Below, piece by piece: positions 1-64,000 of a stretch of DNA of 64,000 nucleotides. The translations under genes and the position numbers were made by a program. The notes under the pieces are model-generated. The model ran no database searches. It was not told the DNA's origin and saw only the letters and a list, made by a program, of their open reading frames with translations. Origin of the DNA: Ignavibacteria bacterium (lineage in GTDB: Bacteria > Bacteroidota > Ignavibacteria > Tepidaquicellales > OLB5); the NCBI GenBank assembly GCA_017303675.1, contig JAFLBX010000002.1, positions 1,300,411 to 1,364,410 on the forward strand. Reading direction: 5' to 3'. How positions within the stretch are numbered: position 1 is the stretch's first letter; each line of letters opens with the position of its first letter.

Positions 1-138
1 GTCTTAGAAATAGCTCTTAAAGCTATTGCTGTTATTTTATATCCGTTTATACTCTATATATTCAGATTCTATGAACCCATTGAAATTAAATCGTTTAAAG
101 GCTTTATCAATAAATATCTGTTCCGAGTAAAATTCTAA
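1..138 (+). CDS. 3' fragment of a membrane protein, probably a polysaccharide flippase (runs off the window edge)
   Basis: Frame 1 is open from base 1 to TAA at 136-138: VLEIALKAIAVILYPFILYIFRFYEPIEIK...; hydrophobic helix then basic tail; directly upstream of a methyltransferase and a GT4. Confidence 0.4.
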   Translation, partial: VLEIALKAIAVILYPFILYIFRFYEPIEIKSFKGFINKYLFRVKF

Positions 139-153
139 CTACAATTTTTTAAC

Positions 154-873
154 ATGGGATACAAAGGATTACCGAAAGATGTGACCCGGGTAATAGCTCC
201 TCCGTTGTGGGATTCATACCACTACGTAAGTGTACTCACCCGTAAGGCTTATGAAAACACAATACCCCGGTTGCTTAAACAGGGAGAAAAATACAGGATT
301 CTGGATTATGGCTGCGGTGCAAAGCCATATCAATATTTATTTGAAGGTCATATTTCTGAATATATTGGTGTAGATGTAGGCAATAATCCAAAAGCTGATT
401 TTTCAATTGTACCTGGTGAAAAGCTTAAGTTTGATGATAAAAGCTTTGATTTCGTGCTCTCATCACAGGTTTTAGAACACGTTCAGGATGTTGAGCAATA
501 TATGGGTGAATGTTTACGTGTACTTAAACCCGGCGGAATTCTGCTGCTTTCAACGCACGGTACCTGGCAATTCCACGCATCACCATTTGATTATAACCGC
601 TGGACCTGTATGGGGCTGCAGTATTTAATTGAGCGCAGCGGTTTTGAGGTCTTAGAATATAAGCCTATTTTGGGACAGCTTGCAGTAACATCACAATTAA
701 GGCTCAGCTTTTTTGATTCATTTGCAAATATGATTGGAACTGCCGGCAGAATAATTCTTGCGCCTGTAGCTTTCTTTTATCAGATCAAAATGATGATCGA
801 AGATGCAGTAACGCCGGCAAGAGTAAAAAAACGTGATTCTGCAATTTTTCTTTTTATTGCGAAGAAAAAATAA
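154..873 (+). CDS. Class I SAM-dependent methyltransferase (Methyltransf_11-like), polysaccharide locus
   Basis: ILDYGCG motif I, FDFVLSSQVLEHV, LKPGG. Confidence 0.85.
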   Translation: MGYKGLPKDVTRVIAPPLWDSYHYVSVLTRKAYENTIPRLLKQGEKYRILDYGCGAKPYQYLFEGHISEYIGVDVGNNPKADFSIVPGEKLKFDDKSFDFVLSSQVLEHVQDVEQYMGECLRVLKPGGILLLSTHGTWQFHASPFDYNRWTCMGLQYLIERSGFEVLEYKPILGQLAVTSQLRLSFFDSFANMIGTAGRIILAPVAFFYQIKMMIEDAVTPARVKKRDSAIFLFIAKKK

Positions 874-881
874 AGCCCTGA

Positions 882-1982
882 ATGAAGGATAAAAAGAAAA
901 TATTATTCATAAAAAACCTTTACCAGAATCCAAAATTTATTACCAACGACCTGGAAATACTTTCCGAAAACTACAATGTTAAGCTTCTGAATTTTAAAAG
1001 CAGGCGTAATGCGCTAATTATATTTTCACTGTTTCACCAGTTTTTTTACCTTCTTTTTAATATTTGGAAATTCGATCTTGTCTATATCTGGTTCGCGGAT
1101 TATCTATCATTCTACCCTGTATTATTTGCAAAATTGACCGGTAAAAAGTCCATAATCTGTGCCGGAGGTTATGAGGCTACTTATATTCCTGAGATCAATA
1201 TGGGTGTTTTTACAAATGCTTCCGTCTCAAAATCAGTTAGAGCGTTCTGCGTACGTTTCAGCCTTAAAAACTGCACTTATATCCTGCCTGTTGATGAAAC
1301 ACTTATAGAACATATCAATAATTATATATATTCAGATATTCCGGGGAAATCTCCGGTAAAAGATGGAATCAAAAATTTCATTCCCGGCATAAAAACTGAA
1401 TTCCTTACAATGTACCTTGGGTATGATTCAGAATTTTTCAAAAAATCAGCGAATCTTAGCAAAGAAAGATCAGTTGTAAGCGCAGGTTTGATTGTGAATG
1501 ATGATGAATTCAGACGAAAGGGGTTTGATCTGCTAATAAAAGCAGCCAAAGAATTGCCTGATATAAATTTCGTCTTGATAGGTTTCAATAATGAACAATT
1601 AGACAAATACACAGGATCAGTTTCTCCAAACGTTAAGCTGCTTGGGATTGTACCTTACGAAAAGCTTGTTGAAGAATACTCAAAAGCTAAAGTGTATGCT
1701 CAGTTTTCTATGTTTGAAGGGATGCCCAGCACAATATGCGAAGCTATGCTCTGTGAATGCATTCCTATTGGTTCAAATGTAAATGGTATACCTAAAATTA
1801 TAGATAATTATGGACTGACAATTAACAAAAGGGATACTGAAGATGTTAAAACGGCAATTGTTAACTCAATGAACATGCCGGACGAATTTGGTATTAATGC
1901 AAGAGAACATATCAAAAATTTATTTCCTTTAAAAAAACGTGAAATGGAAATTTTAAATCTTATAAAAAATTTAATTAATTAA
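882..1982 (+). CDS. Glycosyltransferase family 4 (GT-B)
   Basis: RKGFDLLIKAA, EGMPSTICEAMLCECIPI (EX7E motif). Confidence 0.85.
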   Translation: MKDKKKILFIKNLYQNPKFITNDLEILSENYNVKLLNFKSRRNALIIFSLFHQFFYLLFNIWKFDLVYIWFADYLSFYPVLFAKLTGKKSIICAGGYEATYIPEINMGVFTNASVSKSVRAFCVRFSLKNCTYILPVDETLIEHINNYIYSDIPGKSPVKDGIKNFIPGIKTEFLTMYLGYDSEFFKKSANLSKERSVVSAGLIVNDDEFRRKGFDLLIKAAKELPDINFVLIGFNNEQLDKYTGSVSPNVKLLGIVPYEKLVEEYSKAKVYAQFSMFEGMPSTICEAMLCECIPIGSNVNGIPKIIDNYGLTINKRDTEDVKTAIVNSMNMPDEFGINAREHIKNLFPLKKREMEILNLIKNLIN

Positions 1983-2031
1983 TAATTTTAGGAAAGGTTA
2001 CATTCAAATTAGCATTCATCAGATTTATAAA

Positions 2032-3498
2032 CTATCTTTTTATTAATTCATTTACCTTTTCTACCAGCCATTCTTTAGAGTTTGTTACGGTTTTTTCAAT
2101 TTCCAGCTTAAGGAATTCCGCTTCACTGTAATTTTTATCAGCTTTAATTTTTATCAGCTTTAAAAAAAGTATAGAAAAATTAGTATATGAGGTTCGGTGT
2201 ATATCCGCATATGTTTTATCATTCTGCACCATTTTCCTGTAGCTTTCTGCAAATGAAATTCCAGCTTCAAAATCATCCAGCTCATAAAACATTTTCATTG
2301 TCATAGCCTTAATTTCATGCTTGGTAAGGTAATGATCATTTTTTACCGATTGCAGCTCTTTTAACGCAGCATCAAACCTTCCGGTATTATACATTACCAG
2401 TGCTTTTGTCCACGCTTCCAATGATTCACGCTGTTCAGGAAGAATTTTCTGTATGTAACCTGTCATAAATTCAGTTATCCAGTCGTTTTTCTGCAGGTTG
2501 CTTGATGTTAATACTATATTACGGTATGTCTGCAAATTCATAAAATCCCCTTTTTTCTGAACATACAAACCTCTTTCAAGCATTTCTTTATGTACTTCGT
2601 GCAGTTCTGTTTTAAAGTACCTTTTCCCTTCAACAAATTTCCTTGTACAGATATTCTGCAGGCTGATAAAAATTGTGAACTGATTTTCCCATGTAAGGTA
2701 TTTCATGTTTTCCAGCGCTATTTTTTTATATTCAAAATAATAGTTATCATCATCAAAATTCTTAAACCCAAGGTATCTTTTATGGAAAAGATCAAATACC
2801 GGGTAAAGCTCAGGATCATTTTCCATCAGCATTTTCCCTGCGGATTCCAGGTTAATCCTCTCAAGCAATTGCAGCACTAGATTGCTTTTACCGCTGTACA
2901 TAGTTGTAATTCCAACAAGGATATTAAAGGCAATATCAAGCAGGTTTACCAACGAATCATAAACCAGATAACGCTGAACGCTTTGCATCGATTCCTGCTG
3001 CTTGTTAATTAAGTTACTGTAATCCAGAAAATAATTTATTTTTTCAAGCTCAAGCCTGTACCTGTTTCTGAAATACTCGCTGTCAACTGAGCCTTCTGTA
3101 ACATTTAATTTTTCTTCCAGCGCTGCAGAGCCTGTTTCAAATAATTTTTCAATACGTTTCTCTCTTATAACTCGAAGGTAATGCAGTTCGCACTCAGTTT
3201 CAGATGCTTTAAATGCCCTGAACCTCAGGTATTCTTCGGTAAGCTTTATCAAAGCAGAACCTGCTTTGCGCATCAGCGCATCGCTGTAGGGTTTATCTTT
3301 ATATATTTTTTTAAAAAGCTTTTCTTTGGCTATAGCTTCATTTTCAAATTGTGGATAGTATTTTTTCAGTTCGTCAAAAACCCTCACAATATACGCACCT
3401 TCTTTGTTAAAAAAGCTTGAGTCAATAAATTTCCTGAAATCCTTTATCTCTTCAGGTGAAAAAGCCTGTAATATTCTGATTAATTTGGAATTATGCAT
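2032..3498 (-). CDS. Conserved-looking alpha-helical hypothetical protein (488 aa), TPR-like C-terminus
   Basis: Long ORF, no signal peptide, helical composition, YNTGRFDAALKEL TPR-like segment. Confidence 0.7.
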   Translation of the reverse strand: MHNSKLIRILQAFSPEEIKDFRKFIDSSFFNKEGAYIVRVFDELKKYYPQFENEAIAKEKLFKKIYKDKPYSDALMRKAGSALIKLTEEYLRFRAFKASETECELHYLRVIREKRIEKLFETGSAALEEKLNVTEGSVDSEYFRNRYRLELEKINYFLDYSNLINKQQESMQSVQRYLVYDSLVNLLDIAFNILVGITTMYSGKSNLVLQLLERINLESAGKMLMENDPELYPVFDLFHKRYLGFKNFDDDNYYFEYKKIALENMKYLTWENQFTIFISLQNICTRKFVEGKRYFKTELHEVHKEMLERGLYVQKKGDFMNLQTYRNIVLTSSNLQKNDWITEFMTGYIQKILPEQRESLEAWTKALVMYNTGRFDAALKELQSVKNDHYLTKHEIKAMTMKMFYELDDFEAGISFAESYRKMVQNDKTYADIHRTSYTNFSILFLKLIKIKADKNYSEAEFLKLEIEKTVTNSKEWLVEKVNELIKR

Positions 3499-3762
3499 AT
3501 AATTCTAATAATTATTTCCTCACAAAATACATAATATTTTCAAATAAATTCATACTATATTCGATAGTAAATCTTTACAATAATGAAAAATTTTAAAAAT
3601 TTCCCTCACAAAACTTTGAATTTTTCTTTCAATTACTATTAATTAAAAAATATATTTACAAAACAATCAAAAAAAGATATAAGTCATCATGAAGTGTGAT
3701 AAAAGTCTTGAATAAAAATAAGAAAAATCATAAATTTAACTATTACCTAAAGGAGGTAAACA

Positions 3763-4743
3763 ATGAAAAAATTATTTAAAATTCTGGGCATTTTGCTCAT
3801 AGTTATAATTGTATTTGCGGCAGGCGGATACATTTATCTTCAGGCAGCGTTTCCCAAGGTGAGTGCGGCACCTGATTTAAAAATTGAGCCTACACCTGAA
3901 AGGCTTGAACGCGGCAAGTATCTTGCCAACAGCTATGCTTTCTGTATCGATTGCCACAGCACACGTGATATCAATAAATTCAGTATGCCGGTAGTGCCCG
4001 GGACTGAAGGTAAAGGCGGCGATGATTACGGTGAAGGAGCAGGATTCGTTCCGGCTTCAAACATAACAAGTGATAAAGAAACAGGTTTAGGAAACTGGAC
4101 AGATGGTGAAATATTCCGTGCTATTACTTCCGGTGTAAATAAAGACGGTAAATTTCTTGCTCCAATGATGCCATATGCGCTGTTCAGCAAAATGGATAAA
4201 GAAGACCTTTATTCGATAATAGCTTACATCAAGACACTGCCGGCTATAAAAAATAAAGTTCCTGAAAAAGATTTGAAATTTCCGGTTAACCTGATATTCA
4301 GAACTATTCCTGCTGATGTTACGGAATACGGCAAGCGTCCAGACGGGCTGGACAAAATAAAGCAGGGAGAGTATCTTGGCTACGGATGTAAATTTTGCCA
4401 CTCGCCCAGCGAAAAAGGAGAGATCTTGCCCGGTATGGAATTCGCCGGGGGAATGGAATTCCCTATGCCTGATGGTACAATAATCCGTTCATCCAACTTA
4501 ACACCGGATAAACAAACCGGGATCGGGAATATGACTAAAGAAATTTTTATGGCTAAATTCAAATCATGCATTGATGTGACCGGGCTTGATCCAAAATCAC
4601 GCGGATACAATTCTCCCATGGCATGGAATTTCATAGCGAAGACTTCCACTGATAGTGACCTTGAAGCTATATATGAATATCTGATGGCTCAAAAACCGGT
4701 GAACAATAAAATTGAAAAAATTACGACTCAGGGACTGAAATAA
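3763..4743 (+). CDS. Membrane-anchored diheme c-type cytochrome
   Basis: N-terminal TM helix; two CXXCH motifs (CIDCH, CKFCH); SNITSD/SNLTPD repeats; distal Met in MPY and MAW; AAGGAGG RBS. Confidence 0.85.
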   Translation: MKKLFKILGILLIVIIVFAAGGYIYLQAAFPKVSAAPDLKIEPTPERLERGKYLANSYAFCIDCHSTRDINKFSMPVVPGTEGKGGDDYGEGAGFVPASNITSDKETGLGNWTDGEIFRAITSGVNKDGKFLAPMMPYALFSKMDKEDLYSIIAYIKTLPAIKNKVPEKDLKFPVNLIFRTIPADVTEYGKRPDGLDKIKQGEYLGYGCKFCHSPSEKGEILPGMEFAGGMEFPMPDGTIIRSSNLTPDKQTGIGNMTKEIFMAKFKSCIDVTGLDPKSRGYNSPMAWNFIAKTSTDSDLEAIYEYLMAQKPVNNKIEKITTQGLK

Positions 4744-4766
4744 TCAGATTAAATCATTAATAAATC

Positions 4767-4787
4767 AGGGGCTTTTGCCCCTTTTTT
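4767..4787 (+). terminator. Rho-independent terminator after cytochrome c gene
   Basis: AGGGGC-TTTT-GCCCCT followed by T run. Confidence 0.8.
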
Positions 4788-4905
4788 ATTATAGGTGTCT
4801 AAATTTACTAATTATTTCAACTAATATTCAGTTTTAATAATACATAGTATTTTTAAAATTCTAACATTAAATTACAAAATTAACTACTAATTATAACTAT
4901 TTAAT

Positions 4906-7362
4906 ATGAATTCAATCATAAAAATTCTGATTCTTATCCTCTCCTTTAATTTTTTACATTTATACTCTCAGGAAATTATTATTCAGAATAATCCTTATGA
5001 AAAAGTAGATGAGTATACAAGTAAGAAAAAATCTTTTAACCGTGAAAAATGGTTTTACGAACAACGTATGTATCCTTTTAATCAGCTGCCTGATGATGCA
5101 TATGGCAAAGCATTTGAACAAAAACAAGAATTACGCCGTACACAAGGATTCGCCTTTGATAATTCTGTTACATGGACAAATATCGGCCCAACATCCGGGT
5201 TTTACTTTGCATATTCAAATATTTCAGGAAGAGTAACAACTGTGAAATATGACCCTGTAAACCCTTCAATAATTTATATCGGAGCAGCATTCGGAGGTGT
5301 ATGGAAATCTACAAATGGCGGTAATAATTTTTCTCCGATTAGTGATAATGAAATTTCAATGTCCTCTGGCTCAATTTGCATAGATCCTTCCAACACTAAT
5401 ATTCTTTATTACGGAACCGGTGAAGCAACCTACAGCGGTGCATCTTATTACGGAAGAGGTATCTTAAAATCAACAAATGGCGGTTCAACCTGGACAAATT
5501 ACACTAATGGTTTGCCAAGCTTAACATATTGTTCAAGAATTGTAGTACGCCCCGGATTTTCCAATCAGCTTTTAGCTGCAATGGGTACATCGGGATTATA
5601 CCGCTCAACAGATGGAGGCGTAAACTGGACTTTATCTGTATCCGGCAGGTGTGATGATGTTGTATTTTCACCCGACGGAAACAGTGCTTATATCGTAGGC
5701 GGAATCACGGGTTACAGAATTTCTACTGATGGTGGTGTAACATTTACTGCCAATACATCAGTCCCCATGGGTACAAGAAATCACATGGCTATTTGCAGAA
5801 ATACCCCTTCCGTTCTTTATATCGCTACATATGCAGGAAGTACTATAAGTACATATAAATCTACTAACTCAGGTATTAATTATACTCAGGTTTCAGTAGG
5901 CCATAATTTTGATGGCGGACAAGCCTGGTATGATTTTTATATGCAGGTAAATCCTTTTGATCCAAATTTCGCATATGTCGGCTCTATCGATATTTGGAGG
6001 ACTACCAACGGCGGAACAAATTTTGAAAATATTACCAATGGTTATTCAGGCGGGTCTGTACATGTTGATCAGCATAACATGGATTTTAATCCTCTGAATT
6101 CCAACGAACTTATAGCTGTTAACGATGGCGGAGTATGGAAATCGACTGACAGAGGTACTACATGGATTAATTTAAACGCAGGGCTGACTTTAACACAATT
6201 TTACAGAATAGCTGCTGATCCTAATAATGTTAATCATGTTATGGGAGGTACGCAGGATAACGGAACACAAAGGACTTTAGGAACGGTGAACTGGACTGCA
6301 GCATTTGGTGGCGATGGTGGCGAAGTATGTTTCCATTCACAAAGCTCTCAATTCATACTCGGTGAAACACAAAATAACGGTCTTCAGCGGTCACAAAACG
6401 GCGGTAACGGATGGCAAAACGCTACAAGCGGATTAACCGGTTCAGGCGCATGGGTTGGTCCTATTATTGCACACCCTACTACATCTGGAATTTTTTACAC
6501 TGCACGACAGCAGGTATTTCAAAGTACTAACTGGGGTGCCAGCTGGACGGCTATTTCAAGCGGAACAAGCGGTACTATCAGAGAAATGGCTATCAGTAAA
6601 TCCAATCCCAATATTATGTATGCTACGGTGAACGGTGTAGTATTTAAATCAACTAATGGCGGAATAAACTTTGTTAATTCATCCACAGGCCTTCCAACAA
6701 GAACAATTACAAGTATTAATATTCACCCTGATTCTTCACAGGTTGCAATAGTAACATTTTCAGGTTTTGGTGCCGGTAAAATTTACAAAACAACTGATGG
6801 CGGAGCAGTTTGGAATAACATCAGCGGAAATTTACCAGATTCTCCGGTAAACGACGCCTTGATATACTATCCAGGAACCTCAACAAGCATTTACTATGCT
6901 GCGATGGATATAGGTGTATTTTTTACTGATACCTGGGGTGCAACATGGACAGAACTTGCCGATGGTTTGCCAAATACAGTTGCTATGCATCTTGACTATC
7001 ACCAGGCAACAAATACACTTCGTATCGGAACTCACGGAAGGGGAGTTTGGGAAACTCATAACCCGGTAGGAATAATAAACTATAATAACCAGGTACCGGC
7101 AGGATACTCATTACAGCAAAACTATCCGAATCCATTTAATCCTGTTACAAATATTAAATATGATATTCTCTCTGAAGGCTTTGTTAATCTGGCTGTATAT
7201 GATATTTTAGGTAGAGAATTGAAGAAAATAATCAGCGAAAATCAAAGACCCGGCACATATACCGTACAGTTCGATGGTTCTGAGCTTTCAAGCGGAGTTT
7301 ATTTTTATAAATTATCTGCAAATGGTTTCACAGAAACCAAAAAGATGATGATCACAAAATAG
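4906..7362 (+). CDS. T9SS-secreted BNR/VPS10-like beta-propeller protein (glycosyl hydrolase-like) with type A CTD
   Basis: Signal peptide; many S/T-x-D/N-G-G-x-x-W BNR repeats; HVDQH; C-terminal QNYPNPFNP...YFYKL...KKM. Confidence 0.85.
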   Translation: MNSIIKILILILSFNFLHLYSQEIIIQNNPYEKVDEYTSKKKSFNREKWFYEQRMYPFNQLPDDAYGKAFEQKQELRRTQGFAFDNSVTWTNIGPTSGFYFAYSNISGRVTTVKYDPVNPSIIYIGAAFGGVWKSTNGGNNFSPISDNEISMSSGSICIDPSNTNILYYGTGEATYSGASYYGRGILKSTNGGSTWTNYTNGLPSLTYCSRIVVRPGFSNQLLAAMGTSGLYRSTDGGVNWTLSVSGRCDDVVFSPDGNSAYIVGGITGYRISTDGGVTFTANTSVPMGTRNHMAICRNTPSVLYIATYAGSTISTYKSTNSGINYTQVSVGHNFDGGQAWYDFYMQVNPFDPNFAYVGSIDIWRTTNGGTNFENITNGYSGGSVHVDQHNMDFNPLNSNELIAVNDGGVWKSTDRGTTWINLNAGLTLTQFYRIAADPNNVNHVMGGTQDNGTQRTLGTVNWTAAFGGDGGEVCFHSQSSQFILGETQNNGLQRSQNGGNGWQNATSGLTGSGAWVGPIIAHPTTSGIFYTARQQVFQSTNWGASWTAISSGTSGTIREMAISKSNPNIMYATVNGVVFKSTNGGINFVNSSTGLPTRTITSINIHPDSSQVAIVTFSGFGAGKIYKTTDGGAVWNNISGNLPDSPVNDALIYYPGTSTSIYYAAMDIGVFFTDTWGATWTELADGLPNTVAMHLDYHQATNTLRIGTHGRGVWETHNPVGIINYNNQVPAGYSLQQNYPNPFNPVTNIKYDILSEGFVNLAVYDILGRELKKIISENQRPGTYTVQFDGSELSSGVYFYKLSANGFTETKKMMITK

Positions 7363-7376
7363 TTATTTCAAATCAT

Positions 7377-7405
7377 AAAAAAAGGGGGGCAAGGCCCCCT
7401 TTTTT
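7377..7405. terminator. Bidirectional terminator between convergent genes
   Basis: A7-(G)GGGGGC-AAG-GCCCCC-T6. Confidence 0.8.
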
Positions 7406-7416
7406 ATTGCCTTAAG

Positions 7417-7767
7417 TCAATATTCTATCGTAATATCTGCAGCGTGAAAATAATCTCCGTGAAGATGTCCCATAAGAGTTAATGTTTTAGCTTTATCAAA
7501 TCCGGCAGGAAGTTCTTTTTCAATAGTGACTTTTTTAATAATACCTGCTCTATCTTTAACATAAAATGATGCTCCGCCGCCGGGATTGGGAGTTATCCCT
7601 TTTTCAACAAGCAGCTCAACTTTAATATTTTTATTGGCTGTACTGTTAATATCAAAATTACCGAATGATTCAGTTCCATCCTTTGCGGTATTATATACAC
7701 TATATAGAAGATAACCGATAAATAATACCACTACTGCGCCTATTATAATTTTTATATTTTTATTCAT
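7417..7767 (-). CDS. CcmE-like OB-fold membrane-anchored protein lacking the heme-binding C/HxxxY motif
   Basis: N-terminal TM; SFYVKDxxGxxKKV...PxxF...LxGxxxGxxFHxxxI pattern as in Bacteroidota CcmE; ends at ITIEY-stop. Confidence 0.55.
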   Translation of the reverse strand: MNKNIKIIIGAVVVLFIGYLLYSVYNTAKDGTESFGNFDINSTANKNIKVELLVEKGITPNPGGGASFYVKDRAGIIKKVTIEKELPAGFDKAKTLTLMGHLHGDYFHAADITIEY

Positions 7768-7787
7768 TTTTGCTTTCTCCGGTGTAT

Positions 7788-9680
7788 TTATTTATTTTTA
7801 ACATTATCATCCAGAAACTTTATTATTTTAGGATATAGATCCAGCCTGTTTTTTTGCTTAGCTATCCCATGGCCTTCATCTTCATATATATGCAGTTCAG
7901 AGTATCCCCCGTTTTGCAGGATTGCTTCATGCATCTGTTCCGCTTCAGTTACAGGCACCCTGGGATCATTCCTTCCGTGAATTATCATTAACGGTGCTTT
8001 TATGTTTTTTACCTTTCCCAAAGGAGATATGCTTTCGAGAAATTCACTGTCTTTTTCAAGGCTGCCGTATTCACTTTCCCTGTTATTTCTGCGGTAATCA
8101 CTTGTATTTTTAAGGAACGTCACAAAATTCGAAATGCCGACTATATCAATTCCGGCAGCAAAATAATGCGGGTACAAAGTTAAGCAGGCTAAAACCATAT
8201 AACCTCCATAACTGCCGCCTGTAACTGCAATTTTTCCGGGATCAATATCCCCTCTGTTATTTAAGTATTCCACCAGCGATGCGATATCTCTAACTGAATT
8301 CTCCCGGTTCCTTACATTATCCAAAGCGGCAAATTTCTTACCGTAACCAGTGCTGCCTCTAACATTTGGTTCAATTACAACATATCCAGCATTAACATAA
8401 TACTGGAAAACCGCTGAAAAGCCATAATTAGCCTGTCCCTCGGGTCCGCCATGAATAGAAATTATACATGGTAATTTTTTATTTTCTGAATTTAAAGGTT
8501 TATAAATAAATGCAGATATTTCAAGTCCATCAAATGATTTGTAAGTGATAAGTTCCGGTTCCACAAAAGTTTTAGGATCAATTCCCGCAAGCGAAGGATA
8601 AGTTATCTGGGCAACTTTGCCGGTATTTAATTCCCATTCATACAGTATGCTGGTATTTGCTGCAGAATTTATCCCGAGAATTAATTTAGTGTTATCACCT
8701 GAAAAATTCATAGCTGTAATGCTGGAGCTTTTTAATTCCGATGGTATCGTTACTTCCCTTTTTGTTTCAATATTATACAAGCTTATCCTGTCATATCCCC
8801 TGTCATTTATCATTATAAGCATCAATTTTCTGTCAGGCGAAAAATACAACCTGGATACATCACAGCTCTTATACTCCTTTAAGAATTCATATTCCTGATA
8901 GCTGATCTTTTCTGTTTTCAGGTCATATGTTCCAATTCTGAAAAAGTCACTTTTATCGTTAGAAATAAAGTAAAGAATGCCGCCCGTATGATCGAACGAA
9001 GCAGCGTAAAATTCAGCCGGATCTTTAAAATTATCATGAACTGATATCAGTTTTTCTTTGCCAGATGCAATATCCAGAAGAAACAGGTCATTATCATAAG
9101 TTGAATATGACCGGGAAAACACAAGTTTGTTGCCATCTGATGAAAGAACTGATGGGTAGTTTGAATGATCACTTGACCATATCATTTTCGATGAACCTGA
9201 TTCCAATTGGTAAGTATAAATATCATAAAAATAAGGGGAACGTTTATTTGAAAAATAAGTAAAAAAACTGCCATCATCAGACCATCTTCCGAAACCGTTT
9301 AATACTTTCGGAGCTCCATCGGTAATCATCTTAATATCTGTACCTGCACCATTGGATAAAAAGAACTGGTCATATTCTGAACCGCCTTCATCTTTTTCAA
9401 TCAGGATCAGGTCCTTTACGGGATTTGGCGAGTAACCGGTAATTCTGTCTTTAAAAAAAGTTACCTGGTTTGGCCATGCGCCCGGTGAAGTTACGAACCA
9501 TAGCTGGTTAGTACCTGTAATATTCATATTAAAATAGATCCGGCTTCCGTCAAATGAATATTTCGGGGATACTGCTCCGCGAATACTGAGATACTGGTCA
9601 ATGGTATATTGCTGGGAACTTAAAGGAAAAGAAAACAGGAAACAGAATACAGAAATCAGAATGTAACAGGTAATTTTCAA
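7788..9680 (-). CDS. S9 family peptidase (prolyl oligopeptidase/acylaminoacyl peptidase) with beta-propeller
   Basis: Signal peptide; IHGGP, GGSYGG nucleophile, NDPRVP Asp, EGHG His. Confidence 0.9.
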   Translation of the reverse strand: MKITCYILISVFCFLFSFPLSSQQYTIDQYLSIRGAVSPKYSFDGSRIYFNMNITGTNQLWFVTSPGAWPNQVTFFKDRITGYSPNPVKDLILIEKDEGGSEYDQFFLSNGAGTDIKMITDGAPKVLNGFGRWSDDGSFFTYFSNKRSPYFYDIYTYQLESGSSKMIWSSDHSNYPSVLSSDGNKLVFSRSYSTYDNDLFLLDIASGKEKLISVHDNFKDPAEFYAASFDHTGGILYFISNDKSDFFRIGTYDLKTEKISYQEYEFLKEYKSCDVSRLYFSPDRKLMLIMINDRGYDRISLYNIETKREVTIPSELKSSSITAMNFSGDNTKLILGINSAANTSILYEWELNTGKVAQITYPSLAGIDPKTFVEPELITYKSFDGLEISAFIYKPLNSENKKLPCIISIHGGPEGQANYGFSAVFQYYVNAGYVVIEPNVRGSTGYGKKFAALDNVRNRENSVRDIASLVEYLNNRGDIDPGKIAVTGGSYGGYMVLACLTLYPHYFAAGIDIVGISNFVTFLKNTSDYRRNNRESEYGSLEKDSEFLESISPLGKVKNIKAPLMIIHGRNDPRVPVTEAEQMHEAILQNGGYSELHIYEDEGHGIAKQKNRLDLYPKIIKFLDDNVKNK

Positions 9681-9709
9681 ATCATATTAATTTAAATTCA
9701 TAAATAATT

Positions 9710-10048
9710 TTATCCCGGCGGCCAGTTTAAGACCCTTCCTCCAAGCAAATGTGCGTGAATATGAAATACAGTTTGACCTGCAATTTCATTGCAGTTAAAT
9801 ACCAGCCGGTAACCTTCCAGATCATTACTTTTTGCAATTGCGGCTGCAGCTTCGATCAGCTTTCCGGATAAAGCGGAATTATTTACATTGATCTCATAAG
9901 GTGAGCTGATATGTTCTTTTGGTATGATAAGGATATGAACAGGGGCTTGCGGATTGATATCATTGAATGCAATCACATCCTCATTTTCATATATAATTGA
10001 TGCAGGAATTTCCTTCCTGATGATTTTGCAAAACAGACAATTTTCCAT
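9710..10048 (-). CDS. hinT: Histidine triad nucleotide-binding protein
   Basis: CLFCKI N-terminus, PQAPVHILIIPK, HIHAHLLGG triad. Confidence 0.9.
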   Translation of the reverse strand: MENCLFCKIIRKEIPASIIYENEDVIAFNDINPQAPVHILIIPKEHISSPYEINVNNSALSGKLIEAAAAIAKSNDLEGYRLVFNCNEIAGQTVFHIHAHLLGGRVLNWPPG

Positions 10049-10081
10049 ATTTATTCAGCAGGTATGATATTAATTTAAAAC

Positions 10082-12379
10082 TCAGGGTCCTTGTGGAGGG
10101 GTTTCCTGAGTCCCTGGATCAGTCGGAGCAGGATTTTCTTCATTTTTATTAGAAGGATCCTGTTCGTTAGTCTTTTCCTTATTGCCCTCTTCAAGCTCTT
10201 TTAATAGCTGCATCGGGTCGATATTATTGTTGTTTTCTGTCCCGTCTGATTTTTTTTCAGGTTCACTGGTATTATTAAGCTCACCCGGCGGCTGGTTTAC
10301 AGGATCTTTCACTTCCTGCTGCTGCGTATTTGAGCCTGTTGTATCTGTTTTATTTACATTATTGAATGTTTCATACTCTTCAACTTTCTGCATTACCATA
10401 GCAGCAGCTTCAGAATTTGGTTTATCTTTAACCAGCATTGAATAAAAATAATATGCACTGTCATTACTGTTCAGAACATTTTCGCAAATCCAGCCTGCTC
10501 CTAAGTATGCTCGTTCAATATGAACGGATGCAGGAAATGTATTTATCAATGCTTTAAAATCATCAAGCGCGGCACGGAATTCCTTATTTACAAATTTTGA
10601 TTCTGCAGCAGAATAAATTGAATCACCGGCATCATTACCTGTTTGATCGACCACAGAAAGATTTAATAGCTTTCTGCTAGAATTAGCAACAGCTGAAAGC
10701 GGGTAATTACTGATAATACTGTTCAATATTTCATCACTTTTAGCATATTGCTCCTGTTTTCTGTATAGCGCTGAAAGAGCAAATAAAACTTTAGCGCTGA
10801 AATCATAATCTTTTGATTCATCAAAAGCTTCCTTCAGGTAGAATTCGCAGGAATCTGCCCTGTTCAAATCATAAAGAAACAATTCCGCAAGCTCAAATTT
10901 TGCTGCAGAAATTTCTTTTTCCCTGACAGCAGAAGTATCTACGATCGTAAAAATTGAATCCCCGGTTGATAAAATACTGTCTGCTATATTGAACCCGGGT
11001 ACACCGCCTGATTTTCCGTTATCACCTTCTTTGTTAGGCAGCTTATTAGGGTCATTGTTTTTATCAAAATCTTTAGTTGTCTTCTTTTTAAACTCATTAT
11101 TGTATTCAGTATTTATCTTTTCACCGGCTATAACAGATCTCAGTTCAAAATATCTTTTATAAATATTGGCTTTATTTAAAGCTTCTTTATAAAAAGTACC
11201 TGTATTGCTTTGTTCGGTTGAAAAGCGGTAATACATAAATGCGTTGAAGTAATCATTTTTTGTTTCATAATAATTGCCAAGCTTATAGCTGGCATCAGCT
11301 GAAGGAATCGTTGCCGGGAAATTTTTAATAACATAATAATACTGTGTAATGGATAACTTCCCGTCTTTCTTTTCATCATAGTAAACACCTTTAAGGAAAT
11401 TCACCTGCCCGAGGTTAGCGGGGATATCTTTGTATTTTATTTCCAGGTCTTCAATTATATCTGATGCTCCGCTGAAATTTCCGGAAGCGATCATATTTTT
11501 AGCTGTATTAAAGCGGGCAAGATATTCAAGATCATAAGAAGCATTATAATCCAATACTTTGTCAAACTCTTTTGCAGCAAGCTTTTGATCTGTTCTTGAA
11601 ATAACAGATGCAACAAGGAACTGCATCTGCGCTTTGAACTCACTGTCATCTGAAAGCTCTATAGCTTTCTTGAAATTCTTTATAGAATTTTCATAATCCT
11701 TCTTATTCAGCTGGTATTCAGCCAACGACTGGTAACTTTCAGAAACTACGTGTTTATCTTTTGAGGTCTTTATCAGCGCATCCAGTCTTTCAAGAGCAGG
11801 TTTTTCATTCTCAAGCCTAATTTGTGTTTTTGCCAGGTAAAGCAGCGCTTCATCAAGATAGCGGCTTGATTTAAGCCTCGAGATGAATTCACTGAATTTT
11901 CGTTCAGCTTTTAAATAATCACCAAGGAAAAAGTATGATTTACCGATAAGCAGAACAGAACGGTCCATATACTCACTGCTTTTGTGATACTGAATTACCT
12001 TTGATGCTTTTTCGATTGCTATATTGAATTTATCAATTGACTCCTGTGATAACCTGGGCTTGGCAAAAATTGAATCCTGCCGTTCATTATAGTTTGCCAG
12101 TATTCGGGTTGCATAATCATCGTATGCATCGTTAAAGTTCTCGTTGGCATTAAAAAATGTATTAAAGTAAGTGCTGAAGTTCTCTATCCTGTTGCCGATA
12201 AACATAAATCCGGTAAAATCCTGGAATTCAGGGGTAAGAGTTATATCATAATTAGGCTCAGGGTCATCAATATTTTTATTGGGTTCTTCTTTGTATGTTT
12301 TATAATTGAAAGTTGAACAGGCTGAAATAGCCAAAAGAAGTAAAAAAACGGGTATTTTAAGAAAATTGGGGTTTTTCAT
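10082..12379 (-). CDS. sprE: TPR lipoprotein, SprE/PorW-like T9SS component
   Basis: Lipobox AISAC; YFNTFFNA and IEKASKVIQYH...LLIGKSYF segments resembling SprE; many TPRs; acidic Pro-rich tail. Confidence 0.6.
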   Translation of the reverse strand: MKNPNFLKIPVFLLLLAISACSTFNYKTYKEEPNKNIDDPEPNYDITLTPEFQDFTGFMFIGNRIENFSTYFNTFFNANENFNDAYDDYATRILANYNERQDSIFAKPRLSQESIDKFNIAIEKASKVIQYHKSSEYMDRSVLLIGKSYFFLGDYLKAERKFSEFISRLKSSRYLDEALLYLAKTQIRLENEKPALERLDALIKTSKDKHVVSESYQSLAEYQLNKKDYENSIKNFKKAIELSDDSEFKAQMQFLVASVISRTDQKLAAKEFDKVLDYNASYDLEYLARFNTAKNMIASGNFSGASDIIEDLEIKYKDIPANLGQVNFLKGVYYDEKKDGKLSITQYYYVIKNFPATIPSADASYKLGNYYETKNDYFNAFMYYRFSTEQSNTGTFYKEALNKANIYKRYFELRSVIAGEKINTEYNNEFKKKTTKDFDKNNDPNKLPNKEGDNGKSGGVPGFNIADSILSTGDSIFTIVDTSAVREKEISAAKFELAELFLYDLNRADSCEFYLKEAFDESKDYDFSAKVLFALSALYRKQEQYAKSDEILNSIISNYPLSAVANSSRKLLNLSVVDQTGNDAGDSIYSAAESKFVNKEFRAALDDFKALINTFPASVHIERAYLGAGWICENVLNSNDSAYYFYSMLVKDKPNSEAAAMVMQKVEEYETFNNVNKTDTTGSNTQQQEVKDPVNQPPGELNNTSEPEKKSDGTENNNNIDPMQLLKELEEGNKEKTNEQDPSNKNEENPAPTDPGTQETPPQGP

Positions 12380-12590
12380 CAGCTAAAATTAAGCTTTTAT
12401 AATAGAAATTACAATGATTATTTGAATTTAAAACGTTATTTGGCTTAAATAAATTTCATAATATCATAAAATACTTGAAATTATTCTTTAATAAAATCAG
12501 TTACCTTAGTATAGATATTTAATGGTTGATTTTGCATATAATTAATAATATAATTCAGGATATTTCCAAAAAAATAACAAAAAATCACAA

Positions 12591-14567
12591 ATGAAAAGCA
12601 AATCTATTTTATTGTTTTTAATTGTTTTTTCGTTTTGTATCAATGCCTATGGGCAAATTGATCCGAACGTTCCCTTTTCAGATAAAAAATTCAAAACGAA
12701 TGTAATAATGCCTAAGGTATATCCTCTTGAGCCGTATGGCATTGATCTTATCACCATACCTGTTGGTGCATTTGATAACTACCAGGTATCTTCAAGTAAT
12801 GGTTTTGCTGAAACAGACATTGCCGTAAATCCAAGAGATCCGTTAAACTTTGTTGCTACTGATAACAGAGTAACAGGTTTTGCAGGAACCCCGCTTATTT
12901 ATTATACAACAGATGGTGGCGTAAGCTGGCTCAGTACTTCTATTTCTTCAAATCAGGGTGACCCTGTATTTGCAGCTGATAGTTTAGGCAACTTTTACTG
13001 CGCATTGCTTTCCAGCGGTATCAGACTTTTAAAATCTACCAACAAAGGTGTTAGCTGGACAAATTTAGGTAACATTGTAAATAATGCGAATGCAGATAAA
13101 GAATGGATTGCTGCAGACCAAACTGGCGGTCCGTACCAAAACCATGTTTACATGGCTTATGTGAATTTTTCAACCGGCGCAAGCGTAGATTTCCACCGTT
13201 CAACAAACAACGGCACTACATGGAGCTTTGTAGGCAACATGGGAACTGGTACACCTAACCCCGGACCCGATGTAGCAGTAGGACCGGGCGGAAGAGTTTA
13301 CCTCGCATGGTATAATGGCGGTACTGTTGTTAAAGTATCAACAGATGGCGGCGCAACATTTGCAGCTAATGTTCAGGCATCAACCCACTCAACCCCGGGT
13401 ACAATAGGACCAGGCGGAAGATATGTTTTAAAAACAAATATCCGCGTAAATGGAATGCCGCATATTGCTGTAGATATGTCATCAACTTCAAGAAGAGGTT
13501 ACATATATAATGTTTATGCTACCAATCCTCCCGGACCCGATGCTGCAGATATATTCTGCACTCGCTCAACCGATGGAGGAGCAACTTGGAGCAATGCAAG
13601 CCCGGTAAGAGTAAATGATGATACAGGCTTTATGGATCAGTGGATGCCCGATGTGAGTGTTGACCTACAGGGCAGAGTTTGGGTTATGTGGTGGGATTCA
13701 AGAAATGATGACCCTACAAATAATCTCACAGAAACATGGGGCGCAGTTTCTACAGATGGCGGCTTAACATTCACCAATTTCAAGATCGGCAGCGCTTTTA
13801 ATCCTGCGGTTATAAAAGTTAACCAGGGAGATCATTATTACTTAGGTGATTACCAGGGTATTGCAGGTAGGAATATTACTTTCCCGTTCTATACCGGACA
13901 GAACAATACATTACAGGATTTCACTGCTTACTTGCCTGATTTTGGTATTTCATTCAATAAATCAATCGATAGCATCAATGCCGGTTCAACTTCTGTTGTA
14001 AGAATGAGAAACCCGGTTATGGGTCCTTACTCAGGAACCGTTACATATACTACCAGCATTTCACCATCTCCATCACCCGGAACATTAACACCTACATTTT
14101 CACCGGGTAATGTAAGGAATTTTACCGGTGCTGCTGATTCAGTTCTTATCAACACAACATCAACTGCTAATGTACCGCTGGGACTTTATACAGTAACAGT
14201 TACCGGTACAGAATCCGGCGGACCCAGAACACACAACAGAACTTACCAGATAAGAGTAGGTAACTTTGTAGGTATACAGCAGAATGGCTCAGAAGTTCCG
14301 CAGGTTTATTCATTGCAGCAGAACTATCCGAATCCGTTCAACCCTGTAACAAATATAAAATTCAGCCTGCCAAAAGGCTCATTTGTTACACTTAAAGTGT
14401 ATGATTTGCTCGGCAAAGAAGTTGCTTCGCTTGTGAACAACCTCAATCTTGCAGCCGGAAATTATACTTATGATTTCAATGCTGTTAATATCCCGAGCGG
14501 AATTTACTTCTATAAATTATCAGCAGGTGAATTTTCAGATGTGAAGAAAATGACACTGATAAAGTAA
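12591..14567 (+). CDS. T9SS-secreted BNR/sialidase-like protein with type A CTD
   Basis: Signal peptide; STDGG repeats; DKEW, RVNDD, GDY motifs; QNYPNPFNP CTD. Confidence 0.85.
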   Translation: MKSKSILLFLIVFSFCINAYGQIDPNVPFSDKKFKTNVIMPKVYPLEPYGIDLITIPVGAFDNYQVSSSNGFAETDIAVNPRDPLNFVATDNRVTGFAGTPLIYYTTDGGVSWLSTSISSNQGDPVFAADSLGNFYCALLSSGIRLLKSTNKGVSWTNLGNIVNNANADKEWIAADQTGGPYQNHVYMAYVNFSTGASVDFHRSTNNGTTWSFVGNMGTGTPNPGPDVAVGPGGRVYLAWYNGGTVVKVSTDGGATFAANVQASTHSTPGTIGPGGRYVLKTNIRVNGMPHIAVDMSSTSRRGYIYNVYATNPPGPDAADIFCTRSTDGGATWSNASPVRVNDDTGFMDQWMPDVSVDLQGRVWVMWWDSRNDDPTNNLTETWGAVSTDGGLTFTNFKIGSAFNPAVIKVNQGDHYYLGDYQGIAGRNITFPFYTGQNNTLQDFTAYLPDFGISFNKSIDSINAGSTSVVRMRNPVMGPYSGTVTYTTSISPSPSPGTLTPTFSPGNVRNFTGAADSVLINTTSTANVPLGLYTVTVTGTESGGPRTHNRTYQIRVGNFVGIQQNGSEVPQVYSLQQNYPNPFNPVTNIKFSLPKGSFVTLKVYDLLGKEVASLVNNLNLAAGNYTYDFNAVNIPSGIYFYKLSAGEFSDVKKMTLIK

Positions 14568-14587
14568 TACTTATATTTTTAGCTTTT

Positions 14588-14616
14588 AAAGGGCGCTCAA
14601 ATGAGCGCCTTTTTTT
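14588..14616 (+). terminator. Rho-independent terminator
   Basis: GGCGCTCA-AA-TGAGCGCC followed by T7. Confidence 0.85.
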
Positions 14617-14639
14617 GTACAGTCCCGCTGGGACGTCTC
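14617..14639. repeat. Intergenic copy of the GTAGAGACG-type palindrome
   Basis: gtcccgctgggacgtctc (14622-14639) is identical to 49183-49200. Confidence 0.75.
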
Positions 14640-14771
14640 AGTTTAACGACTCCTGAAAGGCTTCGGCTACAACGGCAAAAAGAATGCTTTGCAACGAGAA
14701 CTGCAATCTTCCCTTTTTCACTGAACAATTATAATTATATTTGAAGAACCACACATATAAAATATACTGAT

Positions 14772-17390
14772 ATGAAATCAATACTTACTGTTTTCGTTAT
14801 CTTTTTATCCCTGCTAAATTCAATTGATATAAATTCACAGGATTTTAATCTCTTCAACCCCTCAAACGAATTATATTTATTTTCTGCATATGATGAAGGC
14901 TCAAATGCTTTCCGTTACAATCCCGCAGTATTGGGACTGGGACACCGGCTGAATTTTACCATTAATGCTTTAAATCACCAGGCATCATTCAACGGATTGA
15001 ATGAGCTTGATATTTCCATTAACGCTGGTTTTCTTGGGCTTGCATTCCGCAGATATACAGACAACAAAGATTTCACAACAAATTATGATTCTGATCTTTT
15101 TGGTAATCTGATTGAATATTCAGGTTTTGGCAGATTAAGCAGATATACTATCAGTACTTATTCAATGGGATTTGGATTTGGGAATAAATCATTATCAGCA
15201 GGTATTTTGCTTGAATTTCTTCACAGAAGCGGATTCGTTTCACCTGCAAATGTAAATTCAGGTTTCCCATCTTTTCGCGGGGGATTGGGAATTCTTTACA
15301 GGCCTAATCCACATTTATCATTTTCCTTTGTATATAATAGTGATGACGCGATGACAATAATGCATCACACTACAGATAAATTTACACTTGGCACAGCTAT
15401 AAGGCCTTTAAAAAACGATCGTTTGACATTAATGACTGATTTTTCTGCATTCAGGTATGGATCAAACTTTACTAAATACAACAAACTTAAAGCCGGGGCA
15501 GAACTAAAGATAGCCGATGGTTTATATCTGAATGTAAATTACACACGCAACCGGGAAGAAATTCGAAATGAATTTATTGGAGGCGGAATAAGAGTTGACT
15601 TCCCAAACGGCAGCTTCAGGTATAATCATATTTTTAATAATAGCAGAGAAAAATTAATTTATTATGATAACCTTTTTCCTGAATACAGTGTTTATAATAA
15701 TTCCGTAGGAAATAATTTCTCTTTCATAGGCTCACAATTCTCGTTATCATACAACATTGAACGCAGGAAAAGTTTAATACCTGAGAAGAAAAAAATAGTT
15801 GAAATAACACTCTCCGGTTCACTGCAGGATTACAACACAGAAGATGTTTTCTTCGGGCTTCTTGGCAAAGGTAAACGCAGTATCCACGAGGTAATTGGTG
15901 ATATTGATTATGCTGCCGCCGATCCCAGCGTAAAAGGGATGATACTTAAAATGTACCCCCTGGCATCAGGCAGGTTTGAAATAAACGCGGCAATAGAAGA
16001 GCTGACTGCATCTATGTCACGTTTCCGCTCAAAGAATAAGACAATCACTGTATATTTTCCTCAGGATGTTGGCCCCGGTGGCTATTATATTTCAACTTTT
16101 GCCGATGATATAGTTATGCCCGCCGAAGCTATCTTCTTTTACGGGCTCAGTATTAATGTCTTCAACTATAACAGCTTCCTTGAAAAATACGGAATAGACC
16201 TTCAGACATTTCATGCAGGAAAGTACAAGCTCACCTTCCAGGGCTTGCTGGATTCAACAACAGAAGAAGGCAAAGAAGTAATTAACCGTGTACTGGATAT
16301 TGTTTACGAAAAAATGCTTTCCAGAATTGTTACAGGCCGAAACCTGACACTTGATGATTACATGATTGAAAAGCTCTCACAGCCATTGACCGGCAGCGAA
16401 GCATACAGGCTGGGGCTTGTTGATAAGCTTGGGTGGTATGAAGATGCGAAAGAAATTGCAGCGGATAATTCACGAACCAATAATGTGGTGAGATCTTTTA
16501 ACAGGAGTGAATGGGATAACAGCTGGGGTGAACCGCCGCAAATAGCCGTTATCGGAGTGTACGCCAGCATTACAACAGGTGAAAGCGAGCCTCCCCCGCC
16601 GGTTTCACTGCCAATTCCGTTCGTAGGCGGAGGAAGATCGACCGGCAGTGAAACAGTAGTTAAGCAGCTTGAAGATGCCTTTGCAAATCCGAAAGTTAAG
16701 GCTATTGTGTTAAGGGTTGATTCAGGCGGCGGTTCAGCTTTGGGTTCCGCTGAAATTAATGCAGCAATTATAAGACTGAAGAAAAAATATAAGAAACCGT
16801 TCATAGTTTCCATGGGCGGCGCAGCGGCTTCCGGTGGATATTACGTATCAGCCAGCGCTGATAAAATTTTCTCTGATGAGCTCACTATTACAGGAAGTAT
16901 TGGAGTGTTTACTGCACGACCAAATCTCGACAGCCTTTTAAAAGGACAAAATATAAAAGTTGAGAATTTTAAGCGCGGCGAAAATTCAGATATAGGTTCT
17001 TTTTATAAAGAGCTTGATGAAAAAGAGATCGAAATAATTCAGGGTATTATTGACTATTATTATGACCGTTTCACCGAAGCAGTTGCTGAAGGCAGAAAAA
17101 TGACGCGTGAAGAAGCGGAAGAAGTTGCCCAGGGAAGGGTTTGGCTTGGTACTGATGCGTTCAACAAAAAGCTTGTGGATGAAATCGGCGGTCTGTATGA
17201 AGCTGTTAAATATGCAAAGAATAAATCAGGTATTTCAGGTAAGTATAAGATCGTTTATTATTCCGTTCCCGGAGGGAATAAAATCAATGAAATCATGACA
17301 TCTTCTGTTATTGGATATTTCCAGTCACATTTAATAGATATGCTGGGAATTGATGAATCTAACAGCGATGGGCTTGAAATAAAGTATTAA
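14772..17390 (+). CDS. sppA: Signal peptide peptidase SppA (S49, two domains) with a long N-terminal putative beta-barrel
   Basis: LRVDSGGGS, SMGGAAASGGYY (Ser), GKYK (Lys), TGSIGV, QGRVWLG; N-terminal ~330 aa with YNPAVLG and alternating strand pattern. Confidence 0.85.
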   Translation: MKSILTVFVIFLSLLNSIDINSQDFNLFNPSNELYLFSAYDEGSNAFRYNPAVLGLGHRLNFTINALNHQASFNGLNELDISINAGFLGLAFRRYTDNKDFTTNYDSDLFGNLIEYSGFGRLSRYTISTYSMGFGFGNKSLSAGILLEFLHRSGFVSPANVNSGFPSFRGGLGILYRPNPHLSFSFVYNSDDAMTIMHHTTDKFTLGTAIRPLKNDRLTLMTDFSAFRYGSNFTKYNKLKAGAELKIADGLYLNVNYTRNREEIRNEFIGGGIRVDFPNGSFRYNHIFNNSREKLIYYDNLFPEYSVYNNSVGNNFSFIGSQFSLSYNIERRKSLIPEKKKIVEITLSGSLQDYNTEDVFFGLLGKGKRSIHEVIGDIDYAAADPSVKGMILKMYPLASGRFEINAAIEELTASMSRFRSKNKTITVYFPQDVGPGGYYISTFADDIVMPAEAIFFYGLSINVFNYNSFLEKYGIDLQTFHAGKYKLTFQGLLDSTTEEGKEVINRVLDIVYEKMLSRIVTGRNLTLDDYMIEKLSQPLTGSEAYRLGLVDKLGWYEDAKEIAADNSRTNNVVRSFNRSEWDNSWGEPPQIAVIGVYASITTGESEPPPPVSLPIPFVGGGRSTGSETVVKQLEDAFANPKVKAIVLRVDSGGGSALGSAEINAAIIRLKKKYKKPFIVSMGGAAASGGYYVSASADKIFSDELTITGSIGVFTARPNLDSLLKGQNIKVENFKRGENSDIGSFYKELDEKEIEIIQGIIDYYYDRFTEAVAEGRKMTREEAEEVAQGRVWLGTDAFNKKLVDEIGGLYEAVKYAKNKSGISGKYKIVYYSVPGGNKINEIMTSSVIGYFQSHLIDMLGIDESNSDGLEIKY

Positions 17391-17401
17391 TTGAAAGTAA
17401 T

Positions 17402-17649
17402 TTTTGCGGGGAGAATTTACGAAGCAAATTCGAAGCGGCGATCTAAATTGTGGAAGTAATGCAATTTACATAAATTGAAAGTTTATGGTCTGGATTCTTC
17501 ATCGCTTCGCTCCTCAGAATGACAAACCTTTGCGAGGAAAAACTGCGTAGCAGTTTTGACGCGGCAATCTTATTTGTGGTAATGTGGGGATAGACGTATG
17601 AGGAAAGTTTATAGTCTGGATTCTTCGTCGCTTCGCTCCTCAGAATGAC
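17402..17649. repeat. Two tandem bipartite palindromic units (left arm TTTGCGRGGA-hairpin-GRCGYGGCAATCT, right arm GATTCTTCRTCGCTTCGCTCCTCAGAATGAC)
   Basis: 17477-17523 and 17603-17649 match at 45/47 positions; left arms at 17406-17444 and 17532-17570. Confidence 0.85.
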
Positions 17650-17721
17650 TAAACTTTTCCCACGGAACTTTCACGCCATTATAGGGGTATAAATCAATAA
17701 TAATTAATTTGTCATGTAAAT

Positions 17722-19023
17722 ATGAAAAACCTGGTATTTTTTGCCTCATTATTATTGATTACCGCAGTAATATATGCACAATCTCCCTACCGTAATATAA
17801 AAATTACAGATGAAAATTCACCAAGCGAAGTTACTATATCTTTTAATCCGGTAAATCCAATGAACCTGGTAGCGGCAGCTAATATTGAATCTTACTTCTA
17901 CAGCTTTGATGGCGGTCTCACATGGCAAATAAGAAAGCTTGAATCTACATTCGGTGTTTATGGTGACCCGTGCATAATTGCTGATGTGCGCGGCAATTTT
18001 TATTATTTCCATCTTTCCAATTCATATTCAGAAGGCGGTAAGTGGCTCGATAGAATTATTTGCCAGAAATCAGAAGACGGCGGCATATCATGGTCTAACG
18101 GAACATATATGGGAGCAAATCCGCCCCACCTGCAGGATAAAGAATGGGGAGCGGTTGACCAGACCTTTTCACCTTTCAGAAATAACATTTACTGCGCATG
18201 GACACAATGCGGGCAGCATAAATACAGCGAAGAAGGCACTGCATTAAATCCGCTTGACAGCGCCTCAAATATTATTTTCAGCTATTCAACTGATGGCGGT
18301 GAAACATGGGCAGAAAGAAAAAGGATAAACGAGCTATCAGGGGCAGAATGCTCCGATGCGGGAGCCACTACACTTGGTGTTGTGCCGTGTGTTGGACTCA
18401 ATGGTGAAGTTTATCTTACCTGGTGCTCGCCTTACGGACTAATGCTTGACCGTTCTACAGACGGAGGTATAACTTTCTGGGAAAAAGATGTTAAGGTAGC
18501 TGATCTTCCCGGTACTTTCAGGTTTAAGGTGCCCGGTGTTTACCGTACCTTCGGCTTTCCTTCAATGGTTTGTGATATGAGCAACGGCAGCAACCGCGGA
18601 ACTTTATATATTAGCTGGAGCGATCAGAAAAACGGGTATGAAAATACAGATGTATGGATAAGCAGCTCAACCAATGAAGGCATAACATGGGCTCCCCCGG
18701 TAAAAGTAAATGATGATACAGAGGCAAAACACCAGTTTTTTAACTGGATGACAATTGACCAGGTAACGGGCATTATTTATATTGTGTTTTATGACAGAAG
18801 GAATTACGATGATGATATGACTGATGTTTACCTGGCATCATCAAGTGATGGCGGAAAGACTTTTTTGAACGAAAGGATAAGTGATTCACCTTTCTACCCT
18901 CTGGCTGAAACATTTATGGGTGATTATACAAATGTAATTGCAGTAAACGGAATGGTAAGACCCATCTGGACACGGCTTGACAGCAACAAGCTAAGTATAT
19001 ATACAGCAATAATTGATAAATAG
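17722..19023 (+). CDS. Secreted BNR/sialidase-like protein, no T9SS CTD
   Basis: Signal peptide; GDP, QDKEW, STDGG, KVNDD, YDRR, FMGDY; ends at IYTAIIDK. Confidence 0.8.
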   Translation: MKNLVFFASLLLITAVIYAQSPYRNIKITDENSPSEVTISFNPVNPMNLVAAANIESYFYSFDGGLTWQIRKLESTFGVYGDPCIIADVRGNFYYFHLSNSYSEGGKWLDRIICQKSEDGGISWSNGTYMGANPPHLQDKEWGAVDQTFSPFRNNIYCAWTQCGQHKYSEEGTALNPLDSASNIIFSYSTDGGETWAERKRINELSGAECSDAGATTLGVVPCVGLNGEVYLTWCSPYGLMLDRSTDGGITFWEKDVKVADLPGTFRFKVPGVYRTFGFPSMVCDMSNGSNRGTLYISWSDQKNGYENTDVWISSSTNEGITWAPPVKVNDDTEAKHQFFNWMTIDQVTGIIYIVFYDRRNYDDDMTDVYLASSSDGGKTFLNERISDSPFYPLAETFMGDYTNVIAVNGMVRPIWTRLDSNKLSIYTAIIDK

Positions 19024-19074
19024 GTTGCAATTTTTTACAGGCATTCGTTCGTTTTTTCATATTACGTGATATCA

Positions 19075-19117
19075 TTTTGCGGGGAGAAATTGCGGAGCAA
19101 TTTCGACGTGGCAATCT
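19075..19117. repeat. Solo left arm of the bipartite palindromic element
   Basis: TTTTGCGGGGA-GAAATTGC-GGA-GCAATTTC-GACGTGGCAATCT. Confidence 0.75.
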
Positions 19118-19256
19118 TATCATTGCTGCAGCTTTACTATCACCTATAAATACAGGTTTTTTTGAGTTTTAAATTTCCATATAAATTCGTTTTCATTATC
19201 CCTTTAAAATCATAACTAAATTGAGTATTTTACGATATAATCATTAAATATCACAA

Positions 19257-20840
19257 ATGAAAACTACTATTGCTGTAATTTTATTATTCATTACCTCATC
19301 CATATACTCTCAGTCATCCTATACCAATATCCAGATAAGCGGAAACGGAGGCCCTAATGAACCTTCGATATGCGTAAATCCGAAAAATACCAATCAAATT
19401 GTAGCAGGCGCAAATACAGATAAAGTTTACCGCTCTTCAGATGGCGGGTTAACATGGACAAGCAGCATACTATCAGGTACATATACTGTGTGGGGAGACC
19501 CCTGCATTATTACCGATACACTTGGAAATTTTTATTACTTCCACTTGGTTAACGGCGCAAGCTTTATTGACAGAATGGGTGTAAATAAATCAACTAATGC
19601 TGGTGCAACATGGAATGCCGGTACATACTGGCAGTTCAATGGAAAGCAGCAGGATAAAGAATGGGCTATCACAGACTGGACCCACGGCCCGCGCGGAAAC
19701 TGGATGTATGTTGCGTGGACTGAGTTCGATGATTACGGAGTATCAAATCCTGCGGATAGTTCAAGAATATTGTTTGCCCGTTCAACTGATCAGGGGGCAA
19801 CTTTCACCGGTATTAAAAGGCTTAGCCGCTACGGCGGCAACTGTGTTGATGAAGATTATACCACGGAAGGTTCAGTTCCGGCAGTGGGACCTAACGGTGA
19901 AGTATATGTTGCATGGTCCGGTCCCCTAGGCGTTAACAACTTTAAAATATTTTTTGATAGATCAACCGATGGTGGTTCAACATGGCTTGAAAACGATATA
20001 GTTGCAGGCACTCAGCGCGGCGGCTGGGATTATGTTGTAGCCGGAATTTACAGATCAAACGGCCTCCCGATAACTTTATGCGATATCAGCAACTCGCCTT
20101 ACCGCGGAACAATTTATGTTAATTATACAGATAGCGCAGGTCCCGCTGACCACGATGTTATGCTTATCAAATCAACAGATGGCGGCAATACATGGAGCTC
20201 ACCGATAAGAATAAACGATGACCCGGCCGGAAAAGAACAGTTCTTCACATGGATGACAATTGACCAGGTTACAGGTCATTTATATTGTGTGTTTTATGAC
20301 AGGAGAAACTATTCAAACACACAAACAGATGTTTATATGGCACGCTCAACAAACGGCGGTGTTACATGGGTGAACGAAAGATTAAGCTCTTCACCTTTCA
20401 CACCGGCATCCAATATTTTCTTCGGTGATTATACCAACATATCAGCGCATAACGGAGTTGTAAGGCCTATATGGATCAGGCTGGTATCAGGTACTTTAAG
20501 CGTTTGGACAGCAATCATTAACTTCCCGGTTGGAGTTGAACCCATTTCCACTGAAATTCCTTCAGCATTCGCATTGAAGCAGAATTATCCCAATCCTTTC
20601 AACCCTGTTACGAGAATTGATTTTGACGTTCCCGCAACCGGCGGAAATGATTCACGTGATATTACAATAAAAATTTATGATGTGAACGGAAAAGAAGCTG
20701 CTGTTATTGTGAATGGCAAGCTTTCACCGGGTTCATATAAATATGAATGGGATGCTTCATCTTATCCCAGTGGTGTATATTTTTACCAGCTTTCATCAGG
20801 CAGTTACACAGAAACCAAAAAAATGATTCTAACCAAATAA
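19257..20840 (+). CDS. T9SS-secreted BNR/sialidase-like protein with type A CTD
   Basis: Same motif set as neighbours plus QNYPNPFNP CTD. Confidence 0.85.
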   Translation: MKTTIAVILLFITSSIYSQSSYTNIQISGNGGPNEPSICVNPKNTNQIVAGANTDKVYRSSDGGLTWTSSILSGTYTVWGDPCIITDTLGNFYYFHLVNGASFIDRMGVNKSTNAGATWNAGTYWQFNGKQQDKEWAITDWTHGPRGNWMYVAWTEFDDYGVSNPADSSRILFARSTDQGATFTGIKRLSRYGGNCVDEDYTTEGSVPAVGPNGEVYVAWSGPLGVNNFKIFFDRSTDGGSTWLENDIVAGTQRGGWDYVVAGIYRSNGLPITLCDISNSPYRGTIYVNYTDSAGPADHDVMLIKSTDGGNTWSSPIRINDDPAGKEQFFTWMTIDQVTGHLYCVFYDRRNYSNTQTDVYMARSTNGGVTWVNERLSSSPFTPASNIFFGDYTNISAHNGVVRPIWIRLVSGTLSVWTAIINFPVGVEPISTEIPSAFALKQNYPNPFNPVTRIDFDVPATGGNDSRDITIKIYDVNGKEAAVIVNGKLSPGSYKYEWDASSYPSGVYFYQLSSGSYTETKKMILTK

Positions 20841-20846
20841 AACCAA

Positions 20847-22124
20847 ATGATAAAAGAATTAATTTTGATCTTTTTGATCGTGCCCTCAGTTGTTTTAGCG
20901 CAGTTTAAGAATATTAAAGTTAATTCAATAAGCAACAGTCCCAACGAGGTTTCAATAGCAATAAATCCAAGGCACCCCAATAACATTATTGCGGGTGCCA
21001 ACCTGAACAATTATTATTATTCATTTGACCGCGGCAGTACATGGGTAAACAAGGAAATTGCCGATGGCAAGAACGGTGTTTGGGGTGACCCGGTACTTAT
21101 ATTTGATGTAAACGGTTCGGCTTATTTTTTTCATCTTTCCAGGCCTTCAAACTCCCAGTGGATAGACAGGATTGTATGCCAGCGCTCTACAGATGGCGGG
21201 ATGACATATGAAAATCCCGGGACATATATGGGGCTTAATCCCCCGAAAAAGCAGGATAAACCATGGGCATGCGTTGATTTTACTGACAGTAAATGGAAAA
21301 ATAATATTTACGTAACATGGACACAGTTCGATGCATATGACAGCCATAACCCGGAAGATAAATCAAATATTCATTTTTCCTTCAGCTCTGATGCAGGCTC
21401 TACATGGAGCGAAGCATTAAGAATAAATAAAATTTCAGGTGATTGTGTAGATTCATCTAATACCACAGAAGGTGCCGTTCCGTGCATCGGACCAAATGGT
21501 GAAATATTTGTAAGCTGGTCTGCGCATGATAAGCTTTATTTTGACCGCTCAACCGATGGCGGTGCAACGTGGCTTGAGGATGATATAATTGCGGGCAGCC
21601 AGTACGGCGGATGGGTATATGATATTGAAGGAATTTTCAGATGCAACGGTTTGCCAATTACCCAGTGTGATATCAGCAGTTCGCCTTATAAAGGCACCAT
21701 TTATATTAACTATTCTGACAGGCGAAACGGCGAAAACGACGTGGATGTTTTTTTGGTTAGATCAACTGACGGCGGAAATACATGGAGTGATGCCCTCAGA
21801 ATAAATGATGACCCAGTTGGGAACGGCAAACAGCAGTTCATGAGCTGGATGAATGTTGACCCCTTAACCGGGGCCGTAAATATAATATATTATGACAGGC
21901 GTGACCATGATGACTGGAATACTGATGTATATCTTGCACGCTCAACAGATGGCGGTGTGACATTTGAGAATAAAAAGATATCTGAAGAACCGTTCGTACC
22001 CGTAAAATCAGTTTTCTTTGGAGATTATATAGGGGTAAGCTCTTATAACAATTACACAGCCTGTATCTGGCAAAGGCTGGATAAAGGAAAACTCAGCATA
22101 ATATATGCTGGGAATCAATTTTAA
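20847..22124 (+). CDS. Secreted BNR/sialidase-like protein, no T9SS CTD
   Basis: Signal peptide; GDP, QDKPW, RINDD, YDRR, FFGDY; ends at IIYAGNQF. Confidence 0.8.
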   Translation: MIKELILIFLIVPSVVLAQFKNIKVNSISNSPNEVSIAINPRHPNNIIAGANLNNYYYSFDRGSTWVNKEIADGKNGVWGDPVLIFDVNGSAYFFHLSRPSNSQWIDRIVCQRSTDGGMTYENPGTYMGLNPPKKQDKPWACVDFTDSKWKNNIYVTWTQFDAYDSHNPEDKSNIHFSFSSDAGSTWSEALRINKISGDCVDSSNTTEGAVPCIGPNGEIFVSWSAHDKLYFDRSTDGGATWLEDDIIAGSQYGGWVYDIEGIFRCNGLPITQCDISSSPYKGTIYINYSDRRNGENDVDVFLVRSTDGGNTWSDALRINDDPVGNGKQQFMSWMNVDPLTGAVNIIYYDRRDHDDWNTDVYLARSTDGGVTFENKKISEEPFVPVKSVFFGDYIGVSSYNNYTACIWQRLDKGKLSIIYAGNQF

Positions 22125-22153
22125 CTATTAGTATTTACATTTAACACTTAATA

Positions 22154-23905
22154 ATGGCAGAAGAATTATTCGGCGAAAACGCAGGCTACACTGTAACGGC
22201 AAGGAAATGGCGTCCAAGGGAATTTGACGATGTTACTTCCCAGGAATTTATTACAAAAACTTTAAGGAATGCGATAAAGAATAACCGTATTTCACACGCA
22301 TATTTGTTTTCGGGTCCGCGCGGTGTAGGTAAAACTACTGTTGCCAGACTTCTTGCCAAATCATTAAATTGCCTGAACCGTAAACCTAACGGTGAGCCAT
22401 GTAATGAATGTGATAGCTGCAGAGAGATAATCAATGATAACCGGAACCACCCTGATGTGTTTGAAATTGACGGCGCATCTAACAGGAACATAGAAGATGT
22501 AAGGGAACTGAAGGAAAAAGTTAAATACGGTCCTGTTCGTTCCAGGTACAAGATCTTCATTATTGATGAAGTTCATATGTTAACCGGAGCTTCGTTCAAT
22601 GCGCTGCTTAAGACACTTGAAGAACCGCCGCCGTATGTTGTGTTCATATTCGCAACTACATCCCCCGAAAAAGTGCCGCTCACTATTTTAGGCAGATGCC
22701 AGAAATTTGATTTCAAGCGTCTGACCATTGAAGAAATATCTTCCCGGCTGAAATACATAGCCGAAAATGAAAAGATAAAGGTTGATAACGAATCATTGTT
22801 CTTTATTGCAAAAAAAGGCGATGGTTCAATGCGCGATGCCCAGGGCCTCTTTGATATGTCAGCAGCTTACTGCGATAATGATATTACATTCGAAAAGCTG
22901 AAGGCATTTTTCAACCTGGCTCAAAGTGATGTGTATTTCGGTATATCCGATCTTGTAAAGCAGAAAGATGCAAAAGGCCTGCTGAACTATTTTGACAGCC
23001 TGATGGATAAAGGTTATGATATGCAGATATTTCTTGATGGGCTTACAGAACATTACCGCAATCTTCTGATTGCATGCTCTACCGGAAGCGCTGAGCTTAT
23101 CATTGAGTCAGAACCTGTTAAGATAAAATATTCAGAAAATATCAGCAAATTCACTCAGCTTGAAATTATTAACTCACTTAAGCTTATACTTCAGACTGAA
23201 TATACATTCAAGTATTCTTCCAATCAGCGTACGCTGATTGAAGCGCTGCTTGTTGAACTGATAAAATTTACCGATACCCGTGAAATTTCACAGATACTCG
23301 AAGAGCTGAACCGTTTAAAATCCGGCGGGAGTACTTCTAATTTCAGCACCGGCAGTGCAGGTGAAAAGAAAAACGCTTCAGCACCTGAAAACAGAATACA
23401 GTATACATCTAAAAATGAAGCCCGTGTTAATGTAACTTACGATACAACACCACGTAAACCCGCAGAACCCAGCACACAGACTGTCAGCAGCACAGTAACA
23501 GAATCATCAGTACATACAATAAACCTGGCTGATGCTGCAAGCGACTTGAATACTCACTGGTTAAGCATTAAAGATCAGATTAAAACCGAGCGTAAATGGG
23601 TTTACAGCATCATTAAAGATACCACATTTGAGCAGGATGAAAAAATGAACCTGCTTATCAGGGTTGATGATACCAGCTACGAGCTGGTTGATGGCTACAA
23701 AGATTACCTCGCAGGAAAAATATCAAAATATTTCGGTGAATCATTAAGTATCGGCCTGGTAAAAAGCTCTGAGTTCATTTCCAGCTCATCAGGTGCAGGT
23801 TATATCAGCGAAGAATCCGCTGAAACAGGTAATGAACCAGATAATTTTGATAAGATCAGAAGTATATTACTAAAAGATTTTAACGCTAAAGAAATAAGTA
23901 AATGA
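22154..23905 (+). CDS. dnaX: DNA polymerase III subunit gamma/tau
   Basis: ARKWRP, GPRGVGKT Walker A, Cys4 zinc module, IIDEVHML, LLKTLEEPP. Confidence 0.95.
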   Translation: MAEELFGENAGYTVTARKWRPREFDDVTSQEFITKTLRNAIKNNRISHAYLFSGPRGVGKTTVARLLAKSLNCLNRKPNGEPCNECDSCREIINDNRNHPDVFEIDGASNRNIEDVRELKEKVKYGPVRSRYKIFIIDEVHMLTGASFNALLKTLEEPPPYVVFIFATTSPEKVPLTILGRCQKFDFKRLTIEEISSRLKYIAENEKIKVDNESLFFIAKKGDGSMRDAQGLFDMSAAYCDNDITFEKLKAFFNLAQSDVYFGISDLVKQKDAKGLLNYFDSLMDKGYDMQIFLDGLTEHYRNLLIACSTGSAELIIESEPVKIKYSENISKFTQLEIINSLKLILQTEYTFKYSSNQRTLIEALLVELIKFTDTREISQILEELNRLKSGGSTSNFSTGSAGEKKNASAPENRIQYTSKNEARVNVTYDTTPRKPAEPSTQTVSSTVTESSVHTINLADAASDLNTHWLSIKDQIKTERKWVYSIIKDTTFEQDEKMNLLIRVDDTSYELVDGYKDYLAGKISKYFGESLSIGLVKSSEFISSSSGAGYISEESAETGNEPDNFDKIRSILLKDFNAKEISK

Positions 23906-24795
23906 GCAAAGGCTGCAAAACACTTCCATTAAAGAAAAATTTCCTCGCAATTGAAAAAGAGTATTCAAACTATAAAAATTCAAAGGTTGTAATACTTTCT
24001 GCACCATATGAAAAAACCACGTCATACGGTAAAGGGACTGCAAAGGGTCCCGGCGCTATTTTAGAAGCTTCGCATTATGTTGAATTTTTTGATGAAGAGA
24101 CCGAAAAGCAGGTATGCTTTGATATCGGGATTGCCGCAATAGAACCAATGAAATTCGGAAAGCTAACAGGCAAAAAAGCCCTGGATCTTATCTACCGGAA
24201 TGTTGATGAGAATATCAGGAACGGAAAGTTTGTTATAACACTTGGCGGAGAGCACTCAATTAGCACTGCGCCAATAAAGGCGCATTATGATAATTACAGT
24301 GATCTTTCCATCCTGCATTTAGATGCGCATTCAGACCTGCGCGAAGAGTATGAGGGGTCTAAATATTCTCATGCATCATTTGCAGCCAGAGTTTCTGAGT
24401 TTACTACAGATATAACACAGGTAGGGATCCGTGCGCAGTGCAAAGAGGAGTTCGATTTTATTAAAGCAAAAGGTATAAATACCTTTTATGCCTTTCAAAT
24501 GCGCGACCGGGGTTTTGATGAAAAGCTTATCAATGATATAACCGGCACATTAAAGAAGAATGTTTATATTACTTTTGATGTGGATTATTTTGATCCATCA
24601 ATCATGCCTTCAACAGGTACACCCGAGCCGAATGGCTTTTATTGGGATGAAACAATGAGGCTGCTGAAGAAGGTTTGCGCTGAAAGAAACCTGGTTGGAT
24701 TTGATGTTGTTGAGCTTGCGCCGCAGAAAGATTATACTTTCCCTGACTTCTTAACAGCAAAGCTGATTTATAAGATATTGAATTATAAGTTTTAG
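23902..24795 (+). CDS. speB: Agmatinase (ureohydrolase family)
   Basis: LGGEHS, LDAHSD, TFDVDYFDPS, PSTGTPEP; ATGA overlap with dnaX stop. Confidence 0.85.
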   Translation: MSKGCKTLPLKKNFLAIEKEYSNYKNSKVVILSAPYEKTTSYGKGTAKGPGAILEASHYVEFFDEETEKQVCFDIGIAAIEPMKFGKLTGKKALDLIYRNVDENIRNGKFVITLGGEHSISTAPIKAHYDNYSDLSILHLDAHSDLREEYEGSKYSHASFAARVSEFTTDITQVGIRAQCKEEFDFIKAKGINTFYAFQMRDRGFDEKLINDITGTLKKNVYITFDVDYFDPSIMPSTGTPEPNGFYWDETMRLLKKVCAERNLVGFDVVELAPQKDYTFPDFLTAKLIYKILNYKF

Positions 24796-24817
24796 AAAGT
24801 TCTTTCTTGAGCTAAAT

Positions 24818-24850
24818 GCAGAGACGGCGCGGTAGGTCGTCTTTTTTTTT
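24818..24850 (+). terminator. GTAGAGACG-type palindrome acting as probable speB terminator
   Basis: GCAG-AGACGGC-GCGGTAG-GTCGTCT followed by a long T run. Confidence 0.55.
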
Positions 24851-24856
24851 GAAAAA

Positions 24857-24978
24857 TTTTGCGAGGAGAATTTGTACTGCAAATTCGGTGTGGTAATCTT
24901 TTTATAGTAAAGATAGGTTAATTTGTATTGGTAAATTGTCGTCTAGATTCTTCGCTCGCTTCGCTCACTCAGAATGAC
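24857..24978. repeat. Third bipartite palindromic unit
   Basis: Left arm 24861-24899, right arm GTCTAGATTCTTCGCTCGCTTCGCTCACTCAGAATGAC at 24941-24978. Confidence 0.8.
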
Positions 24979-25028
24979 AGAGATATTCCCGATTCAATCG
25001 GGATTGGTTTGAGTCGCTATTTTGGCAT

Positions 25029-25133
25029 AAAAAAAGGCAGGCACAAGTGCCTGCCTGAAAACTAGCCATCCCAATTATTCTAAAAATTCTTTGGGCTGCT
25101 AAACGAAGCTTTTGCGTAGTTTAGCGGAGAGGG
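25029..25133. repeat. Direct repeat copy 1 (tRNA 3' end + hairpin + terminator)
   Basis: About 6 mismatches over ~103 bp versus 25509-25611. Confidence 0.9.
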
Positions 25134-25193
25134 TTGACTGCGCTAAAGCTTCGTCAACCGGGGAGTTAATGAATTTCTTTATTTGAAATTTTA

Positions 25194-25472
25194 TCAGATT
25201 AAATCATTAGCATTGGGTTTCAATACAGGTTTCTGTAAAATCCTTTTAAACAATACGGCTTTTCCTGAACCTGTCTTGAAATATCTTTCTAGGTTTCTCG
25301 CCTGACTTTCAGTTTTTACTCCAATAAACGCCTCAAACTCGAAAGGTTTATAATGTTTCGTTGATTGAGCTAATCCTTCATTATGTTCCAGCAATCTTCT
25401 CTTTAAATTGTTGGTTGAACCAATATATCGAAAATTTGAATTTATACTCTTCAATATGTATACGTACCACAT
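25194..25472 (-). CDS. Small standalone GIY-YIG nuclease
   Basis: YVYIL...YIGST, RRLLEHN (Arg), LERYFK (Glu); 92 aa. Confidence 0.85.
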   Translation of the reverse strand: MWYVYILKSINSNFRYIGSTNNLKRRLLEHNEGLAQSTKHYKPFEFEAFIGVKTESQARNLERYFKTGSGKAVLFKRILQKPVLKPNANDLI

Positions 25473-25508
25473 AATTATTGGATTAATATTTTTTATATGT
25501 TTTAAAAT

Positions 25509-25611
25509 AAAAAGGCAGGCACAAGTGCCTGCCTAAAAACTAGCCATACCAATTATTCAAAAAATTGTTTGGCCTGCTAAACGAAGCTTTAGCGTAGTTT
25601 AGCGGAGAGGG
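25509..25611. repeat. Direct repeat copy 2, overlapping the tRNA-Ser 3' end
   Basis: AAAAAGGCAGGCACAAGTGCCTGCCT...GCTAAACGAAGCTTTAGCGTAGTTTAGCGGAGAGGG. Confidence 0.9.
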
Positions 25612-25692
25612 AGGGATTCGAACCCTCGATAGAGGTTAACCCCCTATGACGGTTTAGCAAACCGTTGGTTTGAGCCACTCACCCACCTCTCC
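25603..25692 (-). tRNA. tRNA-Ser(GCT), CCA not encoded
   Basis: GGAGAGG/CCTCTCC acceptor, ACGGT-TTGCTAA-ACCGT anticodon arm, long variable arm, GGTTCGAATCC. Confidence 0.95.
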
Positions 25693-25762
25693 GGCGTGAA
25701 AATCAGCTCAATAGAAAGCAAATTTACAAATTTTATTGATTTTAATAAAGGGTAAGATTTTT

Positions 25763-27022
25763 CTACTTTTTGAAATCTACATACATATGTTCAAAATTCA
25801 GCACCATTTCGCTGAATTCCCCCATATAATCCTGCCCGAGATTGCCGTAAAAGGATTTATCATGATCCTTTATACGTTCTGAAACAAGTTTTACATCATC
25901 CAGTTTGAGCCTTGAAGTACCGATCCGGAAAATAAGGTCATTCAATACAAATCCTTTAACTTTAATTGTACCGCCGGCACCGCCAAATTCAATTTCTTCA
26001 GGTTCATACTTTTTATCTATGACACTTTTATTAAGCCTGTAATATGAAGAATATAAAAGAGTGGTTTTTGCACCTGTATCAAACGTAAATGCAAGTGAAT
26101 CGTTATTATTAATAACTTCTATCACCGGGATAAATCCATCTATCAGTAAATTAGAATTTATTGCCGGGTTTCTTTTAGCAGGGATAAAAATCTCACTTTT
26201 TCTTATATGCAGCTCTTTCATTTCCTGGATCACCGGTAACCCGATTATACCGTTAATTACATACAAACCCCCGGCAAAAGAAAGCGACTCATCAGGCATA
26301 ACAAGGAATAATACATTGCTTATCTTTATATTACCAATTTCAAGCAATTCTGCATAAGCTAACCTTGATGTAATCTTCTTTCCGGTAACAGAACCAACTT
26401 CGAACCCCCCGCCGATCATAACCATTTTCAGTTTTTTAGCGTAACTTTCACTAACTACTGAAAAATTAGCACCTGTATCAAAAATAAAATCTTCGGTATG
26501 ACCGTTACACTTTACGGGAATATTTATTAATCCCGCGAGATCTTTTTTAATGTTAATTTTTGAGTCACCTGAAATTTCAGCAATCTGCGCGCCAAGATCC
26601 CCCGCTGCTTTCCAGATAATCAAAGAATTTTTTATATCATCCATTTCGGATGAATCTATCAATGATGAATAATTCTGAATGATATATTCTGAACAAAATG
26701 CTGCGTCTTTATAATCATATAGATGCACAGAATTTTTCATTCTTGTTTCATATAGCAGCATTTTTAAGGAATCATGGATTTCAGCAGCATGTAAAGTAAG
26801 AAGATCGTTTATCAGTAAATTAGACTCCGCATTTTTGCTCTGCAGGTTAAATACAAGTGAGTTTATAAACTTATTTTGCCATTCACTAAGCTCAGTTTTT
26901 TCAGAATATTTTACAAGACGGAAAAAATCTTTATTTTCGTTCAGAATAAGCAGATCATTAAAGCCTGTTTGAGAGCAGATATTTGTTGCAACGAGGGTCA
27001 TAACGAGGAACAGAGTTTTCAT
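25763..27022 (-). CDS. Secreted double-domain retropepsin-like aspartyl protease
   Basis: Signal peptide; two DTG motifs (FIFDTGAN, FTFDTGAK); GIIG and GNLG flap-type motifs. Confidence 0.8.
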   Translation of the reverse strand: MKTLFLVMTLVATNICSQTGFNDLLILNENKDFFRLVKYSEKTELSEWQNKFINSLVFNLQSKNAESNLLINDLLTLHAAEIHDSLKMLLYETRMKNSVHLYDYKDAAFCSEYIIQNYSSLIDSSEMDDIKNSLIIWKAAGDLGAQIAEISGDSKINIKKDLAGLINIPVKCNGHTEDFIFDTGANFSVVSESYAKKLKMVMIGGGFEVGSVTGKKITSRLAYAELLEIGNIKISNVLFLVMPDESLSFAGGLYVINGIIGLPVIQEMKELHIRKSEIFIPAKRNPAINSNLLIDGFIPVIEVINNNDSLAFTFDTGAKTTLLYSSYYRLNKSVIDKKYEPEEIEFGGAGGTIKVKGFVLNDLIFRIGTSRLKLDDVKLVSERIKDHDKSFYGNLGQDYMGEFSEMVLNFEHMYVDFKK

Positions 27023-27103
27023 ATTATTGAATATTTTTACAAAGTTACCTTAAGCAATAAAAAATGTATTGTAAAAATACGACATAGGGTATCCGGATCT
27101 ATT

Positions 27104-27913
27104 TTAATCCAAAAGATTTTGATGTTTAATCCTTTTTTGCCTGCTTTCAAAAGCGCTAGGAAGCATACCGGTAAGTTCTTTGAATTCACGGTAATAATGG
27201 GACTGGTCGTAATATCCCATTTCAACCAGGGCATCGTAGTGCCTGAAATTATTCTTCACAAGCTTATTGGCAAGAGTATGAAACCTCACAATTTTACAAA
27301 ATTCTTTCGGTGATAGTCCTGTGGATGCAGTAAAATTCCGCTGGAACTGCCTGGAACTGATTTTCAGCGAAGCATAAATTGATTCCATCTTTACATTACC
27401 ATCAGATTTAAGGATTACATCGATTTTGCTTAGCAGCTCATTCTGTTTTTCAGATGCTTCAGTATTAAAACCGCGGATAAAATCATAGAAAGCTGCAATT
27501 TTTTTAATGATATTACCTGCTTTGAAATAATTTTCAAATAGTCTTTTGTAAGATCTTTTTTCAATTATTTCAGATAATTGCACAATTTTATCCAATGAAG
27601 TTTCCGGGTTTACTCCAAGCAGTCTGTGAAGTATTGCCGGTTTAAACCTGAAGCCGCATGTTAATTGTTTGGTGAAATGCTGGACCTGGATTGGTATAGT
27701 ATTGGGTCCTGTAAGGAAAACTTGCTTTTGTTTAGAGCTTCCTTCGGTGAAAATAATAGATGCTGTGTAATCAGGAAGTATCCTGAAATTTCTGCCGATT
27801 TCAGAGAATGCCGGTGAATTGAACAGCCATATTTTATTGATCAGTCCAGAGAGTTCAAATGGAGGTTTAATCTCTTCGTATTTATAAAAGGATTCTTTTG
27901 CCGGCTTATGCAT
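27104..27913 (-). CDS. AraC-family transcriptional regulator
   Basis: ILPD N-terminal domain; SSRQFQRNF...GLSPK and GYYDQSHYYREFK HTH motifs. Confidence 0.85.
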   Translation of the reverse strand: MHKPAKESFYKYEEIKPPFELSGLINKIWLFNSPAFSEIGRNFRILPDYTASIIFTEGSSKQKQVFLTGPNTIPIQVQHFTKQLTCGFRFKPAILHRLLGVNPETSLDKIVQLSEIIEKRSYKRLFENYFKAGNIIKKIAAFYDFIRGFNTEASEKQNELLSKIDVILKSDGNVKMESIYASLKISSRQFQRNFTASTGLSPKEFCKIVRFHTLANKLVKNNFRHYDALVEMGYYDQSHYYREFKELTGMLPSAFESRQKRIKHQNLLD

Positions 27914-27965
27914 AAGCCAAATTTAGCAATAAGGGTTAAAACTTAAAATGTAAAGGTCTTTACTT

Positions 27966-28163
27966 TTAATAATCCATATACCTGAATCTTTTTTCAAGCA
28001 ATGCAGGATCGGTTTCACTAGTCCTATCAAGAGCTTCATCAAAATTATGTATCATATTTTCCATAATAAAATCACGCTTTTGTGTTTTGTCGTGATTGTT
28101 AAGCTCTTCTTCCAGCTGATTCAACCGGAGTTCAAGTTCTTCAAGAAATGATAATTTATCCAT
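27966..28163 (-). CDS. Small coiled-coil hypothetical protein
   Basis: 65-aa ATG ORF filling the gap between same-strand genes; LEELELRLNQLEEEL. Confidence 0.45.
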   Translation of the reverse strand: MDKLSFLEELELRLNQLEEELNNHDKTQKRDFIMENMIHNFDEALDRTSETDPALLEKRFRYMDY

Positions 28164-28269
28164 TTTATTATTAATTAAAAAAATTTCCGGGTAATAATAC
28201 CAAACTTTTCATCATAAAGGTAATGTTAAATAATCTATACTGCTTTGTTAGTGTTTTGGGGACAATTAC

Positions 28270-29805
28270 TCAGGAGTACTTAAACCTGGTTTGATAATTA
28301 CTTCCCCGGAAATTAATTTTATATTTAGTGCCGTTTGAAGGTATAAGCTCAATTCTGCCTTCTAGCTGGCTTACAAGCATTTCAATCAAATGCATTCCGA
28401 AGCTCACAACATGACCGTTCATAATATTCAGAGGGATACCAACCCCATCATCATAATATTCAAGTTCATATTCATTTTCACCGAATTCTTTTAAGGTGAT
28501 CTTTATGTTTCCATTTCTTCCCTGCGGGAAACCATGTTTTAAAGAGTTCGTAATAATTTCGTTCACCAGCAAACCGAACGGAACTGCAGTTTCAATTGTG
28601 AACATAATATTATCTGCATTAATGAGAAAGCTTACAGCATCTTTATGGTCAGCATAGCTGACCAGGAGCTGGCTTGACAGGCTTTTTAAATATTCTTCCA
28701 TATCAATTTTTGAAAGCTCAGCTGACCTGTATAAATGCTGATGTATAAGTGCCATAGAGCGAACCCTGTTCTGGCTAATTGTAAGCTGATTCTTGAGCTT
28801 TAAATCATCTACCGATGCAGACTGAAGGTTAAGCAGGCTTATTACGATCTGAAGGTTATTTTTCACCCGGTGGTGAATTTCCTTCAGCATAATTTCCTTG
28901 TCTTTAAGGCTTTGCTCAAGCTTTTTATCCTTAATAATTTCTTCTGTTATATCATCTTTAATAGCAATAAAATTAGTTATCCTGTCATTTTCATCTATTA
29001 CCGGTGTTATTTTTATTCTTTCCCAGTATTCTTCACCTGATTTTTTTCTGTTCTTAAGGTCACCTTCCCATACTTTTCCTGTTAAAATTGTAGTCCAGAG
29101 ATCTTTGTAAATTTCATCAGGTGTTTCAGCTGATCTTAATACATTTGGATTGTGATTGATAGCTTCTTTTTTTGAATAACCTGTAAGATCTTCAAATTTT
29201 TTATTCACATATTCAATTTTTCCGTTGATATCAGTAATGACTATAGTATTTGAAGACTGTTCTACCGCTGCTGAAAGCCGGGAAACATTTTTTTCTGATT
29301 CTATTCTCGCAGTAACATCCCTCGAAATAATTACGATATTTTCACCGGCAGAACCTTCATACCTGGTACCTGCTGATTCAAGGTATGAATAACTACCATC
29401 TGCCTTTAAAAACCTGTATGAACTTATAATTGCTTTTCCGGGAGTTCTTAATCCTTTGTTAAAATCTGAATAAACACGTCTGAGATCATCTTTATGAACA
29501 AACCTGAAAGCATTCTGCCCGATAAGCTCATTTTTTGAATAACCGAGCATTTTTTCTATAGAATCACTTTCATACAAAATAACTCCGGATGGTGAAAGTA
29601 CGGTGATAATATCAGATGATAGATTTATAAGGGCCTTAAGAACATCATCAGTAATTGGGTTATAAATTTCATGCAAACCGGAATCCTGTTCATCATCAAA
29701 GAAATCAGGTTCAAGGTCTTTTGCACCTGTAAGAGCTGAAGAATCTTTAAAAAACAGAATTTTGTTAAGAGTTTGCTGCATTTTCTTTTTGTTTTGATCT
29801 TTCAT
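28270..29805 (-). CDS. Cytoplasmic PAS-PAS histidine kinase (HisKA_2 type); start may be ATG 29781
   Basis: Two PAS/PAC domains; KEIHHRVKNNLQ H-box; NEIITNSLKHGF, DDGVG. Confidence 0.9.
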   Translation of the reverse strand: MKDQNKKKMQQTLNKILFFKDSSALTGAKDLEPDFFDDEQDSGLHEIYNPITDDVLKALINLSSDIITVLSPSGVILYESDSIEKMLGYSKNELIGQNAFRFVHKDDLRRVYSDFNKGLRTPGKAIISSYRFLKADGSYSYLESAGTRYEGSAGENIVIISRDVTARIESEKNVSRLSAAVEQSSNTIVITDINGKIEYVNKKFEDLTGYSKKEAINHNPNVLRSAETPDEIYKDLWTTILTGKVWEGDLKNRKKSGEEYWERIKITPVIDENDRITNFIAIKDDITEEIIKDKKLEQSLKDKEIMLKEIHHRVKNNLQIVISLLNLQSASVDDLKLKNQLTISQNRVRSMALIHQHLYRSAELSKIDMEEYLKSLSSQLLVSYADHKDAVSFLINADNIMFTIETAVPFGLLVNEIITNSLKHGFPQGRNGNIKITLKEFGENEYELEYYDDGVGIPLNIMNGHVVSFGMHLIEMLVSQLEGRIELIPSNGTKYKINFRGSNYQTRFKYS

Positions 29806-30154
29806 TTAACACATCGTAAACTTTTTCAAATTCCATAGCCTTGTCAAAAAAATGCATGGCACCAAGCCTTTCGCATTTATCACGGTAATACTGATAATTC
29901 AAATTAGAAAGAACAATCACATATGGTTTGTTTTCCAGTCCTGAAATATCTTCCAGAACTTTTATACCATGCCCCATCTTCAAAGAGATATCCAGGATAA
30001 CATAATCAGGATGAAGCTCTTTGATCATTTTAACGGCGGTATAACCATCACTGGCACGTCCTTCAATCTTGATATTTTCTATCGGCTCGAGCAGCTTCGT
30101 TAGTTTTTGAACCACAAGATCAGAATCTTCGACAATCAGCATATTGTAAGGCAT
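29765..30154 (-). CDS. Single-domain response regulator (REC)
   Basis: LIVEDS, ILDISL, FDKA. Confidence 0.85.
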   Translation of the reverse strand: MPYNMLIVEDSDLVVQKLTKLLEPIENIKIEGRASDGYTAVKMIKELHPDYVILDISLKMGHGIKVLEDISGLENKPYVIVLSNLNYQYYRDKCERLGAMHFFDKAMEFEKVYDVLNERSKQKENAANS

Positions 30155-30279
30155 TTAAAATTAATTTTCATTTTCCTTACAACAAATATAAATTAAACTG
30201 ATTACGTTTTGTAAGAGCAGAAAAAATGATTAAAATGTAGTTAAATATGCTACAAATTCAAACTATAAGTATGTATATA

Positions 30280-30924
30280 TCAATCAATTAAATTATTATG
30301 CATTGCATACTGAGTAAGCTCTACGTTAGAACTCATACTTAATTTTTCAAGTATTCTTGCCCTGTATGTATTGACAGTATGTACACTAATTGAAAGTTCT
30401 CCCGCAATATCAATAGCTTTTTTGCCGGAAGCAATTTTAATAAATACATCATATTCACGGTCAGAAAGCTGTTCATGAGGCATTTTATCCATATCATCCG
30501 ATAAAATATCAGCGAGTTTTTCAGCAAGGGCTTTACTTACATATTTTCGGCCAGTCAGAACTGTCCTGATAGCTTTTACAAGTTCATCCGGGGCACTTTC
30601 TTTGGTTAAATAACCGGCAGCTCCTGCTTTAAGTGCCCTTATTGCGAACCTGTCTTCAGGATGCATGCTTAATATAAGTATCCTGTATTTTTTCTTCATC
30701 GCTTTAAGATCTTTAAGTACATCCAGTCCGCTTTTTCCTGGCATTGAAATATCCATTATAGCAACATCTGGCTCAAGTTCCCTTATTATATTCAGGGCAT
30801 CATTTGCGTTAGAAGCCTCCCCAACAATTTTCATATCAATTTCATCCTGGATGGTTTTTTTTATTCCTTCTCTCAGGAATGAATGGTCATCGGCAATTAT
30901 AATTCTGATAATATTTTCACTCAT
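30280..30924 (-). CDS. NarL/LuxR-family response regulator
   Basis: IADDH, MDISMPGKSG, LSDRE...TVNTYRARILEKL HTH. Confidence 0.92.
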   Translation of the reverse strand: MSENIIRIIIADDHSFLREGIKKTIQDEIDMKIVGEASNANDALNIIRELEPDVAIMDISMPGKSGLDVLKDLKAMKKKYRILILSMHPEDRFAIRALKAGAAGYLTKESAPDELVKAIRTVLTGRKYVSKALAEKLADILSDDMDKMPHEQLSDREYDVFIKIASGKKAIDIAGELSISVHTVNTYRARILEKLSMSSNVELTQYAMHNNLID

Positions 30925-33900
30925 TTTTATTCAGCGGTATTAAAATTTTTAAAATTGTACCTTCACCTTTTTTACCTTCAATAGAAAGCTTTCCGTTTAC
31001 AGAATATGCCCTTTCCTTTATTCCAACAAGTCCCAAAGATTTAGCATTATCAATTTCTTCTTTTGTTATTCCTTTTCCGTTATCTTCAATGGAAACACTT
31101 AATACATCACCGGCAATTGAAATGCTGATCTTTGAACGGGTCGCATGAGAGTGTCTGGCTACATTTGTGAGCGATTCCTGAATAATCCTGAAAATCGTAT
31201 TTTCCAGAAGCCTGTCAAAATTGAAATCAGCTGAAGGCAATGAAACTATACAATCAATCCCTGTTCGCTTCGTAAATTCTTCTGCCTGCCATTCTATTGC
31301 TTCTTTTAGTCCCAGCTTATCCAGTACATCAGGTCTGAGCTCACGCGCAATCCTTCTAATTGAAGCTATTGTCTGATCGGTTATTTCACTCATGGATTTC
31401 AGCCCTTTTGAAAGCTCATCCCATTCATCTTTGCCGGTAAGCCTTATCTTGTCAATTTTCCTTGAAAGAAATGCTATATCCATTTTAAGTGCAGTAAGCT
31501 CCTGTCCAAGCTGATCATGAATTTCCCGTGATATCATTGTTCGTTCTTCTTCCCTGATAGTCTGCAAATGGGCAGCCAATGCATGCAGCTTTTGATTGGT
31601 GACCCTTATTTTTTCTTCTGAACGGATCTTTTCAGTAATATCGGTTGCAATAAAAGTAATACTTTCTATAATGTTATCTCTTAACTGCGGCACAGCCTGT
31701 ACTGAATAATAATTACCACCATCATTTTCCGAGCTCTTAACAGTGAAGCTCTCGGCTAATCCGGAAGTAAATATCTTTTTAATAATTTCTTTGATGCGGG
31801 GAATTTCATCCGTATGGATAAGAGCATAACCATCAGTACCAATAATTTCATCCCTGTCAACTCTGGTACTTAAAGATCGGTTAATACTGGTTACTTTTAC
31901 ATTTTTATCAACTGTAAAGATCAGACTTGGAGAATTTTCGAATAATGAGCGCCACTTTTCTTCGCTTTCTTTAAGTTCATTTTCCATCTTTCGTCTGTAA
32001 GTAATATCGATCATACTTCCTACCATCCTGCAGGGAATTCCGTTATTATCCTTAATTATATAGCTTCGGTCAAAAACATATGCATAAGTACCGTCTTTTT
32101 TCCGGAAGCTGTATTCATCGAACCAGAATTCATGCCCGGAATTAATAGCATTGTTAACACCTGTTAATATCCTCTCTTTATCATCATCATGGATCCTGGA
32201 AGTCCATGATACAGAGGTCTTTTCAATTTCGGAATCCTTATATCCGAAAAGATCTTTAAATCCTTCGTTCCACCATAGTTCATCTGTGCGCAGGTCCCAG
32301 TCCCATAATGCATCATTTGTTGCCCTTGTAATAAGCGAAAACCGTTCATTCATTTCAAGGATCTCGCGCTGAGCTCGCTTCTGCTCGGTAAGATCCCTGA
32401 AAAATACCTGCGCACCTTTTACTCCGTTATGACTATATGGTATTGCAAGAACCATGACTTCAATTTCCGAACCATCAACCTTCCTGAATTTTTCCTCTAA
32501 TTCGGGAGCGGTTTTTCCTGCATCAATATCTTCAAGTCTTTTTTTAACTATTTTTTTAAATTCCGGTTGAATTATATCAAAGATATCTTTGCCAACTATT
32601 TCTTTATGTGATGAAGCTCCCAGCATCCTGAAGCCTTCAGGATTAATGTATGTAATTTTTCCTTCAAGATGTGTATAAATTCCTACTGGAGCCTTTTCTA
32701 CTATATTTTTATACCTGTCTTCAATAATTTTCTGCTGGTTTTCAAGCTCTATATATTCCAACGCAAATGATATATCTTCTGCAAGCTCTAGAAGCAGCTC
32801 TGTTTCTGTCGAACCGAAAAACTGTTTTTTTTCTGAATAAATATTATAAACTGCAACAACCTTATTTTTTATTTCAATGGGGAAGACTGCAAAAGCTCTG
32901 AAGCCCATTTTGATAGTTTCATCTTTCCATTTCCTCAGCAGAGCGTCATTTTCCACATCATTACTTACATAATAAATATTATCCCTGAAAGCTCTAACTA
33001 TCGGACCCGCTGTGTTTTCATTTTCATTTACCGATATGCTTATCTTCTCCAGGTAATCAAGATGCTCGCCGTATTTATATGCAGGAATAACATCTCCTGT
33101 TTTTTCATCTACTATACCTATCCAGGCCATTTTAAAATGACCGTATTCTACTGCAAGGCGGCAGGCATCGGTGAGGATCTGTTCTTTATCGCTGGCTCTT
33201 ACAATAAGCTGATTCATATTTGTTAATAAAGAATAAACCCTGTTGTGGTACTTAATTCTTTCTCCGGATTCGAACCTTTCAGTAATATCAAGTGATGTGC
33301 CGAACATCCCCTGGAACTTACCTTCCGGGGTTTTGTTTACTATACAATTGGTTAACAGATGTTTTTCTTTTCCTTTAGAATCAGTTATCCTGCTTTCATA
33401 CTGCAATACCTCTCTGCCGCTTAGCGCTGAATCAATCATTGCCTTTTTATCTTCATCAATCTGTTCACTGGTCGCGAAATCTGTAAACTTTTTCCCGATC
33501 ATTTCTTCAGGATCGAGACCATAAATTGTTTTGGAAGCATTATTCACAAAGGTTATTACATTTTCAGAATCTGTAGCCCAAATAAGTTCATGCGAAGTTT
33601 CAACCAGTGTTCTGTATTTGCTTTCACTGCTGATCAGCTTCTTTTCAATTTCTTTCCTGATAGAAAGATCATGTACAATCTGGATAAACTGAATGCTGTC
33701 TGCTTTTACTACTGCTTTAATGCTGACTTCTACCGGGAACAGCGAACCATCCTTTTTCCTGTGATTAACTTCATATGAGCTTCCGAATCCTTTAAGGGCA
33801 TTATCCATCTGCATTTTTATGAAATTCTCATCATTATATTCATGCAAAGAAACCAGCTGCATCTTAATAAACTCTGCCTGAGTAAAACCGTAAAGAGCGG

Positions 33901-34243
33901 AAGCTTTTGAGTTAGCTTCAATTATCATGTAATTCTTATCAATAAGAAAAATGGGGTCGTTAGCATTATCATAAATATTTTTCCATTTTTCTTCCGATTC
34001 CTTGATCTCATCTTCCAGTTTTTCGCGTATTTTTTCACGCCTGTTGATCATAAAATAAAGGATCAATGAAGTACTTACGATAAAGAAAAGCCCTTTATAC
34101 AGCTCAAACATCGGGCCATGATCAGAGCCTTCAGTAAAATATTCTACAGCTTTTCCTGAAATTGTAATCCATAAAATACCGATTATCAGATATGTAATAG
34201 TGATAAAAAGCGCAGAGGAACGTATTTTTGTTTTATGAATCAA
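30917..34243 (-). CDS. Membrane sensor kinase: 2 TM, 5 PAS, 1 GAF, HisKA_3, HATPase (TTG start)
   Basis: REIHDQLGQ H-box; QESLTNVARHS; DNGKG; GLVGIKER. Confidence 0.9.
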   Translation of the reverse strand: MIHKTKIRSSALFITITYLIIGILWITISGKAVEYFTEGSDHGPMFELYKGLFFIVSTSLILYFMINRREKIREKLEDEIKESEEKWKNIYDNANDPIFLIDKNYMIIEANSKASALYGFTQAEFIKMQLVSLHEYNDENFIKMQMDNALKGFGSSYEVNHRKKDGSLFPVEVSIKAVVKADSIQFIQIVHDLSIRKEIEKKLISSESKYRTLVETSHELIWATDSENVITFVNNASKTIYGLDPEEMIGKKFTDFATSEQIDEDKKAMIDSALSGREVLQYESRITDSKGKEKHLLTNCIVNKTPEGKFQGMFGTSLDITERFESGERIKYHNRVYSLLTNMNQLIVRASDKEQILTDACRLAVEYGHFKMAWIGIVDEKTGDVIPAYKYGEHLDYLEKISISVNENENTAGPIVRAFRDNIYYVSNDVENDALLRKWKDETIKMGFRAFAVFPIEIKNKVVAVYNIYSEKKQFFGSTETELLLELAEDISFALEYIELENQQKIIEDRYKNIVEKAPVGIYTHLEGKITYINPEGFRMLGASSHKEIVGKDIFDIIQPEFKKIVKKRLEDIDAGKTAPELEEKFRKVDGSEIEVMVLAIPYSHNGVKGAQVFFRDLTEQKRAQREILEMNERFSLITRATNDALWDWDLRTDELWWNEGFKDLFGYKDSEIEKTSVSWTSRIHDDDKERILTGVNNAINSGHEFWFDEYSFRKKDGTYAYVFDRSYIIKDNNGIPCRMVGSMIDITYRRKMENELKESEEKWRSLFENSPSLIFTVDKNVKVTSINRSLSTRVDRDEIIGTDGYALIHTDEIPRIKEIIKKIFTSGLAESFTVKSSENDGGNYYSVQAVPQLRDNIIESITFIATDITEKIRSEEKIRVTNQKLHALAAHLQTIREEERTMISREIHDQLGQELTALKMDIAFLSRKIDKIRLTGKDEWDELSKGLKSMSEITDQTIASIRRIARELRPDVLDKLGLKEAIEWQAEEFTKRTGIDCIVSLPSADFNFDRLLENTIFRIIQESLTNVARHSHATRSKISISIAGDVLSVSIEDNGKGITKEEIDNAKSLGLVGIKERAYSVNGKLSIEGKKGEGTILKILIPLNKNE

Positions 34244-34520
34244 AAGGTAATATTAAATTTCAGCTAATAAAATAATTCCAAAATAAATTTCAGAACTAAT
34301 GCTGTTAATTCTTCATTATGTTACCGGACAATTTGTAATAAATTTTTAATAAATTTGCAGGGTTGCAGATTTGTACAAAAAAATTGAAAATTATAGTCCT
34401 GCAAAATCGCATTTGTAATATAAATAATAATTTAATTATATAATATGCTATACAGGAAAACCGTTAGATAACTGATAATCCATTAAGATAAAGAAGAAAA
34501 TTAAAATATCCGGATAATAA

Positions 34521-35810
34521 TCAATTATTCATAATTTGTTCTATTTCTTCTGCCTCAACAGGAATACCGGCCATCAGGTCAACATTTCCATTTTCTGTTA
34601 TAAGAATATCGTTTTCAATTCTTATGCCAAGCTTTTCATCCCTGATATAAATACCGGGTTCGCAGGTCAACACCATTCCCGGTTTTAAAGGTTCTGTAAA
34701 AATACCTACATCATGAACGCCAAGCCCAAGAAAATGAGATACATCATGGGGATAATACTTTTTAAATTCAGAAGATTTAGCCTTAATATTCTTTACATCA
34801 ACAGGTTTTACCAGTTTAAGATCAACAAGCTCTTTTGCTATTAATTCCCTTGTTATCATAATTATCTCTTTAACAGTTAAACCTGGTTTCATTTCTGCTA
34901 TGGTGCCTTTCATAGCTCTTAAAACTGCATTATAAACATCTTTTTGACGTTTTGCAAATTTACCGTTAACAGGAACTGATCTTGTCATATCAGCATTATA
35001 GTTTGCCCAGCCGGCAGCAACATCAAGAAGTATTATATCACCGTCATTGCATGGATCATCATTTTTAATATAATGTAAAAAGCAGGCATTTTCACCTGAA
35101 GCAATAATAGGTTCGTAGTCAGCAAAAGATGCACCCTGTTTTATGAATTCATGTGCAAGCTCTGCCTGCACTTCATACTCCATTACCCCGGGTTTAATGA
35201 ATTTCAAAAGTCGTCTGAAGCCATCACCGGTTATATCACATGCCTTGCGGATTAGTTCAATTTCAGTATTTGATTTAACTGCACGTAACCCGTAAATCAG
35301 CGGTGATATGCGGTGATAATTATGCAGAGGATAGTATTTTTTACAGAAGCCAATAAATCTGGCATCTCTTGATTCAACAATATTTTTTGACCTGTCATGG
35401 TCATTAGTATTAAGATAAATATCTGAAACAGAGCACATTGTATCATGCAATGCATCTTCGAATCGGGAAAGCTCATAAACAGTTTTAATTCCCGATATCT
35501 CCGAAGCATCAGCAGGAGAAAGCTTTTTCCCTTCCCAAACTTCAAGATCCGGGTTATGATCACGAATAAATAATACTTCCCTAAGCTCCGGGTTTTTATT
35601 CCCCGGATTCAGTAACAATATAGTTTCTTCCTGCTGAATTCCTGTCAGGTAAAAAAGATCGCTGTTTTGAATAAATTTCATTGTCCCGTCTGCATTTGAG
35701 GGCATATTATCGTTCGAATTAAAAATTGCAGCAGAATCCGGTAACATTAACGATGCAAGACGTTTTCTGTTTTCAGTAAAGAAAGAGCTGTTTATGTTTA
35801 TTTTTTTCAT
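34521..35810 (-). CDS. pepP: Xaa-Pro aminopeptidase (M24B)
   Basis: LLDVAA, ADMTRS, HFLGLGVHD, CEPGIY, RIENDI metal ligands. Confidence 0.88.
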   Translation of the reverse strand: MKKININSSFFTENRKRLASLMLPDSAAIFNSNDNMPSNADGTMKFIQNSDLFYLTGIQQEETILLLNPGNKNPELREVLFIRDHNPDLEVWEGKKLSPADASEISGIKTVYELSRFEDALHDTMCSVSDIYLNTNDHDRSKNIVESRDARFIGFCKKYYPLHNYHRISPLIYGLRAVKSNTEIELIRKACDITGDGFRRLLKFIKPGVMEYEVQAELAHEFIKQGASFADYEPIIASGENACFLHYIKNDDPCNDGDIILLDVAAGWANYNADMTRSVPVNGKFAKRQKDVYNAVLRAMKGTIAEMKPGLTVKEIIMITRELIAKELVDLKLVKPVDVKNIKAKSSEFKKYYPHDVSHFLGLGVHDVGIFTEPLKPGMVLTCEPGIYIRDEKLGIRIENDILITENGNVDLMAGIPVEAEEIEQIMNN

Positions 35811-35866
35811 TTATCTCAGGCAATAATGCCGGTTAATTTTGTTAAAAATTTTTCTAATGAAAATGA

Positions 35867-38800
35867 TCATATATTTCGGTCTTTATAATCTGCGCTTTTA
35901 AAATGTATCCTGAACTCAGTGCAGCCTGCTGTAACAATTTCTATTATTCCGTCAAGCTGTTTTACCAGGGTATTTACAAGCTTTAAACCGAATGAAGCTG
36001 AATTTTCAATATCAGGTTTTTGCTTCATACCTATTCCGTCATCTCTTATCAACAACCAGTATTCTTTGTTATACTCATCGTATGCAGCATTTATATAAAC
36101 ATTTCCTTTGCGGCCGTCAGGGAAAGCGTGTTTAAGCGAATTTGAAACTATCTCATTTATTATTAAGCCGGCAGGAATAGCATTATCAATTGACATGATC
36201 ATTCGGCTTACATCAGTTTTTATCTTCACCCTGTCTTCAAGAATACCGTATGAGTGCTGTAAATGAGTAGTAACAGTTTCAATATATTCTTTAAAATCAA
36301 TGTGAGCAAGGTCCTTAGTCTGGTACAACTTCTGGTGAATTAAGGACATAGATTGAACCCTGTTCTGGCTTTCTCTGAAAAGCTGTTTTATTTTATCATC
36401 TTTCACATACCCCGCCTGCAGCTTAAGCAAGCTGGTAACTATTTGCAGGTTATTTTTTACCCTGTGATGAATTTCCTTTAAAAGGATATCCTTTTCTACA
36501 AGTGAGCGTTTCAAAGCTTCTTCAGATTTTTTCTTTTCAGAAACATCCCGCTGAACACCCCATATACTTGTCAAAAGCCCGTTTTCAATTACTCCGGATA
36601 TATTTATAACAAAATATTTTTCCCTGCCCTCGGGATCGAATTCTGTTACTTCATCTTCTATAACGCTGTAATCATTCATAACGAATTTCATTATTCTGGA
36701 TGATTCATCAGGATTCTGGAATTTTAAGCTTGAAGTACTTTTCCCGATAATTTTTTCCGGATCGTCTTCATCATACATTTTGGAAAAAACACTGTTGCAT
36801 TCTGCTATATATACATGTTTCCGAATAAGCTCTACCTGTTCATCAACTGCCAGATCTACCGAAACCGGCTTTTTGAATTCAAGCCTGAAAATCCCTTCAG
36901 AGCTGTGTTCAACAAAATTGCGGTATTTAATTTCTGAAAGCCTGATCTTTTCCTGGTTCTTTTTGCTTTCAGTAATATCTGTAGCAATACCAAGCACTGC
37001 TTTTTTTCCGTTAAACTCAATAATTCTGGCACTGTAATTAAGCCATTTTTCCTCTTTGTTTTTTGCAATGATCTTCATTTCATAATTATCCGGAACATAT
37101 TCTCCTTTAAGCCTCTTTTCACCCCGTTCTCTTGCTGTTGATTTAAATTCTTCATGAACCAGGTCCCAGAAGTTTTTCTTCAGTATTTCTTCTGTCTTAT
37201 ATCCGGTTATTACTTCAGAATACGGGTTTGCATAAACAAATTTTTCATCCTGGAATATCACAACCTGGGCAGGCATTGATTCTGCAACAGCGCGGAATTT
37301 TTCTTCACTAAGCTTTATTAACTCATCAGATATCCTTCTGTCTGTCATATCCCTTTGAATACCAAGATATCCTGTAAAATAATTACTGCTGTTGTAAAGA
37401 CAGTAATAGTCGCCTTCTATAAACACTTTAGAACCATCGGGTTTTTTGAAGTATTCTTTAACATGAGAGTGTCCCTCATCAAGAAATAACTTCCATCTTT
37501 TTCGCGCAGCCTCTGTATCGGTTCCATAATAAGTGGATGTATTCAGCTTAAGCACCTCTTCAAGCCGTATCCCGAACTGTTCTGCAAGCGGTTGATTTGC
37601 GCGGATTATCCTTACATTTTTAATAATGTGTTCAAGCTCTGCTTCAGTGCTTTTTTTTCTGTTCCATTTAACTGGGGGGTCAATTTTTGCAATAAATATG
37701 CCGTCAAGTGACTGCTGGAAAAAAGCATCCAGATATTGTTTTGATTCAGTTAGAACTTCCTCTGATTCTTTTTGTTTATTTATATTAAGATAAACCTGGT
37801 TTACGGCTTCTATTGAACCATCTGCTGATCTGTCGGCATAGTGATAACTATCAAGCCAGATGATCTGACCGTTTTTATTCATGATCCTGTAAACAAGGTT
37901 CTTTAGTCCCCTGCTTCCATCTTTTATCCAACCGGTATATTCTTTCATTACACGCTCACGGTCATCTGCGTGGATCATTTTTTTATATTCCTGGTCAGTT
38001 AAGGCATTAAACTCTTCCAGTGTATAACCTGATTGTTTTATGAATTCGTCATTAACAAATTCATATTTATTTGACTTTATGAGAAGTCTCGTAAATGAAA
38101 GGGGTGAATTCTGTATCAGGTTTCGGTATTTAAGCTCACTTTCATACAGCGCTTTTTCAATATCAGTACCTTCAGAAACATCATTGAATACAGCAAGCAC
38201 CTCATTTTCAGAATACTTTATAAACCGAGTTTCATATTTAATTTTTAAGTCACCGGATCTAACAATGTGCTCTATTGAATGATCTTTTCCTGTCAATAAA
38301 GTATCTTCAATTAAGTGTGAAAATTTGTTACCGGTTTTGCCATGAAACACTTTTTTAATATCACTATTCAAAAAATGGCTGACCGGAAATTTTTCTTCAA
38401 AAGATTTTTGATTAATAGCTGTAATAATACCTTCGGAATCAATTATAAGTGCAGTTGAACCAATGGAATTAAACAGTACTTCGTTATACTGTTTAGTAAC
38501 TGCCAGCTGGTTTTCTGTTTCCCTGAGTTTTTTTTCAGCATCAAATCTGAATAATGCCATCCTAAGACAGGAATTTAGGTCACGGTCATTTAGTGGTTTA
38601 AGAAGAAATCCGTATGGGTTAGTGGATTTTGATCTTTCTATTGTTTCATCATCAAAATGAGCAGTAAGATATACTACGGGAAGTTTTTTTCTGATATTTA
38701 ACAGCCGGGCGGTCTCAATACCGTCAAGCTCACCTTTTAGTGTAATATCCATTAATATAATATCAGGGTCTGCTGAATCGATTACTTTTAAAACTTCTTC

Positions 38801-38911
38801 ACCACGGTCTTTAATGCCCACAATTTCATAGTTCAGCTTTTCCAGTGTACGCTTAATATCAAGCGCTGTAATAGCTTCATCTTCAACAATAAATACTTTT
38901 GCGATCGGCAT
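35867..38911 (-). CDS. Hybrid kinase: REC, 5 PAS, HisKA_2, HATPase (likely start MPIAK at 38911)
   Basis: FIVEDE, LMDITL, KEIHHRVKNNLQ, RDDGIG. Confidence 0.9.
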   Translation of the reverse strand: MPIAKVFIVEDEAITALDIKRTLEKLNYEIVGIKDRGEEVLKVIDSADPDIILMDITLKGELDGIETARLLNIRKKLPVVYLTAHFDDETIERSKSTNPYGFLLKPLNDRDLNSCLRMALFRFDAEKKLRETENQLAVTKQYNEVLFNSIGSTALIIDSEGIITAINQKSFEEKFPVSHFLNSDIKKVFHGKTGNKFSHLIEDTLLTGKDHSIEHIVRSGDLKIKYETRFIKYSENEVLAVFNDVSEGTDIEKALYESELKYRNLIQNSPLSFTRLLIKSNKYEFVNDEFIKQSGYTLEEFNALTDQEYKKMIHADDRERVMKEYTGWIKDGSRGLKNLVYRIMNKNGQIIWLDSYHYADRSADGSIEAVNQVYLNINKQKESEEVLTESKQYLDAFFQQSLDGIFIAKIDPPVKWNRKKSTEAELEHIIKNVRIIRANQPLAEQFGIRLEEVLKLNTSTYYGTDTEAARKRWKLFLDEGHSHVKEYFKKPDGSKVFIEGDYYCLYNSSNYFTGYLGIQRDMTDRRISDELIKLSEEKFRAVAESMPAQVVIFQDEKFVYANPYSEVITGYKTEEILKKNFWDLVHEEFKSTARERGEKRLKGEYVPDNYEMKIIAKNKEEKWLNYSARIIEFNGKKAVLGIATDITESKKNQEKIRLSEIKYRNFVEHSSEGIFRLEFKKPVSVDLAVDEQVELIRKHVYIAECNSVFSKMYDEDDPEKIIGKSTSSLKFQNPDESSRIMKFVMNDYSVIEDEVTEFDPEGREKYFVINISGVIENGLLTSIWGVQRDVSEKKKSEEALKRSLVEKDILLKEIHHRVKNNLQIVTSLLKLQAGYVKDDKIKQLFRESQNRVQSMSLIHQKLYQTKDLAHIDFKEYIETVTTHLQHSYGILEDRVKIKTDVSRMIMSIDNAIPAGLIINEIVSNSLKHAFPDGRKGNVYINAAYDEYNKEYWLLIRDDGIGMKQKPDIENSASFGLKLVNTLVKQLDGIIEIVTAGCTEFRIHFKSADYKDRNI

Positions 38912-39048
38912 AACCTTAATTGAATTGTGGTATGATAAACAGTGATGACCAGTACACTGTTGAAACAAAATTAACTACAATTTTGAATAAAAAAACCCAT
39001 TAATTTTGTATTTTTAATATATTTACGGTATAAACTGTAAAAAACAAT

Positions 39049-39078
39049 AAAAAAACCCGCCAAAATTGACGGGTTTTT
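39049..39078 (-). terminator. Terminator after tRNA-Thr
   Basis: AAAAACCCG...CGGGTTTTT hairpin. Confidence 0.7.
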
Positions 39079-39079
39079 A

Positions 39080-39155
39080 TGGAGCTGGCGAAGGGACTTG
39101 AACCCCCGACCTGCGCATTACAAGTGCGCTGCTCTACCAGCTGAGCTACGCCAGC
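39080..39155 (-). tRNA. tRNA-Thr(TGT), CCA encoded
   Basis: GCTGGCG acceptor, GCGCA-CTTGTAA-TGCGC, GGTTCAAGTCC, ends CCA. Confidence 0.95.
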
Positions 39156-39212
39156 AATTAAAACAGAATACAAACATAAAAATTTAATCAAAAATCTTCA
39201 ATACTTAAAAAA

Positions 39213-39821
39213 TTACATACTTTTCTCTAGTTCCAGGTATTTTTTTAGGCTCAAAAGTGCTTTAGCACGGTGTGAAATCCGGCTTTTTACTTCATTTGAT
39301 AACTCTCCAAAAGTATTTGAATACCCGGAAGGGATAAACAATGGATCATATCCAAATCCATTATTTCCTTTTATTGAAAAATCAATTCTTCCCTCACATA
39401 CTCCGTCAAAAAATCGTGAATTTTCTCCATCATATAAACACAGCACACACCTGAAACGGGCTGTCCTTCTGTCTTCCGGAGAATTACCAAGCTCAGCAAG
39501 CAGTTTTTCATTGTTACTGTTATCATTGGCGTTGATTCCGCTGTAACGGGCAGAATATATGCCGGGTTTACCGTCAAGAAGATCAACTTCAAGACCGGAG
39601 TCATCTGCAAGAACCGGGATCTTTACAATTTCATAAACAGCTTTAGCTTTAAGGAGTGCATTATCTTCAAAGGAATCACCTGTTTCTTCAATATCATGGA
39701 TCTCATGGGAATCAAGCATTGAAAATACTTCTATGCCGAATCCTGTAAGGTATGACCTGATCTCCGAGATCTTTCCTTTATTTTTTGAAGCAATAAATAT
39801 CTTCTTCATAAATTGTTTCAT
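39213..39821 (-). CDS. rdgB: dITP/XTP pyrophosphatase (HAM1)
   Basis: ASKNKGK, ADDSGL, PGIYSARY, GFGYDPLF, SHR. Confidence 0.93.
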   Translation of the reverse strand: MKQFMKKIFIASKNKGKISEIRSYLTGFGIEVFSMLDSHEIHDIEETGDSFEDNALLKAKAVYEIVKIPVLADDSGLEVDLLDGKPGIYSARYSGINANDNSNNEKLLAELGNSPEDRRTARFRCVLCLYDGENSRFFDGVCEGRIDFSIKGNNGFGYDPLFIPSGYSNTFGELSNEVKSRISHRAKALLSLKKYLELEKSM

Positions 39822-41626
39822 ACAAATGATTCCTTATACTGAAGCTGGTACAGTTTTGAATATATGCCGCCCAGTTCCAGTAATTGCTGGTGCGTACCGG
39901 TTTCTCTTATTTCACCTTTATGCATTACAATAATTTTATCACATTTCTGAATAGTTGAAAGCCTGTGCGCAATAATAATAGAAGTCCTTCCTTCCATAAG
40001 CTTATCTATGGCTCGCTGGATAAGAATTTCAGAATGGGTATCAACGCTTGATGTAGCTTCATCAAGAATAAGTATCCTGGGATCATAAGCCAGTGCTCGT
40101 GCGAAGGTAATAAGCTGCCTTTCACCCTGCGAAAGAGTAACTCCCCGTTCTTTCACATTCTGCCCGTAACCCAGGGGTAGTTTGTTAATGAAGTTATCTA
40201 TCCCAATAGCTGCTGCAGCAGTTTTTATCTTTTCTTCAGGAATTTTGTTATTATTTAAGCTTATATTATTCGATATTGAATCTGAAAAGAGAAAAATATC
40301 CTGTACAACCAGCCCGATATTTTTACGAAGTTCCTCCTGCCTTAAATCTTTTATATTGATACCATCAACAGTAATTTCACCTTTTTGTGAATCGTAAAAA
40401 CGGCATATCAGATTCATTATTGATGATTTTCCTGCACCTGTAGCTCCAACAAAGGCAACTTTTTCTCCCCTGTTAATTGTAAATGATATATCTTTCAGAA
40501 CATAATCTTCCTTAACATAAGCAAACCATACTTTTTTAAATTCAATAATACCTTTGTACTCTGCAAGCTCAAGCGGGTGCTTAGGGTCACTGATAACCGC
40601 TTTGCGGTCAAGAAGCCTGAAAATCCTTTCACTGCTTGCCATTGCGGTCTGCATTATATTATATTTTTCCGAAAGATCCCTTATTGGCCTGAAGAACATT
40701 TCTGAATACTGAATAAAAGATATCAATATACCAATGGTCAAAGCTCCCTGAATAGCTTCACCTCCGCCATACCATATAATTAATGCACCTGATAGAGCGC
40801 CAATAAGCTCAACCACCGGGAAAAAAACCGAATAATAGAAAACAGACTTTTTATTAGCCCTTGTATGATCATAGTTTATTTTCTTAAAATCATCCAGTGT
40901 CTTTTTTTCTTTGTTAAATATCTTAACTACAAGAATGCCGCTGATGTGTTCCTGTAAAAAAGAGTTCATTTTGGCAAGATAAAATCTGACATCACGGAAA
41001 GCAGTCCGCACTTTACGGCGGAAAATAACCGTGGCATAAATTAAAGGAATAACAACCGAAAGAGCAATAAGTGTCAATTGCCAGCTTAAGCTGAACATAA
41101 AGAAAAGAATACCGCCTATAATAAAAATATCAGCAAAAACCATTACGATACCGCTTGAGAACATTTCGTTCAGAACCTCAATATCATTGGTAAGTCGAGT
41201 AACCAGCCTGCCAACCGGATTCTTATCAAAAAAGGACATAGAAAATTTCTGAATATGTTCAAACAGCTCCATTCTCAGATCATAAATGGTTTTTTGCCCT
41301 ATCCATTGCGTTAAATAGGTCATGGTATATTGAAGTATCCCCTGGAAGATCAATGTACCCAGCAGTATTAACACTATATTTCTTAAGCCGGCTGAGTTTT
41401 TGTTTACAATATATTCATCCACGGCAATTTTTGTCAGGTAAGGCCTGATAGTACTTAACAATGCTACTCCTACAGTTAATACAATTGCCAGGATAACCCA
41501 TTTTGTATAAGGCTTAAGATACCTGATAAGCCTTTTCATAAGCCGGGCATCATATGCCTTGCCTAAAACTTCTTCCTGTTCGTTTTCGTCAGGTTCAGCA
41601 GTATTTTTATTTTGTTCTTCAGCCAA
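39818..41626 (-). CDS. ABC exporter, fused TMD-NBD (heterodimer subunit, degenerate signature)
   Basis: GATGAGKS, LSQGE, ILILDE, IAHR; TTG start. Confidence 0.9.
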   Translation of the reverse strand: MAEEQNKNTAEPDENEQEEVLGKAYDARLMKRLIRYLKPYTKWVILAIVLTVGVALLSTIRPYLTKIAVDEYIVNKNSAGLRNIVLILLGTLIFQGILQYTMTYLTQWIGQKTIYDLRMELFEHIQKFSMSFFDKNPVGRLVTRLTNDIEVLNEMFSSGIVMVFADIFIIGGILFFMFSLSWQLTLIALSVVIPLIYATVIFRRKVRTAFRDVRFYLAKMNSFLQEHISGILVVKIFNKEKKTLDDFKKINYDHTRANKKSVFYYSVFFPVVELIGALSGALIIWYGGGEAIQGALTIGILISFIQYSEMFFRPIRDLSEKYNIMQTAMASSERIFRLLDRKAVISDPKHPLELAEYKGIIEFKKVWFAYVKEDYVLKDISFTINRGEKVAFVGATGAGKSSIMNLICRFYDSQKGEITVDGINIKDLRQEELRKNIGLVVQDIFLFSDSISNNISLNNNKIPEEKIKTAAAAIGIDNFINKLPLGYGQNVKERGVTLSQGERQLITFARALAYDPRILILDEATSSVDTHSEILIQRAIDKLMEGRTSIIIAHRLSTIQKCDKIIVMHKGEIRETGTHQQLLELGGIYSKLYQLQYKESFV

Positions 41627-41631
41627 TTAAT

Positions 41632-43386
41632 TTATTCTAGATCCTTTAATTCATCTTCAAGAAGCTGTTTCATATAAATATCAGCATAAATTCCGTCTTT
41701 TTTCACAAGGACATCATGTGTTCCTTCTTCGGCAATTGTACCTTCTTTTAGTACTATTATCCGGTCTGAATTTTTCAATGTTGATATCCTGTGGCTTATC
41801 AGTATAGTTGTCCTGTTCTTCATAACATTCTTCAAGCCATTTAGTATTTCTTCTTCAGTATAAGTATCAACTGCTGAAAAAGCATCATCAAGAATAAGTA
41901 TTTCAGGATCCGCAGCAATTGCCCTGGCAATTGATGTTCTTTGTTTCTGACCGCCTGAAAGATTGATCCCTCTTTCACCAAGAATTGTATCAAATCTTTT
42001 AGGAAAGTTATCGACATCTTTATATATCTGTGAAATTTTGGCAGCATTTATAACTGAATCTTTATCAAAATTATTTTCAGCGTAAGCAATATTGTTTTCA
42101 ATGGTATCACTGAAAAGGAAGGTTTCCTGTGGTACATAACCAATTGCTCCGCGCAGGTCTCCAAGCATATAGCTCTTTACATTTTTTCCGTCAACCAAAA
42201 TTTCACCTTCTTCTACATCAAAGAGCCTGGATATCAAATTAACAAATGTTGTTTTACCTGAACCTGTATGTCCAATTATTCCGATGGTTTCACCGGCATT
42301 AAGCTTTACATTAATATTTTTAAGCACATACGGATAATTTTCATGATACCTGAAACTAACATTTTTAAATTCTATTGCTCCGTTGATTTTATTCTCGCTC
42401 CCATTAAATGCATCTGCTGATGGATCATCAATAAAAGGCTTACTATTGAATACTTCCACCAGCCTCTTCATTGATGCTTCCGCCCTTTGTGTGAGATTAA
42501 TTATCCAGCCTAATGATATAATAGGCCATGTTAATAGTCCGAGATATATAATAAAAGCAGTCAATTGACCGATAGTTAAAGTACCTTCAATGATCTTATT
42601 TCCGCCAATATAAAGCACTATAATGACAGAAAATCCGGTAAGCAAAAACATAATAGGATAAGAAAATGACTGAACTTTTGCCAGCTCAAGATTTTTTTTC
42701 ATGTAACTTAACGACATATTCCTGAAACCTTCGGTTTCACTTTCTTCCCTTACATATGCTTTAACTACTTTAATACCTGATAGATTTTCCTGCGCTTTGG
42801 TTGTAAGATCAGAGAATTGTTCCTGAACGCGCTCAAATTTGTAATTTATACTTTTTCCTATCCTGTAAACTACATATGAAATTAATGGAATTGGTAATAC
42901 TGCAATAAGAGTAAGCTCGGTATTGAAAGATAGCATAAGAGTTATTGCCATTGTAAAGTTAATCAGTGTTTCTGCAGTATACATTATTCCCGGACCCAGA
43001 AAATTTCTGACTGCAGAAATATCATTGGTTGCAAGTGCCATTATATCTCCCGTTGGGTGAAAGTGGAAATATTGCTGGTCCTGAATAAGTATATGTCCGA
43101 AGAAATCATTTCTGAGGTCGTTCTCTATTTCACGGGATACAACAATTATCATCTGGCGGGTTAAATACAGGAAAATTCCGCTTATAACCGCAAAGCCCAC
43201 TGTCATTAAAGCATAATTAAGAAGTGAAGTACCTTCAGTATGATTTTTTATCTGGTCAATAGCTTTGGAAATTACAAAAGGAATAAGATTGGTAAAAATT
43301 GCGCTTAAGGTAATTACAATAAAGCCTATTGCAAGCTTTGCTCTGTATCTTTTTAGATATGGAAAAAGGCGTCTGAGATGTATCAT
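41632..43386 (-). CDS. ABC exporter, fused TMD-NBD (heterodimer subunit, degenerate Walker B)
   Basis: GHTGSGKT, LSGGQ, ILILDD, ISHR; pattern matches TM287/288- and BmrCD-type heterodimers. Confidence 0.9.
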   Translation of the reverse strand: MIHLRRLFPYLKRYRAKLAIGFIVITLSAIFTNLIPFVISKAIDQIKNHTEGTSLLNYALMTVGFAVISGIFLYLTRQMIIVVSREIENDLRNDFFGHILIQDQQYFHFHPTGDIMALATNDISAVRNFLGPGIMYTAETLINFTMAITLMLSFNTELTLIAVLPIPLISYVVYRIGKSINYKFERVQEQFSDLTTKAQENLSGIKVVKAYVREESETEGFRNMSLSYMKKNLELAKVQSFSYPIMFLLTGFSVIIVLYIGGNKIIEGTLTIGQLTAFIIYLGLLTWPIISLGWIINLTQRAEASMKRLVEVFNSKPFIDDPSADAFNGSENKINGAIEFKNVSFRYHENYPYVLKNINVKLNAGETIGIIGHTGSGKTTFVNLISRLFDVEEGEILVDGKNVKSYMLGDLRGAIGYVPQETFLFSDTIENNIAYAENNFDKDSVINAAKISQIYKDVDNFPKRFDTILGERGINLSGGQKQRTSIARAIAADPEILILDDAFSAVDTYTEEEILNGLKNVMKNRTTILISHRISTLKNSDRIIVLKEGTIAEEGTHDVLVKKDGIYADIYMKQLLEDELKDLE

Positions 43387-43450
43387 TTATGCAAATTTAG
43401 CTTAATTGAAGAATTGTTGCTATACCAAAAATTAAATAAGATGAACACAT

Positions 43451-43482
43451 AAAAAAAGTCCTGCAGAAAAATCCTGCAGGAC
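43451..43482 (-). terminator. Terminator after the aryl-sulfate sulfotransferase gene
   Basis: GTCCTGCAG-N7-CTGCAGGAC then T7 on the minus strand. Confidence 0.75.
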
Positions 43483-43546
43483 GATCAATTAACCGGAATA
43501 TATTTTTCCTATAATATCCCTTTTGAAACAATTTTACAAATATATA

Positions 43547-45364
43547 TTACTTAATTAATACCATTTTTTTAATAATTGAATTATTTTCTGTCAGCATTCT
43601 GTAAAAATAAATTCCGCTTGATAAGCCTGAAGCATTAAATTCAGCTTTATAACTGCCTGCTTTTAACCTGTCATTAATTATAGTAGAAACAATTTGTCCC
43701 AGAGAGTTACATACATCAATTTTTACCCCTGTTAATTCCGGTACATCAAATTCTATTGTTGTAGACGGGTTAAATGGATTTGGATAATTCTGCCTTAAAG
43801 AAAATTGAGAAGGAATCTTATTGGATTCCGGCTCATACCCGGTAATATTATTATCGTAATTATATTTAAATACCCTGTATGAAAAGACACCTGCCGGAAG
43901 GTTCATAACAAGAGCTCTGGTTCCATCCGGTTTAACTTCAGTAACAGTAGGATTAACTGATCCCCAGCTTATTAAAGTATTACCGTTTTCAAGTCTTTGG
44001 GCAAAGCCCATTGCATTTCCGTAAATCGCAGGAGAATTTTTATACTCCCATACTTTTGTTGCAATGCGGTTAGTTTCATCCAGGATATACTCAACAGCCC
44101 TGGATTCAGATGGAGTATGATAATTACCGTTATCAAACATTATTATATTCCCGTTCAGAAGCCTCCTTATACCATGCTGATGAGAAAATCTCCCCGGATC
44201 ATTGGGGAAGCTGAACTGATTCTGCTTTCCTCCAAGTCTCCAGATAATATTGCCGGTTAACCTGTTTATTTTTGTGATTTCATCTAGATGTCGCGATGAA
44301 AGCAAAATATTTCCGTCATTGTCTGCTTCTAATGCATTGCCATGTATATAATCAATTTCAACTGCCAGAAAATCTTCATGAGTTGCATCTGTTATGGGAA
44401 TATGGTCCCAGCTTCTCCACTGAAATACAACATTTTTATTAACATCAATTTCCTGAATTATTAAACCTGTAACCTGTGCTGCAGGATTCCCGCCCTGGAC
44501 GATCTGGCTCATATCCACGATCTGTTTATCATAACTCATTAATAATGCATTCCGGTTCGGAAGTACCCGCAATTCATGTATATCTGTCAGGTAACCATTA
44601 CCGGTATAAAAGCTATCAACACGCACATAGTTAGTATCAAGCTCATAATACTTTCCCCCGTTCCTGCTGAAATATGTAAAATTACCATTAGGCTGACGGT
44701 TGAAATCAAATACCTGTGCGCTCATTTGCCTGGAGAAAACAGCGGAAGCATCGTTATTAAGTATTAACAGATGAGGAGTATTTGGTATTTGAACATTGAA
44801 TACTATATTCGACATCAAAATTTTACCGGGTGAAGGATTATCGGAAAAAATTACATTAATTTGAGGTATATCTTGAGAACCTGTAAATGAAGGTATATTG
44901 TTTTCTAGTTTTGAAATTAATTCCGCACTTAATTCATTTTCCAAACCTGTGAAATGAGATTGAATGAGAGGTCTTTCAGTTACGTAAAACGAATATTCAA
45001 ATGGTTCAATACTTTTCCCGCTTTTATCTTTAATAACAGATGAAAATTTTACTGCTATCTTTTCCCCATCAGCAAACCCGGTTAAGGTTTTAAAGATATA
45101 TGTACTTTTATCTGCTGATACCACACATGTATAACTATAGTTGTAATTTATACTGCCTGTAATTGTTACTGCGCCGGGTTTTAAAATTGAGCCTGCGTTT
45201 AACAGTGCATTCGGACGAATTGCTATTGCAGTATTTTTATTCACATATTTTGCATTTGGAACCGGGTCAAAATAGCTTAAATAGCTTTTACCGGCAGTAC
45301 CTGAAGCAAAAGTAAAAAAATTAAAGAGAATAATTGCAGTAAAAACTAAAAACGGTTTGGGCAT
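43547..45364 (-). CDS. Aryl-sulfate sulfotransferase-like protein with N-terminal Ig-like domain and T9SS CTD
   Basis: DYIHGNAL, WRLGG, SHQHG, FDNG, ENGNTLISWG; QNYPNPFNP CTD. Confidence 0.8.
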   Translation of the reverse strand: MPKPFLVFTAIILFNFFTFASGTAGKSYLSYFDPVPNAKYVNKNTAIAIRPNALLNAGSILKPGAVTITGSINYNYSYTCVVSADKSTYIFKTLTGFADGEKIAVKFSSVIKDKSGKSIEPFEYSFYVTERPLIQSHFTGLENELSAELISKLENNIPSFTGSQDIPQINVIFSDNPSPGKILMSNIVFNVQIPNTPHLLILNNDASAVFSRQMSAQVFDFNRQPNGNFTYFSRNGGKYYELDTNYVRVDSFYTGNGYLTDIHELRVLPNRNALLMSYDKQIVDMSQIVQGGNPAAQVTGLIIQEIDVNKNVVFQWRSWDHIPITDATHEDFLAVEIDYIHGNALEADNDGNILLSSRHLDEITKINRLTGNIIWRLGGKQNQFSFPNDPGRFSHQHGIRRLLNGNIIMFDNGNYHTPSESRAVEYILDETNRIATKVWEYKNSPAIYGNAMGFAQRLENGNTLISWGSVNPTVTEVKPDGTRALVMNLPAGVFSYRVFKYNYDNNITGYEPESNKIPSQFSLRQNYPNPFNPSTTIEFDVPELTGVKIDVCNSLGQIVSTIINDRLKAGSYKAEFNASGLSSGIYFYRMLTENNSIIKKMVLIK

Positions 45365-45596
45365 AGTTAACTTTTAAATGTATATTTACAAATGTAAAAG
45401 ATTGAATAGCTTAATACAATAATTAAATTCCCGGGAAAGTTAATAAATAGGGTTAGTTAAAAATAACAACTATGCCGGGGATACAGTTAATTTGAGTTAA
45501 CCGTACCCCTAAAATAGTCAATACTTTTTACCTTTTTAAAAATCTTAATTCACAATTGTAGGATAATTCTTACAAAAAAAATTTGAAACCAGTAAA

Positions 45597-46919
45597 TTAT
45601 TTTACCAAAGCCATTTTTTTGGTTTCTGAATACTTTTCAGTTTCAAGTTTATAAAAATATACACCGCTTGGATAATCTGAAGCATTCCATTCGGCTTCAT
45701 ATGTGCCGTAGTTTAAATTCTGATTTACCAATATATTTACTACCCTGCCTAAAGCATCAAATACAGATAATTTTACGTTACCTTTAACCGGAATACTGAA
45801 CTTTATTTTTGTAACGGGATTGAATGGATTTGGATAATTTTGAGAAAGCGAATAATTTTCCGGTATACTATTGCCCGTTTGTGTAATACCTGAGAAGTAA
45901 TAATTGCAGCGGGTAATGCCCCCGTTTGATCTTACGCCAAAACAAATTCCGCTGTTCCTTACATTTGTAAAATGCCTGTAGTTACCAGCAGGTGCTGTAT
46001 ATTCAATTGCCCAAGAAGAACCATACATCCCTCTGTATATACTTGTTGTGTTTCTGGTATACCAGCAATAACCATAAAAATCAACCGGTGCCGGGAACAT
46101 TACGAAGCCGGAAAAATTTCCTGTACCTAACGATGCTTGCGAAGACCAGTTAGCGCCATAATTTGAACTTCTTATAAGGTTAGTGCCGCCGGCCAAACCT
46201 TCGCCACCGCCAAAAAAAATCATTGCTAACGCATATGTATTAACTTCCGGAGCTGTTGATTGGGATATCCAGGTTGAGCCAAAATTAGTTGAATAATATA
46301 TTCTTGTATTATTTGTTCCAAACCAAATTGAACTATCAAGACCTGTATTAAAGGAATAAGGTGCCTGTGTGCCTATGAAAATTGAATTATTCCATCCTGC
46401 TTCAGTACCTGCCTGCGGCAGGTAGCAGCCGGCAGAATCCCAGTTTATACCGCCATTTGAAGTTTTAAAAAGTGACCACCTTCCCCCAGCTGGATCTCCC
46501 TGTGCAAATCCGTGCAGCGGCTGATTTCTTTTAAAAACTATACCGTTTATAAAACCACCGGGCTGGGAAAGTACCTGTACCCAGTTTGCACCGGCATTTG
46601 ATGTGCGCCAGATCCATGTATCACTGCCAACATAACCCGCCGTTATAGCTGTTGACGCATCTATTCCCCAGATGCTTACTAATGAAACAGTATTTGGGAT
46701 TCCCCCGCCGCTTACATTCAGCCAGTTCGATCCCCCATTAGTAGTTCTAAGGACGGTTCCGCTGTAACCGCAGACCCATATGTTCATTTCTGTTATCGGT
46801 GATACCGATGTCAGCTGAACTGTAACACCTGAAGTCTGCTCAACCCAATACTGGGAATAAGCTGAACACGTTAAAACCGAAAAGAAAAAAAATATGTAAA
46901 TTAATTTTTTCACATTCAT
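45597..46919 (-). CDS. T9SS cargo, YCF48/BNR-like propeller (paralog B1)
   Basis: RTTNGGSNW repeats; GDPAGGRWS; type A CTD. Confidence 0.8.
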   Translation of the reverse strand: MNVKKLIYIFFFFSVLTCSAYSQYWVEQTSGVTVQLTSVSPITEMNIWVCGYSGTVLRTTNGGSNWLNVSGGGIPNTVSLVSIWGIDASTAITAGYVGSDTWIWRTSNAGANWVQVLSQPGGFINGIVFKRNQPLHGFAQGDPAGGRWSLFKTSNGGINWDSAGCYLPQAGTEAGWNNSIFIGTQAPYSFNTGLDSSIWFGTNNTRIYYSTNFGSTWISQSTAPEVNTYALAMIFFGGGEGLAGGTNLIRSSNYGANWSSQASLGTGNFSGFVMFPAPVDFYGYCWYTRNTTSIYRGMYGSSWAIEYTAPAGNYRHFTNVRNSGICFGVRSNGGITRCNYYFSGITQTGNSIPENYSLSQNYPNPFNPVTKIKFSIPVKGNVKLSVFDALGRVVNILVNQNLNYGTYEAEWNASDYPSGVYFYKLETEKYSETKKMALVK

Positions 46920-46923
46920 TATT

Positions 46924-47790
46924 TTATTTTATTAGAACCATTTTCTTTGTTTCAGAATAATCTTCAGTTTCCAGCTTATAATAATAAACCCCGCTCGGGT
47001 ATGCTGAAGCATCCCAGTCAACTTTATATGATCCTGGCTGCAAATCACGATTGAGCAAAATTTCAACTTCCTTGCCAATCACATCGAAAACCGTTAATTT
47101 CACAAAACCGAAATCAGCAATACGAAAATCGATATAAGTTAACGGATTGAACGGGTTTGGATAGTTTTGGGAAAGTGAATAATTTTCGGGTACTTCTGAA
47201 GATATTTGATTTAAGCCCACTAATGATGTATCGCCATAAACTACGCCATCAATAATACATCCCCGCAGGTGTTCAACATAAAATATATTTCCGCTTTGCG
47301 TGTAAAGCTCCATGATACCGAAATTTCTGGCAAAAATTATACCGTTATTTCCCAATCTGAAATTCTTTGTTCTTCTAAATGTTCCAAAAAGTTCCCTTAA
47401 ATTAGTATCGCTGCAGACTTTATAATTTGCACCGCAGTCATATTTTATTGTATCATTCAGCGCTGCCGAAAGTGAATCTCCCATTCTATCGAAAGGTGAC
47501 CATTGGCATCCGTTGCTGCTAGAATAGTAATATCGGTTAGCTGTTAAAGAATCAATACGCTGATAATATCCGCCATATGAATAATAAATATGTCCATTGT
47601 AAATATTCGTACTTGTTACCTGTCTGCTGAATCTTCCTGACTGCCCGAACTGAGTACTGTAAAAAGAATAAACCCACTTATTTCCGGGCTTAAGGGGGAA
47701 ATATGATACAGCATCATTAATTTGTGAAATAATATAAACGCTATTTATATTAGCAAAAAATATTAATATTAATATTTTGTTAATTTTCAT
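46924..47790 (-). CDS. T9SS cargo of unknown function (paralog A1)
   Basis: YFPLKPGNKW, RIDS, GCIIDGVVYGDT; CTD. Confidence 0.8.
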   Translation of the reverse strand: MKINKILILIFFANINSVYIISQINDAVSYFPLKPGNKWVYSFYSTQFGQSGRFSRQVTSTNIYNGHIYYSYGGYYQRIDSLTANRYYYSSSNGCQWSPFDRMGDSLSAALNDTIKYDCGANYKVCSDTNLRELFGTFRRTKNFRLGNNGIIFARNFGIMELYTQSGNIFYVEHLRGCIIDGVVYGDTSLVGLNQISSEVPENYSLSQNYPNPFNPLTYIDFRIADFGFVKLTVFDVIGKEVEILLNRDLQPGSYKVDWDASAYPSGVYYYKLETEDYSETKKMVLIK

Positions 47791-47842
47791 TTATGATACT
47801 CCAATCTAATATATCAGTGAAATATTATTTTAAAGTGATACC

Positions 47843-49132
47843 TCATTTCACTAAAACCATTTTTCTTGTTTCTGTAAAGAAGCTTTGTTGAGAAGTCACT
47901 TCCTGAAGTTTATAATAATACACACCGCTTGGATAGGCTGATGCGTCCCAGTTAGCGATATACGTGCCGGGCTGAAGCTGTTTATTAATTATAACATCTA
48001 TTTCTCTGCCAATTGCGTCATAAATTGATAATTTTACCAAACCGTAATCTGTTATACTAAATTCGAAATTCGTAACCGGATTGAACGGATTTGGATAATT
48101 TTGGGATAAAGAAAATTTTTCAGGTACTTCGCCGCTGGTTTGGTTTACACCTTCCACGAATACATTGAACTTTGTAATACCTCCGTTCGACCTTACCCCA
48201 TACCCCACAATCGGCCAGCCGGAATTCCTTTCAACCCCGATATGATTATATGAGCCCGCAGGCGCTGTATAATAAACAAACCATTGTCCCGTGCCGAATC
48301 CATAATAAATTGAGCTGCTTGCATTCCTTACATACATTACATTTCCTGACCACATAGGAAAACCCGTCATTCCAACGATCAAACCCGATCCAAGAGAACC
48401 TATTCCTGTCCAGTTTACCCCGTAATTCGTGCTTTTAAAAATATTATTACCTCCAAAATATCCTGTTGTGTTTCCGTTCGGATCAAACCACAATGCTGTG
48501 ACATCCGTTTCAGGAGAAGAATTTTGTACCGTCCAGTTTGCTCCGTTATTTGAAGAATAATATATCCTTGTGTTGTTAGTTCCAAACCAAATTCTGGTTT
48601 GCGCGTAAGTCATACAATTTGAGTAACCCGCTTCCGTGCCTGCTTGGGGTAACCCTAAACCTGCTGAATCCCAAACAGCACCGTTATTACTTGTTTTCCA
48701 TATTGACCACCTTCCCCCAACAGGATCACCCATCATAAAACCCGTACTGTCATTTTTTATGCTTACAGCATTTATAAACCCATTAGCCTGGCTGAATACC
48801 TGCTGCCAGTTCGCACCTGAATTTGTTGTACGCCATACCCAGGTGTTGGTAGCATTGTATCCTGCTGCTAATACAAGCGAAGGCGTTACGGCAAAAATGT
48901 GATTCAAGGTAATATTCACGGGAATACCGCTTCCTGTAACATTAAGCCAATTGACGCCGCCATTTGATGTCCTAAGTACTGTACCGTTATCACCGCATAT
49001 CCAGGCATTGTTAAGATCAAAAACTGATACACAATTCAGACTTACCGTTACACCTGAATTCTGTTCAAACATTTGCGCAAAAGTAAGTTGTGAAGATATG
49101 ATCAAGATGATCAAAAGTAAAATTTTCTTCAT
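47843..49132 (-). CDS. T9SS cargo, YCF48/BNR-like propeller (paralog B2)
   Basis: Shares GDPxGGRWS, LPQAGTEAG, IWFGTNNTRIYYS with B1; CTD. Confidence 0.8.
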   Translation of the reverse strand: MKKILLLIILIISSQLTFAQMFEQNSGVTVSLNCVSVFDLNNAWICGDNGTVLRTSNGGVNWLNVTGSGIPVNITLNHIFAVTPSLVLAAGYNATNTWVWRTTNSGANWQQVFSQANGFINAVSIKNDSTGFMMGDPVGGRWSIWKTSNNGAVWDSAGLGLPQAGTEAGYSNCMTYAQTRIWFGTNNTRIYYSSNNGANWTVQNSSPETDVTALWFDPNGNTTGYFGGNNIFKSTNYGVNWTGIGSLGSGLIVGMTGFPMWSGNVMYVRNASSSIYYGFGTGQWFVYYTAPAGSYNHIGVERNSGWPIVGYGVRSNGGITKFNVFVEGVNQTSGEVPEKFSLSQNYPNPFNPVTNFEFSITDYGLVKLSIYDAIGREIDVIINKQLQPGTYIANWDASAYPSGVYYYKLQEVTSQQSFFTETRKMVLVK

Positions 49133-49143
49133 TATTTATTCTT

Positions 49144-50100
49144 TTATTTAATTAATACCATTTTTTTAGTTTCTGTAAAGACGTCCCGCTGGGACGTCTC
49201 GACCTTTAGCTTATAATAATACACGCCGCTCGGATATGCTGAAGCATCCCAATCGGCTTCATATGTGCCTGGCTGTAACTGCTGATTTACAAGGATTGCT
49301 GCTTCTTTACCGAGGGCATCGTAAATTGATAAAAGTGTTAACACACCCCGCCCTTCGGGCACCCCTCTCAAGAGGGGAACACTGAATTTTATTTTCGTAA
49401 CCGGATTAAACGGGTTTGGATAATTTTGAGATAATGAAAATTTTTCAGGAGTTTCTGTACTAAGCACACTTATACCAACAGGAAACGATGTATCACCATA
49501 CAAAACACCATCAATTATAGATCCCTGCAAAGTATAAGTGCAGCTAGAGCCTGCATAACAACCCATTACAGAACTTACTAAACCAATATATTTAGCGTAC
49601 CTTCTGAATTTAAAATATGTTGGTACATTCTGACCTACATATTTGGTTCTGTAATTATTTCCGAACATATTTATAATATTAGTATCCTGGCAGGATGTAA
49701 AATAACATGAATTACTAGTGAATATATTTGGCAGCATTTTTAAAGAATCAAGTAACATCTCATTTGGATTCCATGTACAGGAACCAGCAGCGGTATTGAA
49801 ATAAATATTTCCATTAGAACTATCGATCCGGATTCCATTATTTAGTTGAACTAAAAATGGTGAATAAGAATAGAACGAGCAACTACAAGGTGTGCCGTTT
49901 AAATCCAGGTTAAAATATTTATGTCCGTTATTTATAATAAATCCTGATACGCTCATTTTAATTTTACCGGAGCCGCTGGAGCCGGAATAATTATATATCC
50001 ACACATTACCTGTCTTAAGAGGCAGATATTTAACAATACTGGTATCTTGTGCAATAATTACAGAAAAATTAAAAAATAGTATTAAGAGTATTGTTTTCAT
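49144..50100 (-). CDS. T9SS cargo of unknown function (paralog A2), two palindrome-derived inserts in its CTD
   Basis: YLPLKTGNVW, RIDS, GSIIDGVLYGDT; CTD. Confidence 0.8.
   Translation of the reverse strand: MKTILLILFFNFSVIIAQDTSIVKYLPLKTGNVWIYNYSGSSGSGKIKMSVSGFIINNGHKYFNLDLNGTPCSCSFYSYSPFLVQLNNGIRIDSSNGNIYFNTAAGSCTWNPNEMLLDSLKMLPNIFTSNSCYFTSCQDTNIINMFGNNYRTKYVGQNVPTYFKFRRYAKYIGLVSSVMGCYAGSSCTYTLQGSIIDGVLYGDTSFPVGISVLSTETPEKFSLSQNYPNPFNPVTKIKFSVPLLRGVPEGRGVLTLLSIYDALGKEAAILVNQQLQPGTYEADWDASAYPSGVYYYKLKVETSQRDVFTETKKMVLIK
49175..49203. repeat. In-frame GTAGAGACG-type palindrome (encodes VETSQRDVF)
   Basis: AGACGTCCC-GCT-GGGACGTCT perfect 9-bp stem. Confidence 0.85.
49341..49378. repeat. In-frame double-hairpin element (encodes PLLRGVPEGRGV)
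   Basis: GCCC-TTC-GGGC and CCCCTC-TCAA-GAGGGG; GC-rich island in AT-rich gene. Confidence 0.8.
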
Positions 50101-50108
50101 ATTTACTC

Positions 50109-51098
50109 CTATTTTATTAAAACCATTTTTTTAGAGTCTGTAAAGACGTCCCGCTGGGTTTTCTCGACCTTTAACTTATAATAATAAACACCACTGGGAT
50201 ATGATGATGCGTCCCATTCTGCTTCGTAAATGCCGGGCTGTAACTGCTGATTTACAAGGATTGCTAACTCTTTACCGAGGGCATCATATACAATCAGTCT
50301 TGTAGAGATGGCCCCGTGGGTCGTTTCATTTTGCGGTATACTGAATTTAATTTTTGTAACCGGGTTGAATGGGTTTGGATAGTTTTGGGATAAGGAAAAT
50401 TTTTCAGGAATTTCTGTGCTAACGGGAATTACACCAACAGGAAAAGTTGTATCGCCGTATAATTGGCCGTTAATTATACACCCCTTAAGAACTTCTTCAG
50501 TATATGTCATCATTCCCTGGCTTCGTGAATAGACCTTACCTATTCCTCTTGCATAAACATGATATCCATAAGCTTCAAAATAATTTGTCCAGCCGAAGCT
50601 TTCAGATATGTAGGTTTGATTTAAAAAATTGTACGTACCGCGTGTGTGTGTGTACCATGAGCCCCCGGTAGAGCCGATGCAATACGTAAAAGCAGAATCA
50701 TTAACAGGTGTATTCAGACTGTCATTCAAACACTCAGAAGTATCATTACCCGATATATAAAGTGAATAGAAATTTCCTGTTAATGAATCTATTCTTAAAA
50801 AACTGTATCCTGATGTGTATTGATTGGTATAAATAATATAAGAATCGATTTTCATTTTATAATACAGGTGATTTCTGATTACCTGGGTACCCGTTATTAA
50901 TGCTGATATATATCCTGATCCTGGAGTGTAGTTACGATACAGGTTCCATGACCAGCGGTTTCCAACATTTAATGGATAATAGTTAAAGATACTGCTGTCA
51001 ATTACAGCCTTAATGCTGCTTTCCTGATGCGCATAAATTTCCGGAGATTTGCCATGTAGGGTAAATCCGAGTAAAATGATGACAAGGTATTTCATCAC
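50109..51098 (-). CDS. T9SS cargo of unknown function (paralog A3), two palindrome-derived inserts in its CTD
   Basis: YYPLNVGNRW, RIDS, GCIINGQLYGDT; CTD. Confidence 0.8.
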   Translation of the reverse strand: MMKYLVIILLGFTLHGKSPEIYAHQESSIKAVIDSSIFNYYPLNVGNRWSWNLYRNYTPGSGYISALITGTQVIRNHLYYKMKIDSYIIYTNQYTSGYSFLRIDSLTGNFYSLYISGNDTSECLNDSLNTPVNDSAFTYCIGSTGGSWYTHTRGTYNFLNQTYISESFGWTNYFEAYGYHVYARGIGKVYSRSQGMMTYTEEVLKGCIINGQLYGDTTFPVGVIPVSTEIPEKFSLSQNYPNPFNPVTKIKFSIPQNETTHGAISTRLIVYDALGKELAILVNQQLQPGIYEAEWDASSYPSGVYYYKLKVEKTQRDVFTDSKKMVLIK

Positions 51099-51207
51099 AC
51101 CTCCTTATTTAGAGTGGTTAAGTAAATATAATCATTAATTTAAAAAATTATCACTCTATATTAGGTCACTGCGGGAACTATTGACTTACAAAACTTATTA
51201 TATTATT

Positions 51208-51234
51208 TTAGCACTCACAGTTAGCGAGTGCTAA
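51208..51234 (+). promoter_or_regulatory. CIRCE element (HrcA operator) upstream of groES
   Basis: Exact TTAGCACTC-N9-GAGTGCTAA; TTGACT at 51181 as candidate -35. Confidence 0.95.
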
Positions 51235-51290
51235 CTAATACCTGACAAACATATTTACATAATAATCAATAATTTAGGAGGATTCTAAAA

Positions 51291-51578
51291 ATGAATTTAA
51301 AGCCACTTGGAGACAGGGTTATTGTAAAACCTAAAGCTCCCGAAGAAGTTACAAAAGGCGGTATTATTTTACCTGATACAGCCCAGGAAAAACCTATGGA
51401 AGGTGAAGTTGTTGCAATTGGAAACGGCAAATCAGATGATAACGGAAAAAGAATTGCTATGGATCTGAAAGTCGGTGATAAAGTATTATACGGCAAATAC
51501 AGCGGCACAGAAGTTAAAATAAACGATGAAGAATATTTAATAATGCGCGAAAGCGATGTTTACGCTGTTATAGGTTAA
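51291..51578 (+). CDS. groES: Co-chaperonin GroES
   Basis: [32 protein letters not shown]. Confidence 0.98.
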
Positions 51579-51589
51579 TTAACAAAAAA

Positions 51590-51666
51590 GCAATGTCACC
51601 CTGAGCGGAGTCGAAGGGTCATTGCAGAAGACCCTGAAAACTTCTGAAAGTCAGGCAAGTTCAGGG
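51590..51666. repeat. Two hairpins in the groES-groEL spacer, first is a GTCACCCTGAGCGGAGTCGAAGGG-type repeat
   Basis: GCAATG..ACCCT-N12-AGGGT-CATTGC; CCCTGAA-N21-TTCAGGG. Confidence 0.6.
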
Positions 51667-51695
51667 AAACAAAAACTTGAAAATAAGGAGACTAA

Positions 51696-53351
<1,656 letters not shown>

Positions 53352-53377
53352 TTCAATTTAGAAATGATTTACGAATT

Positions 53378-53404
53378 AAACCCCGGCACTTGCCGGGGTT
53401 TTTT
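53378..53404 (+). terminator. groEL terminator
   Basis: CCCCGGCA-CT-TGCCGGGG followed by T6. Confidence 0.9.
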
Positions 53405-53443
53405 ATTATAAGACTTCAAAAGTCTTATGATAAATCTTATTCA

Positions 53444-53498
53444 TGTAGGTCGAATCGCTGATTCGACTAAAATACGCGAAACAGCGTTTCGCGTTACA
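53444..53498. repeat. Inverted doublet of GTAR-type palindromes (REPIN-like)
   Basis: TGTAG-GTCGAATC-GCT-GATTCGAC ... CGCGAAAC-AGC-GTTTCGCG-TTACA. Confidence 0.75.
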
Positions 53499-53518
53499 AA
53501 TACAATCCTATAATCATG

Positions 53519-54988
53519 TTAATCATGGTTCCGTTTTCTTGGCACATACTCACCGTTTGATTCAATTGCTCTTGCATACTCGCTGTTCCAGCTTTTATAA
53601 AAGATGTCACGCGCTCTCTGCGTAAACTTTTCGCTTTCCACAACCAATCCAACATTTCGTGATTCATAAAAATAATCATGGCTCATGTTGCTTGTGCCTA
53701 TCCATGTGTAACTATCTGCTGTAATGAATTTACAATGCTCTACCCTTGCATACGGAATAAATCCGCCTGAATAGTCAGGTATAGAAGTATATCTCACTTC
53801 AAAATTTGGATATTTGATAAGCTCTTTAAAATGCTCAACAGCGGTTTTGCTTAAATTCCAGTCTGATACCAGCAGCTTTACCTTCACACCCCTTTTAGTT
53901 GCATTAATCAGAGCGGTATCAACTTCTTCCCAGTAGCCATCTTTTGTTACGGGATTATATGAGAGGAATTGTAAAGTAATTTCATTGGCAGCATAATTTA
54001 TCATAAATATGATCTCTTCAAGATCTTTATCTCCGTTAATATGGTAAAACTCTTTTGGACTTATTGTTGGTTTTACGTGTATTGAATCTCCATAAATACT
54101 TTTTAATATCCTGCAATATGGTTTATTTATAGTATAAATTGGCAGATCCCAGCTTTTGCCGTCATTTATTTCTGAATACTTCCAATCCTCGTTAAATATA
54201 TCTGAATATATTTTGATAAGATCCCTGTCTCCTGAAATTCTTATACCAAGCTCATGAATATGTTTTAATGCCCGCCAGTCAAAATTTTGCGAGCCAATGA
54301 AAACTTCACTGTCATCAACGATAAAGAATTTCGCATGCTGTATTCCCCCGGCAAGCGATTTAAAATCTATTACATGTTTAGTTATGTTTTGTGATTGTTG
54401 TTCCAGCCATGTTACATCATCAGGATATGTCCTGAACATTTCACCATCAACTATTATACGGACTATTACTCCCCTATTAGCAGCAGCAACAATTGCATTC
54501 AGCACTGTATCAAGCGGCTCGCCTTTTTCATTTGAGATATAGAATTGCTCTATATCAAGGGTTTTTTGGGCGGAGTTTATCATTTCCAGCCATACTTCCT
54601 GGGTGTTGCGGATATCGGGATTATCAAGTGTAGTCTCAACGGGAATGCTTTCAACAAGCTCAATATTATTTTCCTGAGAATATAATACTGAGCAAATTAA
54701 TACTATTGAAAGTACAACTTTTGCGAGTGAAGTATTGAGCCTGCGAAATACGAAGCGAAGCAATCCTATTAATAAAGCGTTATATGGATAAGATTGCTTC
54801 CCCAACGGGGTAAACGTCGCTTTGCTCCTCGCAAATAAGTTTATTTTTGCGAGGAATAAATCGAGCTTGCGAGATTTATTCCGAAGCAATCTCATTTGAA
54901 TAAAATTGTTATTTAATATCATGGGTTCTATCATGCTAAAGATTCCCGCCTTCGCGCCTGCCTGCAGCAGGCAGGGGAATAAAGTCAT
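53519..54988 (-). CDS. Phospholipase D superfamily protein (PLD3/4-like), secreted; true start uncertain
   Basis: Two HKD motifs (HAKFFIVD, HCKFITAD); LVESIP, IGSQNFDWR; first ~90 codons are repeat-derived. Confidence 0.85.
   Translation of the reverse strand: MTLFPCLLQAGAKAGIFSMIEPMILNNNFIQMRLLRNKSRKLDLFLAKINLFARSKATFTPLGKQSYPYNALLIGLLRFVFRRLNTSLAKVVLSIVLICSVLYSQENNIELVESIPVETTLDNPDIRNTQEVWLEMINSAQKTLDIEQFYISNEKGEPLDTVLNAIVAAANRGVIVRIIVDGEMFRTYPDDVTWLEQQSQNITKHVIDFKSLAGGIQHAKFFIVDDSEVFIGSQNFDWRALKHIHELGIRISGDRDLIKIYSDIFNEDWKYSEINDGKSWDLPIYTINKPYCRILKSIYGDSIHVKPTISPKEFYHINGDKDLEEIIFMINYAANEITLQFLSYNPVTKDGYWEEVDTALINATKRGVKVKLLVSDWNLSKTAVEHFKELIKYPNFEVRYTSIPDYSGGFIPYARVEHCKFITADSYTWIGTSNMSHDYFYESRNVGLVVESEKFTQRARDIFYKSWNSEYARAIESNGEYVPRKRNHD
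54719..54892. repeat. Three arms of the TTTGCGAG...GAAGCAATC repeat family inside the PLD 5' region
   Basis: Arms at 54719-54766, 54791-54835 (inverted), 54845-54892. Confidence 0.8.
54941..54980. repeat. Nested palindromes: CCTGCCTGC-A-GCAGGCAGG inserted in GATTCCCGCCTTCGCG/GGAAT
   Basis: Removing 54957-54975 restores ATTCCCGC-CTTC-GCGGGAAT. Confidence 0.8.
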
Positions 54989-55713
54989 TACTTCCTTGGA
55001 TTTGTAGGTCTTACCTCGATCTCGTGCAGAGTCGCATTTTCAGGCAGCGATGCTGCCAAAAGAATGGTTTCGGCTATATCTTCAGCCTGGAGTACTGATT
55101 CTTTCCTTGAAGAAAGCGAAGTTTGTGAGTCAGCCCTGAAAAATTCCGTGGCAACGCTTCCCGGGCAAACTGCGCATACGCGGATATTATACTGCCTTAC
55201 TTCAAGCATCAATGCGCGGCTTAAGCCCATTACTGCATGTTTGGATGCGCAGTAAATTGAGCCTGTTGCAAATCCCTGCTTGCCTGCGACTGATGCAATA
55301 TTTATAATTGTGCCGGATTGTTCTTTTATCATGTGAGGCAAAAAGCCTTTGGTGATAAGATATAATGAACGTACATTTGTATTGAATACAGAGTCAAAAT
55401 CTTCAAGTTTGGAATCAACCAGATTATCAAAGATACCGAATCCTGCATTATTAACAAGTATGTCTATTCTGCCATGATTGCCAATAGTTTCCTCAATTAC
55501 TTTATTTATTGTTTCCTCTTTGGAAATATCACCCGCAATAACGGAAATATTATCTTTGTAACTTTTATTTTCAGCGATTAACAGCTCGAGGTCAGACTTA
55601 TTCCTGGAAGTTAGCACAACCTTTGCGCCTTCTTTTAAAAACAGCTCCGCTGTTGCTTTGCCAATTCCTTTACCTGCGCCGGTAATTACTGCTATTTTGT
55701 TCTGTAGTTTCAT
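54988..55713 (-). CDS. Short-chain dehydrogenase/reductase (likely start MKLQNK at 55713)
   Basis: TGAGKGIG, NNAG, YCASK. Confidence 0.9.
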   Translation of the reverse strand: MKLQNKIAVITGAGKGIGKATAELFLKEGAKVVLTSRNKSDLELLIAENKSYKDNISVIAGDISKEETINKVIEETIGNHGRIDILVNNAGFGIFDNLVDSKLEDFDSVFNTNVRSLYLITKGFLPHMIKEQSGTIINIASVAGKQGFATGSIYCASKHAVMGLSRALMLEVRQYNIRVCAVCPGSVATEFFRADSQTSLSSRKESVLQAEDIAETILLAASLPENATLHEIEVRPTNPRK

Positions 55714-55992
55714 GACGTAATTTAATTTACAAATACTTTCGACTAAAGGAAGTGAACAGAAAACTAAAATTTCTTTCAAAATGAAAAAATACAGCTCTTT
55801 GTTTTATTATGGTTAGCTCCGCTCTTCAGAGCGGAGGAACAAAATAATCCGAAAAAAATGCGGCTTTAGCCGCCATTCCACAATCAACAATCCAAAATAA
55901 TCATCAATTAATTGCGGTTAAAGCCGCTTTGGTAAAAGATCTCTTAAATCCACGAGCTAAAGCTCGTGGCAAATCAATTACAATTAAATATT

Positions 55993-56700
55993 TTACAGAT
56001 CCCCTTTGATCGGTTTGATAATAACATCCTCTATCACAACCTTTTTTGGCTGGCTTGCAACAGCGTAAGTTATATCAGCAACTTCACGCGGAGTCATCAT
56101 CCTGTTGGCGGATTTCTGTCTGACAGCGGGACTCCACATAGGTGTATCAGTAGCTCCAGGCATAATGTTGGATATCTTTATATTGAATTTCCTGACCTCA
56201 GCTCTTAAGCCGTTGAACATTGCAAGCATTCCGGCTTTTGAAGCCGCATAAGCAGAGCTGTTGGTAAATACGGTATGCGCAGCAACACTGAGAATATTGA
56301 TAATATGCCCGCGTTTTTTCTTCATCATTATCGGCAGCACTGTACGTGCCATCAAATATCCGCCGCGAAGGTTGGTTTCAATGATATCGTCAAATTCCGG
56401 TGGTTTTGTATCTATAAAGGATTTAAATGCAGTAATTGATGCATTATTGATAAGAATATCAATAGTGCCGCACTTTTCAAGTATCTTTTTCTTTGTGCTT
56501 ATAATGCTGCGCTCTGAGCGGACATCGCATACAAAAGCGTAAGCTTCGTGTCCCGCAAAACGTATCTCGTTCACAAGGCTGACAAGCCTTGATTTCCTTC
56601 TTGCAGTTGCAACAATAATATAACCTGATTTTGCAAATACCTTGGCAAGCTCAAAACCTATACCGGTTGAAGCGCCGGTGATCCATACTACCCGGTTCAT
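55993..56700 (-). CDS. Short-chain dehydrogenase/reductase
   Basis: TGASTGIG, NNAS, YAASK. Confidence 0.9.
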   Translation of the reverse strand: MNRVVWITGASTGIGFELAKVFAKSGYIIVATARRKSRLVSLVNEIRFAGHEAYAFVCDVRSERSIISTKKKILEKCGTIDILINNASITAFKSFIDTKPPEFDDIIETNLRGGYLMARTVLPIMMKKKRGHIINILSVAAHTVFTNSSAYAASKAGMLAMFNGLRAEVRKFNIKISNIMPGATDTPMWSPAVRQKSANRMMTPREVADITYAVASQPKKVVIEDVIIKPIKGDL

Positions 56701-56734
56701 AAATTATAATTTAGTTCAACATATTGCTTGTACT

Positions 56735-58315
56735 CTAATACTCACCCCAGACACCGCGGAGAGTATTGGAAATCTCGCCAATAGAACAATAACTTTCAAC
56801 ACATTTCAGGATATACGGCAGCATGTTATCATTGCCTTCGGCTGCTTTTTTCAACCCATCCAGGTCGCGTTTTACTTCATCGTTGTTTCTTTCTGCTTTT
56901 ACTTTTTTCAGCTTTTCTACTTGTAGCTTTCCGATAGCTTCATCAATATGCATCAGGTTAAGCTTTTCAGGGTGATCTTCATCAACAAATTTATTCACGC
57001 CAACAATTACGCGCTCACCTGATTCAATTTCCTTCTCAAATTCATATGCGCTGTTCGCAATTTCATCCTGCTGGAAATTAAGTTCAATGCATTTAACTGC
57101 CCCGCCTATTTCATCAATTTTATTCAGGTAGTCCCATGCCCCTTTTTCTATCAGGTCGGTAAGATACTCAATGTAATATGAACCTGCAAACGGGTCAACT
57201 GTATCGGCTATTCCGCTTTCATATGCTATTACCTGCTGAGTGCGTAATGCGGTTGTAACGGAATCCTCAGTTGGCAATGCAAGAGCTTCATCTTTTGAAT
57301 TTGTGTGAAGTGACTGGCAGCCACCGAAGACTGCCGCCATTGCCTCAATGGTAGTGCGGATAACGTTATTTTCAACCTGCTGCGCCGTCAGGGATGATCC
57401 TGCAGTCTGGCAATGGAAACGCAGCATCATGCTCTTTTCGCTTTTTGCATTAAAGCGCTCTTTCATTATTTTTGAATAAATCCTTCTGGCAGCGCGGTAT
57501 TTTGCTACTTCTTCAAGAAGGTTTATCTGCCCGTTAAAGAAAAATGAAAGCCTTGAAGCGAATTTATCTACATCAAGTCCTGCTTTAACTGCTGCTTCGA
57601 TATATGCAATTGCATCCGCAAGCGTAAATGCAACTTCCTGCACGGCATTGCTGCCGGCTTCGCGGATGTGATAACCGCTGATTGATATTGTATTCCAGCT
57701 TGGTAAGTTCTCATTGCACCATGCAAAAATATCTGTGATTAGCCTCATGGAGTGTTTAGGAGGATAAATATATGTACCCCTTGCAATGTATTCTTTCAGA
57801 ACATCATTCTGGATAGTTCCGCTTATCTTTTTAAGGTCAGCTCCCTGTTTTTTGGCAATTGCAACATACATACAAAGCAGCACCGCTGCGGTTGCGTTGA
57901 TCGTCATTGAAGTGCTGATCTTTTCAAGTGTGATACCGTCAAATAGGATCTCCATATCCTTAAGTGTATCTATAGCAACGCCAACTTTTCCTATTTCTCC
58001 TTCGGCAATAGGTTCATCACTATCATAGCCTATTTGTGTAGGAAGGTCAAATGCTATGCTTAAGCCTGTTGTTCCCTGTTCCAAAAGGAATTTATACCGT
58101 TTGTTCGATTCTTCAGCAGAGCCGAAGCCGGCGTATTGCCTCATAGTCCAGAACTTGCTGCGGTACATTTGTTCATGCACACCGCGTGTAAACGGATATT
58201 TTCCCGGGTCGCCAAGCTTAGTTTTGTATTCTTCGGTATTTTGTGAAATAAATGCAGGGATATCTATAGCTGAATCTGTTAAGAATTTTTCTTTTCTGTT
58301 TTTGAATTCTTTCAT
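56735..58315 (-). CDS. Methylmalonyl-CoA mutase family, substrate-binding (N-terminal) subunit of a split enzyme
   Basis: [49 protein letters not shown]; no DxHxxG B12 domain. Confidence 0.92.
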
Positions 58316-58517
58316 GTTACTTACCTTCTTTTGTCTTATGGGTATAGTTCATAAATTTTCATAACAAAAATAGCTAAAATAGCTCATAAATAATATGATT
58401 AAGATTAGGTTTTAACTTAACTTATGAAATTTGTTAATTAAACCTATTGGATTAAAAGCAAAAAATCTATATCTTTGCCTTAATAAATCCATATCAAAAA
58501 CCTAAATTTTTAAAGCT

Positions 58518-59081
58518 ATGAATAAAAAATTTCTCGGAGCAGCGGCACTTGTTGTAATTTTCGCTTTCGGTTTTCTATATCTTAACCAGTCTTATTTAAT
58601 AGCTAATGATAAAGACGGTAAAGATTGCAGCAAAGAATGCACATCAAGCGCAGGCGATAAATCAGGCTGTGATAAAACAGCGGCTATTGAATCATCAGGC
58701 GATAAAACAGGCTGCGATAAATCAAAATGCGGCGATAACAGCAATATTAAAGCAGGCGGCGAGTTTTCAAGCTACCAGTTCGTTACAGATAAAGTAACCT
58801 GCGAAGATTCAAAAGCAGATCTGCAGAAGAATTTATTAAGTATTGCAGGCGTTAAGGAAGTATCATTCGGCTCAACTTGCAATGTTTCAAAAATGACAAA
58901 CGTAACAATAATGTATGCAGCAGGTGAAACCAATGAAGAAACTCTGGCTGCTTCATTAAAAGAAAAGAATATGGATTGCTCAGGTAAAACCGGCTGCAAT
59001 AAAGAAGGAAAAAATTCCGGCGATAACAGCAAAGAATGCCCAAGCAAAAACAAAAAATCAAGCGATTCAAAACAGCTTTAA
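58518..59081 (+). CDS. Cys-rich exported/membrane-anchored protein with an HMA-like domain
   Basis: N-terminal hydrophobic helix; GDKxGCDK repeats; VTCEDS...IAGVKEV ferredoxin-like pattern. Confidence 0.6.
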   Translation: MNKKFLGAAALVVIFAFGFLYLNQSYLIANDKDGKDCSKECTSSAGDKSGCDKTAAIESSGDKTGCDKSKCGDNSNIKAGGEFSSYQFVTDKVTCEDSKADLQKNLLSIAGVKEVSFGSTCNVSKMTNVTIMYAAGETNEETLAASLKEKNMDCSGKTGCNKEGKNSGDNSKECPSKNKKSSDSKQL

Positions 59082-59103
59082 TTTATTATTAAAGAAAGTT
59101 TTT

Positions 59104-59135
59104 AAAAAGGAGATTGGCAACAATCTCCTTTTTTT
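59104..59135 (+). terminator. Terminator
   Basis: GGAGATTG-GCAA-CAATCTCC followed by T7. Confidence 0.85.
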
Positions 59136-59144
59136 ATGCGCTTT

Positions 59145-59211
59145 TGTAAGTCGAATCCCCGATTCGACTACAATTTAATTACTTAGACTCGAATCGGCGT
59201 TTCGAGTTACA
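59145..59211. repeat. Second inverted doublet of GTAR-type palindromes
   Basis: TGTAA-GTCGAATC-CCC-GATTCGAC-TACA ... ACTCGAATC-GGC-GTTTCGAGT-TACA. Confidence 0.75.
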
Positions 59212-59282
59212 TTAGAGGCTCACACTTTTCTCTTTTAACCCTATCATTATTTAGCTAAATTTGAATACTAAACAACTACATT

Positions 59283-60704
59283 ATGCCTGAAAAAATATTA
59301 ATTGGCAGTGAATTCATTACAACCGCCAAAATAAAACCGGTAATAAATCCATATACAAATAAAACAATTGGCGAAGTTTACATTGCAGGTGATACAGAAT
59401 TTAACACTTCTGCGGAATATCTGACAACAGTATCAAAAGAATTTGCAGCACTGCCGGCATATAAAAGGCAGGAATTGCTCTATAACATATCAGCAGGAAT
59501 TAAAGCCAGGAAAAACGAGCTTGCAAAGCTTATTACAGATGAAACCGGCAAGCCCATAAAATTTTCACTGATCGAAGTTGACCGTGCAATTTTAACTTTC
59601 AGGCTTGGAGCCGAAGAATGTTTACGTATTTACGGCGAAGTACTGCCTTTAGATTTACTTCCGGGTTCTGAAAATAAAACAGGCATTGTACGCAGATTCC
59701 CGGTTGGATTGATACTCGGTATAACTCCATGGAACTTCCCTTTGAATCTGGCTGCGCATAAAATATCACCGGCGCTTGCTTCAGGTAATGTGATCATCAT
59801 AAAGCCTTCATCAAGCTCAATTCTCACAGCAATTGCGCTTGGCAGAATTATTTTTGATGTTTGCAAAAAGCTTGGTATAAGTTCAATTCCTTTGAACATT
59901 TTGCCTGTTTCAGGCAGCGATATGGATAACCATATTAGTGACGGCAGAATTAAGCTTATAAGCTTTACAGGCTCAGGTGATGTGGGCTGGGGAATCAAAA
60001 AGAAAACAGACCGGCAGAAAGTTTCGCTGGAGCTCGGCGGAAATGCCGGAGTAATTGTAAATAATGATGCTGATATCGATTCCGCTGCTGCGAAAATTAC
60101 AATTGGCGGATTTTCACAGGCCGGTCAAAGCTGTATTTCTGTTCAGCGGGTTTATGTACACAAAGATATTTATGATACTTTCAAAGGTAAAATTGTTGAA
60201 TCAGCAAAAAATATTAAATATGGTGACCCGTACGATGAAAACACTATAACTGGACCGATGATAACTGAAGATGAAGCTATCCGGGCAGAAAATTGGGTTA
60301 ATGAAGCAAAGAATGCAGGGGCAACTATCCTTTGCGGCGGCAAACGCAGCAGAGCTGTGCTTGAACCTACAGTGATTGAAAACGCGCCCGATACAGCCAA
60401 TGTTAAATGCGCAGAAGTATTTGCCCCCGTAATAACTATTGAAGCTGTAAACAGCATCGAAGAGGCTGTTGAAAAAGTGAACGATTCGCGTTTCGGGCTT
60501 CAGGCAGGACTCTTTACAAATGACATGAATGCAATTATGTATGCTTACAATAACATTCACACAGGCGGAGTGATAATTAACGAAGCTTCGGCATACAGAA
60601 TGGATGCAATGCCATACGGCGGCGTTAAGGATTCAGGCAACACACGCGAAGGCGTGCGCTATGCGATACATGAAATGACTGAAGAGAAAATACTTGTGCT
60701 GTAA
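59283..60704 (+). CDS. Aldehyde dehydrogenase family protein
   Basis: ITPWNFP, KPS, FTGS, LELGGN, AGQSC, EVFAP. Confidence 0.92.
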   Translation: MPEKILIGSEFITTAKIKPVINPYTNKTIGEVYIAGDTEFNTSAEYLTTVSKEFAALPAYKRQELLYNISAGIKARKNELAKLITDETGKPIKFSLIEVDRAILTFRLGAEECLRIYGEVLPLDLLPGSENKTGIVRRFPVGLILGITPWNFPLNLAAHKISPALASGNVIIIKPSSSSILTAIALGRIIFDVCKKLGISSIPLNILPVSGSDMDNHISDGRIKLISFTGSGDVGWGIKKKTDRQKVSLELGGNAGVIVNNDADIDSAAAKITIGGFSQAGQSCISVQRVYVHKDIYDTFKGKIVESAKNIKYGDPYDENTITGPMITEDEAIRAENWVNEAKNAGATILCGGKRSRAVLEPTVIENAPDTANVKCAEVFAPVITIEAVNSIEEAVEKVNDSRFGLQAGLFTNDMNAIMYAYNNIHTGGVIINEASAYRMDAMPYGGVKDSGNTREGVRYAIHEMTEEKILVL

Positions 60705-60713
60705 TTATAAAAA

Positions 60714-60788
60714 TTTGCGAGGAACGAAGTGACGAAGCAATCTTATCAATGATTTAATAAAATGAGATTGCTTCGCTACGCTCGCAAA
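60714..60788. repeat. Compact inverted repeat of the TTTGCGAGG...GAAGCAATCT family between convergent genes
   Basis: TTTGCGAGGAACGAAGTGACGAAGCAATCT-N21-AGATTGCTTCGCTACGCTCGCAAA. Confidence 0.8.
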
Positions 60789-60847
60789 TTAATAACTAAC
60801 CAAATGAAATCCATATCAAGGGCTGAAGACTTCACAGATTTAAAAAA

Positions 60848-61768
60848 TCAACCGAACAATCTTTGTATCAGCCTGTTCTCTACTCCGCAGAATTCGCAGT
60901 CAATGGGCTTTGCGGGGAACTCAGGTACCTTATTTTCAGCGCCGCATGACATACATTTAAATTGCTGCTGAACCTTTGTATTCTTGTGGCAGCTTTCGCA
61001 ATGTACTTTATATGAGCCTTCCGGGATATAAATTTCAGCTTTGCAGTGTTCGCACTCTCCTGTTCTGCCCGATGGCCTTTCGATATCCACGTACTGCATA
61101 CTGAAGCCGGACATTTTCAGAAATTTTTCCTGGTCAGCTTCCGTAAGGTACGGCAGCCATACCTGCACGAACATTGACATCTTCATTTTCATGTGCACTT
61201 GTTGTGGGATAAGATCGTGCATTATAGCATACTTCGGGTTTTCATAAAATACTCTCATCCCGTCTTTTGTCATTCCTATAAAAAATTCTGCCAGCCTGAA
61301 AAATCCTGTGCTTTCAACTTTATTCCCGGTGCCGTCATTATAATATGTCAATGCCTGCTGAAGCTGCTGCTGCTTAATTCCGTACTCCTGCCATTTTGGG
61401 TCAAAACCGTATTCAGTGCTTGATTCCGCGCACACTTCAAGGTAATCTCTGTATTTATATCCGTCATCAATCGATGGCGGAAGGTAAGCAGGGAAAGTAC
61501 GGTAATAATAATCCCAAAAATCTTTTTGCAGGCTGAAATATTGTTCCTTATCTCCGCGCTGCAGGGCAGCCTGAATTTTATTCATAAGCGCAATTTTTGT
61601 TGCCTGATAGTTAAGGGTTTTAACTGTTGATTCGTTCCACTTATCAAGTCCAAGAGTATAGTCAATATCTGTGAATGAGCCGCAGTAATCACACATAATG
61701 TAAGGTGACCTGTATTCATTCACTTTAGGCGCGCCGCAGTTTACACATGTAAATTTCTTTATTTTCAT
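60848..61768 (-). CDS. Hypothetical multi-zinc-ribbon protein
   Basis: Six CxxC motifs: two N-terminal, four C-terminal. Confidence 0.75.
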   Translation of the reverse strand: MKIKKFTCVNCGAPKVNEYRSPYIMCDYCGSFTDIDYTLGLDKWNESTVKTLNYQATKIALMNKIQAALQRGDKEQYFSLQKDFWDYYYRTFPAYLPPSIDDGYKYRDYLEVCAESSTEYGFDPKWQEYGIKQQQLQQALTYYNDGTGNKVESTGFFRLAEFFIGMTKDGMRVFYENPKYAIMHDLIPQQVHMKMKMSMFVQVWLPYLTEADQEKFLKMSGFSMQYVDIERPSGRTGECEHCKAEIYIPEGSYKVHCESCHKNTKVQQQFKCMSCGAENKVPEFPAKPIDCEFCGVENRLIQRLFG

Positions 61769-61898
61769 AAAATTCCTTAATTATTTAGCATTTTAAAAGT
61801 TATGTTTAAACAATTTAAACACAATTTCCAAGATAAACAAAGAAAACATATGTTAAATGTTTGTAAATTATGACTAATATCATTGTTTAAAGTTGTAA

Positions 61899-63356
<1,458 letters not shown>

Positions 63357-63384
63357 GCCAATCAGCAATTAACAATTTACAATC

Positions 63385-63406
63385 AGGGCGCTTAGGCGCC
63401 CTTTTT
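63385..63406 (+). terminator. gdhA terminator
   Basis: AGGGCGC-TTAG-GCGCCCT followed by T run. Confidence 0.8.
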
Positions 63407-63414
63407 AATTGCTT

Positions 63415-63837
63415 TTATGTGTTCTCAAACCCAAATCTTACTGCCGCTTCAAGTATATCAATGTTTATATCCTTGAGTGTTTTGAACTTAATGCAATAAC
63501 CGGTTACGCTTGCCTTGCCAAGTTTTTTCCCGAATGTTTTGGCTAAGTATGACTTATCTTTTATTCCCATAACGTAAACAGATATCCCCGCAGTATTTGC
63601 ACTCAATCCAATTTGATAGAACTCCCTGGTAGTTCCATCAGCATATTTTATGTTTTGCGAGCCATATCCAATATTTGGATTAGAAACTACTTTTCCATTA
63701 CTGTCTTTGCCATCCAGGAACCATAATTTACATTTTGGTTTCAACTTCAGAATTTTTTTGTGCAATTCCTGCATATCGCTTTGTTTTGATTCAGGTTGGC
63801 TTGAAATATACTCTTTTATCTGTTCTTTTATATTCAT
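63415..63837 (-). CDS. DUF1801/YdhG-like protein (likely start MNIKEQ at 63837)
   Basis: NPNIGYG, ANTAGISVY, LGKASVTGYCIKFK. Confidence 0.7.
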   Translation of the reverse strand: MNIKEQIKEYISSQPESKQSDMQELHKKILKLKPKCKLWFLDGKDSNGKVVSNPNIGYGSQNIKYADGTTREFYQIGLSANTAGISVYVMGIKDKSYLAKTFGKKLGKASVTGYCIKFKTLKDINIDILEAAVRFGFENT

Positions 63838-63841
63838 ATTA

Positions 63842-64000
63842 TTATTTTTTAAGTTCCTCAGCAAGACCTATCAGCAGCCCGTCCGCTGCGCGGATATAAC
63901 AAAGCCTGTATGAATTTTCATACTGAACGACCTCCCCCTCAAGTTTAGCGCCATGTTTGGTTAATTTTGTTACCATTTCATCAATATCTTCCACTGCGAA
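63842..64000 (-). CDS. 3' fragment of a VOC/glyoxalase family protein (runs off window edge; absent from ORF track)
   Basis: Translation FAVEDIDEMVTKLTKHGAKLEGEVVQYENSYRLCYIRAADGLLIGLAEELKK-stop. Confidence 0.75.
   Translation of the reverse strand, partial: FAVEDIDEMVTKLTKHGAKLEGEVVQYENSYRLCYIRAADGLLIGLAEELKK

Follow-up and report, generated by a model that had tools for sequence, protein, structure and literature searches.

The question raised by this locus is why three repeat units of one and the same length should share so little sequence between their two ends. Three such units of 118 nt are found in the window (the whole stretch of 64,000 nt analysed here), two of them in tandem and the third 7 kb away, together with a solo left arm of 39 nt (19079-19117), and all of these lie where the first-pass annotation had placed them. 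That annotation had also proposed that structure and arm spacing, rather than sequence, are selected, as in a MITE- or REPIN-like element, a recombination site or a structured ncRNA. Unit 1 begins with GCGGGGA at 17406 and ends with AGAATGAC at 17523, while units 2 and 3, both beginning with GCGAGGA, extend from 17532 to 17649 and from 24861 to 24978, respectively. With their conserved flanks the units occupy 17403-17528, 17529-17654 and 24858-24983, so that units 1 and 2 repeat with a tandem period of exactly 126 nt. Neither the units (nhmmer E values of 3e-28 to 4e-36 against the whole genome) nor the four left arms (covariance-model E values of 6e-17 to 8e-14) are chance resemblances.

Each unit consists of a left arm on the plus strand, a spacer, and a right arm on the minus strand. 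The left arm of unit 1 (17403-17444; covariance model, E 3e-14) is a module that we call G-long, and reads TTTGCGGGGA, then a hairpin of GAATTTAC, GAA and GCAAATTC, and then GAAGCGGCGATCT. It is followed by a 43-nt spacer (17445-17487; sequence comparison with a strain that is ∼95% identical) and by the right arm (17488-17524; family alignment), a TGTC-tagged REP module of T type with the minus-strand sequence TGTCATTCTGAGGAGCGAAGCGATGAAGAATCCAGAC. In unit 2, the left arm (17529-17570; covariance model and DNA fold) is TTTGCGAGGA, a hairpin of AAAACTGC, GTA and GCAGTTTT, and GACGCGGCAATCT; the spacer is again 43 nt (17571-17613), and the tag of the T-type right arm (17614-17649; family alignment) is AGTC. 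The left arm of unit 3 (24858-24899; covariance model) is TTTGCGAGGA, a hairpin of GAATTTGT, ACT and GCAAATTC, and GGTGTGGTAATCT, and its right arm (24940-24979; family alignment) is a long form of the T-type module with the minus-strand sequence TGTCATTCTGAGTGAGCGAAGCGAGCGAAGAATCTAGACG. This unit sits between two convergent terminator-like hairpins with T-runs, one closing the speB operon just upstream (24820-24850, plus strand), and the other belonging to a convergent minus-strand gene just downstream (25029-25056, minus strand). The solo left arm, also G-long and on the plus strand, spans 19076-19117 by the covariance model, between BNR1 and BNR2.

The first-pass annotation described the four left arms as 8-3-8 hairpins, and they are, with the caveats that the stem of unit 1 has one A.C mismatch (GAATTTAC/GCAAATTC) and that the closing pair of unit 3 is a T.G wobble. 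The loop of unit 3 is ACT, and those of the other three are GAA, GTA and GGA. The strong divergence of the spacers was likewise borne out: the unit 3 spacer (24900-24939) has no detectable similarity to those of units 1 and 2, its identity to them (0.49-0.57) being that of shuffled sequences (0.55 ± 0.05). As had also been noted, the right arm of unit 3 is longer by 2 nt (GAGTGA..GAGCGA versus GAGGA..GACGA) and its spacer is shorter, by our count 40 versus 43 nt.

The fold of both arms is established by covariation. For the left-arm stem, 92.8% of cells pair across 14 copies (four from the window and 10 from related genomes), as against at most 54% in slid controls, and the compensatory changes that had been claimed are present as two-sided changes at five pairs, a score reached by none of 500 shuffles. 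For the right-arm family, 97.3% of cells pair across 22 copies (slid controls, at most 49%), two-sided changes occur in five of nine pairs (24 cells), none of 500 shuffles reaches the score, and the G.A columns are invariant. Of the 89 modules that have a GA-xy-NNN-y'x'-GA core, 82 carry a G-N-A triloop with a C-G closing pair. Folded as DNA, the left arm of unit 2 has an energy of -9.0 kcal/mol (z -2.3). The right arm, with standard nearest-neighbour energies, reaches -0.8 to -1.9 kcal/mol, no better than shuffles; these folds are uninformative because G.A tandems and GNA loops are not represented in the standard parameters, and the right-arm fold is based on covariation and on the stability of such tandems and loops, which is known from publications. 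RNA folds of whole units were no better than shuffles on either strand (z -0.2 to -1.4), and included no consistent pairing of one arm with the other. In each unit, the GNA loops of the two hairpins are presented on opposite strands.

An iterated search of the genome yielded a catalogue of ∼130 modules, of which 53 are of C type, 26 of T type, 47 of short G type and four G-long. Most are 22-41 nt in size, and a few are longer through nested inserts. By nhmmer, the right arm recurs at dozens of sites across the genome, and the left arm only at its four sites in the window. The right-arm family numbers ∼80 copies with the pattern TGTC-ATyCT-GA..GC-GNA-GC..GA-AGrAT-CCAG, in which pairs A5-T35 and T6-A34 are invariant, the tail is C-C/T-A-G, and the TGTC tag is kept in 21 of the 22 aligned copies (the exception being the AGTC of unit 2). 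Within this family, the right arm of the units is a standard T type, with an outer stem of ATTCT/AGAAT, a TGTC tag and a CCAG tail. The 47 short G modules, TTTGCGAGGA-GCGAAGC-GACGAAGCAATCT, form a sister family. Modules of both kinds share one plan, namely an outer stem of 4-5 bp, an apical GC-GNA-GC mini-hairpin, and tandem G.A mismatches that alternate, as one or two blocks, with Watson-Crick pairs.

The left arm is a G-type module with a lengthened stem, and is the opposite-strand partner that faces the right arm. It has the G-type outer stem TTGC/GCAA, with a 6-bp A+T-rich stem added under the mini-hairpin, as can be seen by comparing TTTGCGAGGA-[AAAACT GCGTAGC AGTTTT]-GACGCGGCAATCT with the short form TTTGCGAGGA-[GCGAAGC]-GACGAAGCAATCT. 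In relatives the apical stems of left arms are wholly different (e.g., GTCCCGGG/CCCGGGAC). The left arm has no tag in this genome (TTTTGC), and G-type modules of other organisms carry TGTCATTGCGAG. The window holds further G modules, including a head-to-head dimer of two short ones (60714-60788; 33 nt on the plus strand and 27 nt on the minus strand, with a spacer of 15), and one whose 3' half is interrupted by a small additional hairpin (54788-54835, minus strand).

Modules are found singly, in dimers and in arrays, in every orientation, and 122 of 130 (∼94%) are intergenic. Their density per kb of intergenic space is 0.75 in convergent, 0.25 in tandem and 0.10 in divergent regions, which is about 7-7.5-fold higher for convergent than for divergent regions and amounts to a bias toward gene 3' ends. 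With regard to a replication-strand bias of the modules, the GC skew of the two contigs has no clean origin or terminus. Adjacent modules form 23 head-to-head, 12 tail-to-tail and eight head-to-tail pairs, where we use head-to-head for pairs with their tags outward. Since the arms of the units belong to genome-wide families and face each other on opposite strands, we consider the units to be, quite probably, composite dimers of the REP/BIME type, that is, hybrid head-to-head pairs of two related DNA hairpin modules on opposite strands.

Comparison with other genomes shows that the left arms stay in place and that their partners do not. Left arms are found at orthologous sites in at least five species, with partners that are species-specific. 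The same three intergenic positions (sppA-BNR1, BNR1-BNR2 and post-speB) hold left arms in G000 and G002, those of G002 each having different hairpins after them (GGGCTAAAGCCC plus CCCCGCC..GGCGGGG), and upstream of BNR1 there is a solo left arm in G010, G017 and G019. The genes between the units (sppA, three BNR paralogues, dnaX and speB) are syntenic housekeeping genes, and their order is identical in G002. In strain X26 (∼95% identical), a spacer like that of unit 2 replaces the unit 1 spacer, a change of 19 substitutions over 43 nt with no gaps, and at the BNR1-BNR2 site related strains including X26 have a left arm, spacer, right arm and second left arm. Because strains differ in the copy number of units and have mosaic spacers, recombination is indicated.

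The claim that arm spacing is selected stands only in part. A length of 118 nt is found in the three copies of the window and in a fourth from a related strain, and these 3-4 copies of the left-arm/T-type doublet, all at one locus, are the only ones: a search of 116 related genomes found no more, and among 45 stretches returned by a metagenome scan, mostly coding sequence or other repeat arrays, none is this dimer. Across the wider family, spacing is broad yet specific to each dimer class, and is not universal. Spacers are 40-43 nt between a long-stem left arm and a T module and 7-22 nt in G-G dimers, and in arrays of alternating T and C modules the linkers are 17-18 and 73-78 nt. Class-specific spacing of this kind is predicted by copy-and-recombine descent of each dimer type, so that selection on length is not required. 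The eight T-C dimers, which an order-wide scan located only in the window's own genome (0 of 116 related genomes), have spacers of 74-78 nt that, between clusters, are no more alike than shuffles. This second class thus keeps its length with its spacer sequence lost, and a constraint on length is therefore possible. Descent alone does not readily account for two dimer classes in which the length is retained although the spacers are dissimilar.

Other readings of the units can be weighed against this evidence. Because left arms lie mostly on the sense strand of the flanking genes (∼7 independent loci versus one antisense) and are conserved at orthologous sites, a function would fit as well, and the left arm might be an exapted cis-acting RNA hairpin of the sppA/BNR/dnaX-speB cluster, which would stabilise 3' ends, serve as a processing site or insulate cistrons from one another, with the right arm as an incidental passenger. 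The left arms that share positions between genomes are all in sense orientation, their stem covaries, and metatranscriptome contigs run from the sppA 3' end into unit 1 (17234-17498 and 17305-17520), although these contigs have only 2x depth and are strandless. However, REPs and REPINs typically persist at orthologous sites too; unrelated loci also hold long-stem arms, including some in divergent regions and one in antisense; and the short G modules have no sense bias (nine sense, 14 antisense). In addition, unit 3 lies downstream of one terminator-like hairpin and upstream of a convergent one, and an Rfam 15 scan of the units gave no match, either at the gathering threshold or at E ≤ 10. We consider such an exaptation unlikely. 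Also improbable, in our judgement, is that the dimer is a double-stranded or cruciform putative binding site whose protein spans or wraps a fixed length and so sets the distance between the arms. This would agree with the retention of length in two dimer classes that have lost spacer similarity (118-nt units and T-C dimers of 74-78 nt), and with the opposite-strand presentation of the GNA loops; on the other hand, the lengths differ between the classes, neither dimer type was found in the 116 related genomes, and the copies are few and partly tandem or recombining, which leaves an effective sample of two to three per class.

It is highly improbable that the units are MITEs or attC-like recombination sites moved by a DDE transposase or an integrase. 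The bipartite build, variable centre and roughly constant length invite this reading, which is nonetheless largely refuted. The unit ends (TTTGCGAGGA... and ...CAGAATGACA) are not inverted repeats of each other, and no target-site duplication, as raised in the first-pass annotation, appears in a comparison of the sppA-BNR1 site (filled versus partly empty) between the window and G010 and G017; on both grounds a MITE was rejected. An integron attC or cassette array was rejected since sppA, the BNR paralogues, dnaX and speB intervene in conserved order, and the occurrence of modules in all arrangements and orientations also argues against this class of elements. Among the identities first offered, a REPIN- or MITE-like element was thus the nearest, but strict REPINs, MITEs, recombination sites and structured ncRNAs are not supported. 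A strict REPIN is rejected on two counts: the left and right arms are unlike modules without mutual pairing, and they do not flank any RAYT gene. A discrete structured ncRNA is unsupported, given the lack of an Rfam match, the insignificant whole-unit folds and the location of unit 3 between convergent terminators. IS200/IS605 ends, or a PATE, were rejected because the GNA strands of the two hairpins are on opposite strands instead of the same one. Strings of the form CUGA..GA..GAA had suggested a hammerhead ribozyme or a K-turn; inspection led us to reject both, since the strings do not fit the hammerhead core CUGANGA-stem-GAAA and the 3-nt bulge of a K-turn is missing.

Under the preferred reading of the units as hybrid REP-type dimers, the dimer rather than the single arm would be the unit of copying. 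Spread within the 7.5-kb locus may have proceeded by tandem duplication and gene conversion, seeded at pre-existing left arms, and the same processes could have kept the length uniform without any fresh transposition. For dispersal across the genome, the likeliest candidate would be an HUH (Y1) enzyme that recognises single-strand hairpins and acts in trans. Of the 11 Y1_Tnp matches in the genome, those that are strong have G+C-rich hairpins of another kind at their flanks. No transposase gene adjoins any T, C or G module in the genome, so the modules are presumably rather than demonstrably mobile. G modules lie 0.46-2.2 kb from three of the six RAYT-like genes, which are flanked by hairpins of their own; the nearest G module, at 459 nt, is not the flanking hairpin. 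When genes enclosed by inverted modules were sought, none was recurrent, and an autonomous element was rejected accordingly. The elements are probably largely selfish or neutral DNA, with at most the generic side effects of REPs, such as protection of mRNA 3' ends, if co-transcribed, or binding of DNA-wrapping proteins.

Several known systems resemble these dimers. In the BIMEs of E. coli and other enterobacteria, Y and Z REPs alternate in orientation and are joined into mosaics by linkers specific to their type, and in E. coli gyrase and IHF bind these BIMEs, spanning or wrapping a fixed length of DNA. Here too, two hairpin types alternate in orientation, linker lengths are class-specific, and dimers and arrays occupy intergenic regions, often after genes, but the module sequences are unrelated to E. 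coli REPs. Hirao and colleagues are said to have found d(GCGNAGC) DNA mini-hairpins, with tandem sheared G.A pairs, to be extraordinarily stable. The core of both arms is this same GC-GNA-GC apical motif flanked by GA/GA steps; it has been known from physical-chemistry model sequences and phage origin motifs, whereas here it lies inside a dispersed repeat family. REPINs are inverted doublets of one REP with a spacer, which fold as one long hairpin, and the cognate single-copy RAYT gene is flanked by the same REPs (Bertels & Rainey 2011, PMC3116915; PMC3337134). Our units are likewise inverted doublets with a spacer, apparently copied as doublets and long-lasting at orthologous sites, in a genome with several RAYT-like Y1 genes; they differ in that their two different modules form no single long hairpin, the doublet has only 3-4 copies at one locus, and the RAYT-like genes have their own G+C-rich REPs instead of T, C or G modules.

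The closest resemblance is to the CGTC-tagged REP superfamily, which includes dRS3 of Neisseria and RPE-4 and RPE-6 of Rickettsia (Di Nocera, De Gregorio & Rocco 2013, PMC3733652). Its members are palindromic units of 20-40 nt with a terminal unpaired CGTC tag (variants TGTC and CCTC), a CCA tail, and A/T residues that are complementary at the first two stem positions; they form mostly head-to-head dimers with spacers of 20-100 nt, along with heterodimers and hybrid dimers, and are extragenic with a bias for gene 3' ends and without a dedicated transposase (PMC3733652). The right arm and the T and C modules share the tag (as TGTC), the A-T and T-A pairs at those two stem positions, and the CCA(G) tail, and the genome likewise holds ∼130 short dispersed palindromic modules, with head-to-head dimers the commonest, hybrid dimers, 3'-biased intergenic placement and no transposase. 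The published families have an uninterrupted stem of 8-9 bp and a loop of 4-5 nt, e.g., VIPAKAGI of Chlorobium, GTCATTCCCGCGAAAGCGGGAATC (PMC3733652), whereas here invariant tandem G.A blocks, one or two in number, break the stem, a GNA of 3 nt forms the loop, apical stems may be lengthened or contain nested hairpins, and the left arm is tagless in this genome. The 2013 survey described CGTC repeats in five phyla, with Ignavibacteria outside its range (PMC3733652).

A full-text literature search with the module sequence gave no match, and we found no literature on REP, REPIN or RAYT in Ignavibacteria. The modules therefore document, in Ignavibacteria, a REP family of which we found no published description, with a fold based on tandem G.A pairs and GNA triloops instead of a plain G+C stem. 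Ordinary repeat biology accounts for the flagged anomaly, which therefore does not merit pursuit as a novel RNA gene or recombination system. The locus offers a clear case of hairpin arms staying at orthologous sites and exchanging their partners between species, and this swapping, together with the retention of length despite spacer loss, bears on how REPs spread without a transposase and on whether dimer geometry has a function. Stretches with the exact T/C core number at least 120 and represent more than 15 bacterial phyla, which widens the range of the superfamily from five phyla. A broader proposal, which we regard as doubtful, is that the GA-clamped GNA-triloop hairpin and its length-keeping pairing on opposite strands are a pan-bacterial DNA signal, in which a conserved protein gauges the distance between the arms; its reader may be a DNA-wrapping enzyme or a dimeric binder of single-strand hairpins, encoded by the host or by a mobile element. 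If true, this would explain both the near-identity of a 27-33-nt module across more than 15 phyla and the retention of length in two dimer classes after spacer similarity was lost.

The three units of the window each run for 118 nt from GCGRGGA to AGAATGAC (u1, 17406-17523; u2, 17532-17649; u3, 24861-24978, or 24858-24983 with conserved flanks), and a left arm without a partner (the solo arm) lies at 19079-19117. Inspection of the sequence bore out the first-pass annotation in all of these coordinates and lengths, and in its list of 8-3-8 hairpins, where u1 has one A.C mismatch and u3 a closing T.G wobble. With conserved flanks included, u1 and u2 form an exact 126-nt tandem (direct-repeat family D12; 17403-17528 and 17529-17654). 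A three-unit profile recovered the units from the 3.65-Mb genome at E values of 3e-28 to 4e-36. The source is an uncultured Ignavibacteria bacterium from activated sludge, represented by two contigs (C1 and C2) with a G+C content of 38% and an estimated completeness of 100%. No Rfam family matched the units, either at the gathering threshold or at E <= 10, and neither promoter-like nor terminator-like sites were found inside them.

Units u1 and u2 follow sppA (peptidase S49; 14772-17390, plus strand), and BNR1 (17722-19023, plus) lies between u2 and the solo arm. BNR2 (with a T9SS tail), BNR3, dnaX and speB come 3' of the solo arm in that order, all on the plus strand, with speB ending at 24795. 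Unit u3 sits between convergent terminators: a terminator-like hairpin at 24820-24850 separates it from speB, and the terminator of a GIY-YIG gene (25056-25035, minus) lies on its 3' side. Two window-identical metatranscriptome contigs (17234-17498 and 17305-17520, depth ~2) extend from the 3' end of sppA into u1, and both end where the repeat breaks the assembly; they weakly suggest that u1 is co-transcribed with sppA, since the contigs are unstranded and DNA carry-over is possible. The u3 region had no covering RNA contig. The three tandem BNR/Asp-box paralogues between sppA and dnaX (17722-22124), one with a T9SS C-terminal sorting domain, contain internal SxDxGxTW repeats that are the source of most direct-repeat families found in the window.

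In this genome nhmmer located the right arm at dozens of sites, whereas the left arm was confined to four, all in the window. Iterated searching yielded a catalogue of ~130 modules of three related types, designated T (26 copies; TGTCATTCTGAG(T)GA-GCGAAGC-GA(G)CGAAGAATCYAGAC), C (53 copies; TGTCATCCTGA-GCGMAGC-GAAGGATCCAG) and G (47 copies; TTTGCGAGGA-GCGAAGC-GACGAAGCAATCTCAT, with a 27-nt short form in addition); the right arm is of T type. The hairpin plan combines a 4-5-bp outer stem with tandem G.A / A.G steps among Watson-Crick pairs and an apical GC-GNA-GC; in 82 of the 89 modules whose core is GA-xy-NNN-y'x'-GA, the loop is GAA, GCA or GTA closed by C-G. Predicted stabilities are trivial because standard energy parameters ignore G.A steps and GNA loops, and the T/C fold therefore rests on covariation. 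In an alignment of 22 copies (T and C), 97.3% of cells at the nine Watson-Crick pairs are paired, five of these pairs have two-sided changes (24 cells), and the outer G.A columns vary hardly or not at all. The score was matched by 0 of 500 shuffles, and at most 49% of cells paired once the partner strand was slid.

The left arm belongs to the G type but has a long stem. It shares its base (TTTGCGAGGA ... GACGYGGCAATCT) with the G family, and the GCGAAGC tip is retained as GCGTAGC in u2, GCGGAGC in the solo arm and ACGAAGC in u1; relative to a G module, an extra A+T-rich stem of 6 bp is present below the tip. Searching by BLAST, then with a covariance model (R1) built from 14 copies, recovered long-stem arms in the sister species G002, G010, G012, G016, G017 and G019, and in G041, which belongs to another genus. 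The apical stems of these relatives differ greatly (GAATTTTCC/GGAAAATTC, GAATTTTTCC/GGGAAAAATTC, GTCCCGGG/CCCGGGAC). In the 14-copy alignment 92.8% of cells are paired, with two-sided changes at five pairs; the score was reached by 0 of 500 shuffles, and slid controls gave at most 54%. The covarying left-arm stem of the first-pass annotation is thus confirmed by independent sequences. The parent family of the left arm is also seen elsewhere in the window, as a head-to-head dimer of short G modules (60714-60788; 33 + 27 nt, spacer 15) and as a G module that holds a small nested hairpin, CCCCAACGGGG (54788-54835). In some C modules the apical loop contains additional nested palindromes, such as TCCCGCAAAAAATTTTGCGGGA (C1:2014596-2014654, C2:1012562-1012611, C2:859348-859395), and the tip of the hairpin is apparently a hot spot for insertion or for growth of the stem.

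The GNA strand is the plus strand in the left arms and the minus strand in the right arms, with the tag ends of both outward, and the units are head-to-head dimers of two different module types. Genome-wide, the 43 adjacent module pairs comprise 23 head-to-head, 12 tail-to-tail and 8 head-to-tail arrangements. Arrays in which T and C modules alternate are also present, with linkers of 17-18 nt and about 75 nt, as at C2:859217-861348 and C2:1092022-1093093, outside the window. A crude gene call places 122 of the 130 modules between genes. Per kb of intergenic DNA there are 0.75 modules in convergent regions, 0.25 in tandem regions and 0.10 in divergent regions. The genome catalogue gave no sense/antisense bias for modules; long-stem arms are mostly in the sense orientation of flanking genes (~7 loci to 1), whereas short G modules lack such a bias.

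These modules, their dimers and their placement fit the published description of the CGTC-tagged REP superfamily (PMC3733652). Its members have a CGTC, TGTC or CCTC tag, A/T at stem positions 1 and 2, and a CCA tail; they form mostly head-to-head dimers with 20-100-nt spacers, including heterodimers and hybrid dimers, favour convergent and unidirectional intergenic regions, and have no dedicated transposase (PMC3733652). The published families have plain 8-9-bp stems with 4-5-nt loops (PMC3733652), for example VIPAKAGI of Chlorobium, GTCATTCCCGCGAAAGCGGGAATC, whereas the modules of this genome have a G.A-interrupted stem and a 3-nt loop. The units are a real, neatly structured repeat whose family is new and whose kind (REP/BIME, CGTC-tagged superfamily) is known. 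They do not constitute a new element class; their features match those of REPs, REP dimers and this superfamily.

The exact T/C core, TCATYCTGA..GCGNAGC..GAAGRATCYAG, was found in at least 120 stretches. The matches listed include Acidobacteriota, Chloroflexota, Planctomycetota, Verrucomicrobiota, Fibrobacterota, Nitrospirota, Gemmatimonadota, Patescibacteria, several proteobacterial classes, Firmicutes, Actinobacteria, Ignavibacteria and Kapaibacteria, Chlorobiales and others; a full-text literature search for the module sequence found no paper. Metagenomic G-type modules of other organisms read TGTCATTGCGAG...GGCAATCT, and G, T and C therefore form one superfamily, whose members differ chiefly by the outer stem (ATTGC, ATTCT, ATCCT, ATGCT or ACCCT). 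Seven metagenome loci (L185, L191, L203, L217, L202, L208 and L212) hold mixed arrays of TGTCATTGCGAG...GGCAATCT, TGTCACCCTGAG...GGGT and ...GATTCTTCGC..CAGAATGACA, so that the three types co-occur as mosaics well beyond Ignavibacteria.

The genome contains 11 Y1_Tnp (RAYT / IS200-like) matches, among them C1:483378-483725, C2:430890-431231, C2:920023-920367, C2:21133-21477 and C1:587270-587611. Six are strong RAYT-like genes, each flanked by its own G+C-rich hairpins rather than by T, C or G modules, and together they form an unusually rich collection of REP systems. Three of the six have a G module at a distance of 459, 789 and 2169 nt, respectively, and the chance of a module within 2.5 kb of a random genome point is 0.10; this proximity is at most suggestive, because RAYT neighbourhoods are rich in all repeats.

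In G002 the gene order is that of the window, with left arms at the same three intergenic sites, and more arrays occur 5' of sppA and elsewhere on other contigs; each left arm of G002 is succeeded by GGGCTAAAGCCC and CCCCGCC..GGCGGGG hairpins in place of the spacer and T module. In G010, G017 and G019 a solo arm lies ~95 nt upstream of BNR1, where the window has ~77 nt more (spacer plus T module) directly after GGCAATCTT; target duplications, which the first-pass annotation had raised, are absent from this insertion. In G012, G016 and a second G002 locus, the partner of the long-stem arm is a short G module in reverse orientation, at a distance of 12-15 nt. The arms are therefore old and their positions fixed, and the partners are specific to each species. 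In X26, a ~95% identical metagenomic strain, u1 has one change in the left arm, two in the right arm, and 19 in the 43-nt spacer, which has zero gaps and is now u2-like. The BNR1-BNR2 site, which holds only an arm in the window, reads arm, spacer, T, arm in X26, and the unit again counts 118 nt. These strain differences bear the marks of unequal crossing-over and gene conversion between units. Exchange of this kind automatically preserves register and hence unit length.

The first-pass annotation also proposed selection on arm spacing. Spacing across the wider family is broad and specific to each dimer class: 7-22 nt for G-G, 73-78 nt for T-C (8 copies) and 40-43 nt for the long-stem left arm with T (3 copies), but within two classes length is held without spacer similarity. 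The u3 spacer compares with those of u1 and u2 at 0.49-0.57 (shuffled, 0.55 +/- 0.05) at identical unit length, and T-C dimers of two genomic clusters hold a head-to-head spacer length of 74-78 nt in all 8 copies at a similarity of 0.52-0.62 (shuffled, 0.52 +/- 0.03), which keeps a length constraint alive. The long-stem left arm plus T type comprises just three copies and one strain variant, and scans of metagenomes and 116 genomes gave no further dimers of this type or of T-C. With an effective sample of 2-3 per class, the length constancy is therefore unexplained rather than demonstrated.

Beyond u3, a 116-nt direct repeat (25018-25133 and 25496-25611, 90% identity), both copies of which contain the hairpin GGCAGGCACAAGTGCCTGCC, flanks the 92-aa GIY-YIG gene (ORF 25194-25472, minus). 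The copy at 25496-25611 overlaps the 3' end of a tRNA (25603-25692, minus), and the arrangement looks like a small GIY-YIG cassette that was inserted next to the tRNA and duplicated the adjoining sequence.

Follow-up and report, generated by a model that had tools for sequence, protein, structure and literature searches.

A small GIY-YIG nuclease cassette behind tRNA-Ser genes that looks like a selfish element

Introduction

Integrase sites in tRNA genes are classically marked by a direct repeat of the tRNA 3' end that starts where T-loop and T-stem meet. The end of the tRNA-Ser(GCU) gene in an Ignavibacteria genome carries a cassette of roughly 480 bases in which the 3' part of the tRNA is directly repeated at both ends, as in an integrase island, and which encodes a GIY-YIG nuclease of 92 amino acids. 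What kind of unit is this: a host gene, the remnant of a larger element, or an element in itself?

In this work, we analysed this locus within the window, a stretch of 64,000 nucleotides of that genome (GCA_017303675.1, contig JAFLBX010000002.1), together with its homologues in other bacteria. The lineage of cassettes found behind tRNA-Ser genes looks like a selfish element, and full-text literature searches returned no description of tRNA-linked small GIY-YIG cassettes.

Results

Organization of the tRNA-Ser(GCU) locus

A previous sequence-only reading of this DNA had noticed, on the minus strand, a tRNA-Ser gene, a repeat, a GIY-YIG gene and a second repeat, and this order is recovered by ARAGORN, repeat search and ORF analysis. 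The features of the locus are the following:

25602-25692, minus strand: tRNA-Ser(GCU) gene (ARAGORN, Ser-gct), the sole gene with this anticodon in the genome; CCA is not encoded
25496-25611, minus strand: direct repeat, tRNA-proximal copy (repeat search, alignment, BLAST)
25576-25603, minus strand: hairpin A1, GCTAAAC-TAC-GCT-AA-AGC-TTC-GTTTAGC (structure supported by covariation)
25513-25534, minus strand: terminator-like hairpin 1, AGGCAGGCACTTGTGCCTGCCT plus a T run, between tRNA and ORF (terminator scan)
25194-25472, minus strand: gene of the 92-aa single-domain GIY-YIG nuclease, stop codon included (ORF, PF01541)
25132-25159, minus strand: hairpin B, GGTTGAC-GAA-GCT-TT-AGC-GCA-GTCAACC, between the ORF and the distal repeat (inverted repeats and covariation)
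25124-25133, minus strand: distal copy of the tRNA 3' end, CCCTCTCCGC (alignment)
25018-25133, minus strand: direct repeat, distal copy, with the tRNA-end copy, hairpin A2 (25098-25125) and terminator 2 (25035-25056)
24980-25017, minus strand: older pseudo-tRNA-Ser relic, common to most species of the genus
24946-24978, minus strand: dispersed hairpin repeat GTCATTCTGAG...GAAGAATC, with 15 copies in the genome, outside the cassette proper

The direct repeat constitutes a single 116-nt family whose two copies lie 478 nt apart and are 90% identical without gaps, the identity rising to 94% over the first 103 nt; BLAST finds no further copy in the 3.65-Mb genome. The earlier description, repeats of ~105 bp, underestimated the length. 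Sequence alignment corroborates the earlier account of their content: both copies begin with the tRNA 3' end, its last 10 nt (25602-25611 and 25124-25133), and hold a hairpin, 28 nt in length, and the terminator-like AGGCAGGCAC-TT-GTGCCTGCCT with a T run behind it. The proximal copy is sequentially organized as the last 10 nt of the tRNA, hairpin A1, a spacer and terminator 1, and the outer stem of hairpin A1 opens with the final two bases of the tRNA. The hairpin core is present a third time, inverted, which had been overlooked: the core of hairpin B is the reverse complement of that of hairpin A, and hairpin B stands in the place of the T-arm, right before the tRNA-end copy. In the pseudo-tRNA-Ser relic, a copy of the D-loop, CTCAAACCAA (25004-25013), is followed by a hairpin, TCCCGATTGAATCGGGA (24987-25003), which occupies the expected place of the 5' strand of the anticodon stem.

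The reported absence of an integrase or transposase was confirmed within ~8-10 kb of the cassette. No recombinase or transposase domain was identified by Pfam in any ORF of at least 120 aa between 14.7 and 34.2 kb; all these ORFs match housekeeping or regulatory families, those of the neighbours including peptidase S49, BNR proteins, DnaX, agmatinase, aspartyl protease, AraC and histidine kinases.

Most family members have the stop codon of the ORF within hairpin B; in the window, 35 nt separate the end of the ORF from this hairpin. With the ORF set apart from hairpin B and a terminator placed between the tRNA and the ORF, the window copy represents a derived and possibly immobile state. The long repeat, which comprises the tRNA-end copy, hairpin A and the terminator, most simply represents the left end that remains of a second, decayed tandem unit; tandem second copies are present in three relatives (L073, L074 and L085).

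The nuclease

The earlier identification of a 92-aa GIY-YIG gene with intact catalytic motifs was borne out. The protein scores 64.7 bits against PF01541 (cut-off 22.6; E = 9e-18), its sole Pfam domain, and in an alignment of 25 sequences residues Y5, Y16, G18, R26, H30 and E62 are invariant, and N31 nearly so. The AlphaFold model (pLDDT 86.8, with low confidence at residues 82-92) displays strands at residues 2-9, 15-20 and 44-52 and helices at 23-31 and 55-65, i.e., the beta-beta-alpha-beta-alpha fold of GIY-YIG domains. Its best fold matches were Slx1, UPF0213 and HIGLE (TM-score on the query 0.54-0.66, Foldseek probability 1.00), with E values of ~2e-3 for Slx1/UPF0213 versus ~0.2 for I-TevI, and the same group gave the best, though weak, sequence matches in the PDB. 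TIGR01453, a model of group-I-intron endonucleases, reached 25.9 bits against a cut-off of 56, over residues 4-40 only. The protein is a bare catalytic domain with no DNA-binding domain, not a classical homing endonuclease, the role that the earlier reading had named for GIY-YIG domains, and its predicted fold is nearest to Slx1/UPF0213.

Comparison of three Ignavibacteria orthologues (dN/dS ~0.05, synonymous sites saturated) indicates that the nuclease gene is under strong purifying selection, which would be compatible equally well with a gene useful to the host. RNA contigs from four metatranscriptomes cover the ORF stretch 25187-25465, and the ORF is apparently transcribed; an RNA contig spanning tRNA-Ser(GCU) stops at 25509.

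Linkage of homologues to tRNA genes

A search for similar cassettes at other tRNAs, which had been suggested as a check, showed homologues massively enriched just 3' of tRNA genes. Within the genome, all four close homologues (tblastn) lie 7-318 nt 3' of a tRNA on the same strand (Pro-cgg twice, Met and Ser-gct), each followed by a remodelled copy of the 3' part of its own tRNA. Among 40 relatives, 24 of 33 homologues sit just 3' of a tRNA. Furthermore, of the 48 closest homologues (54-80% identical), 42 sit behind a tRNA, in every case a tRNA-Ser, whose anticodon is gct, gga, tga or cga; this wide sample was drawn with a 3-sequence profile and is biased towards the tRNA-Ser lineage. It spans at least 10 phyla, including Ignavibacteriota, Bacteroidota, Balneolota, Chloroflexota, Acidobacteriota, Planctomycetota, Armatimonadota and CPR lineages.

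The combination of a small GIY-YIG ORF, an intact tRNA and a hairpin-remodelled partial tRNA copy thus recurs at many tRNAs and in many phyla. Dozens of loci share one minimal size and one order of parts, often at 4-50 nt to the tRNA. Of the 43 tRNAs of the genome, 3 have an exact 12-nt copy of their 3' end downstream (with a 10-nt copy at Ser-gct in addition), and none has one upstream. Protein identity is 60-72% between different phyla, versus just 75-80% among copies of the same genus.

Conserved ends of the cassette

Across the family, the unit is ordered as hairpin A, a spacer or terminator, an ORF encoding an 80-92-aa GIY-YIG protein, hairpin B and a copy of the tRNA 3' end (t3'). The stem of hairpin A uses the last bases of the tRNA, hairpin B is an inverted copy of hairpin A, and the tRNA-end copy measures about 10-20 nt. 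An exact copy of at least 12 nt, usually 12-18 nt, directly follows hairpin B at 26 loci. The ~105-bp repeats had been taken as the ends of the unit; this does not hold for the family, most members of which repeat just 12-20 nt of the tRNA 3' end. The succession of hairpin B and t3' imitates the natural order of a tRNA, T-arm hairpin and then 3' strand of the acceptor.

Covariation was assessed on segments selected with a pairing filter. In hairpin A (16 loci), 97.5% of cells are paired and 33 cells changed on both sides, and in hairpin B (23 loci) both-side changes occur in 8 of 10 pairs; for each hairpin, none of 500 shuffles was as high. The bases of the internal loop are invariant in both hairpins, while the stems covary. 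This conservation with covariation across phyla identifies the hairpins as functional parts. Hairpins A and B are not dispersed, being present in the genome at the window locus only.

Presence, absence and turnover

The cassette is present at tRNA-Ser(gct) in 3 of 16 species of the same genus, and empty loci exist within the genus. Two congeners equally close to the window's genome differ in this respect, G002 carrying the cassette and G010 lacking it; the locus of G002 is syntenic with the window, and in G014 the cassette is flanked by different neighbour genes. The search for empty tRNA-Ser alleles thus succeeded at the level of the genus but not within the species, and the search for circles or a collapsed repeat gave nothing: contigs from four sludge metagenomes showed no excision product, circle, collapsed repeat or within-species empty allele, and every contig sampled carried the cassette, with 2-3 differences. 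One joint skipping from 25013 to 25602 (depth 5, a 29-nt side, 88% likeness) fell below the reliability bar, and two runs of raw reads proved free of the organism. The pattern that the sequence-only reading had named as contrary to a mobile unit, a gene fixed and syntenic without empty alleles and homologues not enriched beside tRNAs, is not the one observed, since empty congener loci exist and homologues are enriched beside tRNA genes.

On the protein tree, the anticodon of the linked tRNA-Ser switches at least 13 times, and sequences cluster by phylum (24 changes versus 48 when shuffled). Together with the saturated synonymous sites, this clustering indicates a long, largely vertical residence, with rare or old transfers. 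Tandem, truncated and ORF-less copies occur; several unrelated nuclease lineages with different hairpins have gathered at the same tRNA, and relics of three different hairpin types have accumulated at this tRNA-Ser(gct) across the genus. ORF-less tandem units measure 111-147 bp, and this genome has six of 111 bp behind its tRNA-Gln. Within one genome, the two repeat copies share 94-100% identity, yet terminators differ between G000 and G002, which points to a duplication or gene conversion in recent times. For the simple-form cassette of the Fodinibius salsisoli isolate, a precise empty site was sought in 26 congeners, none of which matched the flanking DNA because the species representatives are too diverged.

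A chance or assembly artefact was ruled out, as independent assemblies and separate studies show the same structure. Mere tandem duplication of host DNA was likewise rejected as a full explanation, given that the empty loci of congeners lack hairpin A and that the unit recurs across phyla.

Discussion

Our preferred reading, to which we assign a probability of roughly 0.6, is that a minimal selfish cassette settles at the 3' ends of tRNA-Ser genes, and that the locus contains this cassette once in full and a second time as a left-end stump. Patchy presence, isoacceptor switching and tandem or gutted copies point to a selfish cassette targeting tRNA ends. A mobile unit at tRNA 3' ends had been proposed from the start, and the enrichment at tRNAs, the tRNA-end copies and the tandem and truncated forms agree with it, though movement itself was not observed.

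An unlikely but serious alternative is a domesticated host gene, i.e., a vertically inherited, tRNA-linked nuclease with a housekeeping or protective role, such as processing structures at heavily transcribed tRNA genes or keeping integrating elements off the tRNA attachment site, with the repeats as by-products of local duplication and gene conversion. The low dN/dS (~0.05) with saturated synonymous sites, the cassette in every sampled population of the species, the phylum-level signal in the protein tree, the synteny with G002 and the apparent transcription of the ORF would all be expected of such a gene. Nevertheless, only 3 of 16 congeners carry the cassette at this tRNA and the equally close G010 lacks it, the family switches among four tRNA-Ser isoacceptor genes, relics occur in tandem, truncated or without the ORF, nuclease lineages that are unrelated and have different hairpins meet at one tRNA, and identity reaches 60-72% across phyla while it is only 75-80% within the genus. 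It is more improbable still that we are dealing with a classical free-standing homing endonuclease of the SegB kind, making double-strand breaks in cassette-free tRNA-Ser alleles and spreading by allelic recombination after DNA uptake, with hairpins that are incidental or mere transcription signals. T4 SegB, also of the GIY-YIG type, does cut within a cluster of tRNA genes (PMC2330249), the first half of our protein weakly matches TIGR01453 (25.9 bits), and in G014 the proximal terminator looks derived from a donor and the distal one from the host, as co-conversion would predict; against this, the protein has 92 aa and no DNA-binding domain, stays far below the 56-bit cut-off of TIGR01453 and matches the Slx1/UPF0213 fold much more strongly than I-TevI, moves between non-allelic isoacceptor genes exceed allelic homing, and the hairpins are conserved and covary across phyla.

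The tRNA 3'-end direct repeat starting at the boundary of T-loop and T-stem could also be the attL/attR scars of a decayed tyrosine-recombinase island, or mark a cargo moved in trans by an integrase encoded elsewhere, an explanation that we consider very improbable. Integrase islands in tRNA genes likewise target the 3' part of the tRNA, rebuild it intact and leave a direct repeat of its end, but they comprise kilobases and an integrase, whereas the cassette measures ~0.3-0.5 kb, has structured hairpin ends and is without an integrase within ~8-10 kb. Moreover, dozens of loci in at least 10 phyla share this minimal size and this order, often at a distance of 4-50 nt to the tRNA, hairpins and nuclease co-vary as a set, and ORF-less tandem units of 111-147 bp are unlike integrase scars.

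Among known systems, the Ssn family (SsnA of Neisseria meningitidis; cd10448) comprises site-specific endonucleases of single-stranded DNA, whose cleavage is directed by a hairpin and neighbouring bases (Chenal et al. 2025, PMC11893778). Like these, the window protein is a single-domain GIY-YIG protein (~90-100 aa in the likeness, and within the 90-150 aa used to define it), and its gene is bracketed by short hairpin-forming inverted repeats, which in Ssn co-evolve with the protein (PMC11893778). The genome of the window holds six Ssn-like paralogues, five of them with hairpin repeats visible on both sides and one, at C2:193254, bracketed by matches to the published pattern of the Ssn-related motif (SRM). 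This pattern has 30 matches in the genome and none at the cassette, hairpins A1, B and A2 being of another class, and the window protein is ~27-45% identical to the Ssn-like paralogues over partial length (E 1e-5 to 6e-4). Unlike Ssn genes, the cassette is joined to the end of a tRNA gene and carries a copy of that end; tRNA has 0 occurrences in the Ssn paper (PMC11893778).

Free-standing GIY-YIG homing endonucleases such as SegB share with the cassette a nuclease gene among or beside tRNA genes (PMC2330249; PMC13096335) and selfish spread through cutting and repair, which for the cassette would be conjectural; however, these enzymes have ~200 aa or more and a DNA-binding domain, are encoded by phage genes and cut duplex DNA, with neither hairpin ends nor a tRNA-end copy, whereas the cassette is chromosomal, encodes 92 aa and has both. 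As an analogy for the proposed mechanism only, IS200/IS605 and REP/RAYT systems combine subterminal hairpins, action on single strands, non-autonomous hairpin derivatives and insertion immediately 3' of a specific short target, which is not truly duplicated; they differ in a tyrosine (HUH) transposase that cuts and rejoins, of which the cassette has no gene. The best fold matches of the protein are structure-specific GIY-YIG nucleases (Slx1, UPF0213, HIGLE), of which Slx1 works on branched DNA in eukaryotes, together with Slx4 and a RING domain. The bacterial UPF0213 proteins (YhbQ, BH0048, EF2693) are, to our knowledge, uncharacterised, and we know of no link between them and tRNA genes.

The anatomy of the unit, the covariation of its hairpins, the tRNA-Ser specificity across phyla, the patchiness, the tandem and gutted copies, the intact, selected nuclease and its probable transcription rest on observation; the substrate of the nuclease, its cut site, the repair route and any present activity of this copy are proposals. 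A structure-guided nuclease, Slx1- and Ssn-like, would recognise junctions of hairpin and t3', probably where replication or heavy transcription of the tRNA leaves the DNA single-stranded, and would nick or cut there. Since GIY-YIG enzymes hydrolyse DNA and cannot rejoin it, insertion would need host functions: host repair may copy from, or anneal with, a cassette-bearing template via t3' homology and so install the unit directly behind an intact tRNA. With every insertion a target would arise anew, which would account for tandem arrays; these would shrink again by recombination between repeats, a putative origin of the 116-bp repeat in the window.

More tentatively, and as a joint claim on all the properties that follow, the cassettes may form a previously unrecognised class of minimal autonomous DNA elements of ~0.3-0.5 kb. 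Their sole protein would be a structure-guided GIY-YIG nuclease of 80-92 aa, in place of any transposase or integrase, and their ends two inverted hairpins, one pairing with the tRNA 3' terminus and the other replacing the T-arm before the target copy. Movement would be 'peel-and-paste'-like, through single-stranded DNA, with host enzymes joining the ends. Lineages would specialise on one tRNA identity, in this case tRNA-Ser with all four isoacceptors, in at least 10 phyla. Pseudo-tRNA/hairpin units without an ORF, among them the six behind tRNA-Gln, would be non-autonomous derivatives.

If the units move in this way, they would be among the smallest self-contained mobile elements of bacteria, in which a nuclease of fewer than 100 residues plus DNA structure replaces a transposase. 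Much of the clutter of pseudo-tRNAs, GC-rich hairpins and tandem repeats behind bacterial tRNA genes would be explained, and some of the small GIY-YIG proteins, of which a very large number are uncharacterised, would gain a natural role. The conserved hairpin and tRNA-end motif constitutes a precise and cheap biochemical prediction, and the tRNA-Ser-specific lineage offers matched pairs of protein and site from many phyla, the kind that made Ssn useful single-strand DNA tools. For genome annotation, an intact tRNA, pseudo-tRNA pieces and an ORF of 80-92 aa are easily mis-called or missed.

As to the dispersed hairpin repeat next to the cassette, the same GTCATTCTGAG...GAAGAATC repeat also flanks another small GIY-YIG gene, at C2:1092293, and metagenome depth displays a spike over its stretch in the window (24946-24978).

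Organization of the tRNA-Ser(gct) locus

The minus-strand order claimed by the sequence-only reading (tRNA-Ser, repeat, GIY-YIG gene, second repeat) was borne out by ARAGORN, a repeat search and ORF and Pfam analyses, as were the direct repeats starting with the tRNA 3' end, measured here as a 116-nt unit in which both copies start with CCCTCTCCGC. The claimed absence of mobility enzymes also held, as Pfam revealed no integrase or transposase among the ORFs of at least 120 aa from 14.7 to 34.2 kb, each of which gave an ordinary match (peptidase S49, BNR proteins, DnaX, agmatinase, aspartyl protease, AraC, two-component kinases). The features, in window coordinates, are:

25602-25692, minus: tRNA-Ser(gct) (ARAGORN)
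25603-25576, minus: hairpin A1 (tRNA-proximal hairpin A copy), GCTAAAC-TAC-GCT-AA-AGC-TTC-GTTTAGC
25018-25133 and 25496-25611: direct repeat pair, 116 nt, 90% identical ungapped, 478 nt apart (repeat search)
25194-25472, minus: GIY-YIG ORF, 92 aa, between the repeat copies (Pfam GIY-YIG, E = 9e-18)
25159-25132, minus: hairpin B, GGTTGAC-GAA-GCT-TT-AGC-GCA-GTCAACC
25133-25124, minus: t3', a copy of the tRNA 3' end
24987-25013: older pseudo-tRNA-Ser piece, a D-loop copy and after it the palindrome TCCCGATTGAATCGGGA
past the pseudo-tRNA-Ser piece in minus-strand order: dispersed repeat copy, GTCATTCTGAG...

A single family of long direct repeats was found at the locus (repeat search), with these two copies alone in the 3.65-Mb genome, the second being 94% identical over 103 nt (BLAST). 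In each copy, CCCTCTCCGC, which constitutes the final 10 nt of the tRNA, leads into a 28-nt hairpin, after which comes the terminator-like AGGCAGGCAC-TT-GTGCCTGCCT and its T run. The complete minus-strand order is thus tRNA, hairpin A1, terminator 1, ORF, hairpin B, t3', hairpin A2 (the distal copy), terminator 2, older pseudo-tRNA-Ser piece and dispersed repeat copy. The last two bases of the tRNA are the first two of hairpin A1, the core of hairpin B is the reverse complement of that of hairpin A, and TCCCGATTGAATCGGGA occupies the position of the anticodon-stem 5' strand in the pseudo-tRNA piece. Since a distal hairpin A is found chiefly at loci with a second, often truncated, unit downstream (L073, L074 and L085 of other genomes), the 116-nt repeat is probably best read as t3' joined to the hairpin A and terminator that formed the left end of a second unit, now gutted; recombination between similar terminators would yield such a repeat.

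The dispersed repeat copy, at 24946-24978, is a GTCATTCTGAGTGAGCGAAGCGAGCGAAGAATC repeat with 15 genomic copies and GCGAAGC-type mini-hairpin motifs inside; metagenome contig depth rises 5-10-fold over it, and the repeat is therefore widespread in the community.

Distribution among close relatives

Among 16 species of the genus, only the source genome (G000), G002 and G014 carry the cassette at tRNA-Ser(gct). The sequence-only reading had proposed looking for an empty allele in close relatives; G004, G007 and G012 have empty loci, with a terminator after a clean tRNA. Hairpin A is missing from these empty loci, and is thus part of the insert. The G002 locus shares synteny with the window (protease 79%, agmatinase 89% identical); G010 is as close to the source genome (agmatinase 89%), yet lacks the cassette, and the G014 cassette has neighbours different from those of the window. 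Within one genome the two repeat copies are 94-100% identical, although the terminators differ between G000 and G002, and recent duplication or gene conversion is therefore indicated.

Other congeners display ORF-less pseudo-tRNA-Ser arrays with other hairpin types at this tRNA. Those of G010, G011, G015 and G003 (loci L044, L040, L048 and L046, respectively) consist of tandem units of 147-190 bp, with hairpins inserted in the T-loop (TCCCRAAGGGA plus CTCCTTCGGAGG) or replacing the anticodon-stem strand; as these hairpins are of the kinds that go with other nuclease lineages, units have landed repeatedly at tRNA-Ser(gct) in the genus.

Further, a search of 40 genomes drawn from the genus, family or order of the source genome revealed 1-7 homologues per genome. 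Of 33 loci examined, 24 have a tRNA on the same strand (Ser, Pro, Asp, Cys, Arg, Met or Leu) shortly before the ORF, in 21 cases within 175 nt, and nearly all 24 display a partial tRNA copy with GC-rich hairpins after the ORF. As only ~0.1-0.2% of G000 lies on the correct strand within 175 nt downstream of a tRNA, this association is far beyond chance.

Cassettes at other tRNA genes of the source genome

The genome (two contigs, C1 and C2; 38% GC), in which the window occupies C2:1300411-1364410, encodes four ORF homologues, each directly 3' of a same-strand tRNA (tblastn). Similar cassettes at other tRNAs, also envisaged by the sequence-only reading, are present behind tRNA-Pro(cgg) and tRNA-Met. 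The former (C1:328451-329010) is followed by 1.5 tandem GIY-YIG units, each ending in a pseudo-tRNA in which the 21-nt hairpin TCCCGACACTACGTGTCGGGA exactly takes the place of the 17-nt anticodon arm; the ORF starts 1-7 nt past the tRNA and stops within the pseudo-tRNA's D-loop part, and the second copy carries an internal deletion. Behind tRNA-Met (C2:725536-725950), a terminator and an 82-aa GIY-YIG ORF precede GGAGGTTCGA-TCCGCCGCGGCGGA-CTTCCCCCGCTAC, which is the tRNA-Met T-arm and 3' end split by a palindrome (CCGCCGCGGCGG).

Downstream of tRNA-Gln(ctg) (C1:1800454-1801020), six tandem 111-bp units without an ORF were found, each a pseudo-tRNA plus terminator; they share the arm TCCCGACAC...GTGTCGGGA with the tRNA-Pro(cgg) units, the pseudo-tRNA-Gln anticodon arm is exactly substituted by TCCCGACACnnnGTGTCGGGA, and they could be non-autonomous derivatives. 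Genome-wide, eight of nine TCCCGA...TCGGGA hairpins have a tRNA no more than 650 nt away, and all eight were seen to be on its 3' side. Three of the 43 tRNAs have an exact 12-nt copy of their 3' end downstream, in addition to the 10-nt case at tRNA-Ser(gct), and none (0/43) has one upstream. A second tRNA-Met (C2:882653-882727) has a 12-nt copy of its own 5' end 48 nt upstream, possibly the relic of a 5'-side cassette.

A tRNA-Ser-linked lineage across phyla

A wide scan using one genome per species returned 80 loci, from which the 48 closest (54-80% identity) were examined; these belong to Ignavibacteriota, Bacteroidota, Balneolota, Omnitrophota, Chloroflexota, Acidobacteriota, Planctomycetota, Armatimonadota and several CPR groups. 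Forty-two directly follow a tRNA-Ser gene (anticodon gct, gga, tga or cga), and three of the six exceptions are loci cut by a contig end. These homologues form a supported clade on the protein tree (SH-aLRT 97), with 19 changes of tRNA type vs 29.5 when shuffled (minimum 26). Phylum changes numbered 24 vs 48 shuffled, so descent was largely vertical within phyla; at least 13 changes of tRNA-Ser anticodon indicate repeated moves between non-allelic tRNA-Ser genes. Identity to the window protein is 72% for a copy from Chitinophagaceae and 75-80% for same-genus copies. In more distant loci from Elusimicrobiota and CPR (L115, L132-L135, L137, L141), the GIY-YIG ORF comes shortly before a tRNA of the same strand, mostly tRNA-Gln, the mirror image of the downstream layout.

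Conserved architecture and paired hairpins

In the usual arrangement, the tRNA is followed by hairpin A, a short spacer, the ORF, hairpin B, t3' and host flank, and in most members the final codons of the ORF and its TAG stop lie inside hairpin B. An exact tRNA-end copy of at least 12 nt, usually 12-18 nt, follows the ORF at 26 loci, beginning at the T-loop/T-stem boundary. In segments selected with a pairing filter, 90.9% of hairpin B cells were paired (23 sequences), with both-side changes in 8 of 10 pairs and all shifted registers far worse, and 97.5% of hairpin A cells (16 sequences), with 33 cells changed on both sides; for each hairpin, 0 of 500 shuffles scored as high. The hairpin A 5' arm always starts inside the tRNA, by 2 nt where CCA is not encoded and by 4 nt where it is. 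The internal-loop bases (TAC/TTC in hairpin A, GAA/GTA in hairpin B) are nearly invariant, as would be expected of a protein contact site.

In two Ignavibacteriaceae MAGs (L069, L070), the cassette-proximal tRNA-Ser end encodes CCA, used in the hairpin A stem, and the displaced distal copy is without CCA, which hints that the cassette supplies a new tRNA 3' end, like an integrating element. CCA is encoded in only 2 of the 43 tRNA genes of the window genome.

Protein features and apparent transcription

The AlphaFold model is confident for residues 1-80 (pLDDT 86.8). Among PDB structures its fold is closest to Slx1, to the UPF0213 protein BH0048 and to plant HIGLE, and matches the catalytic domain of I-TevI much more weakly; a PDB sequence search gave an agreeing order. 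No second domain was found in the 92-aa protein, and its match to the homing-endonuclease model TIGR01453 was far below cut-off. Among three Ignavibacteria orthologues, with synonymous sites saturated, dN/dS was 0.05-0.07. Four metatranscriptome runs, belonging to two studies, gave low-depth contigs over 25187-25465 with 0-1 differences, DNA carry-over being possible; one contig spans the tRNA and ends at terminator 1.

Proposed mechanism and alternative explanations

We propose that hairpin B plus t3' would mimic the T-arm and acceptor 3' strand, and that hairpin A would clamp the tRNA terminus. Because the protein resembles structure-specific nucleases, and its Ssn analogues cut beside hairpins, it may cut the hairpin-plus-t3' junctions in single-stranded DNA; the enzyme cannot rejoin DNA, so host functions would be required, with host repair installing the unit downstream of an intact tRNA by copying or annealing. 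The target would be recreated at every insertion, which would explain tandem arrays and ORF-less derivatives.

A domesticated host gene would account for a sequence under strong selection and fixed in the populations sampled, and for the phylum signal, but is unlikely given the patchiness, the isoacceptor switching, the relics and the piling up of different lineages at one tRNA. A homing enzyme acting on duplex DNA in the manner of SegB appears quite improbable, as the protein lacks a DNA-binding domain and both its fold neighbours and the conserved hairpins contradict it. The reading of the tRNA-end repeats as an integrase scar is contradicted by the lack of a recombinase among the ORFs of the surrounding interval and by the constant minimal size of the unit.

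Relation to known systems

In function, the cassette is closest among characterised systems to the Ssn nucleases, which cut single-stranded DNA next to their own flanking hairpins (PMC11893778); that paper never mentions tRNA. T4 SegB is the closest in setting (PMC2330249), and IS200/IS605-type elements in logic. We file the cassette as a form of the small hairpin-associated GIY-YIG module, an already-known kind; a full-text literature search found no description of tRNA-nested small GIY-YIG cassettes. On a bolder reading, they may constitute a new class of minimal mobile element.

The source genome encodes 12 GIY-YIG domains (Pfam), two in UvrC-sized proteins of ~600 aa. Six small GIY-YIG genes (97-120 aa) lie away from tRNAs, at the following positions:

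C2:193254
C2:1092293
C2:449079
C2:965929
C1:477097
C1:2049103

Hairpin repeats are visible on both sides of five of the six, and the published pattern of the Ssn-related motif, SRM, has matches on either side of C2:193254 (e.g., TGTCATACCCGCGAATGCGGGTATCCAG). Thus, with SRM- or hairpin-flanked and tRNA-linked genes both present, Ssn-like and tRNA-linked layouts coexist in one genome. The six proteins share 41-59% mutual identity, and only 27-45%, over partial length, with the window protein.

Follow-up and report, generated by a model that had tools for sequence, protein, structure and literature searches.

The only tRNA-Ser(GCT) gene of the Ignavibacteria genome studied here (G000) is followed by a small GIY-YIG nuclease gene framed by hairpins that share a loop sequence and differ in their stems. 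This arrangement raises the question of what the hairpins are and whether they belong to the nuclease, to the tRNA, or to neither. The window analyzed is a stretch of 64,000 nt, and all coordinates refer to it unless stated otherwise. The reading that we favor, at a probability of about 0.6, is that the hairpins mark the ends of a tRNA-end GIY-YIG cassette, now or formerly mobile, and are recognized there as single-stranded DNA (ssDNA). The observations behind it are the anatomy of the locus, the covariation and orientation of the hairpins, their linkage to tRNA genes, the presence and absence of the cassette in relatives, and the intact catalytic residues of the nuclease; from these we infer ssDNA recognition, cleavage, and mobility.

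A nuclease cassette at the 3' end of tRNA-Ser(GCT)

Read on the minus strand, the locus begins with the tRNA-Ser(GCT) gene (25692 to 25603; ARAGORN; Rfam tRNA, 59.6 bits), which is the sole gene with this anticodon in the genome and does not encode CCA. As the initial annotation had pointed out, the tRNA-proximal stem starts at the discriminator base: G at 25603 is also the first stem base of hairpin 1 (25576–25603, minus strand), a type-A hairpin that reads GCTAAAC-TAC-GCTAAAGC-TTC-GTTTAGC, then (C)AGGC (CM R1, 52.6 bits), with its motif on the strand of the tRNA and the ORF. On its 3' side, a spacer of 41 nt leads to the first copy of an intrinsic terminator (25534 to 25513, minus strand), located between hairpin 1 and the gene for a single-domain GIY-YIG nuclease of 92 aa (25194–25472, minus strand; Pfam PF01541, E = 9.4e-18). 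At the distal end is hairpin 2 (25132–25159, plus strand), a type-B hairpin with the sequence GGTTGAC-TGC-GCTAAAGC-TTC-GTCAACC, whose motif is on the strand opposite the ORF and which forms an 18-nt inverted repeat of 94% identity with hairpin 1 (25137–25154 and 25581–25598). Since the motif lies on the tRNA/ORF strand proximally and on the other strand distally, the cassette has hairpin-forming terminal inverted repeats. Adjoining hairpin 2 is a 9-nt duplicate of the tRNA 3' end, CCCTCTCCG (25125–25133, minus strand), which resembles a target-site duplication.

A second type-A hairpin, hairpin 3 (25098–25125, minus strand), is a copy of hairpin 1 with one loop substitution (T to A) and lies within a 116-nt direct repeat. 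The proximal copy (25496–25611) and the distal copy (25018–25133) of this repeat, both on the minus strand, are 90% identical at a spacing of 478, and the repeat comprises the tRNA 3' end CCCTCTCCG, the hairpin, the spacer, and the intrinsic terminator; the second terminator copy is at 25035–25056 (minus strand), and the spacer between it and hairpin 3 is the same as in the proximal copy. The three hairpins reported initially are all real, with stems GCTAAAC/GTTTAGC at 25576–25603 and 25098–25125 and GGTTGAC/GTCAACC at 25132–25159, but because hairpins 1 and 3 are two copies of the 116-nt repeat, the window has only two independent hairpins. The duplication in the window reaches 116 nt because the second type-A hairpin, the spacer, and the terminator are also included, and it is probably a decayed second copy of the cassette or the product of an unequal exchange. 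Neither the 116-nt direct repeat nor the tRNA-end duplication had been part of the initial annotation. The remnant of a partial tRNA-Ser copy follows at 24985–25018 (minus strand), in which a D-loop-like AGCGACTCAAACCAA is followed by a hairpin, TCCCGATTGAATCGGGA, that replaces the anticodon stem. As for the sequence CTCYCC, described earlier as preceding each hairpin, CTCTCC at hairpins 1 and 3 is simply the acceptor strand of the tRNA and its duplicate, and CTCCCC at hairpin 2 is not conserved in G002 and G014, the two relatives that share the cassette.

Attached to the 3' end of the tRNA-Ser gene, the cassette of about 480 bp carries the nuclease gene as its only gene. Between the hairpins (25160–25575), the ORF searched against Pfam is the GIY-YIG gene, the only one with a match; two further ORFs of at least 40 aa in this interval (40 and 42 aa) are on the opposite strand and overlap the nuclease gene or the repeat. 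The 478-bp unit bounded by the tRNA-derived repeats contains no known transposase, and neither an integrase nor a recombinase, for which there is no room, the sole family-matching ORF being that of the GIY-YIG protein. An origin as the remnant of an integrase att site was considered and rejected, given the lack of a recombinase and the recurrence of the motif in different phyla. As in TIR transposons and MITEs, terminal inverted repeats and a duplication, here of the tRNA end, are both present at the cassette, and the length of the repeat is highly variable in relatives.

We searched for the locus in the whole genome and in 60 relatives. The tRNA is present in all of them, and the cassette is common only to G002 and G014, at about 75% DNA identity. 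In 18 of 20 genomes of the same genus, the nuclease gene is absent at tRNA-Ser(GCT), and 17 of these 18 have a plain trailer and terminator; the remaining one (G008) gave no match in the locus search. Judged by its flanking genes, G010 is the next closest genome to G000 after G002, yet it lacks the cassette, and G003 has a degenerate solo hairpin behind a partial tRNA copy. The cassettes of G000 and G002 are syntenic and 75% identical, which is compatible with vertical descent, and that of G014 sits in a different gene neighborhood. The stem of hairpins 1 and 3 reads GCGATAC/GTATCGC in G002 and G014 versus GCTAAAC/GTTTAGC in G000, that is, with two compensatory double changes and an unchanged loop, and the stem of hairpin 2 (GTTGAC/GTCAAC) is kept in both genomes. 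Many congeners also carry, downstream of the tRNA, tandem partial tRNA-Ser copies that start in the D-loop and in which hairpins replace the anticodon stem and enlarge the T-loop; this tRNA is therefore a hot spot.

Hairpin structure, orientation, and distribution

The pattern TRCGCWAAAGCTTC occurs three times in the window versus 0.08 times expected, and its occurrence at 25139–25152 is on the opposite strand to the other two, which bears out the earlier description of matching loops on differing stems, one of them inverted. The same description had taken the shared 14 nt as a loop. This "loop" is itself an imperfect palindrome and proves to be a conserved TAC/TTC 3x3 internal loop closed by a small covarying inner stem. 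Folding with DNA parameters predicts for each hairpin a 7-bp stem that is separated by the 3x3 internal loop from a 2-bp inner stem capped by a tetraloop (-5.7 kcal/mol), a stability that is not significant by itself (z-scores of -1.1 to -2.3). Across loci, the constant core is ..AC-TAC-G...C-TTC-GT.., in which the internal loop (5'-TAC / 5'-TTC), located between two helices, is bordered by AC..GT and G..C pairs. The outer stems are free to vary among loci (GCTAAAC, GCGATAC, GCCAAAC, GCTCAAC, CCTCAC, GGCTGAC, GACCGAC, and others), and the center of the hairpin is GCTAAAGC or GCCAAGGC at one extreme and an inner hairpin of up to ~40 nt at the other.

An alignment of 64 distinct compact hairpins supports this structure by covariation. 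Pairing is found in 98.3% of the cells, a percentage inflated by the selection of the set for outer stems of at least 6 bp, and 9 of the 10 pairs have changes on both sides. The covariation score is 0.667 versus 0.214 in shuffles, none of 500 of which reaches 0.667, and it falls to at most 0.09 when the register is slid. A third inner pair, which lies outside the selection criteria, also covaries (UA in 46 hairpins, CG in 17, other in 1). An Rfam 15 scan of 24700–25800 (E up to 10) placed the tRNA alone above the gathering threshold, and no RNA family matched the hairpin.

Homologs of the nuclease at E ≤ 1e-14 are present in 32 of 401 genomes sampled across the phylum, and in 26 of the 29 newly fetched loci a tRNA is encoded on the strand of the gene at a distance of at most 1.5 kb, upstream in 23 and just downstream in 3. 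A profile scan with one genome per species yielded 537 related loci, the best 80 of which were analyzed; they belong to Ignavibacteria, Melioribacter, Chitinophagaceae, Cyclobacteriaceae, Cytophagales, Balneolaceae (including the isolates Fodinibius salsisoli and F. halophilus), Chlorobiaceae, Neomarinimicrobiota, Omnitrophota, and a Peribacteria genome. Within these best 80 loci, a same-strand tRNA is located at most 600 nt upstream in 64, comprising 63 tRNA-Ser, with all four isoacceptors found, and one tRNA-Arg. A type-A hairpin lies exactly at the tRNA 3' end in 48 of the 64 tRNA-bearing loci, and a type-B (reverse-complement) hairpin lies within ~140 nt of the ORF stop in 52 of the 80. 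A strict test of motif orientation in this set gave, upstream, the coding strand at 59 loci and the opposite strand at 2, and, at the end of the ORF, the coding strand at 2 loci and the opposite strand at 39; the background, taken from 109 kb of flanking sequence located beyond 700 nt, is one match. Dozens of independent loci have the motif on either side of the nuclease gene, the two copies being inverted relative to each other. In a full-text literature search, we found no description of such tRNA-end GIY-YIG hairpin cassettes.

At the junctions, the distal hairpin mostly overlaps the stop codon, with the ORF tail ..RILTDEA.. being the translated 5' arm and the stop being the TAG of CGTAG. 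A copy of the tRNA 3' end begins at most ~2 nt from the end of the distal hairpin, with a median of 13 nt and at least 10 nt in 29 of 45 related loci. As this copy usually repeats the last 9–21 nt of the tRNA after the distal hairpin, the tRNA stays intact. The three-hairpin B-repeat-A layout of the window recurs in 14–19 of 49 related loci, tandem arrays of cassettes are found at L056, L064, L066, and L074, and in six related loci the distal hairpin adjoins the 5' end of the next tRNA gene. The length of the direct repeat ranges from 4 to 116 nt across loci, and L050 and L126 repeat the terminator in place of the tRNA end; given this variable length and these terminator repeats, a single fixed staggered cut fails as an explanation.

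Hairpins of this type are also found away from the cassette. G000 has 9–10 in total, and the covariance model finds nine: the three at this locus, an inverted pair in a 379-aa ORF, a single hairpin of another in-ORF pair, the other hairpin of which has degenerated too far for the model to find it, and three orphans. These gene-less A+B pairs of ~100 nt lie in frame inside the two ORFs, and that of the 379-aa ORF is missing from both the G002 ortholog and a G000 paralog. A clean insertion relative to an empty site was considered for the in-ORF pair at C1:1717615–1717718 of G000 and rejected, as the site is a hypervariable linker with other repeats in other genomes. In relatives, matches to the covariance model are limited to the taxonomic family of the window, and 18 of the 19 strong (top) matches are orphans, with no tRNA and no GIY-YIG gene at a distance of up to 1 kb. 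Outside the cassette, the association with GIY-YIG genes and tRNAs therefore fails in the direction from hairpin to gene, and the motif by itself is no reliable marker of either. Most orphan matches in relatives share a single stem family (CTGCC/GGCAG), orphan copies occur in both orientations, and the orphans behave like a REP-type dispersed repeat. A relaxed structural scan (inner segment of 4–62 nt, outer stem of at least 5 bp) was uninformative genome-wide, with 60 matches versus 77 in the reversed control; specificity is confined to the compact form (10 versus 2, stems of at least 6 bp) or to a position-restricted scan.

The nuclease and its counterparts in known systems

The catalytic residues of the nuclease are intact, and Y5, Y16, R26, H30, and E62 are invariant across the family alignment. 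PF01541 spans residues 1–69 of the 92-aa protein, and the AF2 model (pLDDT 91) predicts one GIY-YIG domain followed by a disordered tail, with residues 80–92 at low confidence. The top fold match in Foldseek is the Slx1 nuclease domain (7cq3_A; TM 0.66, rmsd 1.1, 33% identity), and UPF0213 is also among the best PDB sequence and fold matches (BH0048, E = 2.3e-8), such that the protein models as a bare Slx1-like GIY-YIG domain. No NCBIfam family exceeds its cut-off (TIGR01453, 25.9 bits versus a cut-off of 56), and a tblastn search against PLSDB plasmids gave no match. Slx1 cuts branched and stem-loop DNA. The studied protein differs from it in that Slx1 has a RING domain and needs Slx4, and we know of no cognate repeats of UPF0213 (URI-domain) proteins.

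G000 has 12 Pfam GIY-YIG matches. Six are small paralogs with 41–59% mutual identity, each bordered by its own hairpin repeat family, and one of the six is flanked by the canonical SRM TGTCATACCCGCGAATGCGGGTATCCAG, the pattern of which has 30 matches in the genome versus 4 in the reversed-sequence control. Three GIY-YIG paralogs are attached to tRNAs (Ser, Pro, and Met) and share 33–44% identity; the studied protein is the Ser one. It is only 27% identical to the SRM-flanked paralog (E = 7e-4) and groups instead with the paralogs linked to tRNA-Pro and tRNA-Met.

The closest published system to the cassette is Ssn/SRM. SsnA of Neisseria meningitidis is a 94-aa GIY-YIG protein that binds a hairpin repeat and cuts beside it, acting on ssDNA only and on one strand, and it cuts neither dsDNA nor RNA (Chenal et al., Nat Commun 2025, PMC11893778). 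Ssn proteins belong to the CDD cd10448 (GIY-YIG_unchar_3) clade, their genes are typically flanked by their own NTS/SRM repeats, and the authors remarked on the IS-like layout NTS-ssnA-NTS; the word tRNA is absent from their paper (PMC11893778). The likeness lies in the single-domain GIY-YIG protein of ~90–100 aa, in its own hairpin repeat on both sides, and in further copies in the genome (here 9–10 in G000). The differences begin with the hairpin, which in the cassette consists of an outer stem, the TAC/TTC internal loop, and an inner stem. The SRM pattern HGTCWYN(0-2)YYVSBRHN(0-5)WNVSBRGN(0-2)RNCYNB has no match in the window and none in the 80 related loci, and in G000, used as a control, it has 30 versus 4 when reversed. 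Furthermore, the hairpins of the cassette are strictly inverted and of low copy number (~10), the cassette is bound to tRNA 3' ends, where the end of the tRNA is duplicated, and the studied protein appears to belong to a different clade from the SRM-flanked paralogs (27% identity). We found no solved Ssn structure for comparison.

Other systems resemble the cassette in part. REP/BIME-RAYT and IS200/IS605 likewise have a small gene between inverted hairpin repeats as well as dispersed orphans, and their ends are recognized as folded ssDNA hairpins, but they encode an HUH/Y1 transposase, whereas the cassette encodes a GIY-YIG nuclease; no HUH (Y1) transposase gene lies between the cassette hairpins (25160–25575), where the only Pfam match is to GIY-YIG. 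IS200/IS605 also differs in having its hairpins on one strand, no target duplication, and no targeting of tRNA ends. SegB is a free-standing GIY-YIG homing endonuclease in the tRNA gene cluster of T-even phages (PMC2330249). Seg enzymes share with the cassette a GIY-YIG gene among tRNA genes and are thought to spread by cutting DNA near their own position, but these dsDNA-cutting proteins of ~200 aa or more possess a DNA-binding domain, and their genes show neither hairpin ends nor duplication of a tRNA end, whereas the studied protein is modeled as a bare 92-aa domain lacking a C-terminal DNA-binding domain. Finally, the gene-less in-frame pairs recall MITEs and Rickettsia palindromic elements, with the difference that those rely on DDE transposases or unknown means, and the autonomous partner here would be the GIY-YIG gene.

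Interpretation of the hairpins

The initial annotation had proposed, as one possibility, a protein-recognized structured site marking the ends of a cassette. The inverted ends, the covariation, and the presence/absence pattern give this strong comparative support, with recognition by a protein being the part that we infer. It had left open whether the site acts as ssDNA or RNA, and the evidence favors ssDNA, given that the distal motif is on the non-coding strand, that orphans point both ways, that pairs occur within ORFs, and that the Ssn nucleases, the sole characterized analogs, cut ssDNA but not dsDNA or RNA. In the mechanism that we propose, the hairpins would fold once the DNA becomes single-stranded during replication, transcription, or uptake. 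The nuclease of the cassette might then bind the folded hairpins and nick nearby, like the published Ssn nucleases at SRM hairpins, and these nicks, together with host repair or replication, may have copied the cassette into tRNA 3' ends. The same process might have scattered the orphan hairpins and the gene-less hairpin pairs elsewhere. A bolder version of this reading, which we put forward tentatively and would not bet on at even odds, is that the cassette represents an autonomous mobile element of ~330–480 bp that has no recombinase or transposase, in which a GIY-YIG protein of 80–92 residues reads its own ssDNA hairpin ends and makes paired nicks, and which the host then copies into tRNA 3' ends while the tRNA is rebuilt.

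Alternatively, the locus could be a domesticated Ssn-like system that is no longer mobile and serves the host, for example by modulating recombination, transformation, or repair at sites marked by hairpins; the hairpins would then be ssDNA sites, not transposon ends, and the tRNA a safe and well-transcribed place. Domestication and an effect on transformation have been proposed for Neisseria (Chenal et al., PMC11893778). Long vertical residence under selection would be expected to give what is seen between G000 and G002, namely syntenic copies of 75% identity whose stems differ by compensatory changes, and the dispersed hairpins are mostly orphans of one stem family. We nevertheless regard this explanation as unlikely: it leaves unexplained why the tRNA 3' end is precisely duplicated behind the distal hairpin, why cassettes form tandem arrays, and why many tRNA-Ser isoacceptors plus Met and Arg tRNAs are used, and it accounts neither for the patchy presence in one genus nor for the different neighborhood of the G014 copy.

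A role as RNA is less probable still. Hairpin 1 could be a 3'-trailer element of the tRNA-Ser precursor that aids processing, insulation, or termination, in line with the earlier suggestion of a pre-tRNA processing signal, and hairpin 2 could be a stabilizer or processing site in the 3'-UTR of the nuclease mRNA. Hairpin 1 does start at the discriminator of a tRNA whose CCA is not encoded and is transcribed with it, the distal hairpin adjoins the next tRNA 5' end in six related loci, and the ORF stop codon is mostly inside the distal hairpin. However, the proximal and distal hairpins are reverse complements of each other, such that a single transcript would contain a GAA/GUA internal loop at the distal end and not UAC/UUC; it is the same DNA motif that is conserved. 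The opposite-strand ends, the orphans in both orientations, the hairpin pairs inside ORFs, and the fact that the tRNA-Ser(GCT) genes of most congeners work without a hairpin make an RNA role, and with it the processing signal, disfavored. In addition, the scanned interval (24700–25800) matches no Rfam family at the hairpins, and GIY-YIG enzymes are DNases, with SsnA being inactive on RNA (PMC11893778). That the whole arrangement is a passive by-product of a tRNA hot spot, produced by tandem duplication, unequal crossing-over, or leftovers of integrase islands with the nuclease gene as a passenger, is very improbable, for even though congeners have tandem partial tRNA-Ser arrays with repeated trailers and terminators at this locus and hairpins 1 and 3 are duplicates, the 478-bp unit contains no integrase, and passive duplication cannot yield a motif that recurs in the same orientation at independent tRNAs, in distant families, and with different stems.

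If the bolder version of the ssDNA reading is true, the cassette would be among the smallest self-contained mobile DNAs and would represent a new mechanistic class related to, and distinct from, Ssn/SRM. If the nuclease does recognize the hairpins, the recently described Ssn principle of a bare GIY-YIG domain reading folded ssDNA hairpins would hold for another clade of proteins as well, whose hairpins follow a grammar of their own (two free stems around a conserved internal loop) and whose genomic target, the tRNA 3' end, is defined. The enzyme–hairpin pairs might provide new ssDNA nucleases with specificity for sequence and structure, and in annotation the hairpins and tRNA-end duplicates account for unusual trailers of tRNAs, fragments of pseudo-tRNAs, and short "hypothetical" ORF tails. 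With its wide distribution in Bacteroidota, Ignavibacteria, and neighboring phyla, the cassette is also a concrete and testable candidate for a mini-element that does without a transposase.

Cassette ends and partial tRNA copies

At several loci in Cyclobacteriaceae and Cytophagales (L096, L099, L102, L107, L112, and L120), the cassette exactly spans the interval from tRNA-Ser to the following tRNA gene, with the distal hairpin ending on the first bases of that second tRNA; the duplicate of the tRNA-Ser end is absent in these gap-filling cassettes. The nuclease ORF commonly enters the distal hairpin, so that the protein ends in the tail ..KKRILTDEA.., and its stop codon is the TAG within a conserved CGTAG (e.g., loci L049, L052, L060-L063, and L137, among others), and therefore the end of the gene and the end of the element overlap. 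The nuclease ORF of the window stops 34 nt short of hairpin 2, the distal hairpin (25132-25159).

Tandem partial copies of tRNA-Ser, one to three per genome, lie 3' of tRNA-Ser(GCT) in many genomes of the same genus (loci L030-L043). Every copy starts in the D-loop, at GGCTCAAACCAATCC, and carries its own trailer and terminator; the anticodon stem is replaced by a foreign hairpin (e.g., TCCCGAGTACTCGGGA), and the T-loop contains additional small hairpins. The window retains only the 5' remnant of such a copy (24985-25018, minus strand).

Hairpins away from the nuclease gene

In the genome of the window (G000, contigs C1 and C2), the same hairpins as in the studied cassette also form gene-less pairs, in which type A (the tRNA-proximal type), a spacer of about 50 nt, and type B (the distal type) follow in that order. 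These pairs are read in frame within two ORFs of 379 aa (C1:1717615-1717718) and 747 aa (C1:129440-129527), and the former pair is located in a hypervariable linker, which in other genomes contains different repeats.

In relatives, the motif also occurs as orphan copies (loci L168-L186, drawn from genomes G002, G004, G007, G015, G020-G022, G025-G027, and G029), nearly all of them away from tRNAs and GIY-YIG genes. Most share a single stem family, CCTGCC or ACTGCC, e.g., (G)CCTGCC-TGCGCCRAGGCTTC-GGCAGG(C)-CAGGC. These orphan copies behave like a REP-type dispersed repeat.

Other GIY-YIG loci in the genome

Two further tRNA-associated GIY-YIG cassettes of G000 are of designs unlike that of the tRNA-Ser(GCT) cassette. 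At tRNA-Pro(CGG) (C1:328451-329000), the GIY-YIG ORF begins 3 nt past the tRNA and is followed by a partial tRNA-Pro copy, its anticodon arm replaced by TCCCGACACTACGTGTCGGGA, and then by a truncated second nuclease copy. At tRNA-Met (C2:725536-726000), a GIY-YIG gene comes after the tRNA, together with a T-arm remnant interrupted by the hairpin CCGCCGCGGCGG.

G000 also harbors a canonical Ssn-type locus (C2:193048-193660), where a 120-aa GIY-YIG gene has TGTCATACCCGCGAATGCGGGTATCCAG on either side. This repeat fits the published SRM pattern, for which a genome-wide scan yielded 30 matches in G000 versus 4 in the control; there are 28 such sites besides this locus.

Five further small GIY-YIG paralogues (C2:1092293, C2:449079, C2:965929, C1:2049103, and C1:477097) also have hairpin repeats on their flanks, and the repeat family differs from one paralogue to the next; the 118-nt bipartite unit reported for the window is among these families. 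The distinct family at each paralogue suggests that G000 has one nuclease per repeat family.

Follow-up and report, generated by a model that had tools for sequence, protein, structure and literature searches.

How did a perfect DNA palindrome come to encode the last hairpin of a secretion signal? The question is raised by a 64,000-nucleotide stretch of an Ignavibacteria bacterium genome (the window), where tandem T9SS cargo genes have C-terminal sorting domains (CTDs) with an extended last loop, and one of these loops is such a palindrome. The answer is probably that copies of a dispersed repeat, REP-A, were fixed in frame in two CTD loops, tolerated, immobilised and spread among CTD paralogues by recombination.

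Sorting domains of the window

The original prediction divided the window CTDs by the number of residues between Y-x-L/M and the aromatic position, and with all nine CTDs recovered this division stands: six of the nine have a four-residue last loop (SANG, SAGE, SSGS, LTEN, ETEK and ETED) and three have a nine-residue loop (QEVTSQQSF, KVETSQRDV and KVEKTQRDV). The long loops belong to three tandem minus-strand cargo genes (47843–49132, 49144–50100 and 50109–51098), and the window genes are tightly packed, with intervals of only 8–11 nt. The exact codons, all on the minus strand, are at 47879–47905, 49180–49206 and 50145–50171; the sites had been placed correctly, with coordinates 3–5 nt off. 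Canonical CTDs are found in the minus-strand paralogous cargo gene 46924–47790 (ETED loop), which provides an internal 'empty' comparator, and in 45597–46919 (minus strand, ETEK loop), a BNR-type paralogue of 47843–49132. PF18962 matches lie at the C-terminus and above the cut-off in all six window proteins tested (27.5–46.9 bits against 27), and in the three CTDs with an insert the match stops at model position 67–68 of 75. A SprA_N match (E 3e-41) in a 2207-aa ORF indicates that T9SS machinery is encoded in the genome.

Two of the genes carry repeats in two loops each. The 318-aa product of 49144–50100 has a class B repeat in its β2-β3 loop and REP-A in its β6-β7 loop (codons K-V-E-T-S-Q-R-D-V), and its 329-aa paralogue, from 50109–51098, has decayed REP-A copies in both loops.

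A dispersed palindrome

The hairpin described in the first gene is perfect, a 9+3+9 palindrome at 49179–49199 (AGACGTCCC-GCT-GGGACGTCT) with 0 mismatches, and dinucleotide shuffles give an expectation of 0 for palindrome matches by chance. A degenerate tag, GTAA, lies at 49175–49178; taken with this tag, the core reads forward on the plus strand and antisense to the gene. The aromatic codon beside the REP can be read in two ways, either as a Phe/Tyr codon that arose by mutation from the Ser codon in the tag complement, or as native F/Y-T codons acting as a pseudo-tag.

The paralogue's copy at 50144–50164 encodes KVEKTQRDV and has 3 mismatches, all within one arm (AGACGTCCCGCTGGGTTTTCT). A further decayed variant at 50302–50327 (GTAGAGATGGCCC-CGT-GGGTCGTTTC) encodes QNETTHGAIST in the β2-β3 loop of the same gene, and the equivalent CTD loop in another genome (G004) holds a perfect palindrome. 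The class B repeat is a separate dispersed repeat at 49343–49377 on the minus strand (CCCCTCTTGAGAGGGGTG-CCCGAAGGG-CGGGGTGT), likewise in frame, that encodes LLRGVPEGRGV.

An identical 18-bp core had been reported far from these genes, and the 18-mer GTCCCGCTGGGACGTCTC is indeed present at both 14622–14639 and 49183–49200. The distant copy, at 14617–14639 on the plus strand (GTACAG^TCCC-GCT-GGGACGTCTC), has a 3-nt deletion in its left arm. It is intergenic, since it lies 56 nt past the stop of the CTD gene 12549–14564 and 102 nt ahead of the next long ORF, and the syntenic site in another genome (G002) has an array of intact copies.

That the palindrome is a dispersed repeat is confirmed at the scale of the genome, where about 29 copies occur at ≤3 mismatches, 16 of them, as had been sought, in no ORF of ≥80 aa and 11 in CTDs. 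No copy lies in any non-CTD long ORF save the family's own transposase gene. The consensus is GTAG-AGACG[T/A]CCC-NNN-GGG[A/T]CGTCT, a stem-loop with GC-rich arms of 9–10 bp and a 3-nt loop. Intergenic copies share 18–25 identical bases, have no CTD flanks and carry GTAG or a one-base variant of it on one side only; most are 17–130 nt past gene 3′ ends, a location already published for REPs (PMC3733652). A T/A-run adjoins about 8 of 19 intergenic copies but no CTD copy, so that the CTD copies were rejected as intrinsic terminators: the GC-rich hairpin is there and the T-run is absent. REP-A is genus-specific, as 17 of the 18 congeners have it and none of the 12 genomes of other genera does. It is dispersed, but about 30 copies are few for a REP family, and 38 per cent of them are intragenic, in CTDs.

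The cognate transposase

The earlier suggestion that the repeat is a GTAG-tagged REP associated with a RAYT is supported by the one-sided tag and by a cognate RAYT with flanking and internal REPs. This gene lies outside the window, at C2:1022051-1022578 of the source genome (G000). It scores 23.5 bits against PF01797 (cut-off 23) and 59.8 bits, E 2.6e-16, against NF047646 (cut-off 80), and is a divergent relative rather than an equivalog. The published criteria for RAYTs are an HUH motif and a catalytic Tyr with Asn at +4 (PMC3479197, PMC6006769); here the corresponding motifs are NHFHGII (HFH, HUH-type) and Y-I-Y-Y-N-P (Y-x-x-x-N). A REP lies in frame at nt ∼292 of the ORF (PETPQRGVSTE), at a position kept in the orthologues, and with it removed the PF01797 match becomes contiguous over positions 33–119. 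The first PF01797 scan had missed this gene, as its domain is split by the internal REP. The 11 hits which that scan did return were rejected as cognates, each being flanked by other hairpin families, and so were RAYTs of G002 and G012 that lie close to REP-A copies but have no REP-A flanks.

In the source genome the RAYT has REP doublets upstream and no downstream REP. In nine congeners the orthologous gene contains one REP and is preceded by another ahead of the ATG, and in two of these a further copy lies 14 nt after the stop; where measured, the preceding REPs are 9–13 nt from the ATG. The stem variant matches within each RAYT copy, both in the source genome and in the nine congeners, and the flanks in the source genome carry the GCCCC and GTGCC variants, not the commonest, GTCCC. 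More distant RAYT homologues have no REP-A. Homologues in a like layout with GTAGAGAC-type REPs occur in Bacteroidota MAGs and a Flavobacterium, and the Flavobacterium genome has 5 REP copies, 0 of them in CTDs. It is to this RAYT that REP-A would owe its mobility.

Derived state and structure of the loop

An ancestral nine-residue loop had been named as the finding that would count against an inserted repeat, and the data run counter to it: in the nearest orthologues of each REP-bearing gene the last loop has four residues. The orthologue of 49144–50100 (G012:C230:7421-8344) has a canonical CTD, and the cargo orthologue of 50109–51098 in G017 is without the REP. By this comparison the nine-residue loop is derived, not ancestral, in the REP-bearing genes. 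Other CTDs have nine-residue last loops with unrelated, non-palindromic DNA (e.g. EPNGN and SNDGN), so that structure favours this loop length as such.

The arrival of REP-A in a CTD loop is not a clean insertion. The REP-bearing loop has nine codons in place of four, a net gain of 15 nt, and no clean filled/empty DNA pair, target-site duplication or cut-and-paste footprint was found at CTD loops. No indel alleles were seen in metagenome contigs, which break at CTD repeats and mix organisms.

The CTD of 49144–50100 was modelled with its insert, as had been proposed. The AF2 model (pLDDT 89) has the seven strands of the Ig-like β-sandwich of type A CTDs, with strands 76–85 and 90–100 flanking a turn at T86–R89 and the palindrome centre on Q88; the REP peptide is thus predicted to form the tip of an extended last β-hairpin. 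A Foldseek search of the CTD model against the PDB returned generic Ig-like sandwiches only.

Distribution among sorting domains

The genome has 316 CTD-bearing ORFs, 172 of them with a CTD of canonical length. Inserts are concentrated in three loops, and Lβ3β4 is free of inserts in all 316; CTD function requires the Lβ3β4 motif and the C-terminus (PMC11285876). CTDs make up 2.35 per cent of the genome yet hold 11 of the 29 REP-A copies (binomial p = 3e-11), and when enrichment is recomputed on independent events (6/24) it remains at p = 1.6e-5. The 11 copies are confined to two loops, β2-β3 and β6-β7, in a constant codon phase, the single phase being kept despite two or three open phases.

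Loop-length outliers do coincide with dispersed repeats, a check proposed at the outset: by blastn-short with controls, 16 of 99 inserts match a dispersed repeat against 6 of 297 controls (p = 1.6e-6). This comparison superseded a 13-mer word count that was non-specific, controls matching as often as inserts. The class B repeat has 22 copies, 10 in CTDs and 12 in no long ORF, and class C repeats are present in non-CTD ORFs too. Within one CTD backbone lineage (84–95 per cent identical) the loops are variously empty or occupied by REP-A, class B or class C. In all, about 15–25 of the 316 CTDs have repeat-derived loops.

The two loops differ in the variety of their copies. Those in β2-β3 include at least five loop or stem variants, and genus-wide β6-β7 copies nearly all have an AGC loop and identical junctions. 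The constant phase and shared junctions fit one ancient event followed by recombination, targeted integration, or selection on the peptide.

Decay of the inserted copies

The original prediction arranged the three window loops as a decay series. The perfect and the one-arm-mutated copies bear this out, and RNA folding energies weaken along the three in order, from −17.9 kcal/mol (z −4.1) through −7.9 (z −0.2) to −4.7 (z 0.1), compared with −4.8 kcal/mol for a canonical CTD. The third and putatively oldest member, Q-E-V-T-S-Q-Q-S-F at 47879–47905 in gene 47843–49132 (minus strand), has kept the loop length and lost the palindrome, and its place in the series is moderately supported. It equals the intact copy in length, is identical to it at 15 of 27 bases and has T-S-Q in common with it; from this comparison, homology to REP-A is plausible but not proven.

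Stem mismatches are more numerous in CTD copies than in intergenic copies (Mann–Whitney p = 0.004), the latter having 0–1 mismatch within the inner 10 bp, and perfect palindromes are retained in CTDs of several species. The tag of β6-β7 copies reads GTAA or GTAT, not GTAG, and E. coli TnpAREP requires GTAG for cleavage (PMC3479197).

Probable fixation, tolerance and spread

The pathway that we consider most probable would begin with REP-A in its home just downstream of genes, and a minority of its copies would have been fixed, in frame, in the CTD surface loops Lβ2β3 and Lβ6β7. The 21 nt of the palindrome divide evenly by three, and one phase gives a β-hairpin-compatible peptide, V/A-E-T-S/T-x-x-D/V-V, whose apex coincides with that of the DNA hairpin. 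The inserts are probably tolerated, and perhaps neutral, because of this length and phase, because Lβ2β3 and Lβ6β7 lie outside the required motifs (Lβ3β4 and the C-terminus), and because the CTD is a signal domain that is cleaved off after export in the species where this has been studied. Once in place, the insert would ride along with its CTD through tandem duplication and through recombination among the ∼316 paralogous CTDs, presumably by gene conversion, and so reach unrelated cargoes. Cargo and CTD phylogenies are decoupled, which indicates that CTD swapping occurs. With the tag no longer intact, β6-β7 copies should be immobile, and their stems would then erode, with the length of the loop and some of the peptide left in place. 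The original prediction went further and held that the repeat is being domesticated as peptide; tolerance and decay agree with it, but no gained function was shown.

Alternatively, the two loops may be landing sites recognised by sequence (GTAA/GTAT from Phe/Tyr-Thr codons) or by structure, where REPs and other small repeats insert repeatedly and displace one another. Such targeting would explain why near-identical CTD backbones have, in the same loops, repeats of three unrelated families, why 38–45 per cent of REP-A and class B copies are in CTDs and 0 in other long ORFs except the RAYT, and why the β2-β3 variants (at least five) imply several events; the codon phase is constant, and the native F/Y-T codons resemble the tag complement. 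However, many paralogues, recombination and a filter of tolerance could yield an equal pattern, the decoupled phylogenies point to CTD swapping, class C is in other ORFs as well, and the expected target-site duplication or clean filled/empty pair did not appear, which leaves repeated targeting unlikely. A bolder form, in which the loops are landing pads for RAYT-mobilised REPs and micro-repeats and, with CTD swapping, make up an in-frame loop-cassette system, has a similarly low probability. In it the Phe/Tyr-Thr codons would imitate the complement of the GTAG tag, and the REP would be pre-adapted to translation through the in-frame copy in its own transposase gene; the phase of that RAYT-internal REP is the phase of the reverse-oriented CTD copies (β6-β7 and one β2-β3 case). 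If true, such a system would keep generating diversity in the signals by which hundreds of surface proteins are secreted.

It is also conceivable, if quite improbable, that the hairpin is kept for its function as nucleic acid, at the 3′ end of the coding sequence as an mRNA 3′ stabiliser, a processing site or an inter-cistron attenuator in packed cargo operons with no intergenic room for a REP. Intergenic REP-A does follow gene 3′ ends directly, about 8 of 19 copies with a T-run, the window genes are 8–11 nt apart with the β6-β7 copy 33 nt ahead of the stop, and the hairpin is very stable, with perfect palindromes recurring in other species' CTDs. Yet it has been lost in two of three tandem window paralogues, CTD copies show more decay than those between genes and have no T-run, and the other landing loop is ∼170 nt ahead of the stop. 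A search for RNA runs found metagenomic DNA runs only. Certain other CTDs do have a nine-residue last loop whose DNA is not palindromic, but an old loop variant or a palindrome formed in situ, with intergenic look-alikes unrelated to it or derived from CTDs, is almost certainly the wrong explanation given shuffles that expect none, intergenic copies with a shared core and GTAG and no CTD flanks, a family that flanks its own RAYT, and short-looped orthologues.

Relation to known repeats

Fixation of REPs in frame has precedents. Di Nocera et al. (2013) described GTAG/CGTC-tagged REPs that are mostly downstream of ORFs, with a minority in frame in apparently functional genes, and discussed their link to RAYTs (PMC3733652). 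The hosts there are diverse, many being replication or repair proteins, with no favoured domain, whereas 11 of the 12 coding copies of REP-A (all but that of the RAYT) are in one domain type, two loops and one phase, and the CTD loops are also used by other repeat families. RAYT subclass 2.4, or Bertels group 4, is found in Bacteroidetes and Cyanobacteria and has as its hallmark REPs within tnpAREP (Quentin et al. 2018, PMC6006769). The cognate RAYT fits this subclass by its NH[IFV]H, W-Q and YIxNNP-like motifs and by the REP inside its ORF, and appears 2.4-like; the REPs of that paper, in contrast, reside within the transposase gene and not in secretion-signal domains.

The Rickettsia palindromic elements (RPEs; Ogata et al. 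2000; Claverie and Ogata 2003) are, in the brief account of PMC3733652, palindromic mobile DNA inserted in frame in ORFs, where it adds surface segments to proteins that still function. They are the classic model for selfish DNA as new peptide segments, and REP-A has in-frame insertion in common with them but is 21–29 nt long, has an identified RAYT and adds a net five residues at the tip of a β-hairpin. RPE-1 is about 100–150 bp, and Rickettsia is not known to have an associated RAYT. Membership of REP-A in the RPE family was rejected on its length, its unrelated sequence and its host, an Ignavibacteria; it is RPE-like only in its working.

The PorU and PorZ CTDs have an extra β-hairpin in Lβ5β6 that leaves T9SS function unaffected (PMC11285876). 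Like the REP-A loops, this hairpin speaks for CTD tolerance outside Lβ3β4 and the C-terminus, but it is in a different loop, is not repeat-derived and was tested by experiment in P. gingivalis, while tolerance of REP-A is inferred.

Implications

In-frame REPs are thus already known, and a secretion-signal domain as their recurrent sink appears to be new. The system is a natural, many-replicate example of selfish DNA turned into protein sequence, with the donor family, the transposase, orthologous sites that are empty and copies at several stages of decay all within one genus, and with a simple structural outcome, a β-hairpin made longer at its tip. The inserts shorten CTD profile matches and are expected to confound work in which T9SS cargo is annotated, aligned or assembled from metagenomes. 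For mobile micro-repeats the hundreds of paralogous CTDs are a sink and may also be a means of spread, and they offer a tractable system for the target choice of REPs and RAYTs and for the CTD loops in which T9SS tolerates change.

Repeats within T9SS sorting domains

T9SS cargo genes with PF18962 matches above cut-off lie on the minus strand of the window at 43547-45364, 45597-46919 (BNR type), 46924-47790, 47843-49132 (BNR type), 49144-50100 and 50109-51098, the last three bearing inserts, and in these three proteins the match ends at model position 67-68 of 75, against 73-74 in the others. A profile trained on canonical C-terminal sorting domains (CTDs) of the source genome itself recovered nine CTDs in the window, of which six have a last (β6-β7) loop of four residues (SANG, SAGE, SSGS, LTEN, ETEK, ETED) and three a loop of nine (QEVTSQQSF, KVETSQRDV, KVEKTQRDV). 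The DNA at this loop reads as nine codons (AAA GTT GAG ACG TCC CAG GGG GAC GTC) where a neighbouring paralogue has four (GAA AGC GGC AGT), and the event, which adds 15 nt net, replaced sequence rather than inserting cleanly into it. Locus 45597-51098 resembles a duplicated two-gene unit, one gene being of a 318-aa type and the other BNR/sortilin-like; BNR-type gene 47843-49132 has a CTD closer to its neighbour's than to that of its paralogue 45597-46919, a likeness which suggests local CTD exchange.

The palindrome AGACGTCCC-GCT-GGGACGTCT is perfect at 49179-49199, and a copy at 50144-50164 differs by three bases, all within one arm; in dinucleotide shuffles, the expected number of matches is zero. 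An 18-mer at 14622-14639, intergenic and 56 nt past a stop codon, is identical to 49183-49200. RNA folding energies of the three nine-residue loops are -17.9, -7.9 and -4.7 kcal/mol, with a canonical CTD at -4.8 kcal/mol for comparison. In G002, a related genome, an array with a 240-bp period lies 3' of the orthologue of gene 12549-14564 (L030, G002:C6:395500-402500), its BIME-like unit consisting of two copies of this palindrome and two other hairpins; the counterpart in the window (14560-14700) has one copy left, with a 3-nt deletion.

A search of the source genome (3.65 Mb, 37.8% GC), in which the window spans C2:1300411-1364410, for GAGACG[T/A]CCC-NNN-GGG[A/T]CGTCTC with at most three mismatches found 29 copies of this family, REP-A, beyond which there are variants with other compensated stems (GTTCC/GGAAC, GCCCC/GGGGC, GTGCC/GGCAC and a TGACC type) and with expanded loops. 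Intergenic copies have GTAG (or GTAA, GTAT, GTAC, GCAG) on one side only, and the unit is therefore GTAG-AGACGTCCC-GYY-GGGACGTCT, the same tag-plus-palindrome architecture as in GTAG-tagged repetitive extragenic palindromes, or REPs (PMC3733652). Of 26 intergenic copies and variants, about 20 follow the 3' end of a gene at a distance of 17-130 nt. The family occurs in 17 of 18 congeners (1-37 matches per genome) and in none of 12 genomes from other genera of the order.

Among the 29 copies, 16 lie outside any ORF of at least 80 aa, one in short, doubtful ORFs, one inside a REP-associated tyrosine transposase (RAYT) and 11 in CTDs, where they occupy two positions and no others, 57 and 10 residues ahead of the C-terminus; no other long ORF holds any of the 29. 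Given that CTDs make up 2.35% of the genome, this enrichment is significant (binomial p = 3e-11), also with paralogous copies collapsed to six events (p = 1.6e-5). All CTD copies share a single codon phase (...ACG-[T/A]CC-NNN-GGN-...), which is read as V-E-T-S-R-W-D-V or, with the element reversed, as E-T-S-Q-R-D-V, and since two or three phases are open this phase is not forced. Two near-identical REP-bearing CTD genes of G004 (L027, G004:C283:113-1255; L025, G004:C247) are told apart by a run of A immediately 5' of the REP, A4 in one and A5 in the other; the A5 version is read on in the phase RDVPAGRLY, without the last β-strand, and may reflect pseudogene formation, slippage or an error in sequencing.

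The source genome has 316 C-terminal CTDs, 172 of them of canonical length, with insertions clustered in profile columns 24-32 (Lβ2β3), 60-64 (Lβ5β6) and 74-81 (Lβ6β7); across all 316, columns 33-47 are free of insertions, and the conserved YD-x-LG motif of Lβ3β4 lies within this stretch. Experiments have shown two CTD motifs to be important, Lβ3β4 and the C-terminus, and the extra Lβ5β6 hairpin of PorU/PorZ not to matter (PMC11285876). For the CTD of gene 49144-50100 (102 residues), an AlphaFold2 model from a 73-sequence alignment (pLDDT 89, pTM 0.81) has strands at 6-9, 18-25, 37-44, 50-59, 62-69, 76-85 and 90-100. In it the REP peptide K83-V91 extends both strands of the last hairpin, with a turn at T86-R89. 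Codon Q88, on which the DNA palindrome is centred, is also at the middle of this turn. The β2-β3 insert (residues 26-36) forms a loop without structure. Judging from the up-and-down topology, one end of the sandwich would hold Lβ3β4 and the C-terminus and the other Lβ2β3 and Lβ6β7.

That β2-β3 insert belongs to class B, a composite repeat (CCCCTCT-nn-AGAGGGGTG-variable hairpin-GGGGTGT) which at 49343-49377 encodes LLRGVPEGRGV in frame. Its 22 strict copies in the source genome are divided between CTD β2-β3 loops (10) and no long ORF (12), with none in long ORFs other than CTD genes. Of the 61 copies of class C (CCTTCG...GCTCAGG, or CCTTCG-N-GCTCAGG; e.g. C2:221897, C2:832821, C1:1959896), 55 are outside long ORFs altogether, 3 are in last loops of CTDs and 3 in long ORFs of other kinds. 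When CTD loop inserts of at least three residues were compared by blastn-short, 16 of 99 matched at least two loci outside CTDs; among 297 control segments of matched length taken from these genes, 6 did (Fisher p = 1.6e-6). The three class C copies in last loops are translated as DPSTGSGR or DPSTTLRV, and the motif is also found in CTDs of congeners (L015, L018, L019). In a metagenome run (X6, joints 49179/50176 and 47879/49208), contigs of other organisms or strains from sludge and soil have other short palindromes, e.g. ATCACCAGCGGTGATT, or the class C repeat at the same CTD loop position.

Candidate transposase of the family

An initial Y1_Tnp scan of the source genome gave 11 genes with hairpin repeats on their flanks, a different family for each gene, and REP-A was not among these families. 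The 185-aa ORF holding an 'ambiguous' REP-A copy proved to be a twelfth RAYT-like gene (C2:1022051-1022578), with the motifs NHFHGII and Y-I-Y-Y-N-P, 23.5 bits to PF01797 (24.8 bits and a contiguous match once 11 REP-encoded residues are removed) and 59.8 bits, below the cut-off of 80, to NF047646 'REP-associated tyrosine transposase'. Two REP doublets precede it, the last ending 9 nt ahead of the ATG, and an in-frame REP at nt ~292 encodes PETPQRGVSTE in the phase and orientation of the β6-β7 CTD copies. The upstream doublets form a 160-bp repeat unit (L031, C2:1021800-1022580).

Orthologues in nine congeners (56-80% identity) have the same layout, with REP-A 9-13 nt 5' of the start where orientation permitted measuring and an internal in-frame REP at the equal position, two of these being decayed or expanded remnants; two orthologues (G014, G012) have an additional REP-A 14 nt past the stop. 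Gene by gene, the stem variant inside is the stem variant outside, a match across the genus which suggests that RAYT and its REPs evolve in concert. More distant homologues (at most 47% identity) lack REP-A, and homologues from Bacteroidota MAGs and a Flavobacterium have their own GTAGAGAC-type REPs at the equivalent place within the ORF. An expanded-loop form reads as ETSQLSSQSGRDV in two CTDs, and an orthologue of the RAYT holds a similar form, PEMSQQKSQSGRDV (L061, G002:C13; L062, G007:C79; L051, G012:C467), suggesting nested insertion or loop growth inside the REP. RAYT subclass 2.4 has been characterised by REPs inserted within tnpAREP (PMC6006769), and the layout of this subclass-2.4-like gene is therefore known biology. 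These features identify C2:1022051-1022578 as the probable transposase of REP-A.

At least ten further Y1_Tnp/RAYT-like genes (C1:483297, C1:587177, C1:97008, C1:437651, C1:2037317, C2:430812, C2:1530177, C2:1235689, C2:21070, C2:919918) are each flanked by their own hairpin family, e.g. CCCACGAC-TTTA-GTCGTGGG, CGATGGGC-GAA-GCCCATCG and GTCGTTGGTG-TTTT-CACCAACGAC, a set of REP/RAYT pairs that is unusually rich for one genome of this size.

Probable capture and spread of the REP, and decay of its CTD copies

The REP-bearing loop is the derived state by the cargo-domain tree. Gene 49144-50100 is sister to G012:C230:7421-8344 (support 100/98), which has canonical loops in its CTD; the sister of gene 50109-51098 is a REP-free gene of G017 (100/100), and that of the REP-bearing G012 gene 6527-7417 a G006 gene without the insert. 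Within one CTD backbone lineage of the source genome, 84-95% identical with loops excluded, the β2-β3 loop is empty or class B and the β6-β7 loop empty, REP-A or class C. The REP/β6-β7 junction is present in 9 of 21 genomes of the genus (1-3 copies per genome); where examined, the cargoes bearing it range in length from about 311 to 956 residues. Cargo and CTD histories are decoupled, and CTDs or their 3' parts therefore move between genes. For the β6-β7 copies, the uniformity of the junction and the AGC loop genus-wide favours one old event spread by CTD recombination; several events are favoured for the β2-β3 copies, because that loop holds several stem and loop variants. Both CTD loops may be targeted, or they may simply be permissive.

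E. coli TnpAREP cleavage requires each base of GTAG (PMC3479197). The β6-β7 copies have GTAA in the window lineage and GTAT in the C1 lineage, and on the coding strand these supply the codon, Phe or Tyr, of the conserved aromatic position. Either the tag complement had a Ser codon (TCT) that was altered in two different ways, or native F/Y-T codons may have acted as tag-like sequence; under either reading these copies no longer have GTAG and would be immobilised. The β2-β3 copy of gene 50109-51098 is decayed, and the same CTD loop in G004, in a gene of the 49144-50100 cargo clade, has kept a perfect palindrome. Of the three tandem paralogues, two have lost the hairpin, which argues against an essential function.

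In-frame REPs and RPEs are established (PMC3733652), and we found no report of a domain-specific REP hot spot in T9SS CTDs in the literature searched. The original prediction, that a GTAG-type REP was captured in a secretion signal, is supported, the family having an identifiable RAYT. Also supported is its view that the captured REP is decaying into ordinary coding sequence: over the inner 10 bp, CTD copies have a mean of 1.8 stem mismatches versus 0.8 in intergenic copies (Mann-Whitney p = 0.004).
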